IMG/VR virus record: IMGVR_UViG_2718218168_000006
Source: a virus
Taxonomy: Duplodnaviria; Heunggongvirae; Uroviricota; Caudoviricetes
DNA length: 40,618 nt
Direction: 5' to 3' (one strand)
Position 1 is the first letter of the stretch. Each line of letters begins with the position of its first letter. Shown piece by piece: positions 1-40,618 of the stretch. The position numbers and the translations under genes were made by a program. The notes under the pieces are model-generated. The model worked only from the letters and a program-made list of their open reading frames with translations. It was not told the DNA's origin and ran no database searches.

Positions 1-582
1 TTACCCTATAGGTGCTACTGGCCATTCAATATCCGGTGCAGTTGATGTATCAACACGGTTCAGCAACACCCGATACTTTTTCCAGGCTTCCAGCAACAAG
101 GTTTCTTCCTCCGTTGCGATTTCCAGATCTACAGCATCCTGAAGTGGCGCAATATGCTCACTGGCTACCTGCATCAGGCTGTTTTTTGTTTCTTCCGCCT
201 CCCGGATCCGGAACAGTTTTTCTGCTTCCGTATCCTTCACCCAGGCTGTGCCGTTCCACTTCTGATATTCCCCTCCCGGCGATAACCAGGTAACATTTTC
301 CGGTAACGGACCGAGTTCAGAAATAAATAACGCGTCGCCGGAAGCCACGTCATAAACCGTTTTACCCCGATGATCTTCAACGAGATGCCACGATGCCTCA
401 TCACTGTTGAAAACAGCCACGAAGCCTGCCGGAATATCTGGCGGTGCAATATCGGTACTGTTTGCTGGCAGACCGGTATGAGGCGGAATATATGCGTCAC
501 CTTCACCAATAAATTCATTAGTTCCGGCCAGCAGATTATAAATTTTTATGGTCCGTGGTTGTTCAGTCATTCTGAATGCCAT
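1..582 (-). CDS. tfa: tail fiber assembly protein (lambda Tfa-like)
   Basis: 193 aa ORF starting [20 protein letters not shown], near-identical in pattern to lambda Tfa; its start overlaps the stf stop. Confidence 0.85.
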
Positions 583-3500
583 TATGCAAGCCTCACAATA
601 TAGTTAAATGCGATGTTTTTGACGGTGTTTTCCGCGTTACCAGCAGCGTTAACGGTGATGGTGTGTCCATGTGAACCAATCGCAACGGAGTGCGTATGAG
701 CACCAATACCGACAGTATGCGCGTGTGCACCTGCAGATGCTGCTGTGCCGGACAGTGAATGGCTATGATTACCATCTGTACTGGTATTCGCTAACCACCC
801 CGTAGACATACCTACTGAGCCTTGTACACCCCAGGTATTTTGACCTGAGCTTGTATAACCATATTGATAAGTATCTTTAAAAACACTGGGGTTAAATCGA
901 CGGCCATCTCTATGGCTGTGATTACCAGCTGCATTCGTGCTGCCACTTAAACTATGGGTATGCGCACCAGTGTTATTCGTGGATTTAGTGCCGTAATCAA
1001 ACGACGATGTGGTTTTCGTCCCCAAATCCGTACTGGATGCGCTGGCGCTGTGGGTATGCGATTTAATGCCGTCCTGTTCCTGAGACAATACGGCCCGACC
1101 ACTGGCAGGTTTGCCCTTAATCGTCCAGCCACGCATATCAGGGATCACGCCTGACGGATAAGCCGCTGCAAGTTTCGGGTATGCAGATTTGTCAAAAGCC
1201 TGCCCCTGCATCAGGGCATAGCCAGACGGAACGGTATCTGATGGCCACGGGATTGGTGCGCCAGGCGGATAAAACTGCTCTGATGGCGTATAGAGTGAAT
1301 AAACTGTACCGTCCGTTAACCCTTCCGGCTTATTAGCAGAATATGCTGGTGACGTATGAATCGTCACGCTGGCATTACTGGTATAATCCCATTGAATATT
1401 TACACCAGTCGCATAATTTCCGATTGCAACGTAAATATCGTAAGTATCACCAGATGTATTAACCCAGGCAAAATTTGTAAACCCTGCCGATGTGCGCTGC
1501 CATAAAGCACCAGTAATCCCCTTCGGATTACCATTACCTGCACGCAAAACAAGTTCAGATATACCTGCCTGTTGAGGTGAACCGACGTTATATCCAGCCC
1601 CACCAATCAACGTAATTGAAACAACAGAACTCGCCTGCGGCATGGTTACCGTTGCCAGCTTGAACCATCCAGCACCACCAATAAAAGACATTGTTGTGGA
1701 GTTGATCGTGCCTATAGACCGTGGGTTAAGTTCAATATCTTTAGAACCATCAAACGAGACGCCGTTGATAGTACATGCTGTCTGCAACTTGGTCGCTGTC
1801 GCTGCATTACCGGTAGTGTCTTGATTACCTTTTGTATTCACACCAGGCAAATCTATATCGGCTGAACCATCAAAGGATACACCACCTATGTTTATTGAAC
1901 TTGCTAATTTCGTTGCTGTTGCTGCATTTCCTGAAAGGCTTGAAACAAACTGATGTGAGCAATAATAACCACGTCCATTTTTAAAATCCAGAATGGTTTG
2001 AGTATTTGTACTTTCTGCTACTGGATCTGTGGCCCCCCACTTATAAGTGGTTTGACCAACTGCATAATCAGCCGTTGGAACAATTACGTTCAAGCCCTCC
2101 TCAGCAAATATATTGATAGGGAATGCTCTGGCTTCAACGTAAAATACACTACACAAATCGTCATCTTTCACACTTGAAATAATCGAGTGTATAGCTCGCT
2201 CAGCAGTAGAATATATTGAGAAAAAACCAGCCGCATATGAACCGCGATCAGACCAACCGCCAGGCATAACAAACCCATTAAATTCACAATTATTCATGGC
2301 GTATCCGCCAGCTGAGGAATAAGTAGTTATCACAACTCGTGAGGCTAATTCATCGGTACTGCCTCCAGATCGGCGAAAGACTATAGGATACCACTTACCG
2401 CTTACTGCATTTGCAGGAGCAGAGAAAGTGTATTTTCGCATCCCCTTTTTCTGATCCACTTCACCTTTGCTGTAAACATTAATGTTACTCAGGAAGCGGT
2501 CCTTGTCGGGAATATCAGCACCGTTCTGGTCTTTCTGCAGACGTTTCTCTGCATTGTCATAGGCTGCTTTTACTGCCTTTGGCGTTGCCGCCAGTGACTC
2601 GGAAGTGCTGTTGGTCGCACTGCTGAGCTGTACTATCCCCTTTTTCGTCGTGCTCGCATCCTCAAGCGCCACGGCGGATGCAATATCCTCTGCCCGTTTT
2701 GCTGCTGTCTCGGCGCGCGTTGCCGCGGATTCTGCTGTACTTTTGCTCTGTGCTGCCGCCGTCGCACTGCCAGCTGCCTCTGTCGCTTTCGTGGATGCCG
2801 TCGTGGCGCTGCCCTTCGCTGCTGACGCCTGTCTGGTCGCCTCATCTTTTGAAGCAGACGCAGATGAGGCCGATGACGCCGCCGAACTGGCGGACGATGC
2901 GGCAGCCGTTTTTGAGGATTCTGCGCTGGTTTCCGACGCTTTCGCGTTCGTTTCGGATGTCTTCGCTGCGGAAGCAGACCTCGCTGCTGCGCTGGCCTGT
3001 TCAGTGGCTTCGCCAGCCTTCGTTGTGGCTGTTGAAGCAGACGATGCTGCGCTTTCTGCCGATTTTCCGGCGGCGGTGGCACTGGCTGAGGCCTGCCCGG
3101 CACTTGTTGACGCAGCACTGGCAGACGACGCAGCCGCTGTTTTTGAACCTGCCGCAGCTGAGGCGCTCTGTCCCGCTGCTGTTTCAGAAGACTTAGCGTT
3201 CGTCTCGGACGTTTTTGCCGCCTTCGCGGAATTTCCTGCCGCTGTTGCCGAGGAAGCTGCGCTACTGGCGCTCGAGGATGCGTTCGTTTCTGATGATTTT
3301 GCCGCCTCTTTTGAAGCCGCCGCATCCCGGGCTGAGGTGGCAGCTTCTGACGCTTTCGTAGTCGCGGTGGATGCAGAAGTGGCTGCTGATTGTTGTGACG
3401 CTGCAGCATTCGTTTCTGACGTTTTCGCGGCACTGGCACTGGTAGCTGCCGCGCTTTTTGAGGACTCTGCAGCGGCAGCACTTTTTGATGCTTCAGTGGC

Positions 3501-4037
3501 CTTTGTTGATGCCGTTCCTGCGCTGGAAGTCGCTGACTGAGCCGACGACGCGGCCTGTCCGGCTGACGTGCTGGCTGCGCGTGCTGAGCCTGCAGCATCA
3601 GTCGCATGGGTTGCCGCCTCACGGGCTGATGTGCTGGCATCACTGGCTGACTTCTTCGCGGCTGCCGTGTTCTGTGCCACCACGGACGCGTTACGCGCCA
3701 CCTCTTCCACCATCAGCTCAAAACGGCGCAGTGCCTCCGGACGGGCATCATCCTCCGTCATGGCACCGAGAAAATCATTCAGCGTACCGGGTCGGGAATC
3801 TTCATACACTGTGATGGTCCCGGCATGTGACGGCGGGAATCCTTCCACCAACAGAATAACGCTGTACTGACCGTACTCAACGTCCATACTGTAACGCCCG
3901 GCTTCATCCGGATTTTCAGATGCCAGCGTGTTCACCACCACCGTGGTACTGTTACGTTTTGCTTTCAGCTGGATTGTGCAGTTCTGTACCGGTTTTCCTG
4001 TGCCGTCTTTCAGTACACCTGAAATCTTTACTGCCAT
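582..4037 (-). CDS. stf: side tail fiber protein (lambda Stf-like) with long Ala/Ser/Thr-rich central region and His-rich C-terminal domain
   Basis: 1153 aa ORF; N-terminus [26 protein letters not shown] matches lambda Stf (ATG is 2 codons inside the track ORF); C-terminal [20 protein letters not shown] motifs. Confidence 0.85.
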
Positions 4038-4047
4038 ATTCACCCCA

Positions 4048-4075
4048 CAAAAAAGCCCGCCTGAACCGGCGGGCT
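4048..4075 (-). terminator. putative intrinsic terminator downstream of lom
   Basis: GC-rich inverted repeat gcccgcc/ggcgggc followed on the minus strand by a T-run, between lom stop and stf start. Confidence 0.45.
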
Positions 4076-4101
4076 GTCATAACACTGTGTTACCTGGCTA
4101 A

Positions 4102-4701
4102 TCAGAATTTATAACCAACACCCACGATGAACCCGTCAGTGCGCCAGTCACCACTGCCGGAGCCTTCATAAGCAATATCAATGGCCACGGATTCGGTCGG
4201 GTTAAACTGCACGCCAGCCCCCCACGCCAGAGACGTGTTGCTGTGGCGACCGTCATCACTTCCGGTCAGCACATCGTGCGTTTTCCCCGTATTGTCGGTC
4301 ACCTGCAGATAATCCCCGGAGAAAGTCGACACACGGCTGTAAGCCACACCCGCCATCGCATACGCGCTGAACCATTCATTCACGCGCACAGACGGCCCCG
4401 CCATCACGCTGAACCAGCGGTTACGCACGGAATCTTCATGCCAGCGGGTATCGCTGTAATGCGTTTTTTGCTCATCTTCAGCGTTGGCATAACTGAATGA
4501 CGTAATCAGCCCCAGCGTGTCCGTAAACTCATAACGGTATTTCACGTTAATCCCGTTCAGATTATCGCTGCCGGGAGCGTTCGTACGGGCATGAAGATAC
4601 CCTGCGCTCAGTGTGGCCTGCTGCTCAGACGCCCATGCAGGCGCACCGGATACGGCCAGACAGATGGCTGCGGACAAAATGGCTGCACAAACTTTACGCA
4701 T
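4102..4701 (-). CDS. lom: outer membrane protein Lom (Ail/Lom family)
   Basis: 199 aa ORF with signal peptide [24 protein letters not shown] and beta-barrel-like C-terminus ending GYKF; lambda position between J and stf. Confidence 0.85.
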
Positions 4702-4723
4702 AATTACCTCTCGCTTTTCTGCA

Positions 4724-4749
4724 ATAAAAAAGGCGCCATTTCTGGCGCC
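4724..4749 (-). terminator. putative intrinsic terminator between J and lom
   Basis: ggcgcc-atttct-ggcgcc hairpin followed on the minus strand by a T-run. Confidence 0.45.
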
Positions 4750-4768
4750 CGTATATGGGTTATAAAAT

Positions 4769-7700
4769 TCAGCTGATACTGATGCCTGCGGTGGCTTTCT
4801 TCATCACCACAACCAGCAAATCGCTGATACTTGCTGTGGGATACCAGTCATTTACCAGCCATGCTGACACCGAAAACTCCAGCGTCATGTGACCGTGACC
4901 GGCAGGCATATCAATAACGCCACTGTAAATCAGCGTATTATCCAGCGCGGTACGGTTATAAATTTCAGCACCGTTTTTCCGCACTATCAGACGGCATGAG
5001 GAGTAAATATCAGTATGCTCTCTCTCATGTTTAGCGCCGCTGAATGCCACCGCCGGAATAACAATCTGCCGGTCAAACGGCTGATCGTCATAAATCCTGA
5101 CGGTAATGGTCCCTGATGGCCACCGCTCCGGTGCCCGGGAGTCCCGCGGGAAAGCCTTACCCACTGTTTTGACAATATCGCCTTCAATCTGATTGGCTGA
5201 CAGTTTCCCCTTAATCTGACAGTTCTCATTAATCGTGACGTTGTTGAGCGTCCCGGAGTTCGCATTCACACTGCCACTGATATCCGCATTTTTAGCAGTC
5301 AGCTTTCCGTCCGGTGTCAGGGAAAATGCCGGTGGATTTCCACCGCTGGTAATGGTGGGGGCCGTCAGATACTTCAGGAACACGTCGTTCATGAATATCT
5401 GATCGCCCTGACCAACAAACATCGGTTTTGTGTTGCCATTCGCAGGATTAACCATCGCAATCCTGTCCGCCGCCAGCAGCACCTGACTCTGCATGCCGTC
5501 AGGGGTGTTCTCAATACCGGCACCAATACCCGCGATATAAAGGCGTCCGTCCTGCATCTGCTGCAGCTTCACAGCCCACATGCTGTTCAGGTTATTATTT
5601 GTATCAACCTGAACCTTCTGTATCTGCTGAATTGCCGCACTCTGGTCTTCCAGTTTCTTATTGACGGTCTGCGTGATTTCATTGCTGACATCCGTAATGG
5701 ACGTCCTGATTTCAGCCAGGTCAGGCGCAAGCTGACCGTTATCAATCTGCGTCCACAGCTCCTGAGCCAGATGGGTTTTCCCTATCTCGCCTTTGAAAAA
5801 ATCCAGATAGCCGGATGCATCATCACTCGGCTGACCAACAGCCTCCACGAATGCCGATTTGCCAACGGTGTTCACACTGCGAACGTAAAAATAATAATCA
5901 TGGCCCGGCCTGATATTGATACTGGCGGCTATCCAGTACAGCGCCGTGCCAAGATAGCGTGCTGTGGTTTCAACCTGCCTGATATCCGCAATCCGCTTTT
6001 CCGAGAACCAGAACTCAAACTGTACCGTCGGATCATAAACCGCAAGATGCGGCGTGGCGGTTATCTGAAAATAGCCCGGTGTCAGCTCAATCCGAGACGG
6101 CGCTGCCGGTGCGGCAATCCGGAACGATACCGATGCCGGATCGCCCTGCTGTCCCCACGCATTTACCGCCCGGACTGTCAGCCTGTAGTTCCCCAACGCC
6201 AGTTGTGTGAAGCGGTATGTGGTTTCCGTCGTCCTGGCTGTGCTGACCAGCCGCTCACTGCCGTCATCCGCTGTCACGGTCAGACGGAGCAGGAAGCTCA
6301 CGCCCTTCACCACCTTCGGTGTGTCCCAGCGCGCCAGCACCTGATATTCCCCGCTGTCTGCAGTGACTTCGGCGGTCAGATGCTGCACTGCTGGCGGCGT
6401 GACACCATTCACCGTGCCGCTCTGGTCACCGTCAAAGTGCGCCCCGTTATCCACGATGGCCTCTTTTTCCGGCACATGCTGCACGGCAGTGATGGCATAC
6501 GTGCCGTCATCGTTCTCACGGATACTCACACAGCGGAACAGGCGCTGACGCAGCGTCGGCAACTTCAGCCCCCACACGCTGTATCCGGCAACGCCGTCAG
6601 GAACACGGCTCACTTTTACCTTCACGCCGTCGGTGACGGACTGAACCTCCACGCTGACCGGATTGCCACTTCCGTCAACCAGGCTTATCAGCGTGGTACC
6701 GGAGGATGGTAGCGTGATTTCACGGTCGAGCGTCAGCGTCCGGGTCTGGCTGTTTACCGCCAGCACGCGCCCGCCGATGCTGATACCGGCATAGTCATCA
6801 TCACAGATTTCAATAACATCGCCCGGCACATGGCGAAGCCCTTCTGCGCCCACGCTGAAGTCCACGGTCTGCGTTTCCAGCAGCTCTGTTTTAATCAGCC
6901 ACAGCCCGGCGCGGTGTGCCTGCCCCCGGCTGGTACAGCCAAAAGCATCCATCTTCGTGACGTTACGACCGTAACGGGCAATAGCCTGCGTATCCTCCAC
7001 AAGCTCTGTCGCCGTCTCCCAGCCGTTGTTCGGGTCAATCCAGTTCACCTCAACGGCATTATGGCGGTCTTTCAGGGCGCTGAAGCTGTAGCGGAACGGC
7101 GCGCCATCATCCGGCATCACCACATTACTGCGGTTATAGGTCCACACCTTATCCGACGGTCGGTCCTGCACGAACGTCAGCGTCTGCCCGTTCCATACCG
7201 GCATACAGCGCATCGCCGAACAGAAATCACTGAGCACATCCCACGCCTTGCGCTGTGTGGTCAGGTACGCATTACAGGTGATGCGCGGCTCCGTGCCACC
7301 AAAGCCGTCCGGCACTGACTGGTCGCAGTACTGGCCGATGACATACAGCGCCCATTTATCCACATCCGCCGCACCAAGACGTTTCCCCATGCCATAGCGC
7401 GGGTGGGTCAGCATATCCCACAGACACCAGGCCATGTTGTTGCTGTATGCCGGTTTTAACGTTCCGTCCCAGATACCGCTGTATTGTCGCGTCTGCGGGT
7501 TATAGTTCGACGGCACCTGCAGAATGCGCCCGCGAAGATGATAATTACGACTCACCTGCTGGCTGCCGAACTGCTCCGAGTCCACCTGTACGCCGACCAG
7601 TGCCGTGTTCGGGTAGCACTGTTTCACATCGATGATTTCTGTGTATGACGACCAGAGCGTTTTGTTCTGCAGCTGGTCTGTAGTGCTGTCCGGTGTCATC

Positions 7701-8248
7701 CTGCGCATCCGGATATTGAACGGGCGCGGAGGCAGGTTATCCACCATCACCGAGGCCAGATACTGCGAGGTGGTTTTGCCCTTAATGGTGATGTCTTTTT
7801 CCGTCACCCAGCCACCGTTACGCTGTATCTGAACCAGCAGGCGGACTTCCGACGGATTCCTGTCACCCTTTGAGGTGGTTTCCACCAGTGCCTGTACACC
7901 GAAGGTAAAGCGCAGACGGTCGATGTTTGCCGACGTAATGGTACGGGTGATCGGCGTGTCATATTTCACTTCCGTACCCAGCACCGTCTCGGAGCCGGAG
8001 GATTCAAACCCCTCCGGCGGAGTCTGCTCCTGCTCACCTGCCCGGAACACCACCGTGACGCCGGATATATTGGTATTCCCCTCACTGTCCAGCACCGGCG
8101 TACTGTTCAGCAGCACGCTTTTTAATCCATCCACCGGACCTTCAATCGGCCCTTCGCTGATGGCATCAATCACACTCAGCAGCTGCGTGGATTTCAGGTT
8201 GTCCTTCGCTTCGCGCGGGGTATGCCCCTTACTGCTGCCTTTACCCAT
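4769..8248 (-). CDS. J: host specificity / tip attachment protein J
   Basis: 1159 aa ORF with lambda J-like N-terminus ([26 protein letters not shown]) in the lambda tail gene order; GGAG RBS upstream. Confidence 0.9.
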
Positions 8249-8308
8249 TCGTCATGCTCCATAAACGATAAAACCGCCCGGAGGCGGTTTCACATAAAAT
8301 ATTTTGCA

Positions 8309-8979
8309 TCAGCGACCAATCACCACAACCTGACCACCGTCCCCTTCGTCTGCCGTGCTGATCTCCTGAGAAACCACGCGTGACCCCACGCGCATTTCAC
8401 CGTACAGAACAGGCAAAACATTGCCCTGAGCAACCATGTTATCCAGTGAGGAGAAATAGGTGTTCTGTTTGCCGTTATCCGTTGTCTGTGTACGGGGAGT
8501 TCTGGCTTTCGGTGCCAGCATCTGCGCCACACCACCGAGCACCATACTGGCACCGAGAGAAAACAGGATGCCGGTCATACCACCGGCCCCAATGGCTGCC
8601 CCCATGCTGCAAGGGTGGCTCCGGCAGTAAAGAATGATCCGGCAATGGCGGCAGCTCCCAGGACAATCTGGAATACGCCACCTGACTTGGCCCCGGCGAC
8701 TCTGGGAACAATATGAATCACAGCGCCATCAGGCAGAGTCTCATGTAACTGCGCCGTTAACCCGGACGTGCTGACGTCCCGCCCGGCAATCCGTACCTGA
8801 TACCAGCCGTCGCACAGTTTCTGACGAAACGCCGGGAGCTGTGTGGCCAGTGCCCGGATGGCTTCAGCCCCCGTTTTCACACGAAGGTCGATGCGGCGGC
8901 CAAATCGTTGTAAATCCCCGTAAAGGCAGATGCGCGCCATGCCCGGTGACGCCAGAGGGAGTGTGTGCGTCGCTGCCAT
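8309..8979 (-). pseudogene. I: tail assembly protein I, interrupted by a single-base frameshift (or sequencing error)
   Basis: Two overlapping track ORFs (8575..8979 N-terminal part MAATHTLPLASPGMARICLYGD; 8309..8605 C-terminal part ..VLPVLYGEMRVGSRVVSQE..VVVIGR) together reconstitute lambda I; join lies at a C-run near 8599-8603. Confidence 0.8.
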
Positions 8980-9578
8980 TTGTCGGTATACCTCTCTCGT
9001 TTGCTCAGTTGTTCAGGAATATGGTGCAGCAGCTCGCCGTCACCGCAGTAAATAGCGGCATGATTCGGCACCGATGAACCAAAGCAGCACAGCAGCACAT
9101 CGCCCGGCTGCGCCTCTGTCAGTGCGACACGGTAAAAACCAGTCGCCTCCATATTGTCAAGATAGAGATTCTGACCGTTACGCCACCAGTCATCCCCGCG
9201 ATGAAAATCCGGCATCTCAATCCCAGCCAGATGATAAGCATCCCGGAACAGCGTGTAACAGTCCGTCGCCCCGTGCTCAAAGCGCCGCCCGGTGAGATGC
9301 GGCACACAGCGGAACTTATGAATCACTCCCCGGCAGACCAGCCACCACGGCAAATCACTCTGCACCTGCAGCCGCCGGTCGGCCTCACTCAGCCAGGGCA
9401 GACCACCGGGGTGACTGTGGACCAGCGCCACAATCTCACCCTGCATTTTGGCCTGCAGCCAGTCCTCCGGAGCCATCCGGAAATAATCCTCCGGCTCACC
9501 GGAAATATTCACGCAGGGAAAATATCTTTCCCCTCCGGCGTGCTTACCACGAAGCCGCACGACTCCGCTGGCGCACAT
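8877..9578 (-). CDS. K: tail assembly protein K (MPN/JAMM + NlpC/P60)
   Basis: ORF with HSHP motif and lambda K-like sequence; overlaps I by about 103 nt as in lambda; the lambda-equivalent 199 aa start would be at about 9476. Confidence 0.8.
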   Translation of the reverse strand: MCASGVVRLRGKHAGGERYFPCVNISGEPEDYFRMAPEDWLQAKMQGEIVALVHSHPGGLPWLSEADRRLQVQSDLPWWLVCRGVIHKFRCVPHLTGRRFEHGATDCYTLFRDAYHLAGIEMPDFHRGDDWWRNGQNLYLDNMEATGFYRVALTEAQPGDVLLCCFGSSVPNHAAIYCGDGELLHHIPEQLSKRERYTDKWQRRTHSLWRHRAWRASAFTGIYNDLAAASTFV

Positions 9579-9623
9579 CGCCGGGCGTGCGCCAGAATCG
9601 CTGATTCTGTCTCTGTCATGGGA

Positions 9624-10322
9624 TTACTGCGAAAGTTTGTTAATGGAAAGGAAGCCGCCAAAGTTGCCGACGTTATTGCGAAACTTACAGCCACTCAGGC
9701 ATTTGCTGCATTTATCTTTCGTGATATCGGACGTCGGCTGGTCATATTCATCCGCAACCGCCGGACCGTGATAACCGCACTCATCACCGCGATAGGTCCA
9801 GGTGCAGGTGTTGGCCAGCATGGTACGTCCCGGAAAAACAGCACCATCCGTTTCCGTCGGCGTGGACAGTACAAAAGAGGCACTCACCGCGCTCAGTTCG
9901 CTGCACTGCTCGATGCGCCAGCGGCTGATCACCTCCTGCTCTGGATCGGCTTCGCTGTTTCCGTTGACGAAGTTCACCACATCCAGAAAACGGGCGTAAA
10001 CCTTACGCCTGACCACCGTTCCGCCGACCAGACTCTGCAGGTCTTCCGCCATCCCGGTGACCATGCCGTGCAGATTAGAGACTTTCAGCGTTGGCCTTGC
10101 ACTGGCTCCTTTGCCGTTCATCTCAAATCCACTTCCCTGAATGGGATAGGCCTGATACTGCCGCCCCTGCCAGGTGACTGGTTCACCTTTTTCGTTCTGC
10201 TCATTACAGAAGAAATAACGATCTCCGCCGACCTCTGTCAGATCAATTTCCCAGAGCACGACCAGCGCGGATTGCTCCGTTTTAGTGCACTCATTGAGTG
10301 TTTCCTGCTGTATATCCTGCAT
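9624..10322 (-). CDS. L: tail tip protein L
   Basis: 232 aa ORF MQDIQQETLNECTKTEQSALVVLWEIDL.., same length and sequence pattern as lambda L. Confidence 0.9.
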   Translation of the reverse strand: MQDIQQETLNECTKTEQSALVVLWEIDLTEVGGDRYFFCNEQNEKGEPVTWQGRQYQAYPIQGSGFEMNGKGASARPTLKVSNLHGMVTGMAEDLQSLVGGTVVRRKVYARFLDVVNFVNGNSEADPEQEVISRWRIEQCSELSAVSASFVLSTPTETDGAVFPGRTMLANTCTWTYRGDECGYHGPAVADEYDQPTSDITKDKCSKCLSGCKFRNNVGNFGGFLSINKLSQ

Positions 10323-10663
10323 CAGTGAGTGACCTCTTCAAAGGTACAGTTAAAATCGGTATACATGGCATTATCCGAAATGCTCCACTCCCTGCAGACA
10401 ACCCGGACAGTCCTGTTGTGTTTTGGCGGACGCCACAAAAAAGCACGAACCCCGGCATGACGGGATAAAAAACTGTCCAGCGCGGCACGGGAATATTCAT
10501 CCGTGACACGAAATACCGGTTTAAACGTTTTCAGATCTGCATTCAGACCACCAGCCCGTCGCTGTTCATATCCGTCACCGAACTTTACCGTAATAACAGA
10601 TGGCTTTCGTGTCGTCTCCATCCCCTCGCGGGGGATCCAGTTAAAAACTTCAGACTCAGGCAC
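10322..10663 (-). CDS. M: minor tail protein M
   Basis: ORF containing FGDGYEQRRAGGLNADLKT and FLWRPP motifs; start uncertain (GTG overlapping the H stop, or ATG at METTRKP). Confidence 0.7.
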   Translation of the reverse strand: MPESEVFNWIPREGMETTRKPSVITVKFGDGYEQRRAGGLNADLKTFKPVFRVTDEYSRAALDSFLSRHAGVRAFLWRPPKHNRTVRVVCREWSISDNAMYTDFNCTFEEVTH

Positions 10664-13600
10664 TGCATAATCCTCCGTCCCGACGTGATGACTGCATAAT
10701 TGACACAACCCTGCTGTCGATCAGATCCACCAGTCCCCTGGCTGAGCGCGCATCTATCTCGCCATTGCTCCCTTGATTCTGAATGCTGATGTGATACACG
10801 GGAGAATAAACAAATCCACCGCCACCATTCACATTTCCAATGGCCCTGACCCCAAGAGAGCCGTCCGCTGCCCGTGTCAGTGGCATGATTGCTTCAGGCC
10901 CGGCCTCGCCCATCAGCCCGGCACCTTTCGCAAAAGCAAAATACGTCGGGGTATCCACAATGGTGTTACTGTAAGCACTCAGATTTGCCGATGTATAAAC
11001 ACCACCTTTTGCGTTTGCCACTGCACCGGAAAGCCAGTCGCCGACTGTACCAAGCCATCCTCCGGCACCGGACATGCTTTTGGAAAGTGACTTCAGCCCG
11101 TTAACGATGGCAGCGTTCATCAGAATTTTTGAAACTTCCTGGAGAATTGAACTCCCCCAGTTTCTCCAGTCCACAACATTTCCGGCCAGTGCATCGGAAA
11201 TATTTGATACCAGCCCGTCCATAGTGGAAACGACAGCATCTGCCGCCTGCGAAGCATAATCGGTGGCACTGTCTGCCCAGTTCGTCAGTCCCTCCTGGAG
11301 TCCGGCATTCCAGTTACTGCGTAAAGCATCAGCCTTTGCATAATAATCCTGCTGATCGCTGAGACGCTCTTCCAGATATTTTTCATTCAGAGATTTTTCC
11401 TGTTTCCACAGGGCTTCTTCAATTTCTCCGGCCTGATACTGTCTCAGTAGCTCGTTATTTTTCTGCTCAAACTCCTGCCGGATGCTCCACATTTCCTGAA
11501 GTCGTTCACGCATCCGTGAGCCTTCACCATATCCCAGTAACTGAGCCTCATTTGATGCTCTGACACTGGCATTACTGTCCGCCAGACTGCTCTCATACGC
11601 AGCAAGCTGCTCACGAATCTTTTTCTGGTCGATGAGTGCTGCATTCTGCAAAAGCGTTTTTTTCTGCGCTTCTGACAGGGTTGATAATTCGCCCTGGCTG
11701 ACCTGATATTTCATCTTAGCCAGTTCAGTATTCTGCCCTGCCAGTGCTATTTGTTCTTTTTGCTGTTTAATCAGCCGTTTATAAATATCTTCTGTTTTTT
11801 CCGCTTCGGTCTTTTTATGCGCTTTTGGTTTATTTGCCTGGTTATTTCGCCAGGCATCCAGTGAGTTATTGATATAATTCTGTCTGGCTGTCTGATACGC
11901 CTCTCCCACAAAGCCGAGATCATCCGCAGCATAACCCAGGCGGGCACGCTCACGGGCTTCCCCCTTCAGGCGGGACAGAGCCAGTTCGCGCTCGCTGTTA
12001 TTCAGTGCGGTCTGCTGTTTATCATCCAAGGTTGCCTGTGGTAGCCGTAACGGTACATTCACCAGCCCCTGTCGCTGCTGAAGTAATTCATTACCGAGCC
12101 CGAGAAGGCGATTAAACTCGGTATGCTGCCCATTCATGATCAACAGGGACTGATACGCTTTGTTTTGTTCCGCTGCCTGTTGACGGATCAACGCCACCCG
12201 TCGCTCCTCCAGCCCGGCAAGCACATCCTGAATGGATTGCGCTTTGCCCTGCATTTGAGTGAGGCGAGACTGTTCAACTGCCAGTTGATTTGTTGCTTCT
12301 GCAAGCCCTTCTGTGACAGTTTTTACCGACGTCATGTGGTTAATCATAAAACCGTTATCGGTTGTCCAGCCCGGGTTTGCCAGCACATACTGATAGCCAG
12401 CAATTTTTTCCTGTAAGGATTTAATCTTACTTTTCTGCTCGTCAATTAACCTGTTTTGCTCCTTCAGTGCCTGTCGCGTCTTTTCCTCATTATCTGACGC
12501 TTCAGGAAGCGACATTGCCGACGTTTTCTGGCGAATTTCGTCGATTGTTGCGGCATACTGTCGTGCAGATTCTCTGGCCTGCTCCTGATTCTGATACATC
12601 GTGTACCAGGCCGCAGCCCCCAGCATGACGAGTCCCGGCACACCACCAACCAGCCCCAGCGCGCCACTTAATAAACGACTCCCCACTGACGTAACATTAT
12701 TCAGCGTTGTCTGTGCCGCTGTTCTGGCCGCAATATTACGGGTAAGTGACACCTGGGTAGCTGTCAGCTTCGCTTCTGCTGCGGCCTGCCTTTCGGTACC
12801 GCGAGCAGCAACAACCGCCTGTTGCGCACGATAAACCGCCGCACGCGCCCTGGCGGTTGCTATCTGTGTCCCCCGAAGTTGCACTTCAGCAAGAGCCACT
12901 TCGTTTCTGGCTGCAGTAATTAATCCGGCAGTTGCAGATCCAGCAGACGACGCCATATTGCCAAAATATCGGGCTACCCCGACGGCAACCAGAGCACCAG
13001 CAGCGGTTGCCACGGTGTCAATATTGCCTGCAATACCATTCAGCACACCGGAGAGCGTCTTCGTCACTCCGCTTGCCTCGTTCGCACCACCAACCCAGGC
13101 CATAAAGGCGTTTTCAACTTTGGTTGCAGAGGATGAAACCGTATCAGGCATTGCTGCATATTCATCACGCAACGCCCCAAGCTGACTAATCAGTGCAGGA
13201 ACAACCTTATCGGCGGTCAGTTTTCCGTTATCCGCCATGGCCTTCAGATCCTTACGGGCAACCCCATTCCCGCAGCCAGCGCACGAATAACACGATCGCC
13301 GTTCTCATTCACCGAGTTAAACTCTTCACCGCGCAGCACTCCCTGCGCCAGTGCCTGACTGAACTGCGTGATCACCGAACTGGCTTCTGCTGTACTGGCA
13401 CCGGATAATTTCAGGCCCGTGGAGATCGCCTCGGTGACTTTCAGTACCTCCTCAGAACTGTAACCATACTCCCGCATGGAAGCTGCAGAACGGGCAAAAA
13501 GGCTGGCGTTATCAGAAAACGCCGTCCCCGTTCTCTGGCTGATCGCCATTAATTCACGCTGTGATGACTGAAAATCATCACTGGACTGTGAGGCCTGCTT

Positions 13601-13900
13601 CAGACGGGCATTTACTGAATTCCACTCATCGGCGAGAGAAATAAGATGACCGGTAGCAAAAGCCCCGGCAAATGCCCCCGCCATGTTCAGTGCCGAAGAT
13701 TTAGCTGTATTTATCTGATCCGTCACTTCTGCCAGTGCACGCCGCATTTCACGGGATGCAGCAGCGGACTGTCGGCCTCCGTTCTGCATGGTACGGTAGT
13801 AATCCTGCCCCATACGCGAAGCCCGGGAGATCTCTGACTGGAATGACCGGGAATTTGCCGAGATTTTAATAATCAGTTCACGTAATGTCGCCACACTCAT
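10656..13900 (-). pseudogene. H: tail tape measure protein H, split by a frameshift into 218 aa and 860 aa ORFs
   Basis: ORF 13244..13900 (..GEEFNSVNENGDRVIRALAAGMG) and ORF 10656..13238 (MADNGKLTADKVVPALISQ..) are contiguous tape-measure segments separated by 5 nt; the downstream frame is open upstream and reads through a C-run near 13252. Confidence 0.8.
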
Positions 13901-13908
13901 TCTCCGGA

Positions 13909-13932
13909 CGAAAAAAAACCGCCGAAGCGGTT
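13909..13932 (-). terminator. terminator-like hairpin plus U-run between GT and H
   Basis: aaccgc-cgaa-gcggtt hairpin with an 8-nt A-run on the plus strand (U-run on the minus transcript), directly upstream of the H RBS. Confidence 0.35.
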
Positions 13933-13940
13933 ATGTTGAC

Positions 13941-14241
13941 TCACTGAGACACTATTAAAAGCGCGTTTTCCAGTCCAGCAAATGGATCTGATACGCCTTC
14001 TGTCTGCTCCTTCTCCCACTGAAGAAGCGCATCATTCAGTGGCACTTTGACCCCCTGCGCACCGTAAACAGCTGAAACAATCTGGGCAGCCCGGATATCA
14101 GCCCGTTCGTCCCCCAGCGGGCTGAACCTGTCAAATTCTGCCCACATCATGATTTCTGATGCGGACATTTCCCGGCGTAACTCTGACAATGTGCGCCCCA
14201 TCCTGAGCGCCAGCATCATCAGAAAACGCATCCCCGGAAGC
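13941..14241 (-). CDS. T: T segment of tail assembly chaperone GT, expressed by programmed -1 frameshift from G
   Basis: 96 aa ORF in the -1 frame relative to G, beginning just after the slippery heptamer at the G 3-prime end. Confidence 0.7.
14232..14240 (-). other. programmed -1 ribosomal frameshift site (slippery A AAA AAG) at G/T junction
   Basis: Minus-strand sequence GTT AAA AAA AAG TAG; slipping -1 joins ..GEVKKK to VALPGMRFLMML.. (the T frame); analogous to lambda G-T. Confidence 0.6.
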
Positions 14242-14242
14242 G

Positions 14243-14613
14243 CTACTTTTTTTTAACCTCGCCGGCATCACTGATTAGTTCCAGAGACTGCCGAAGAAGC
14301 CGCGCATGCACCGGGCCATACACGGCAATCACCTGTTCACGATCATCCTCTGAAAATACAGGTTGCAGTCCGGTATCACACAGAACATCGATGAACAGTT
14401 CAACATCCGCTTCCAGATTTCGGCGGGCGCGCTCCGCAACGGATAACGGTGTCTCATCATCTTTTGCTTTAACGATCTCCTGCCAGCGCAACCAGGCTTC
14501 TGCAGAAGGTTCCCGTAATACAACCGTTGCCCCTCCCATTCAGGCACATCAACAGTTTTATGGCGAAACCCCGACATCGTTGCCAGTGCCAGATTACGGA
14601 TATTTTTAGTCAT
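14243..14613 (-). pseudogene. G: tail assembly chaperone G, with an additional non-programmed frameshift near its N-terminus
   Basis: Track ORFs 14329..14628 (..MTKNIRNLALATMSGFRHKTVDVPEWEG) and 14243..14539 (GATVVLREPSAEAWLRW..GEVKKK) overlap in different frames; join at a C-run near 14530; ATG at 14613 has a GAGGA RBS. Confidence 0.75.
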
Positions 14614-14627
14614 CACATCTATCCTCA

Positions 14628-15332
14628 TTAACTGACGGTAACAGTGCAGGAAGTAGAGGTCACTTTGTTAACAGGGCTTGCTGAATCAGAAATCTCGCAG
14701 GTATATGCACCCGCATCACCGGATACTGCCGATGCCTTACTGAACGTTGCCGCCGTCTGTCCGGAAACAGGAGAACCACCTTTCTTCCAGACATAAGAAT
14801 AAGGCGGCACACCACCCGCAGCCTCAACCGCCATTTCAAGTTTCGATCCGGAAGCAACCCGCAGCGTGCTTTTTAAATCGACCTTCACTTTCAGCGGCTC
14901 TGTCGTCAGCACAGGTTTACCTTTCAGGCGCAGAGAAAACGTTGCAGCCACAACACCATTGGTTCCTGCAGACCAGGTATGCTGACGCACCTCTGCCATA
15001 AAGGTAAATCCGTTTCCTGACGGAAAAATAACTTTAAAGCCATACGTGGTGTCATTGTCATAGGCACTGCGCAACGCGTTCTGGGCAGCATTGAGGTAAA
15101 AGTTGCCTGACATGGAAATCTCTGACGCGGCACCAAGACCGTTAATATTTTCCTGCTCAACAGAACACAGCGTGGTGACATCAATATCCTGCTTTTGTCC
15201 TGCGGTAAACTGCACCTCTTTGATTGTACAGCTCAGACCAAGATAGCTGGCAGAATCCAGGGTTTCTGCTGTTACCGGTGCAGACGAAATCATAATTTTC
15301 GTCAGTTGCGAACGCTCAAAATTAGAGGACAT
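14628..15332 (-). CDS. V: major tail protein V with C-terminal Ig-like domain
   Basis: ORF MSSNFERSQLTKIMISSAPVTAETLDSASYLG.., ATG at 15332 preceded by AGGAGA; C-terminal region resembles a Big_2-type Ig domain. Confidence 0.85.
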   Translation of the reverse strand: MSSNFERSQLTKIMISSAPVTAETLDSASYLGLSCTIKEVQFTAGQKQDIDVTTLCSVEQENINGLGAASEISMSGNFYLNAAQNALRSAYDNDTTYGFKVIFPSGNGFTFMAEVRQHTWSAGTNGVVAATFSLRLKGKPVLTTEPLKVKVDLKSTLRVASGSKLEMAVEAAGGVPPYSYVWKKGGSPVSGQTAATFSKASAVSGDAGAYTCEISDSASPVNKVTSTSCTVTVS

Positions 15333-15344
15333 ACTCGTCTCCTG

Positions 15345-15370
15345 AAAATAAAAAACCCGCCAGCGGCGGG
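15345..15370 (-). terminator. terminator-like hairpin upstream of V
   Basis: acccgcc-agc-ggcgggt hairpin followed on the minus strand by a T-run, between tail terminator gene and V. Confidence 0.4.
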
Positions 15371-15391
15371 TGGGTAAAATCATTAACGACC

Positions 15392-15736
15392 TCAGGCTAT
15401 TACCTGAAATTCAAGCGTGGCTCTGCTCAGACGGGAATCAGGATCATAACCCTGAGTTTTAGAAATAACGGAGGGTGCAAGTTGCCTTACCGCATCAAGC
15501 GCCTGCTCACGGATATCATCTGCGTCATCAGGTACTGTTGCCCAGACATCGATCTGCACGGTAATTCTGGATTCAGCCTGACCATCAAGCACATCAGACG
15601 CAGTGTCAGACACCACAGAAAATACCAGCCATGGCGGAGATACCGCAGGCTTTCCCTCCGTCAGCGGGACCACATAAGGATAAACCTGTCCTCCGGCCAG
15701 TTGAGACAGCAGGGAATACAGTGTGGTCTCTCTCAT
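15392..15736 (-). CDS. tail completion / tail terminator-like protein (HK97-type neck module)
   Basis: 114 aa ORF in conserved position immediately upstream of the major tail gene; overlaps the preceding gene by 4 nt. Confidence 0.6.
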   Translation of the reverse strand: MRETTLYSLLSQLAGGQVYPYVVPLTEGKPAVSPPWLVFSVVSDTASDVLDGQAESRITVQIDVWATVPDDADDIREQALDAVRQLAPSVISKTQGYDPDSRLSRATLEFQVIA

Positions 15737-16182
15737 TTACTTAAGACCTCATCAATAGCCTGATTCATTCGCTGTATGGCAATCTGTGCTGCCAGTTCCT
15801 CTGTCGTATCGAAAGCCGGGCGAATGAACGGATGCGCGGGCATGTTTATCGTTCCCAGCTCCACAAAGCGCCAGTAAAACGCATTTCGGGGATCACTGGC
15901 TTTCATGCTGTTATCACTGTTTCCGGTTCGCAGGTTCCGTCCACGAATGTGGACACCCGAGATAATTTCCCCCCGACGCTTTGAACGCTGAGTGAGAACA
16001 ACCACATTTTTCTTCAGTTTCCCGGTTCGCTCCGGCGCACGTTCAACAACTGCATCCCGCATAACTTCAGCACCGGCACGGGTGGCATCGCGCAGTACCT
16101 TATTGTTTTCTGCCCTGCTGAGCGTCTCCAGATCCCGTGCAATATCCGCCAGACCTGAAAAATCAAGACTGAAATCCATCAC
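15733..16182 (-). CDS. HK97 gp10-family head-tail joining protein
   Basis: 149 aa ORF in the neck module; translationally coupled to neighbours. Confidence 0.6.
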   Translation of the reverse strand: MMDFSLDFSGLADIARDLETLSRAENNKVLRDATRAGAEVMRDAVVERAPERTGKLKKNVVVLTQRSKRRGEIISGVHIRGRNLRTGNSDNSMKASDPRNAFYWRFVELGTINMPAHPFIRPAFDTTEELAAQIAIQRMNQAIDEVLSK

Positions 16183-16517
16183 ACATTCCCCTTCTGAGAA
16201 CAGAGTATCTCAAGCCGTGTGGCACGAGCATCCGGTATCGGCGGACCGTCTATACTCAGAATCGCGCCTTTGAATGCACCAGTCAGCACTTTCAGACATG
16301 AAGTTGCTGTTACATCTCGCCGGAATCTCATCCAGACCCTCACTGTAGCCTGAGCAGTTTCTGCGCCTCCGGATATTCTCTCCCTGCCACTGATCCCCTT
16401 AACTTCTGCCCATATGGTTGCCCCCTCCGTCATTGTTTCCACAGGGTGCCCTGACGGAGACCGAACGGTGGTGGCATTCAGAATAACCACACGATCACGT
16501 AATCTTCCTGCCTGCAT
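16179..16517 (-). CDS. head closure / head-tail adaptor protein
   Basis: 112 aa ORF in neck module position, 4-nt overlap with the downstream gene. Confidence 0.6.
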   Translation of the reverse strand: MQAGRLRDRVVILNATTVRSPSGHPVETMTEGATIWAEVKGISGRERISGGAETAQATVRVWMRFRRDVTATSCLKVLTGAFKGAILSIDGPPIPDARATRLEILCSQKGNV

Positions 16518-16525
16518 GAATCCTC

Positions 16526-16831
16526 CTATGTTCCGGGATGAAATCGATACATCCGCAGTCCGGTATAGAAAAAATCAGGCACTGCATCCTGCATTTCCCT
16601 GTTCTCGTACCAGTAGCCAACCAGTTGCATAAGACGCAGTTTTATCAGAGGTGTTATTACAAGCCCGGTCGTATCCTGCTCAGAAACAGTTTCATCGTAA
16701 AGCGTCCGGTTTAAAAACTTTTCAGCCTCTTCCCTGGCAGCAGCCAGATACATCATAAGAAGAGAATTCTCCTGTTCATTGTCATCATCAATCCGGCACT
16801 GAACACGAAGCTCTTCCAGAGTGGGCATCAT
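16526..16831 (-). CDS. head-tail connector protein (gp6-like)
   Basis: 101 aa ORF following the capsid gene; typical size and position. Confidence 0.6.
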   Translation of the reverse strand: MMPTLEELRVQCRIDDDNEQENSLLMMYLAAAREEAEKFLNRTLYDETVSEQDTTGLVITPLIKLRLMQLVGYWYENREMQDAVPDFFYTGLRMYRFHPGT

Positions 16832-16842
16832 TTGGGCAACCT

Positions 16843-17031
16843 CTATGAATGCTGTTTTTTAGACTTATCAGCCCCCCGCGCAACAGGTGTTCTCTTATCA
16901 GAGACAATCCCAGCTGCAGTGGCAATTTCGCGTACCCGTTCGGGTAATTCTTTATCTTCATACTCACCGGCCCGAATAATCTCAACACGCATACCGTCCG
17001 GTGACCATTTCAGATCTTGTTTCAGGATCAT
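16843..17031 (-). CDS. small hypothetical phage protein
   Basis: 62 aa ORF tightly packed between capsid and connector genes with no overlap conflicts. Confidence 0.4.
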   Translation of the reverse strand: MILKQDLKWSPDGMRVEIIRAGEYEDKELPERVREIATAAGIVSDKRTPVARGADKSKKQHS

Positions 17032-17081
17032 GATTCTTTCACCTGTCAGAACAGGGGCGCACTTCTGCGCCCCCTGAATGA

Positions 17082-18287
17082 TTACGCTGCTGCAATCTTC
17101 AGCAGTTTGATGGCCTGCGAATCGACCAGCATCCCGCCGGTGCGCTTGGTGGTATAAAAACCGACAAACGGTTTATTGGTGTACGGGTCACGCAGAATGC
17201 GGGTGCCGATACGGTCAACGATGGTGTAACCCCGTTTGAAGTTACCAAATGCAATGGCTTTCGCATCAGCGGCGATATCCGGCATCTGTTCGTTTTCAGC
17301 GATACCGTAACCCGCCAGAGAGGACGGCTGCCCCAGTTCCAGCCCCGGACGCCACAGATAGTTACCCTCGCTGTCTTTAAGCAGACGGATGGCAAACAGG
17401 CTGTTGTTGTTCATCATGAACTTCGCGCCAGTGCGGTGTGCCTTACGCAGCGTGTAAATCAGTTTGATAATGGCATCTGCGGTCACTGCCGTCGCTTCGC
17501 CGGATACAATATGCTGAAGTTTGCCGAACGCCCGGACCTTGTCGGTTTCATCAGTGGACTCATACGCCAGGAACCCTTTCGGCTTCTTGGTACCATCGCC
17601 GGTGGTAAAGGCAATTTCTTCCTGTTCGGCAAATTCGGTTGCCAGCTCGCTGTTGATCCAGGCCTCCACGTTGAAGAAAGCATCATCCAGCATTTTCTGG
17701 GTGGCCTGCGGGTTACCGTAGATTTCCCCCATGAAAGGTTCAATCAGTCCCAGTTTTGAGGTGGCAGTCTGGGAGCGCGCGTCAGTCTCGCCAACCCATC
17801 CGGAAGCCGTGCCGCCCAGATTCACCAGTTTTTTGTAGTCGGAACCGCCAACGGTGATCACCGTGGCTTCCTGGCGCATCACCACTTCATCTTTCAGCAG
17901 ATTGAGAATGTTGCGATCCAGTTCTTCCGGCACGGCATAGCCGCCGTCTTCATCGGTGCCCACCTGTAATGCCTTACGCTCCAGATCGCGCAGACCATCT
18001 TCACGGCCTTTACGCAGGAAGCCCACAAACGCTTCTTTATGCTCGGTGGCCAGTTTATTTTGCGCACCACCTGCCGGACGTTTCAGCTCAAGCAGCTCTT
18101 TTTCAAGATCGCTTTTGAGATTTTCCAGCTCGCTGAGTTTTCCGTTCAGGGTTTCCACCTGCCCGGCAAGTTTGCCTTTTTCCTGCTCAATCGCCTCAAC
18201 GCGCTTGTCGTTCTTTGCTTTGAAGTCGTCAAACTTCTGCTGCAGCTCCTGCGCGACCTGTTCGACATCTTTAATATCAACCGCCAT
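17082..18287 (-). CDS. major capsid protein (HK97 gp5 fold)
   Basis: 401 aa ORF with N-terminal coiled-coil delta domain (MAVDIKDVEQVAQELQQKFDDFKAKNDK..) followed by capsid domain; follows protease. Confidence 0.9.
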   Translation of the reverse strand: MAVDIKDVEQVAQELQQKFDDFKAKNDKRVEAIEQEKGKLAGQVETLNGKLSELENLKSDLEKELLELKRPAGGAQNKLATEHKEAFVGFLRKGREDGLRDLERKALQVGTDEDGGYAVPEELDRNILNLLKDEVVMRQEATVITVGGSDYKKLVNLGGTASGWVGETDARSQTATSKLGLIEPFMGEIYGNPQATQKMLDDAFFNVEAWINSELATEFAEQEEIAFTTGDGTKKPKGFLAYESTDETDKVRAFGKLQHIVSGEATAVTADAIIKLIYTLRKAHRTGAKFMMNNNSLFAIRLLKDSEGNYLWRPGLELGQPSSLAGYGIAENEQMPDIAADAKAIAFGNFKRGYTIVDRIGTRILRDPYTNKPFVGFYTTKRTGGMLVDSQAIKLLKIAAA

Positions 18288-18327
18288 CGTATTTCTCCTG
18301 ATTAGAAGTTCAGATTTTTCAGTGCAT

Positions 18328-18951
18328 TCAGTGCAGAGCCCACATCCTCAGCGTCGCGCAGGGACAGTGCGCCATAGCCCCGGCCATGAATGCTTTGGCC
18401 TGGGTACGGGAGAGTCCGACATCACGCAGGACTCTTTCGATTTTTTTCTGTTCGGGGATTTCCCCGCGGGCCAGTGCGTTCTTGACGTCGCTGATCCGCG
18501 CCTCGTCGTTAGACGGGAACGTCACCAGGCTGACTTCCCAGAGGTCGATTTCTTTCAGCAGAAAGGCTTCTTTGCTCCGGTCGTATTCCCAGTCTTTCAG
18601 GACGTACCCAATAGAAAGGCCGGTTAACGAACCGGCCTTCATGTGTGCATGTGCGCGTTTTGCGAGGGGATCATCATCAATAAGCAACCGTCCCCTGACG
18701 TAAAGCCCGACATCGTCTTCCTTCATTTCGGTGTAAACACCGATGGGTTCATCCATGCGGTGCTGCCAGAGCAGCGCAGGTAACGCTTTTCTGTCACTCC
18801 ACGCCCGCAGGGAAGCAGCAAATGCCCCGGACATCACCACATCATCGTGGCTGTCCTTTACACCAAAGACGGAGCCATACCCTTCAAACTCACCGGAGTC
18901 ACTGACAGATTTCAGACTCAGCGGTACATCAAGACGTTGTTTCGTCTGCAT
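18328..18951 (-). CDS. prohead protease (HK97 family); C-terminus possibly frameshifted
   Basis: ORF with protease-like core; ATG at about 18951 with AAGGA RBS overlapping the portal 3-prime end; an alternative frame from about 18355 gives a more protein-like tail (GYGALSLRDAEDVGSALNALKNLNF) ending at 18303. Confidence 0.75.
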   Translation of the reverse strand: MQTKQRLDVPLSLKSVSDSGEFEGYGSVFGVKDSHDDVVMSGAFAASLRAWSDRKALPALLWQHRMDEPIGVYTEMKEDDVGLYVRGRLLIDDDPLAKRAHAHMKAGSLTGLSIGYVLKDWEYDRSKEAFLLKEIDLWEVSLVTFPSNDEARISDVKNALARGEIPEQKKIERVLRDVGLSRTQAKAFMAGAMAHCPCATLRMWALH

Positions 18952-20170
18952 TGGCGTTATCCTTCTGCTTACCGGCTTTACTGCCATCGGAGGGTTTCGT
19001 GGTCATGTTCATCGGGGTGAGATAGACATCACCACCGGGACGCGGATTCATATCTTCCAGGTCGCGGCAGTCATTAGGAGAGTAAATTCCCCAGTTGATC
19101 CCGGTGGCGTAGGCTTCAAAACGGGACTTCATATCCCCGCGCAGTAACGCCCCGGCGTTAAATTTGGCGTAATAAACGCCCTGCTTACTTTTTCGTACCA
19201 GTCCGGTGTTGATCCGCTGCTCAATGCGGGTCAGATACGGCACCAGTGAATAGTTGATAAATCCCAGCCCCAGCTCTTCGATATTGTTGAAGGTGGCGCG
19301 ATCGGTGTTCTGCACCATGTGCAACGGCACCCGAAACAGACGACAGATTTCTTCAAGCTGAAACTTGCGGGTTTCCAGGAACTGGCTGTCCTCGGCGTTC
19401 AGCGCCATCGACTTCCAGTCCAGCCCCATCTCAAGGATCATCGGGCGGTGAGCATTGCCAAGCCCGGTGTGACGCTCCTCAAAATCTTTCTTCAGGCGCT
19501 CGTAAGCCTGATCTGACAGCGTCTGCTCTGTACGCAACACACCGGACGTCACCGCACCATTGCTGAACAGTCTGGCCCCGTGCTCTTCGGTCGCTGCCGC
19601 CAGCGATATTGCCTCGCGGGCATAGGCGATGGGATTCAGCCCCACCAGTCCGTCCAGCGTCAGCGTGCGCACATGCCAGATATCCTCCTGGCTCAGTACA
19701 TCCGTGGAGCCGTCCGGGAATGTGACCTGATAGACCGGCTCCCAGCTACTGTTAAGCTTCGGTACCACACAGCCAGGATCGACGGGCAGCAGTTCAGCCA
19801 CTTCGCCAAATGCTTTCACTTTGTAGGCGTAAAAGTTTCCCCTCAGGCACAGACAGGTGACCACCAGCTCCCAGAACTCCTGCGGCGTCATATATCCATT
19901 GGGATGCGTGGAGATCAGCTTATGCAGACGTTCGCCGGTGGCTCTCTGTTTCAGGCTGCCGTTCAGGTGATACAGATTGCAGGGCAACATCCCGACCGAC
20001 TCTGCCAGCACCCTGACGCAGGAAAAAACCGCCGTCAGTCGCATGGCCCGCTGGCTGCTGATCTGCTTTCCGGTATAGGTGTCGTATGACAGCCCGATAG
20101 CATCCGCCAGCTCTGCTGGCGTGGTCACCGGCGCGTCACTTTTTCGTTGAAATAATCCCGAAAAGAACAC
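18929..20170 (-). CDS. portal protein (HK97 family)
   Basis: 413 aa ORF between large terminase and protease; GTG start with GGAGG RBS. Confidence 0.85.
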   Translation of the reverse strand: MFFSGLFQRKSDAPVTTPAELADAIGLSYDTYTGKQISSQRAMRLTAVFSCVRVLAESVGMLPCNLYHLNGSLKQRATGERLHKLISTHPNGYMTPQEFWELVVTCLCLRGNFYAYKVKAFGEVAELLPVDPGCVVPKLNSSWEPVYQVTFPDGSTDVLSQEDIWHVRTLTLDGLVGLNPIAYAREAISLAAATEEHGARLFSNGAVTSGVLRTEQTLSDQAYERLKKDFEERHTGLGNAHRPMILEMGLDWKSMALNAEDSQFLETRKFQLEEICRLFRVPLHMVQNTDRATFNNIEELGLGFINYSLVPYLTRIEQRINTGLVRKSKQGVYYAKFNAGALLRGDMKSRFEAYATGINWGIYSPNDCRDLEDMNPRPGGDVYLTPMNMTTKPSDGSKAGKQKDNANADETTS

Positions 20171-20352
20171 TATTTACCTCCGCCGACAGACGGCTGTGTA
20201 CGGTCGAGATATCGCGCCACCAGCCACGACCAGAACAGGCACAGCGCCCCGGCAACAACAAAACCCGCCGGGGGATAAATCAGCCAGGCACCATACGCCA
20301 GCAAAAGCGCACCCAGCACGCCCACCAGTGGCGCGAGAATTATCAGAAACAT
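20170..20352 (-). CDS. small hydrophobic membrane protein
   Basis: 60 aa ORF with two predicted TM segments; ATG with GAGG RBS; stop overlaps portal start. Confidence 0.5.
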
Positions 20353-20363
20353 AATGACCTCGG

Positions 20364-22121
20364 TTAAAGCGAGCGGATGCCCACGCTGACCAGATGTTCA
20401 GACAGATCCGGCTCCGGTTCACCACCATTGACCAGCATCCGGCTCATTGCTGTAAACATCGCAACAGGGCCGTCGATTTTGGCTTCCAGCGTGGATTTAT
20501 TCGGGAAGATATTGTCGTTTTTGTCCGGTTTTACCGTAACGTTAGACATCATCCAGTTCATGACCGGATGATTGCTGTGATGGAAACGTCCGGCATAGAC
20601 CAGTGATTCCGTTTCCTTCATGGCCTCTGACAGATTGCGAACCGTCTGCGGAACCTCCACCAGCGGTATCCCTTCTTCAGCCAGTGCTAGGCTGAACTGC
20701 ATCGCGCTCCACGGGTCAAATCCCAGTTCCCTGAGGTTTTCACCACCAATCCATTCCAGTAAGTCACTTTTTATCTGAGCATGATCGATAACATCACCAT
20801 CCGTCAGAATCAGCTTATCCATCTCCGCCCACTTCCGGTAAAGTTCTGCCTGCTGCCGCGAGCATCGTTCCAGCCGTCCTTCCGGGAGCCAGAATTTAAA
20901 ATCGGCATGAACATGCCCGTTATCCGTTCGCCAGAGTTTTGCCGCCGCACAGATATCAATCTTATGAGCAAGGTCAACGCCGACCCACATGGGATACGTT
21001 TTCAGCTCATGTCGCGGGGCAATGTATTCGCACTTCTCCCACTTAATCATGTCCATCCAGGCAGACTCTGCTGTTACCCACACATTCATGTGTTTGGTAA
21101 AAAAATTCACCCGCGCAGAGACCTGTTCTTTCGCTTTTTTCGCCAGACGACGCAGATCATCCCAGCGTTTACAGATGCCCAGGCCAGGATTCGCTTTCTG
21201 CCAGACCGTTTCATCAAACGGATCATCTCCCTCATCGAGGGTGTAAATAATCGCAAAGTAGGAGTCGTCTTTTACAGCGCCCTCCACGTCGCTGTTATAG
21301 CCACGCAATACCTTGATGGCATAATCACGCTGCTCGTAACAAATCCCTTCCTTGTTAAACCCTGCCGTGGTGATACCAAATAAAAGGGACTGCAGACGGG
21401 CACCGGTTGCCGTTTCCAGAACGTCCCACACGTCACGGGTTTTATGTGCATGCAGCTCATCAATAATGGCGCAGTGGATGTTCAGACCATCCAGGTTGTT
21501 TGCATCCGAAGAAAGCGGTTCAAATTTTGATGCGCTCTGCTCCTGGTAAATCGCCAGCTTGTTGAAATCAAACAACCGCCCGAGTGTCGACCGGGCTTTT
21601 CTGACCATATTTTTGGCGTCTTCAAACACGATTCTGGCCTGGTCACGCGTGGTTGCGGCTGAATACACCTCAGCACCGCCTTCACCATCTGCCCCCGTCA
21701 TATACAGACCGATACCCGATGACAGGGTTGATTTTGCGTTTTTACGGGCAACTTCGTTGTATGCTGTCCGGAACCGGCGCACCATCACCGGGCGCCCGCT
21801 GCCATCGCTGCGCATGACAACTTCCCCGGTCTCTTCATTGACCAGCGGAATGACAAAACCAAAAATATTAATGAGGATAAATACATGCCAGTCCATCAAC
21901 TCAATAGGCTGGCCTGCCAGCGCCCCTTTTACATGAGGCACAAATTTGTAGAAATTCAGGATGTGCTGCGCACGTGGTTCACTGAAATAAATCCCCCGCT
22001 CTTCGCCGTACTTTAGATCATCAAGAAAACGCTGGCAGGCCAGGCGGACAAATTCGCCAGCAACAATTTCTCCTGCAACAACACGTTCGGCGTAGCGGAT
22101 CCCGTCAGCCACTTTTGCCAT
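20364..22121 (-). CDS. terminase large subunit
   Basis: 585 aa ORF in the HNH/TerS/TerL/portal order; start overlaps the small terminase stop. Confidence 0.9.
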
Positions 22122-22602
22122 CAGTCTCTCGCTTTTAAAAGCTCCGCCAGCGGATCAACATCATCCGGTCCGGCAATATTTACTTTAGCCCGGCTTGCCG
22201 GTGACATACCAAACTCTGCAAGCATTGCCCGGATCCGCTTCCAGGCATCCGCTTTCATTGCCGCCGCGGGGTGCGCCTTAATCAGTACATCACCGCTCTG
22301 CGTTTCCGTGCGGTAGGTATACCCTCAACATCGAGTGTTTCGCAGTGATGCCGATATTCGGTATAGGCTTCCACCAGCAACTCGAGTGCACGCGCATCAA
22401 GCTGAGAAATGATCCCTTCCGCATTCAGCTCTTCCGCCATTCGCCTGAACCAGTACTTCCCCTGTGCCCCTAAATGCTGCGGAATTTTAGGGAGACCTTT
22501 TTCATCCTTTTTAGCGGTTTTTTTTGAGTCTTTAACGGGGCGCTTTGAGGGGTTGCCTCGTATCAAATGCAGGCGTGGCGGGGTTTTCGGAGGTCCTGAC
22601 AT
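22122..22602 (-). pseudogene. terminase small subunit (P27 family), interrupted by a frameshift
   Basis: Track ORF 22282..22602 (MSGPPKTPPRLHLIRGNPSKRP..) ends prematurely; another frame continues ..TETQSGDVLIKAHPAAAMKADAWKRIRAMLAEFGMSP.. to a stop overlapping the terL ATG; join near a short C-run at about 22323. Confidence 0.75.
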
Positions 22603-22749
22603 AATCGGTCTTACCTATCAATCGTTTGTTCACATTTCCAAAAAAAGTTTTCGAACCTGCGGCGATGTGAGGAAGGGTCAGGCGGCGGTACTGAGCAGCT
22701 AGGGTTGCAGAGATTTGACCCGCCCCTCCCCTACAGATGGGAACTGTTA

Positions 22750-23100
22750 TCAATTGATGCGTTCGCGCGCTGTTTTTGCTTTATGACAGGGCCAGCACAG
22801 ACTCTGCAGGTTACTGTCTGCATCCGTGCCACCATGAGCTTTCGGAATGATGTGGTCCACAGTTCTGGCTTCAACGGCTCTCCCATTGCGCAGGCAGTTC
22901 TGACACAGATGATTATCACGCTTCAGTATGCGCGCACGTATGGCATCCCATTTCGAGCCATAGCCACGCTGGTGGCGGCTCAGTCCGCGTTGATGCTGTA
23001 CCCATCCTTCGCCACGATGTTTATCGCAGTAACCAGAACTGTCTGTGGTTGTACCTGCACATCCACGCTTACGGCAGGCGCGTGGGATTCGTGATGGCAT
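22750..23100 (-). CDS. HNH endonuclease (terminase-associated)
   Basis: 116 aa ORF with Cys/His-rich HNH motifs (CQNCLRNG..DHIIPKAHGG..CWPCH) directly upstream of the terminase genes. Confidence 0.8.
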   Translation of the reverse strand: MPSRIPRACRKRGCAGTTTDSSGYCDKHRGEGWVQHQRGLSRHQRGYGSKWDAIRARILKRDNHLCQNCLRNGRAVEARTVDHIIPKAHGGTDADSNLQSLCWPCHKAKTARERIN

Positions 23101-23142
23101 AAATACCTCATACCCTGCGAAATGTTTACCACGATAAAAAGG

Positions 23143-23610
23143 CTACTTAATGCACTGAGTGCGGATATATTCCTGCGCCCCTTCCAGTTGCATCTGCATC
23201 GTCATCAATCGGTCTCTGAGGGTGAAATAATCCCGTTCAGCGGTGTCTGCCAGTCGGGGGATGGTTGCATTATCCACGCTGGTGGGTCCGGTGGCTTCAC
23301 GCACGGCTGCGGAGCAACTGGCATTGACCCGCAGGCGCTTACGGCCAGCGGCAACATCAGCGCGCAGAGTTTCATTTTCAGCTTGCGCATTGGCTAATTC
23401 TCTCGAGTACTTTGCATCGAGCGCAGCAACATCACGCTGACGCTGCTGCATGTCAGCGATGGTGGCGATCGCCAGCTTCAGCTCACTGACTTTTTTATCA
23501 CGCTGTTCTTTGTAGGCGATGGCGTTATCACGGTAATGATTGACCGCCCACGACAGGCAGACGATGATGCAGATAACCAGAGCATAAATAATCGCGGCGA
23601 CTCTGCTCAC
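23143..23610 (-). CDS. Rz: i-spanin Rz
   Basis: Lambda Rz-like sequence ([34 protein letters not shown]..); GTG start overlapping the endolysin stop. Confidence 0.85.
23205..23390 (-). CDS. Rz1: o-spanin Rz1 (lipoprotein), embedded in the +1 frame of Rz
   Basis: 61 aa [23 protein letters not shown].. with lipobox and Pro-rich region ([30 protein letters not shown]) as in lambda Rz1. Confidence 0.8.
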
Positions 23611-24140
23611 TGATCTATCCCCCAACAGGCTAATGCACTTTCCTGGTCACGACGAATAACCTGTCCATAGCAGTTATTTGAACGTATGCGGCAATCGCGC
23701 CCACCATCTTTTATCCACCAGCGAATCGCCTCGCATGCACCTTTACGATCACCAGCATTCAGCCGCTTATAAAACGTCGACGGAAAACACTTACCGGGGC
23801 CAATGTTATAGGGACAAAATGACGCGATACCGGCTTTTTGTGGCTCGGTCAGTGGTACTTTAATATTGCGCTCCACCCATGCCAGCGCCTTATCACGCTC
23901 AATGGCGTTGACCTGGTCGCATTTTTCCTTCGACAGTTTCATACCGGGAAAAACGGGTTTTCCATCCACCATCGTGGCACCCCGACAGATGGTCCAGATG
24001 CCGGACCCATCGCGGTATGCCGTTGTGTGGTTACCTTCTTTTTCATCCAGAAACTGGTCGAGAATATCAGGCGCGGGCGCACCGACGGCAATCAGTGCCA
24101 GAACGGCAGCCGACAGGCCGTATCTGATTTTTGCGTTCAT
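23607..24140 (-). CDS. R: SAR endolysin (phage lysozyme R with N-terminal signal-anchor-release domain)
   Basis: 177 aa ORF with hydrophobic N-terminus [21 protein letters not shown] followed by lysozyme-like domain; partnered with an S21-type pinholin. Confidence 0.8.
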
Positions 24141-24203
24141 GGATATTTATCAGGATTTATCGGTTTCTGCCCACGGACAGGTTTATCTGTTCCGGTCAGT
24201 GAC

Positions 24204-24554
24204 TTAAGGTTGTGATTCCGGAGGAGTCTTCAGAGAACCAGTAATTCTTCCTGGTAGCTTTCCTTTGTAGGTTATCCAAACATTCTGCGCATCTAAAATT
24301 ACGGGGCGCTTTTCCGGCGACTGCTCATCCCCTTCACATAACCCGGCAGCAACATCCAGGAAGACCTGTCTGATGCTCCTTCTGGCTGCTGCCTCATAAA
24401 CCTCCAGCGCGGCACCTTCAACACGGTCCAGCGAGATGTCCAGGTCAAAAATTTCGCCGTCAAAGCGTTTTTTGTCCCGTAACGCTAAAGTTACCGTAAC
24501 TTTATTCTCAAAATTGCGGATCCCTTTCACAATCAGTTCATAGTTTTGAGTCAT
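24204..24554 (-). CDS. hypothetical protein between holin and endolysin (YdfR-like, probably DUF1327 family)
   Basis: 116 aa ORF inside the lysis cassette; same position as ydfR in the Qin prophage (family assignment from memory). Confidence 0.55.
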   Translation of the reverse strand: MTQNYELIVKGIRNFENKVTVTLALRDKKRFDGEIFDLDISLDRVEGAALEVYEAAARRSIRQVFLDVAAGLCEGDEQSPEKRPVILDAQNVWITYKGKLPGRITGSLKTPPESQP

Positions 24555-24558
24555 TGAA

Positions 24559-24774
24559 TTACTCTCCCCGTGCAGCCTTACGCTTGTCTTCTCTGATTTT
24601 GAAGTACAGATTTGTCAGATAAGTCAGGAAGCCCAGAACCAGACTCCCCAGAACACCAATCGCAGCCCACTGTGACGGACTGACCTGATCAAGCCACTGT
24701 AAAAACCAGTAGCCAGCACTGCCTGCGGAGGTGCCGTAGGCAATGCCCGTTGAAATTTTGTCCATGGATTTCAT
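24559..24774 (-). CDS. S: pinholin S (phage 21 S21-like), dual-start motif
   Basis: 71 aa [66 protein letters not shown].., essentially the S21 pinholin sequence with Met1/Met4 starts. Confidence 0.9.
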
Positions 24775-24934
24775 AGCCTCACCTCCGCAAATAACGGATG
24801 GCGTAGTTTTACACTGAGAAATGAAAGGGATTTGAAAAGAAAAAACCGCAAAAGCGGGCGAAACGATATATACAGAAAGGAAAGCACTCTATCCAACAAA
24901 CCACCCACAGTTGATCGGAATAAAAGCAGAGTGC

Positions 24935-25007
24935 TTATGAATGATCGCCTGCCCGAAGGTTAGTATTTCTGCACAGCAATTTTGCAAAAAAAGGCGATCA
25001 TTCATAA
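24935..25007. repeat. 16-bp perfect inverted repeat (TTATGAATGATCGCCT / AGGCGATCATTCATAA) separated by about 41 bp
   Basis: Read directly from the sequence between tRNA-Gly and the S gene. Confidence 0.6.
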
Positions 25008-25066
25008 CTTAAACGTCTTTCAGTCACTCCGGGATTTCCCATCATCGCAGACTGAAAGACTCTGAC

Positions 25067-25141
<75 letters not shown>

Positions 25142-25144
25142 ATA

Positions 25145-25220
<76 letters not shown>

Positions 25221-25222
25221 AC

Positions 25223-25299
25223 TGGACCGCCACCGGGGACTCGAACCTCGCACACTCAACTTAAAGGGTTGACGCTCTTTCCTGATGAGCTAGTGGCGG
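25223..25299 (-). tRNA. atypical tRNA (anticodon loop CCTTTAA, apparent anticodon UUU; C at position 33)
   Basis: 7-bp acceptor stem CCGCCAC/GTGGCGG, T-loop TTCGAGT, encoded CCA; C33 and one T-stem mismatch make identity uncertain. Confidence 0.4.
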
Positions 25300-25300
25300 T

Positions 25301-25376
25301 TGGTGGCCCTTGCTGGATTTGAACCAGCGACCTGGCGATTATGAGTCGCTCGCTCTCACCACTGAGCTAAAGGGCC
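25301..25376 (-). tRNA. tRNA-Ile2/Met (anticodon CAU), ileX/ileZ-like
   Basis: GGCCCTTTAGCTCAGTGGTGAGAGC..CTCATAA..GGTTCAAATCC..AAGGGCC-A-CCA; resembles E. coli ileX. Confidence 0.7.
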
Positions 25377-25493
25377 GGGCGCAGGATAATAACGTTACGA
25401 AATCAATGTTGCAAGCATTCAAAAATCACCTGGTTAAAAATCACCCTTATCTCCTCCACCAGCGCATTCACCATGTCTATCCGAGATAAGTGG

Positions 25494-25521
25494 CACAAAA
25501 AAACCCGCTTGATGCGGGTTT
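25494..25521 (-). terminator. intrinsic terminator upstream of the tRNA cluster (tR-prime-like)
   Basis: aaacccgc-ttgat-gcgggttt hairpin followed on the minus strand by about 7 T. Confidence 0.55.
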
Positions 25522-25641
25522 AAGTTGTGTGGCGAAGCGACCACTCTTAACAGATTAAGATAGTTTTTGCGTACGCGTTAGTGATTTTTTCATAATTATC
25601 TGTATCCTGTGGCTATTTCTCTTGCGCAAAGGATGCTTTTG

Positions 25642-26520
25642 ATGACGCAGCAACTCGAAAACATGCCAATAACAGAAATCGAAATTGCCTACGGTGGAGA
25701 GGCATACGCAGATAATCAGATCGACGCGAAAACATTAGGCGAAGCCTTAACCTCTCTTAGTGCCCTGATTGAACACGCCGAAAAAATAATTAATGGCGAA
25801 ACAGCAGAGCCGAAAGTCAACATCAAGGCAACAAAAGAAGGTTCATTTACTTTGCTTGTTGCTGTGATGGGGAGCATAAAAACTATTAACGCCCTTGGCC
25901 TCGTTGCAGGTGGTGGAGTTGCCGCAGGTGGCGTACTCGGGATAATCGAATGGCTCAAAGGGCGTAAAATCAGCTCCATTGTCGTCGATGAACAAAAAGA
26001 TACAGCAGAAATCGAAGTGGATGGTGAGAAGGTTAAATGCAGTAACGACATTCAAAAATTAATAACCAGTCCAATCATCCGAAAAGAACTGGATAAATTA
26101 ATCTATAAACCCCTGCAGACTGAAAAACCATCCACGTTCTCAGTTTCACAGCAGAAGCATAAGGTAGTCAGGGTGACGCAAGCTGAAGCAGTAAGTTTTA
26201 AAACTGCAAAATCCACCTTTGTCGAGAAAACGCACGTAACGACACGCCAAGCTAATGTACATTTTGCTAATGTTCGATTCAAGCAAGGCAAAAGCTGGGA
26301 TATCATCCTGCCAAATGGCGAAGAAGTTAGCGCATCTATGAAAGATGAGGCTTTTCTTGAACGGGTTGAACACAACCAAGCAGCATTCTGTAAGGGTGAT
26401 CTTTTTGTTGTAGAACTGACAGAAACAACAAAAGAAACAAATGGCGCGCTGTCTAAACCACGCTATAGTATTACTAAGGTTATACGCCACAGAGCGGCGG
26501 CAGATAGGAAACTACTTTAA
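25642..26520 (+). CDS. hypothetical protein with central Gly-rich hydrophobic segment (first gene of 3-gene cargo operon)
   Basis: Track ORF 25609..26520; probable ATG at about 25642 (MTQQLENMP..) after AAGGA; contains FTLLVAVMGSIKTINALGLVAGGGVAAGGVLGIIEWL; AT-rich relative to flanking phage genes. Confidence 0.6.
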   Translation: MTQQLENMPITEIEIAYGGEAYADNQIDAKTLGEALTSLSALIEHAEKIINGETAEPKVNIKATKEGSFTLLVAVMGSIKTINALGLVAGGGVAAGGVLGIIEWLKGRKISSIVVDEQKDTAEIEVDGEKVKCSNDIQKLITSPIIRKELDKLIYKPLQTEKPSTFSVSQQKHKVVRVTQAEAVSFKTAKSTFVEKTHVTTRQANVHFANVRFKQGKSWDIILPNGEEVSASMKDEAFLERVEHNQAAFCKGDLFVVELTETTKETNGALSKPRYSITKVIRHRAAADRKLL

Positions 26521-26523
26521 ATC

Positions 26524-26769
26524 ATGTCAATCCTAAGCATTATGCTTTACATCACTGTATTCATGGCTGTCGCAGCGACGGTCAGATATGCTGTGCTTAG
26601 GTTCTTGGTTTGGGTAAAGCCGAATGCGTATATTGAACTAACCTACACCGATCCTGAAGGCAGAACCGCTAAAAGGAAAGTCAGCGTTAGAAACGAAAAT
26701 GACGCAGAAGAGTTGGCGCTACTGCTACGCGAACTCAAAACTCGCAACGAAGCAAGTGCAGGAAGGTGA
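26524..26769 (+). CDS. small membrane protein (1 predicted TM), second gene of cargo operon
   Basis: 81 aa ORF MSILSIMLYITVFMAVAATVRYAVLRFLVW..; starts 3 nt after the upstream stop. Confidence 0.55.
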   Translation: MSILSIMLYITVFMAVAATVRYAVLRFLVWVKPNAYIELTYTDPEGRTAKRKVSVRNENDAEELALLLRELKTRNEASAGR

Positions 26770-27156
26770 ATGGCGAACACTAAATCCTACCTGGCAATGC
26801 AGGCATGGTTTACCACCCTTATCACTGCGGGATTGAATTTCCTTTTTGACTGGCTTCCTCAATTAGCCTTCTTCAAATCATTGGCGCCTGGAGCTGCTGT
26901 CGGCTTATCTCATGTGGTAATTCTTCTTATCGCTTACATAGGTTTGCCTACGCTTAATGATGTAAGAATGAAAAGGGAAATAAAAACGGCCAGAAAATTC
27001 ATCACGAACTGCCTGGCCAACCCTAACCTAACACCAGACCAAATTGCGCACTACAACCAATGTCTTATCGATCTAGACAATAAGCTATTAAAAAACATAA
27101 ATATTCGTATTGATGCTTTATCTGACGCCGAATCGAAAGCTCAAGCAAACGAGTAG
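26770..27156 (+). CDS. small membrane protein (2 predicted TM) with helical C-terminal tail, third gene of cargo operon
   Basis: 128 aa ORF; ATG immediately follows the upstream TGA; convergent with and ending about 13 nt from the Q stop. Confidence 0.55.
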   Translation: MANTKSYLAMQAWFTTLITAGLNFLFDWLPQLAFFKSLAPGAAVGLSHVVILLIAYIGLPTLNDVRMKREIKTARKFITNCLANPNLTPDQIAHYNQCLIDLDNKLLKNINIRIDALSDAESKAQANE

Positions 27157-27169
27157 TAACAGTCATAAC

Positions 27170-27519
27170 TTATGATAGAATCAAGCATATACATCCATCA
27201 ATAAAGCCTAATGCAGTTTGCAGCTCCTTTCTTATAGTTCCATCTGAGCACCTGCGTTTCTTCGCGATTGAGCGTAGAGAAACACCAATAACAAAGTGAG
27301 CTATGAGCAGCTCATATTCCTCTGGTTTATACTTTCGCAACCGAGCCACACAACCGTCTATCATGATGCCTTCATCATCATCACACTGGAGACGTGACTT
27401 TTTGCCATGTGGCAAAAGCCCCTTGAAGCCCGCTGCTATCGGTTGCCAATCGACACCGCTATTTTCTGCTGCAGCCCATGCCCCCAGCGATCTAAAACCT
27501 CATACATATCACGCCCCAT
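27170..27519 (-). pseudogene. Q: late-gene antiterminator Q (QuuD-like), interrupted by a frameshift
   Basis: N-terminal frame MGRDMYEVLDRWG.. (ATG overlapping rusA stop) stops after 27 codons; C-terminal track ORF 27170..27415 is open upstream as ..AWAAAENSGVDWQPIAAGFKGLLP..; fusion at a C-run near 27481-27485 restores the QuuD-like RWGAWAA motif. Confidence 0.75.
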
Positions 27520-27886
27520 TACCATCACCTCTGATTTCGCAAATCTTCACGCCCAGTCGCCCACCAGGAACGAGCTGACCGCGCACAATATTGATTTCAT
27601 CAAACTGCTCGTCGTCTATGAGAAGCCCCGCATGCGTCAGTGCATCCAGCGGTGCTTTCAGGATATTGTCCAGGTCCCGACGGCGCTTATCCGGCGGCTC
27701 TGCAGTAATTTTTATTGCCAGCCTTCCGGACAGGTTTAATTTCAGCCGCTGCTGGCGAACAATTAGCGCCACATCACGGCGATAACGCTTTCCGGCTTCC
27801 GAGATGAAATACGTATTGCCATGACGTCGCCAGTAGGTATTCACCGTCGGCGGGTAAGGCAAAACAAATTCTATGCGTTCAGTCAT
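27509..27886 (-). CDS. rusA: Holliday junction resolvase RusA
   Basis: 125 aa ORF with RusA motifs (PPTVNTYW..DLDNILKAPLDALTHAGLLIDD). Confidence 0.85.
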   Translation of the reverse strand: MTERIEFVLPYPPTVNTYWRRHGNTYFISEAGKRYRRDVALIVRQQRLKLNLSGRLAIKITAEPPDKRRRDLDNILKAPLDALTHAGLLIDDEQFDEINIVRGQLVPGGRLGVKICEIRGDGNGA

Positions 27887-28870
27887 TCATGCTTTCCACT
27901 TCAGGACACCCGAATTTCTCGCGTGCATTAAAAAACGAATCAGCAACAACAGCTGGCTGCCGTGTTTTTCTTCAAAATCTTTTACCCCGGCGTGCAGTTC
28001 GTTATGACATTTACGGCACAGAGGAATAACAAACAAATCATCAGCCTTTGTTCCCATCCCTCCCAGTCCATGACCAATGATGTGATGCGGATCATCTGCC
28101 TGATTACCGCACGTCATGCATTTCTGCGTTTTTACCCAACGCGTGTATACAGGCATCTCTTCCCGTTGTGGTTTCTGGCGCTGGAGATACTGAGCCGGTG
28201 ACTCCGGATCAACGGCAATGCTGACCACCGTCTTTTCCTGTGGCGGGTTTTGCTGGTGGGCGTGAGGCAGCGGCGCAAGATTTTTTGTGCGCTGCTTCAG
28301 TATGCTGGTGGCGGTCTGCTCTCCCGGTACGATGTCGCTTTCACGGTACATTGAGCGGATTTTTTCCGCACGCAACCCCAGCGAACGACGTAATACCGCT
28401 TCCGGTAGCGCGTCCGCCACCTGATTGCGGACCGCCCACCAGGATAATTCAGCCAGAGATAATTCACGCTCCTGCGTACCGCTTATTGCGTGACCGATGA
28501 CGTCAATCATCCATGCTGACAGGTTTTGATGAGCAAGTTGCTCGAGTGATTCGGATGTCTGGTCACGCAGCTGGTTGTCGCAGTGCCAGCACAACACCAT
28601 TGCGCCGGTACCATAACGGTGAATGACGGTTTCGCTGTGATGATAATCGCCGTGTGGCCACTGGCAGGATTTAATATGGCGCAACAGCCAGTCAGACAAT
28701 GCACCAGCACCACCAGCAGCACGAATCACCCGTGCGTTACTGAAAAACGGCAGCAATGTTTTGTCTTCCACCAGCGGCTGGCGAACGGCAGGAACGACCC
28801 CGGACGGCAGATTACGCATGCTTTTCGGTTCAGGCTCCACCAGCACTCGAGGGTTATGAAATACTTGCAT
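27887..28870 (-). CDS. DUF968-domain protein (YdfU-like)
   Basis: ORF with C-terminal Cys/His-rich region (CMTCGN..HHIIGHG..CRKCHNELH); probable ATG at about 28870 (MQVFHNPRV). Confidence 0.7.
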   Translation of the reverse strand: MQVFHNPRVLVEPEPKSMRNLPSGVVPAVRQPLVEDKTLLPFFSNARVIRAAGGAGALSDWLLRHIKSCQWPHGDYHHSETVIHRYGTGAMVLCWHCDNQLRDQTSESLEQLAHQNLSAWMIDVIGHAISGTQERELSLAELSWWAVRNQVADALPEAVLRRSLGLRAEKIRSMYRESDIVPGEQTATSILKQRTKNLAPLPHAHQQNPPQEKTVVSIAVDPESPAQYLQRQKPQREEMPVYTRWVKTQKCMTCGNQADDPHHIIGHGLGGMGTKADDLFVIPLCRKCHNELHAGVKDFEEKHGSQLLLLIRFLMHARNSGVLKWKA

Positions 28871-28943
28871 GGATTCACGGCCCGGCCTAAGGACCACCAG
28901 CCCAAGTTCCGGTACCAGAACAGGTCGAAGTAATATCCGCACG

Positions 28944-29222
28944 TTACCTCCAGATCCGTTGCTGGTATGTGCGGGATGGGCGCGGTGGGCGTTCGGAATA
29001 AGGGAGCCTGACATAGATTATCCAGTGACGATAATCGAGGCTGAGGGCTTTCTTAACCTCGTATCCGCGCCTGCGGTAACACTGAATTATCCATTCCGCC
29101 TGCTCTTCAGTGCATGGAGGATGCTGGAACCAGTCTGATTTGAATACGTGAAAACGCCGTCCGCGCCTGCTGGCAAAGACGGCAGAATCATTAGAATTGT
29201 GTAATTTGGTATCGTGCGCCAT
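28944..29222 (-). CDS. hypothetical protein
   Basis: ORF in nin-like region; ATG at about 29222 (MAHDTKLHN..); longer track ORF starts with TTG inside a terminator hairpin. Confidence 0.5.
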   Translation of the reverse strand: MAHDTKLHNSNDSAVFASRRGRRFHVFKSDWFQHPPCTEEQAEWIIQCYRRRGYEVKKALSLDYRHWIIYVRLPYSERPPRPSRTYQQRIWR

Positions 29223-29293
29223 CGGTTGTCTCTGCTGGCGCAGCAGGTGCCAGTTGTTCAGGCTGGCGTGCGTATTGTAAACCAGAATGCCAG

Positions 29294-29320
29294 AAAAAAA
29301 CAAAACCCGCCGAAGCGGGT
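29294..29320 (-). terminator. intrinsic terminator downstream of lipoprotein gene
   Basis: acccgc-cgaa-gcgggt hairpin preceded on the plus strand by an A-run (T-run on the minus transcript). Confidence 0.5.
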
Positions 29321-29449
29321 ATGCTAAAACAAACTGAAGGTAATATGCCGGACTTGTAAAGGAACGATAGAATAATTATCGGATTAAATCCTGACTCAAT
29401 CCATAGGGTTTACAGCGTTTTCACTAATAATTTACCGTCCCGCTATACA

Positions 29450-29842
29450 TTACTGCCCAGTTTTAACGAAGTTTTTAAAGGAAACAATTGCCTGATAGGG
29501 GTTTGGTTGACAGCCAAACATATTATCGCAAAAAGGCTTGATGAAAATTCTTGCGGATCCATCTTCATTTGGCATTTTACTCACTTGATAAGCGAGGAAT
29601 GGGCTATTTGGTGAAGGGTTATAAGTGGAAATTAGCGTGTCTGTCGCCGTTTGAATTTTCCATGAGGAATTATTAGCCAACCAGAATTGCGCTCGTTTCC
29701 AATAAAAGTCACATTGCTTTTCATCATTACATGTTAGTGGCTTCATTGCTTCTGCTTTCAACGCTGGATCGACCTTTGCTGCACACCCTCCCAACATTAC
29801 TGTTGCAATCATTACACCTGCGACTAAAACAAGTTTCTTCAT
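29450..29842 (-). CDS. lipoprotein (signal peptide plus lipobox LGGC), cargo gene
   Basis: 130 aa ORF MKKLVLVAGVMIATVMLGGCAAK.. with 4 further Cys; own terminator downstream. Confidence 0.7.
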   Translation of the reverse strand: MKKLVLVAGVMIATVMLGGCAAKVDPALKAEAMKPLTCNDEKQCDFYWKRAQFWLANNSSWKIQTATDTLISTYNPSPNSPFLAYQVSKMPNEDGSARIFIKPFCDNMFGCQPNPYQAIVSFKNFVKTGQ

Positions 29843-29985
29843 CTCCCTGCCCCATCAATAAAAGTTCGGTTCTCTAATAACTAGAGTTAATCAACGGAAA
29901 AAACGCCGAAGCGGGTTAAGTGCGGGTGCGTTGAGGATGCCTGACACATCAGAGGTGGCGAGGGATTTCTCCCCCGCCAGGTCTC

Positions 29986-30141
29986 TTACTCCTCAGGTTC
30001 GTAAGCTGTGAAGACAGCGACCTCCGTCTGGCCGGTTCGGATTCGTACCTCGCAGAGGTCTTTCCTCGTTACCAGTGCCGTCACAATGACGGTAATACAG
30101 ATGACGATCAGGGCGACTAACATCGCCTTTTGCTGCTTCAT
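29986..30141 (-). CDS. hok: Hok/Gef family type I toxin
   Basis: 51 aa MKQQKAMLVALIVICITVIVTALVTRKDLCEVRIRTGQTEVAVFTAYEPEE, near-identical to HokD/RelF as I recall it; AAGGAG RBS. Confidence 0.85.
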   Translation of the reverse strand: MKQQKAMLVALIVICITVIVTALVTRKDLCEVRIRTGQTEVAVFTAYEPEE

Positions 30142-30352
30142 AGCCTGCTTCTCCTTGCCTTTCGGCACGTAAGAGGCTAACCTAGATTTGCCGTTCATAG
30201 ATTGAGCCTCAGATTAATGTTAAGCGTCTTGCCGGACGCGTAATGTTAACTGGGGCTTTTCTCTATCTGCCTTTTGGTGTTCATGCCTGAGACAGATAGC
30301 CTCAAGCACCCGCTGCAATTCTACTTAACTCTCCTTTTCCCGCAAACCGTTT

Positions 30353-30436
30353 TTATCCCCAGCGGCAAATCGAATACACCACCAGCGCCACCGCCAGTGC
30401 GATTCCTACCGTTGTGAATGCTTCAGACCAGGTCAT
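30353..30436 (-). CDS. candidate small hydrophobic peptide (27 aa)
   Basis: ATG with GGAGG about 10 nt upstream; MTWSEAFTTVGIALAVALVVYSICRWG; below the ORF-track size cutoff. Confidence 0.3.
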   Translation of the reverse strand: MTWSEAFTTVGIALAVALVVYSICRWG

Positions 30437-30477
30437 CTTAAAACATCCTCCACGCTTATCAGTCCATTTCGTTTCAG

Positions 30478-30948
30478 CTAATCCATCGCCTTCTCCGGTA
30501 ATTTGCAGTCCGGCTGAGCTTTTTTCAGTTGACTGACCAGTCGTTTAACCCACATTGTTAATTCGCTAACCTGATTACTGGATGCTAGTGGATTGTCAGC
30601 TTTACCCAGAATGGCAGCACAGCAGGCCTCTTTGAGTACCCAATCAACAGCATCTTTCCATGATCCTGTTTCGGCTGGCGGATTTTCACGCTTTACCTGT
30701 TCATAAAAGCGCACGGCTTTAACCAGTCCTTCTGATGTCACCGGGACTGGCGGGGCAGTGAATAAGGCCTGAATCTCATAGCTCGGCCTGTCGTTGCAAT
30801 CCTCTTTTGTCGGTACATATTTCCAGTCACCAACCCACATCTTCTCCTGAAAGTCCGTAACGCTTTTTTTCACATAGCGATATCGCCATGCAACTGGTTT
30901 TGCCTGCCCTACCGTTTCATGCCCTTCCTGATAATTAATCTCGCTCAT
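30478..30948 (-). CDS. hypothetical protein
   Basis: 156 aa ORF; start overlaps the stop of the upstream small ORF. Confidence 0.6.
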   Translation of the reverse strand: MSEINYQEGHETVGQAKPVAWRYRYVKKSVTDFQEKMWVGDWKYVPTKEDCNDRPSYEIQALFTAPPVPVTSEGLVKAVRFYEQVKRENPPAETGSWKDAVDWVLKEACCAAILGKADNPLASSNQVSELTMWVKRLVSQLKKAQPDCKLPEKAMD

Positions 30949-31121
30949 TCATCGCCCCACTCATCACAATATGCTTCGACAGGTGTTTTTCCTGCTTCGT
31001 AGTCATCACGCCAGGCTTCAGCATCAGCAGCACTTCCACCACGTAACTCTGCATAGTCCATTAACAGTTCATGCCATTCTTCAAAACTGACATTGTATTT
31101 AGTTGAACCAAAATCAGCCAT
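30945..31121 (-). CDS. small hyper-acidic protein (58 aa)
   Basis: ATG preceded by GAGGAGG; MADFGSTKYNVSFEEWHELLMDYAELRGGSAADAEAWRDDYEAGKTPVEAYCDEWGDE; about 16 acidic vs 4 basic residues; coupled to both neighbours. Confidence 0.5.
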   Translation of the reverse strand: MADFGSTKYNVSFEEWHELLMDYAELRGGSAADAEAWRDDYEAGKTPVEAYCDEWGDE

Positions 31122-31296
31122 TTTGTTCTTCCTCCTCGTCTTTTATTTCGTGATATGAGTAATTGCAGTAGTTAAAGAAAATTTCTTTTGCTTCGTCATG
31201 AATTTCATCTGGTGTTGCGTCATCGTCCACTTCGAATACATCCTCAAAATCTCCACCAGCTATTCCTGTTTCAATAATTATTTTGAACTTTCGCAT
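31114..31296 (-). CDS. small hyper-acidic protein (60 aa)
   Basis: Track ORF; about 19 Asp/Glu vs 5 Lys/Arg (..FEDVFEVDDDATPDEIHDEAKEI..KDEEEEQNG). Confidence 0.55.
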   Translation of the reverse strand: MRKFKIIIETGIAGGDFEDVFEVDDDATPDEIHDEAKEIFFNYCNYSYHEIKDEEEEQNG

Positions 31297-31440
31297 TTCA
31301 CTACCGCCCTTTCGGGCGGCCTCCTGATGATTTGAGGGTACAGAAATCCCTCCGGTTAAGGATTAAATTTTATTTACAGAACTGAATTTAATTATTCAGA
31401 TATACGTATCTGTAACCTTACGAACCTACTCACTGGATGC

Positions 31441-31914
31441 CTATTTCATAAAAATAATCCAGTGGGTTTTATCGTTTTTTCCTGTTCGTTGACCGATAAC
31501 AGGTTTTCTGTCGGTCAGTATCAATATCTGGCGAACAGGTATTTGCGTTTCATTCCATTTAAAAATCAGAACGCCGGATGGACGCAACACACGAAAGGCT
31601 TCTTTAAATCCCTGCCGCAAATCATCACGCCAGGTATCTTTATTCAGCCGTCCATATTTCTTTCCCATCCAGGCGTTATCACCAACACGCTCAAGATGCG
31701 GAGGGTCGAATATAACCATCGAAAAAGATGCGTCTGCAAATGGTAGTGCACGAAAATCAGCTATCAGATCAGGACTGATAATCAGGCGTCGTCCATCACA
31801 CAATGTGTGCTCTTCCTTTCTGATATCGCTAAATATCGCCCGGTCGTCATTCTTATCGAACCAGAACATGCGACTGCCACAGCACATATCAAGAATGGTT
31901 GCCGGTGCACTCAC
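31441..31914 (-). CDS. orphan DNA methyltransferase (phage Dam-like N6-adenine MTase family)
   Basis: 157 aa ORF with SAM-binding-like DMCCGS and a DPPH motif (DPPY-type motif IV variant); GTG start overlapping the upstream stop; no adjacent restriction enzyme gene. Confidence 0.65.
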   Translation of the reverse strand: MSAPATILDMCCGSRMFWFDKNDDRAIFSDIRKEEHTLCDGRRLIISPDLIADFRALPFADASFSMVIFDPPHLERVGDNAWMGKKYGRLNKDTWRDDLRQGFKEAFRVLRPSGVLIFKWNETQIPVRQILILTDRKPVIGQRTGKNDKTHWIIFMK

Positions 31915-32333
31915 TGCGCTACCTCCGGAAAATTACCCTGATAGAAAGCCAGTACACGCTGCATAGCTTCGCTCTTCCGGCACTCGCGACAGATTATATT
32001 CAGGCGCCTGTCGTAGCGACGTATTTCTCCGTCAGGTAATGACCAGATAAGGTCCGGATCAACCACAACCGGTTTCTTCAGCTTTGCCCTCGATAATTTT
32101 TTGCGGGCATTTTGCCAGTCTTTACGAGCCTGTTCAGACGGGAATAACCCGTAGCCAGAATTGTATACATCGCCACTGGCAACCAGCTCTCTGGCGAGAA
32201 CACTCATCAGATATCTTGTCGCACCTGTTTTCGCTTCCAGTTGTCGTAACGTTTCGCGCCCGCTCTGGCGCACGAGTTCAACAACCTGCCTCTTAATTTT
32301 TTCCCGCTCTTCTTGTGTAAATACTTTTGCCAC
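31911..32333 (-). CDS. hypothetical protein
   Basis: 140 aa ORF between O-like gene and methyltransferase; coupled to MTase start. Confidence 0.6.
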   Translation of the reverse strand: MAKVFTQEEREKIKRQVVELVRQSGRETLRQLEAKTGATRYLMSVLARELVASGDVYNSGYGLFPSEQARKDWQNARKKLSRAKLKKPVVVDPDLIWSLPDGEIRRYDRRLNIICRECRKSEAMQRVLAFYQGNFPEVAQ

Positions 32334-32373
32334 AAGTCCTCCTGAAAATTACCTCATGACCTGAAATAAACAC

Positions 32374-33444
32374 TTACCCCCTGAAGCCCGGTGGAATTTC
32401 GGTATCCGGTTCAGAAATATGATTCACACAACGCTGGTTGTTCGTGCCGCTTACCGGGAGCAACCAGGGGTTTTCAAAATTCCGGTCCGGTCCAAAAAAC
32501 GTCGTCGCTCGCTGAACAAATTCCGTTCCCGTTTTCCCGGTAGCCGCTAGGTATCTTGCGTAACGCCTCACACCATCCAGCATGGCCTCTGGTGGCACCC
32601 CCTCGCGTAATCTGGCCTTCCAGGCACTGAAAGCGGATTTCTTCGGGTTTGCCCCGGCACGCAACGGGTATTCCCGCCAGACCTGTTCGAACACATCCGG
32701 ATAATCCACTCGTCCCACAGGCTGCCCGGTGTTTTCCGGGACTACCCGATCGGCTTCCCGCTGAATGGCGGAATCGGCTTCAGGCTGCTGCAGTTGGTGT
32801 GATTGCTCCGGCCTTGCGGTCATCACCTGCTGCACAGCGCCCGAATCGGCTTTCAGCGCATACGCTGAATCGGCTTCCGGTGTCGTGCCTGCTGGCTGAC
32901 CAGGATTGACGGTCTGAACATCCCCTGCCTGGTTCGTGGCATTTTTTACGCCATGGACCATAGTGTTTTGATCTTCTTGATCTGTATCTTTATCTGTATC
33001 TTTATCTGTCGTGACTCGTCGTGACATGTGCGTGACATTTCGTGACGCGCCGTGACAATCTCCATTTTGTTCCCGCTTTCTTTCCCTCTCTCGCTGCGCC
33101 CTCTTGCGCTCTGCAGGAGATTTTGCGGTTTGCGAAATATTGCCGTTGTCCTCTTTAAGCACCTGGCGTTTTTCCCATCCAGTGATTAAATCACCATCAA
33201 GTACCCGCCCCTGCATCGTCTGCAAAATTGAATCAATTACCTCTTCTGTCACGTCGAGCGCACTTGCCAAATCTTCTGTCGTGACATCAATGTGACCTCG
33301 CGTGACATTTCGTGACGCGCTCACCAGGAGGTGGATATACACTGCCATCACTGTTGCAATTGGCTGCCCTGACACCCTGGCAATTGTTCGCCACTTAGGG
33401 TCATTTGGCATGTCATGCCATAATCTGAGCCAAGCGTTAGCCAT
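32374..33444 (-). CDS. replication initiation protein (lambda O-like role; N-terminal HTH, DnaT-like C-terminal region); contains the presumed origin
   Basis: ORF MANAWLRLWHDMPNDPKWRTIARVSGQP..; ATG at about 33444 after GAGG; iteron clusters lie inside the coding sequence. Confidence 0.7.
   Translation of the reverse strand: MANAWLRLWHDMPNDPKWRTIARVSGQPIATVMAVYIHLLVSASRNVTRGHIDVTTEDLASALDVTEEVIDSILQTMQGRVLDGDLITGWEKRQVLKEDNGNISQTAKSPAERKRAQRERERKREQNGDCHGASRNVTHMSRRVTTDKDTDKDTDQEDQNTMVHGVKNATNQAGDVQTVNPGQPAGTTPEADSAYALKADSGAVQQVMTARPEQSHQLQQPEADSAIQREADRVVPENTGQPVGRVDYPDVFEQVWREYPLRAGANPKKSAFSAWKARLREGVPPEAMLDGVRRYARYLAATGKTGTEFVQRATTFFGPDRNFENPWLLPVSGTNNQRCVNHISEPDTEIPPGFRG
33009..33060. 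repeat. iteron cluster 1: five CGTGAC repeats at about 10-bp spacing, preceded by tandem tatctgtatcttta repeats
   Basis: Read directly: gtgactcgtcgtgacatgtgcgtgacatttcgtgacgcgccgtgaca. Confidence 0.7.
33279..33320. repeat. iteron cluster 2: four GTGAC repeats at about 10-bp spacing; shares an identical 20-mer with cluster 1
   Basis: gtcgtgacatcaatgtgacctcgcgtgacatttcgtgacgcgc; 20-mer cgtgacatttcgtgacgcgc also at 33031-33050. Confidence 0.7.
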
Positions 33445-33515
33445 ACTCACCTCTTCTGATACCGAATCTTTTTACTCACGAGTTGCCGGAAGCGATTCGA
33501 TATGGCTATTGTCAG

Positions 33516-33941
33516 TCAATGTACTGCCACAGCATTTCCTGCCGGGCCACCACGGTTCATCTGATTGAAACCGGCGATTGCCACTGCGACAAAATCATCA
33601 GCGTCTCTCACCAATCGCTCCCGCGTCTCCACCAGCTCCCGAAAATAAGCTGAACTGTGGCTGCGCATTCTGGCCACCAGCAAAGGTGGCATTGCCTTTT
33701 CGATCGCTGGTAACAACGCCTGAATTTTTTCAACTGCATCAGGGGTGTCTTTCTCTACCCAGCGGAAAATTTTCTGGGTATTGCGAGCCAGGGCTTCCGG
33801 ATGGCTGTCGTCATACAGTTCAGGAAACGTCATACCCAACTCAAAATAAGCCTGGGTTATTCCAGCTGCTGGAACTTTTTCGCCATCAGGACGCGCCCAG
33901 GCATTCATCGCCATGCGGATGTGTTCATGCTTGATTTTCAT
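33516..33941 (-). CDS. ydaT: YdaT-family protein (described as toxin or CII-like regulator)
   Basis: 141 aa MKIKHEHIRMAMNAWARPDGEKVPAAGITQAYFELGMTFPELYDD.., matches Rac YdaT as I recall it. Confidence 0.8.
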   Translation of the reverse strand: MKIKHEHIRMAMNAWARPDGEKVPAAGITQAYFELGMTFPELYDDSHPEALARNTQKIFRWVEKDTPDAVEKIQALLPAIEKAMPPLLVARMRSHSSAYFRELVETRERLVRDADDFVAVAIAGFNQMNRGGPAGNAVAVH

Positions 33942-34168
33942 GAATCCCCCCCTTGGTTAGAAGGCGGATTATGATCAGAACCGGGAATGACAACCGTCGG
34001 TATGTGTAACTCATATTTGAGCGCCCCGGCAGTGACTGCCTGAATTAGCAACGCCCATTTCCACGGAACCTCTTCCCCCCACATGCTGACTGTGGTTTTT
34101 GACGTTCCTAGAGCTGCGGCTGTTTTAACAACTCCGCCAAAATAGCCTAATACTTCTGATTTTTTCAT
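33938..34168 (-). CDS. ydaS: Cro/YdaS-like HTH regulator
   Basis: ORF MKKSEVLGYFGGVVKTAAALGTSKTTVSMW..; ATG at 34168 after GGAG; divergent from the cI-like gene. Confidence 0.75.
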   Translation of the reverse strand: MKKSEVLGYFGGVVKTAAALGTSKTTVSMWGEEVPWKWALLIQAVTAGALKYELHIPTVVIPGSDHNPPSNQGGDS

Positions 34169-34259
34169 AAGTCGCTCCATAAAACTGAACGCCAAAAGTT
34201 TAATAATCAAAACCAAAGAAAGTCAAGAAACAAAACCATCTGTGTTTTAAAATCAAAAC
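34169..34259. promoter_or_regulatory. divergent promoter/operator region between cro-like and cI-like genes
   Basis: Repeated GTTTTG/CAAAAC half-sites including near-palindrome TGTTTTAAAATCAAAACA abutting the cI ATG, and GTTTAATAATCAAAAC; candidate -35 TTGACT on the minus strand. Confidence 0.45.
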
Positions 34260-34898
34260 ATGAGCAAGCAAACAATATCTGAACGCATAACCCAACGTAT
34301 GCATGCGCTAAACCTGAAAGGCAAAGACCTTGTCAATGCCACTGGCGCATCAAAAGGCTCCGTAAGTCAATGGATGAACGGTGGAGGAGCGCCGTCCTCG
34401 CGTTACATAAGTTCACTGGCAAAGATATTGAAAGTAAACGAAAATTGGCTTCTTAATGGAGGAGAGTTAAATACAGGTGATTCGCTTGATCTATCTTTAC
34501 CGCCGATAAAAACGGTTCCGCTACTATCACTTCAGCAGGCAGCAAGCTGGAGTGATTATATGAAAAATTCCTCAATAACCTCTTGTGTGCAGCTTGTCGG
34601 AGAAATCCCGGCCAATACCTTTGCAGTTGTTCTAGAGAGTGACAGTATGTCAACATCTGGTGGGGGAGTTTCCATCCCAAATGGTTCAACAGTTTTTGTT
34701 GATCCCGATCGAACCGTACAACCAGGAAATATTGTCCTTGCCTTACCCAAAGGGACCACAACACCTGTCATTCGTAAACTGGAGATAGAAGGGCCGGATA
34801 TTCTTTTAGTCCCCACGAATCCTCGCTATCCTTCAATTATGCTGGATGATCTATCTTGCATATTGGGCGTATGCTTTAAAATTCAACAAGATATTTAA
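34260..34898 (+). CDS. cI: CI-like repressor (N-terminal HTH, C-terminal S24 LexA-type peptidase domain)
   Basis: 212 aa ORF; HTH region and Ser-Lys dyad context (ESDSM..K); no SD upstream of ATG. Confidence 0.85.
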   Translation: MSKQTISERITQRMHALNLKGKDLVNATGASKGSVSQWMNGGGAPSSRYISSLAKILKVNENWLLNGGELNTGDSLDLSLPPIKTVPLLSLQQAASWSDYMKNSSITSCVQLVGEIPANTFAVVLESDSMSTSGGGVSIPNGSTVFVDPDRTVQPGNIVLALPKGTTTPVIRKLEIEGPDILLVPTNPRYPSIMLDDLSCILGVCFKIQQDI

Positions 34899-34983
34899 CC
34901 AACCTCATCTATTTGATTAACTGTATGCCATCGTGGTGATGGCTTAACAGCTGCCTGCTTAAAATGTTTTGATAAAAAAACAT

Positions 34984-35011
34984 TGACCTGAAAAGTTCAT
35001 TTTTCTAAACT
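34984..35011 (+). promoter_or_regulatory. candidate sigma70 promoter for the rightward early-left-type operon
   Basis: TTGACC then about 16 nt then TAAACT, upstream of the ydaF-like gene. Confidence 0.3.
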
Positions 35012-35190
35012 TAATTCATTCCCTCACCCCACCCCACAGAATGCAGGGCAATACTTCGAGTTACCAGGCAGTGGTCAGGGGTTAAGTAGCCAGCCCGAGG
35101 CGTAAGAACATGACGGCAGGGTTCAACTTTAATAACTATGCAGCAGGTTTTTGTTCCGCTACCCCGGCGTTAAGGGGAAATGAGGTCAAC

Positions 35191-35346
35191 ATGGATACTA
35201 TCGATCTTGGCAACAACGAATCTCTGGTGTACGGCGTGTTTCCCAACCAGGACGGTACGTTCACCGCGATGACGTATACCAAAAGCAAAACGTTTAAAAC
35301 CGAAAATGGTGCCCGTCGCTGGCTGGAAAGAAACTCAGGTGAGTGA
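35191..35346 (+). CDS. small phage protein (YdaF-like, 51 aa)
   Basis: ATG after GAGG; MDTIDLGNNESLVYGVFPNQDGTFTAMTYTKSKTFKTENGARRWLERNSGE. Confidence 0.65.
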   Translation: MDTIDLGNNESLVYGVFPNQDGTFTAMTYTKSKTFKTENGARRWLERNSGE

Positions 35347-35347
35347 T

Positions 35348-35476
35348 ATGGATTTCGACACAATCATGGAAAAGGCTTACGAAGAATACTTCGAAGGTCT
35401 TGCCGAAGGCGAAGAAGCTCTCAGCTTCAACGAATTTAAACAGGCGCTTTCCAGTTCGGCAAAATCTAACGGCTGA
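35348..35476 (+). CDS. small acidic phage protein (YdaG-like, 42 aa)
   Basis: ATG 2 nt after the upstream stop; MDFDTIMEKAYEEYFEGLAEGEEALSFNEFKQALSSSAKSNG. Confidence 0.5.
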   Translation: MDFDTIMEKAYEEYFEGLAEGEEALSFNEFKQALSSSAKSNG

Positions 35477-35505
35477 TAAGCGAAACAGCACCGCGAGGAA
35501 TCAGT

Positions 35506-35724
35506 ATGCAGAAACGAGAACCCGTCATCATCGCGCCAGACTATACCGATGATGAACTTTATGAGTGGATGCACCAGAAAATTAATGCAGCGCAGGATCT
35601 GAAATGGGCCAATGAAGCCAGAGCTAAGCAGGCTGAAAATCTGTCCGCTCTGGAGCAGGATATCACCAGGCTGGAAAAAGCAGCGGCATTAAGCATTGCC
35701 AGAATGATTACATACCCGCGTTAA
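35506..35724 (+). CDS. hypothetical protein (72 aa)
   Basis: Track ORF MQKREPVIIAPDYTDDELYEWMHQKINAAQDLKWANEARAKQAENLSALEQDITRLEKAA.. Confidence 0.55.
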   Translation: MQKREPVIIAPDYTDDELYEWMHQKINAAQDLKWANEARAKQAENLSALEQDITRLEKAAALSIARMITYPR

Positions 35725-36288
35725 TAGCTAACCAACGAAGCTAAGGTTGGTAATTAAGGAGTTCTCCACGGGTGAGGTGGAGTGCGTGTGCCGGACATGG
35801 GTGAGCATCCGGCACTGACAGTTTACTGAAAGGATATGTCCCTGAAAAGTCAGGGCATAACGCGAAAGCGCACGGCGAAATTGGTCTCTCTGTACGGTGT
35901 CGTTAAATTTAGTTCGACCGTGCGCTTCCGGTTGTGGCACTCCGCGAAATGGCGCGGAGGTAAGTATGGCGGGGTTATTCCTTCCCCGTTGAGGACACCG
36001 GGTTGTCAGGTTGACCATACGCTTAAGTGACAACCCCGCTGCAACGCCCTCTGTTATCAATTTTCTGGTGACGTTTGGCGGTATCAGTTTTACTCCGTGA
36101 CTGCTCTGCCGCCCTTTTTAAAGTGAATTTTGTGATGCGGTGAATGCGGCTAAGCGCACGCGGAACAGTTAAAACCAAAAACAGTGTTATGGGTGGATTC
36201 TCTGTATCCGGCGTTAATTGTTAACTGGTTAACGTCACCTGGAGGCACCAGGCACCGCATCACAAAACTCATTGTTGAGGGCGCGATA

Positions 36289-36477
36289 ATGAAAACGTTA
36301 TTACCAAACGTTAATACGTCTGAAGGTTGTTTTGAAATTGGTGTCACTATCAGTAATCCTGTATTTACTGAAGATGCCATTAACAAAAGAAAACACGAAC
36401 GGGAGTTATTAAATAAAGTATGCATTGTTTCAATGCTGGCCCGTTTACGTCTGATGCCAAAAGGATGTGCACAATGA
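36289..36477 (+). CDS. small hypothetical protein (62 aa)
   Basis: ATG after GAGG; MKTLLPNVNTSEGCFEIGVTISNPVFTEDAINKRKHERELLNKVCIVSMLARLRLMPKGCAQ. Confidence 0.5.
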   Translation: MKTLLPNVNTSEGCFEIGVTISNPVFTEDAINKRKHERELLNKVCIVSMLARLRLMPKGCAQ

Positions 36478-36665
36478 ATCCAGTATTTGCACTTATTCTG
36501 ACGGTTTTTCTTGTTTCCGGAGAGCCAGTTGATATTGCAGTCAGTGTTCACAGGACAATGCAGGAGTGTGTGACTGCAGCAACCGAACAGAAAATTCCCG
36601 GTAACTGTTACCCGGTCGATAAAGTTATTCACCAGGATAATAACGAAATCCCGGCAGGATTTTAA
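36474..36665 (+). CDS. small protein with N-terminal hydrophobic/signal-like segment (63 aa)
   Basis: ATG overlapping the upstream stop (ATGA); MNPVFALILTVFLVSGEPVDIAVSVHRTMQECVTAATEQKIPGNCYPVDKVIHQDNNEIPAGF. Confidence 0.5.
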   Translation: MNPVFALILTVFLVSGEPVDIAVSVHRTMQECVTAATEQKIPGNCYPVDKVIHQDNNEIPAGF

Positions 36666-36758
36666 AACAGCACCGTAATAAATATCCAGTTTCATTCTTA
36701 TATGTCAGCAATGGCAGAGATTTGTTCACCCTTAAATCTGTGATGAGGTTTACCAATA

Positions 36759-39200
36759 ATGAGCACTGATAAAGAAGAATTTGCACTATATTGCGAAGCA
36801 AAAAATGACAAAGTAAGAAAACGCCTGGGAATTAAAGGTGGTTTTTACTGGACTACAGCAAAAAAATTATCTGTTGCAATCTCCCGCTGCATTACCGCAA
36901 TGGATGACAACGATTATGATGAAGACGACTTTAAAAAACCCGTCCGCGTCAATTTGCCCGTTGTTGACGACCTTCCGCCAGAAGGCGTGTTTGATACTGA
37001 ATTCTGCAACCGCTATGAAAAAGGCGGGAAAGATGGCATCACAATGACATTTATCGGCCCTTCCCCCTCTGTTCAGGACAAACCAGCCAGCACTGACAAT
37101 ACCAACATCAACGGCGAAGACATGACTGAGATTGAGGAGAGCATGCTTCTGCCTGTCTCCGGTCAGGAACTGCCCATTCGTTGGCTTGCTCAACACGGCA
37201 GCGAAAAACCAGTAACGCACGTTTCACGCGACGAACTCCAGGCATTACACATTGCACGGGCTGAAGAACTACCGGCTGTTACTGCCCTGGCTATTTCGCA
37301 TAAAACCAGTCTGCTCGACTCGCTGGAGATTCGCGACCTCCACAAACTGGTTCGTGACACTGACAAAGTTTTCCCTAATCCTGGTAATTCAGACCTGGGA
37401 CTAATAACTGCTTTTTTCGAAGCATACCTGGACGCTGACTACACTGATCGGGGTCTGCTGACAAAAGAGTGGATGAAAGGAAATCGTGTTTCACGCATCA
37501 CCCGCACGGCTTCCGGTGCTAATGCTGGCGGTGGGAACAAAACCGATCGCAATCCGAATTTAGTACACACCCTCGACACACTGGATGTGGAGATTGCAGC
37601 AGCCACACTTCCGATGGATTTTAATATTTATGAAATTCCGGGCAGCGTTTATCGTCGCGCAAAAGAAGTAGTCCTGAACAAAGAAAGTCCGTTCAAAGAA
37701 TGGTCCGCAGCACTTCGTGCAACCCCGGGTATTCTGGACTATTCCCGCGCCGCTATTTTTGCACTTATCCGAAGCGCACACCCTGAATTTTATCACTACC
37801 CGGGACGCCTTCAGGGGTATATCAACGCCTATTTGACGGAAACTGATCACGAGAACCCCAGCAAGGAAACTCTCACAGCTGCCCGGCATACGCCGGAAAA
37901 AGATATCCTGGAAGAAATTAACCGCGAGGTGGTTACTGAGCGTGAAACAGAAGAAGAAAAACCACAACCATCTGACGCAATGGCAGGTGAACAGGCAACA
38001 ACTGAAACAATGGAACCGGATACAACTGAACATGGCCAGAACGCGCAGTCGCTGGATGCTCAGTCGCAGGTGAGTTCCGCTAACCAAGTAAAAGTCACCG
38101 CTGACGAAGTAAACAAAATTATGCAGGCAGCCAATATCAGCCAGCCTGACGCCGATAAGTTACTTGCTGTATCGCGTGGTGAATTTGTTGAGGGGATTAG
38201 CGACCCTAATGATCCGAAATGGGTCAAGGGGATCCAGACTCGCGATTCTGTGAACCAGAACCAGCATGAATCGGAACGGAACGACCAAAAAGCGGAACAA
38301 AACAGCCCAAATGCGTTACAAAACGAGCCAGAAACGAAACAATCCGAACCAGTAGCGCAACAGGAACCGGAAAAAGTCTGCACCGCCTGCGGTCAGAGCG
38401 GTGGCGGCAACTGCCCTGATTGTGGCGCGGTGATGGGCGACGCAACATACCAGGAAACATTCGATGAAGAGAATCAGGTTGAAGTTCAGGAAAATGATCC
38501 GGAGGAAATGGAAGGCGCTGAACATCCACACAAGGAGAATGCTGGCAGCGCTCAGGACCACGCCAGCGATAGTGAAACTGGCGAGACAGCAGATCCCTTA
38601 ATTGCGGTGAACGGTCATCACGTTATCACATCCACCAGCAGAGTGCGGCACCACCTGATGATCGACCTTGAAACCATGGGAAAAAATCCCGACGCCCCGA
38701 TTATCTCATTAGGTGCAATATTTTTCGATCCGCAGACCGGAGAGATGGGGCCGGAGTTTAGCAAGACCATCGATCTGGATACTGCTGGCGGAGTCATTGA
38801 TCGTGACGTCATTAAATGGTGGCTTAAGCAATCACGTGAGGCGCAATCTGCCATTCTGACCGATGAAATTCCGTTAGATGATGCACTACTGCAATTGCGG
38901 GAATTTATAGATGAAAACTCCTGTGGATTTTATGTTCGAGTCTGGGGAAATGGAGCCAACTTCGACAACGTAATTTTACGCCGTTCATATGAACGACAGG
39001 GCATCCCCTGCCCGTGGCGCTACTGCAACAATCGCGATGTACGCACAATTGTTGAACTGGGAAATTCCATTGGCTTTGATGTCAGAATGACTATTCCATT
39101 CGAAGGTGTACCTCACAATGCACTCGATGATGCACGCCACCAGGCAAAACAAGTTTCAGCAATCTGGCAAAAACTGATCCCGAGTCAGGCTGATTTTTAA
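36759..39200 (+). CDS. large exonuclease protein: long acidic N-terminal region plus C-terminal DnaQ-like (DEDDh) 3-prime to 5-prime exonuclease domain
   Basis: 813 aa ORF; C-terminus has HLMIDLETMG, WGNGANFDNVIL and HNALDDARHQAKQ motifs typical of DEDDh exonucleases; a CxxC..CxxC cluster (CTACGQSGGGNCPDCG). Confidence 0.75.
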   Translation: MSTDKEEFALYCEAKNDKVRKRLGIKGGFYWTTAKKLSVAISRCITAMDDNDYDEDDFKKPVRVNLPVVDDLPPEGVFDTEFCNRYEKGGKDGITMTFIGPSPSVQDKPASTDNTNINGEDMTEIEESMLLPVSGQELPIRWLAQHGSEKPVTHVSRDELQALHIARAEELPAVTALAISHKTSLLDSLEIRDLHKLVRDTDKVFPNPGNSDLGLITAFFEAYLDADYTDRGLLTKEWMKGNRVSRITRTASGANAGGGNKTDRNPNLVHTLDTLDVEIAAATLPMDFNIYEIPGSVYRRAKEVVLNKESPFKEWSAALRATPGILDYSRAAIFALIRSAHPEFYHYPGRLQGYINAYLTETDHENPSKETLTAARHTPEKDILEEINREVVTERETEEEKPQPSDAMAGEQATTETMEPDTTEHGQNAQSLDAQSQVSSANQVKVTADEVNKIMQAANISQPDADKLLAVSRGEFVEGISDPNDPKWVKGIQTRDSVNQNQHESERNDQKAEQNSPNALQNEPETKQSEPVAQQEPEKVCTACGQSGGGNCPDCGAVMGDATYQETFDEENQVEVQENDPEEMEGAEHPHKENAGSAQDHASDSETGETADPLIAVNGHHVITSTSRVRHHLMIDLETMGKNPDAPIISLGAIFFDPQTGEMGPEFSKTIDLDTAGGVIDRDVIKWWLKQSREAQSAILTDEIPLDDALLQLREFIDENSCGFYVRVWGNGANFDNVILRRSYERQGIPCPWRYCNNRDVRTIVELGNSIGFDVRMTIPFEGVPHNALDDARHQAKQVSAIWQKLIPSQADF

Positions 39201-39261
39201 TGTTCAACCATCGCCAGTTGTAGTTGGTATTCTGCAACTGGCGTGTTCCGGAGTGATAACC

Positions 39262-39531
39262 ATGAGCGAACAGTACCTGATAACGCTCGATGAGTGGAAA
39301 CCCAAACGGTTCAGTCTCCCAATAACAAACACTACCCTAGTGAAATACGGAAAACTTGGATACATCGTACCAAGACCACAAAAAATTCGTGGACGTTGGC
39401 TGATAGATCGCCGGGCAGTATTTGTTGGACCTGGTGAAACGGGAATTGCGCCGGAAATTCATACTGGCGATGATGATGCACTGAAGGAGATTTTAACTCA
39501 TGTCACCGAGGCCACGAAAAAACAGCACTGA
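39262..39531 (+). CDS. xis: excisionase-like protein
   Basis: Small ORF immediately upstream of and overlapping int; ATG at about 39262 after GGAG. Confidence 0.6.
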   Translation: MSEQYLITLDEWKPKRFSLPITNTTLVKYGKLGYIVPRPQKIRGRWLIDRRAVFVGPGETGIAPEIHTGDDDALKEILTHVTEATKKQH

Positions 39532-40618
39532 CGTAGCCGGTCTTTACGAAAAGTTTGATCGCAGAACTGGCAGAGTTTACTACCAGTATAAAAACCCTGT
39601 GACTGGAAAATTTCACGGACTCGGAACAGACAAAGGTAAGGCGGAAAAAATCGCTTCCACAGCCAATCAGCGAATAGCTGCAGCAGAAGCTGAATATTTC
39701 ATGCGCAAAATTGATGAAAGTCCGTCAGCAACAAAACGTCGGGGTATCAGATTAAAGGCATGGGTTGATCGATATCTGAAAATACAGGACACGCGACTGA
39801 AAAATGGAGATATTGCAGCTACAACTCACAAAGAAAAAACCCGAATGGCTGCATACCTGGTTTCCCGTCTGGGAAACCACCCATTGAAAGAACTGGAAGT
39901 AAGAGACTTTGCATTAATACTGGATGAGTGGCTGGATAAAGACATGGTCAGCACAGCGAGAGTAAATCGTGGATTATGGGTTGATATTTATAAAGAAGCA
40001 CAGCATGCAGGGGAAGTTCCTCCTGGATGGAATCCTCCGGAGGCTACCCGTAAACCGATCCCTAAAGTAACCAGAGCCAGGCTCACCATGGAAGACTGGC
40101 AAAAAATTTACAATGCAACGCCTGAAAAACACTTTATCCGTAACGCAATGCTTCTTGCGATTGTTACTGGTCAGCGCCGTGATGACATTTGCCACATGCG
40201 TTTTTCAGATGTGTGGAACGAACACTTGCATATCACCCAGGGAAAAACCGGAATGCGTCTGGCGTTACCGCTTACACTACGATGTGATGCCATTGGGATA
40301 ACGTTAAAAGAAGTTATTGATGGGTGCCGAGACAGAATATTAAGTCCATATCTAATCCATAGTCGGCACCAGAAACAACCGAAGCCGATGAGTAAAGACA
40401 ACCTGAGCGACTACTTTGCCAAAGCACGGGATCTGGCTGGGATAATTCCACCAGCAGGAAAAACTCCGCCAACATTTCATGAACAACGCTCTCTATCAGA
40501 ACGGCTGTACCGTGCACAGGGTATTGATACAAAAACATTACTAGGACATAAAGTCCAGGCAACCACCGATCGCTATAACGATACTCGAGGTCAGGAATGG
40601 GTTAAGTTGGTTATTTGA
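39500..40618 (+). CDS. int: tyrosine integrase (lambda Int family)
   Basis: 372 aa ORF with AAGGAG RBS; C-terminal catalytic region ..LLGHKVQATTDRYNDTRGQEWVKL.. (Tyr in DRY context as in lambda Int); stop is the last base of the window. Confidence 0.9.
   Translation: MSPRPRKNSTDVAGLYEKFDRRTGRVYYQYKNPVTGKFHGLGTDKGKAEKIASTANQRIAAAEAEYFMRKIDESPSATKRRGIRLKAWVDRYLKIQDTRLKNGDIAATTHKEKTRMAAYLVSRLGNHPLKELEVRDFALILDEWLDKDMVSTARVNRGLWVDIYKEAQHAGEVPPGWNPPEATRKPIPKVTRARLTMEDWQKIYNATPEKHFIRNAMLLAIVTGQRRDDICHMRFSDVWNEHLHITQGKTGMRLALPLTLRCDAIGITLKEVIDGCRDRILSPYLIHSRHQKQPKPMSKDNLSDYFAKARDLAGIIPPAGKTPPTFHEQRSLSERLYRAQGIDTKTLLGHKVQATTDRYNDTRGQEWVKLVI

Follow-up and report, generated by a model that had tools for sequence, protein, structure and literature searches.

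Two arrays of short direct repeats inside an initiator gene form the predicted replication origin of a lambdoid prophage

The DNA analyzed here, referred to as the window, is a 40,618-nucleotide stretch of a tailed-phage genome in which a gene for a replication initiator includes two clusters of the hexamer CGTGAC. The locus raises the question of whether these repeats are sites in the DNA or only a property of the protein that they encode, what factor reads them, and why there are two clusters instead of one. Our answer is that the region is probably the vegetative replication origin of a lambdoid prophage, located inside the gene of its own initiator.

The program that listed the open reading frames started the initiator gene at a GTG at position 33450, and the homologues and the RefSeq protein WP_001262367.1 support the ATG at 33444 (MANAW..., 356 aa). 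The product showed a full-length match to PHROG 3729, "replication initiation protein" (E about 5.5e-258, aa 3-358 against positions 1-356 of the 356-position profile). From the N-terminus, it consists of a winged helix with a DnaD-NTD-like fold, a basic helix, a disordered linker, a helical C-terminal domain and, at the very end, a tail that resembles DnaT. No Pfam family was assigned to the ORF, and a PDB sequence search with the N-domain returned chance-level matches only. In RefSeq the members of this family are labeled "phage replisome organizer" and often "hypothetical protein". The gene also includes a peptide repeat, PEADSA, encoded by three copies of GAATCGGCTTC in a single reading frame. 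The genes that precede the initiator gene are a divergent one for a cI-like repressor (Peptidase_S24 plus HTH), a P22_Cro-type gene and, at the cII position, a gene of the YdaT family. The next gene after the initiator gene is of the DUF977 type in the window, as it is in E. coli G749 and phage Tritos.

The hexamer CGTGAC is found on the + strand at 33010, 33020, 33031, 33041 and 33051 (spacing 10, 11, 10 and 10 bp) and again at 33280, 33301 and 33311, with the copy TGTGAC, identical at five of six positions, at 33291 (spacing 11, 10 and 10 bp). These positions confirm the two clusters at about 10-bp spacing inside the initiator gene that a preliminary description had reported. The coding-strand form of the hexamer is GTCACG, and in gene coordinates the copies start at nt 129, 139, (149) and 160 and at nt 389, 399, 409, 420 and 430; we refer to the two groups as the upstream and the linker array, respectively (Table 1). 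The remaining 19 copies are scattered over the 40.6-kb window. The maximum number of same-strand copies per 50 bp was 5, compared with 1 in 243, 2 in 56 and 3 in one of 300 first-order Markov simulations of the window. The clusters were said to be about 270 bp apart and to share an identical 20-mer; an exact 21-mer, GCGTGACATTTCGTGACGCGC, was indeed found at 33030-33050 and 33300-33320, where by chance none is expected, and the 11-mer TCTGTCGTGAC is common to both arrays at the same offset of 270 bp, or 90 codons. Tandem Repeats Finder detected a 10-bp array at 33008-33057 and, in agreement with the tandem repeats noted before beside the first cluster, a 12-bp unit, TCTTTATCTGTA, present in 2.9 copies at 32975-33009. 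The claim that the repeats are translated (ASRNVT; DKDTDKDTD) also held, since the translation of the minus-strand ORF includes SASRNVTRGHIDVTTED and GASRNVTHMSRRVTTDKDTDKDTDQ (in an alternative extract, the repeat-bearing peptides are ASRNVTRGHIDVTTED and ASRNVTHMSRRVTTDKDTDKDTDQ), and DKDTDKDTD is encoded by the 12-bp tandem repeat. The upstream array encodes aa 43-55 (ASRNVTRGHIDVT), a segment of the winged helix made up of the last part of helix 1 and the beta-1 loop, and a single inverted hexamer is located 26 bp downstream, in the direction of the gene, of its last direct copy.

Table 1. Features of the initiator gene, listed in the direction of transcription (positions are those of the window)
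Feature	Coordinates	Strand	Description or basis
Replication initiator gene, 356 aa	32374..33444 (stop codon included)	-	ORF, PHROG 3729 match, homologues, RefSeq, AF2 models
Upstream (putative auxiliary) array	33280..33316	-	3 exact GTCACG and one 5/6 copy, GTCACA; spacing 10/10/11
Inverted hexamer, single copy (GTCACG on +)	33248..33253	+	Encodes part of D64-V65-T66
Basic-helix coding region	33064..33126	-	aa 107-127, AKSPAERKRAQRERERKREQN; AF2 helix 110-130
Linker array (candidate core iterons)	33010..33056	-	5 direct GTCACG, 10/11-bp spacing; encodes aa 130-146 (CHGASRNVTHMSRRVTT)
AT-rich tract, candidate DNA-unwinding element	32945..33009	-	Coding strand purine-rich; contains the 12-bp tandem repeat and two GATC sites
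Mosaic junction	32969..32987	.	N-module (DNA-binding domain, both arrays, AT tract) meets exchangeable C-modules
DnaT-like C-terminal 25 residues (ISEPDTEIPPGFRG)	32377..32451	-	BLASTP versus K-12 DnaT

The linker array is followed by a tract in which the G+C content falls to 0.275 (32960-32999) from 0.55-0.65 in the flanks, and the least stable 40-bp segment of the gene, starting at 32966, has a dG of -44.7 (gene mean -58.7, sd 3.8). The sequence GATCTGTATCTTT resembles the oriC 13-mer GATCTnTTnTTTT, with a match at 11 of 13 positions. The upstream array has no AT-rich tract of its own.

Successive hexamers rotate through all three reading frames (2, 0, 1 and so on) and are translated as SR, VT and CH, and as a consequence the ASRNVT and CHGASRNVTHMSRRVT peptides are by-products of sites that lie one helical turn apart. 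To analyze selection on these sites, the codons of 27 GTCACG-class homologues, whose genomes range from 34 to 69% GC, were aligned, and the conserved 4- and 6-fold degenerate ones were compared. The third-position entropy was 0.25 bit inside the hexamers (n = 9) versus 1.61 outside (n = 36; Mann-Whitney p = 1.2e-5). Two codons counted as outside had zero entropy: G50, located in the degenerate third repeat, and V65, located in the inverted copy, where its GTG codon is invariant. The frozen codons of the upstream array are A43, S44, V47, T48, G50, H51, V54 and T55; in the linker array the entropy is about zero at S141 and V144, and the codons of the DKDTDK repeat (GAT, AAA) are nearly frozen too. 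Neighboring sites are separated by 10 bp in 86 of 109 steps and by 11 bp in the other 23. The use of all three frames and the frozen synonymous positions, together with the AT-rich stretch alongside, indicate that the repeats behave as DNA-level sites and not as peptide repeats. At least three direct repeats in helical phase under DNA-level selection and an adjoining, easily melted AT-rich element, the generic attributes of an iteron origin, are thus both found at this locus.

To place the arrays in a wider context, 52 homologous loci from Gamma-, Beta- and Alphaproteobacteria and Acidobacteria were compiled from a scan of one genome per species and from phages. One of the two search patterns, [AG]S[RQ]NVTRGH, is itself encoded by the iterons and enriches for GTCACG-class members; the other, MPNDPKW, is not, and it supplied the other hexamer classes. 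The comparison of iteron number across relatives, proposed in the preliminary description, showed that the number of sites varies. Both are present in 25 GTCACG-class genome loci. The linker array, with two to seven copies, occupies the same position of the gene in almost all homologues, and GATAAA, GATACA or GAAGAA repeats come after it. The upstream array has three to six sites, in a count and phasing that match those of the core array, and it is conserved over a range that takes in E. coli, Pseudomonas, Bordetella and Acidobacteria; an in-frame insertion adds sites to it in E. coli FDAARGOS_1286 and E. albertii (TTCHGVSLHG). An exact inverted copy is found at the equivalent position of the gene (nt 192 or 180) in many GTCACG-class loci. 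In the Pseudomonas phage phita81A, whose N-domain is 69.5% identical and whose C-domain is unrelated, GTCACG occurs four times at nt 129-160 and another four times at nt 388-418, after which comes GATAAAGATACAGAAGAAGAG. Lineages differ in how far apart the arrays are, from 240 to 350 bp, so there is no fixed helical phasing to support looping. Five loci, one from Acidobacteria, one from Alphaproteobacteria and three others, have no upstream array and keep the linker array, with up to seven copies, and a purine/AT-rich simple repeat.

The identity of the hexamer changes among these lineages, and it does so in both arrays. Six loci have GTAACG/TAACGC in both, in a phase that avoids the reading frame that would give TAA, and eight have CGAACG/GAACGC in both. 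When region A (nt 96-250) and region B (nt 321-520) were compared, the same hexamer was found two or more times in each of them in 38 of 49 loci, versus 14 of 628 control placements of the same geometry elsewhere in the loci; the control placements never exceeded 2 + 3 copies. Since within each lineage the same hexamer is present in both arrays, these must presumably be read by one factor with a specificity that changes between lineages. The second cluster had been regarded as a possible duplicated array. That part of the description was not upheld: the cluster is conserved from E. coli to Acidobacteria and its hexamer switches in step with that of the other, and it can be considered an ancient, co-evolving array and not a recent duplicate. 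Its absence from the most divergent lineages leads us to rank it as putatively auxiliary.

Which part of the initiator would contact the bases is less clear. The canonical recognition helix of the winged helix (aa 66-77) is acidic and lacks any class-specific residue, and for this reason the DNA-reading surface is uncertain. Outside the residues encoded by the iterons, positions 114 and 117, which share a face of the basic helix, show the strongest tie to iteron class: K/Q accompanies GTCACG, V/(Y,F) accompanies GTAACG and A/W accompanies GAACGC; the mutual information with class is 1.1 of 1.32 bits, a value that is confounded by shared ancestry and to which four loci (L029, L038, L042 and L048) are exceptions. 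The winged-helix core (aa 1-42 and 56-100) is 60-76% identical to that of the window whatever the iteron class, and within aa 1-100 systematic differences between classes are confined to the peptide encoded by the upstream array, aa 43-55. The class-independent core and the association of positions 114 and 117 provide a lead: the basic helix is a candidate base-reading element, and the loop 43-55 may be a specificity determinant too. A bolder proposal, to which we give rather little credence, is that the 43-55 peptide belongs to the DNA-reading surface together with residues 114 and 117, so that a change in the sites would alter their reader in the same mutational step, and that both arrays are needed in cis as a looped two-part origin. 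If the loop did help to read DNA, the initiator family would have a built-in path to new, orthogonal origin specificities, of which three classes are seen.

The region has a modular structure. Partial megablast matches span either positions 3-596 or positions 614-1077 of the query only, and protein alignments diverge directly after DKD(T)DK. Because the similarity to relatives with other C-domains ends inside the AT tract, the DNA-binding domain, both arrays and the tract appear to constitute one mobile specificity module, which recombines as a unit with different C-domains. The DnaT-like family PF17948, absent from the window protein, was found in 9 of 49 homologues with a different C-domain. 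The combination of the linker array and the purine/AT-rich tract is nearly universal and ends exactly at the mosaic junction, and on these grounds it is the predicted core origin. Among the genes located downstream at 45 loci, 10 are lambda P-like, 5 DnaB-like, 4 IstB/DnaC-like and 1 G39P-like; such helicase or loader-type genes are the context expected for an origin-binding initiator. A near-identical gene (98-99%) is present in isolated temperate phages, including Tritos, Evi and vB_Eco..., and the gene is found at a coverage of at least 80% in 1,646 of 5,426 complete E. coli genomes, about 2,500 of which have the initiator module. Prophages of several phyla include the module.

We infer four elements of a mechanism: which protein reads the sites (the initiator), where the DNA unwinds (the AT tract), what the upstream array does and how the helicase is recruited. 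Through the winged helix and the basic helix, protomers of the initiator would bind head to tail to the asymmetric (T)GTCACG(M) hexamers, and at 10-11 bp per site they would line up on one face of the DNA helix. The loaded five-site linker array would then open the adjoining purine-skewed AT tract, aided by supercoiling and by early rightward transcription through the gene, and the C-terminal domain and the DnaT-like tail would bring in the helicase. No helicase loader gene follows the initiator gene in the window prophage or in phage Tritos, and the window prophage is therefore presumed to use the host DnaB-DnaC; in relatives, a partner gene of the P, DnaC or DnaB type is present. At the C-terminal end of the initiator, 25 residues align with the very end of K-12 DnaT, 15 of them being identical (60%; E 1e-7, BLASTP), and match NCBIfam NF002770 with an E of 0.0015; the window protein shows no match to the full-length DnaT domain (PF17948/NF002770) beyond these residues. 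The same tail is found on homologues with unrelated C-domains, and the review consulted made no statement on its function. Together, the tail and the missing loader hint at direct use of the host DnaB-DnaC. The upstream array and the inverted copy, 270 bp upstream of the core, would be read by the same initiator and act as an auxiliary site that most simply cooperates or loops with the core array to form a larger origin complex; this cooperative or looping role in a two-part origin is the one that we favor. No DnaA boxes were found in or near the initiator gene, a promoter and terminator scan of 32200-34400 gave results at chance level, and a scan against Rfam identified no family in the region. 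A second, distant hexamer cluster, comparable to oriR of SPP1, was found neither in the 40.6-kb window nor within 3 kb in the homologous loci.

Other explanations of the repeats were considered. They could have no function at the DNA level and be peptide repeats, products of slippage or an RNA-level element. ASRNVT and VT do recur in the protein, and the offset of 270 bp keeps the 21-mer in frame; the hexamers, however, are read in frames 0, 1 and 2 as VT, CH and SR, synonymous sites are frozen specifically inside them, and the linker that bears one of the arrays is otherwise unconserved and disordered. Frame rotation and the frozen synonymous sites rule out a peptide repeat, the true case of which is illustrated by PEADSA, which stays in one frame, and the result with Rfam adds nothing in favor of an RNA element. 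We find this explanation scarcely credible. It is also very unlikely, if a little less so, that the hexamers are read by a protein other than the initiator, such as a host factor or a phage regulator of the Cro, YdaT or DUF977 type. The acidic recognition helix would fit another reader. Against it, N-domain and arrays stay together across Gamma-, Beta- and Alphaproteobacteria and Acidobacteria even though the neighboring genes differ, the iteron class shifts within the initiator family in correlation with residues of the basic helix, and the region lacks DnaA boxes.

A more serious alternative to the two-part origin, possible although in our judgment doubtful, is that the origin consists of the linker array and the AT tract only and that the upstream array and the inverted copy serve in negative control. 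The initiator, bound 130-200 nt into its own gene, could stop that gene from being transcribed and thereby hold down its own level, or it could pair origins ("handcuff") and limit initiation, as happens in iteron plasmids that have extra or inverted iterons. In plasmids, the operators through which Rep proteins regulate their own genes carry inverted iteron copies, and the conserved inverted copy 26 bp from the upstream array agrees with such a role, as do the lack of an AT-rich tract beside this array, the divergent lineages that drop it and yet keep the linker array and the tract, and the unconserved spacing between the arrays. On the other hand, the promoter scan gave no conspicuous candidate in or near the upstream array, the early operon is already governed by cI and Cro, and the origin of a phage in lytic growth has little obvious need of copy-number restraint. 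The number of upstream sites (three to six) and their phasing, as in the core array, also fit a cooperative, positive role.

Defining these sites permits a predicted origin to be annotated in a very common prophage type. A search, within the accessible library, for GTCACG/CGTGAC iterons, replisome-organizer prophage origins and reviews of replication modules found none described for the PHROG 3729-type initiator family; older reviews of such modules in subscription journals, which this library does not cover, may list similar predictions. The three natural specificity classes with their candidate specificity residues could be used as orthogonal replicons, and they offer a system to study the co-evolution of initiator and site when the sites are located in the initiator's own gene. 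They are also a case in which the constraint of binding sites dictates protein sequence, through the CH, SR and VT peptides, the in-frame insertions of extra sites and the avoidance of the TAA frame. The missing loader and the DnaT-like tail suggest a route for hijacking the host DnaB-DnaC.

By analogy, the arrangement can be considered functionally similar to those of lambda, P22 and SPP1, with an origin inside the initiator gene and iterons followed by a DNA-unwinding element. As in lambda (and in the P22 gene 18, phi80 and 434 types), the predicted origin is placed where the DNA-binding N-domain gives way to the C-domain that recruits the helicase; the iterons of lambda are at nt 349-433 of O in the lambda annotation and the linker array at nt 389-435. 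Also shared with lambda are an AT-rich, strand-skewed tract on the 3' side of the iterons, an initiator gene placed after cI, cro and cII in the early right operon, and an N-domain and origin that form one specificity module recombining with other C-domains. The lambda origin is different in that it has one cluster of four 18-bp sites at 20-24 bp spacing, and these sites are bound by dimers. In place of dyad sites of 18-19 bp at that spacing, the window has asymmetric direct repeats of 6-7 bp every 10-11 bp, in two arrays, one of them within the very sequence that codes for the DNA-binding domain, and it lacks the P-type loader gene that in lambda lies directly downstream and that has a counterpart in 10 of 45 relatives. 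The preliminary description had called the initiator "O-like", which is apt for the layout and not for the ancestry: there was no match to Pfam Phage_rep_O even at E 10, and hhalign comparison of the N-domain profile with lambda O returned nothing (probability 0.1%). The term is best taken as one of analogy, not homology.

The oriL of SPP1, consisting of repeated AB boxes and an adjacent AT-rich DNA-unwinding element, is embedded in gene 38, the product of which binds it; oriL suffices for replication in vitro, and G38P has a second binding region (PMC5737612). The initiators share the DnaD-like fold of the N-domain and, through RefSeq, the name "phage replisome organizer". The profiles PF09681 (Phage_rep_org_N) and TIGR01714 aligned over their whole length to the window protein with 12.7 and 15.4 bits, below their cut-offs of 23.3 and 49.8, and the best match of this type among the homologues, in 1 of 49, reached an E of 0.0047. 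An hhalign comparison with the single G38P sequence gave nothing, and homology to G38P was not accepted on these sub-threshold matches; a remote relationship is possible. Judged by its fold, the window protein could plausibly belong to the SPP1 replisome-organizer family, but it does not reach the curated sequence thresholds. The second binding site of SPP1 is about 32 kb away from oriL, whereas the second array described here is 270 bp away within the same gene.

Iteron plasmids with a winged-helix Rep (pPS10, F, R6K, P1, RepA_N) have iterons of 17-22 bp outside rep and usually DnaA boxes, which are not present here. In the origins of SaPIs two sets of iterons flank an AT-rich region and the initiator is itself a helicase; in phage P4 the arrays, ori and crr, are kilobases apart. 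Like these, the window has two separate arrays of one short repeat (6-8 bp) and one initiator, the latter being the proposed reader; unlike these, it has its AT tract external to the two arrays, and coding sequence runs through both of them. The locus goes beyond the textbook cases in that a second array is conserved inside the coding sequence of the DNA-binding domain, in that both arrays switch together among at least three hexamer classes, and in that the sites visibly shape the protein, including the avoidance of the TAA frame.

The basic helix of the initiator was compared among the homologous loci from other genomes (L001 to L054), where the iteron class co-varies with residues 114 and 117 of this helix. 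These residues are K and Q, respectively, in the GTCACG class, V and Y or V and F in the GTAACG class, and A and W in the GAACGC class; L029, L038, L042 and L048 are exceptions. The 'recognition helix' of the winged-helix domain has an acidic character and includes no class-specificity. The GTAACG-class arrays (L025, L028, L033, L036 and L044; approximately nucleotides 130 to 460 of the gene) show that the array of binding sites of this class is shaped by coding constraint: the hexamer is limited to two frames, those in which TAA is not read, the spacings are 11, 20, 21 or 30 bp, and the gaps are taken by variant hexamers such as GTGACG.

A close variant of the N-module found in the window is present in L002 (coordinates 1939-2979, E. 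coli FDAARGOS_1286) and L005 (E. albertii), which have an in-frame insertion, TTCHGVSLHG, consisting of extra hexamer sites in the winged-helix loop. The C-domain joined to this variant is DnaT-like (PF17948), and a lambda P-like gene lies downstream. In L047 (Serratia) and L053 (Pantoea), the same N-domain is joined to a different C-terminal part, starting YVY(Y/F)V...GIS..NPWAR, and at the junction (approximately nucleotides 320 to 470 of the gene) ACTACG/CGTAGT repeats in both orientations replace the direct hexamer array. A weak Pfam match to MUG113 (E 0.0036) was found in one of 49 initiators scanned; the output does not name this initiator, which is possibly that of L047 or L053.

The sequence GAATCGGCTTC is found three times in the C-terminal module, at 32771, 32843 (one mismatch) and 32867, always in a single reading frame. 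In contrast to the iterons, these copies are a true peptide repeat, PEADSA, located in the disordered linker and shared by phage 75/02 Stx. Up to four copies of the initiator module are found per E. coli genome, and many database entries of the initiator gene (protein matches P0002 to P0038) are 'partial' and located at contig ends; this shared module is apparently a point where assemblies of short reads break. Other prophage cargo is listed in the table.

Features of the window
Feature	Window coordinates	Initiator residues	Remark
IS009 RNA	41-239		left end
Four-tRNA cluster	25067-25376		Gly-tcc, Thr-tgt, Lys-ttt, Met-cat
sok antisense RNA	30136-30311		hok/sok
DnaT-like tail	32377-32451	332-356	match to K-12 DnaT end
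PEADSA repeat	32771-32877
AT-rich tract	32945-33009
Basic helix	33064-33126	107-127	compared in L001-L054
DicF sRNA	36063-36114		sRNA

The extreme C-terminus of the initiator, RCVNHISEPDTEIPPGFRG, and that of E. coli K-12 DnaT, RDVNTVSEPDSQIPPGFRG, both ending at the stop, are identical at 15 of 25 positions (E 1e-7), and the same tail also terminates homologues whose C-domains are otherwise unrelated. Since no P/DnaC-type loader gene was found in the window prophage or in phage Tritos, this tail may recruit the host DnaB-DnaC. GATC (Dam) sites occur twice in the AT-rich tract, 11 bp apart, and the unit of this tract, GATCTGTATCTTT, bears what we take to be a loose likeness to the oriC 13-mer consensus, GATCTnTTnTTTT.
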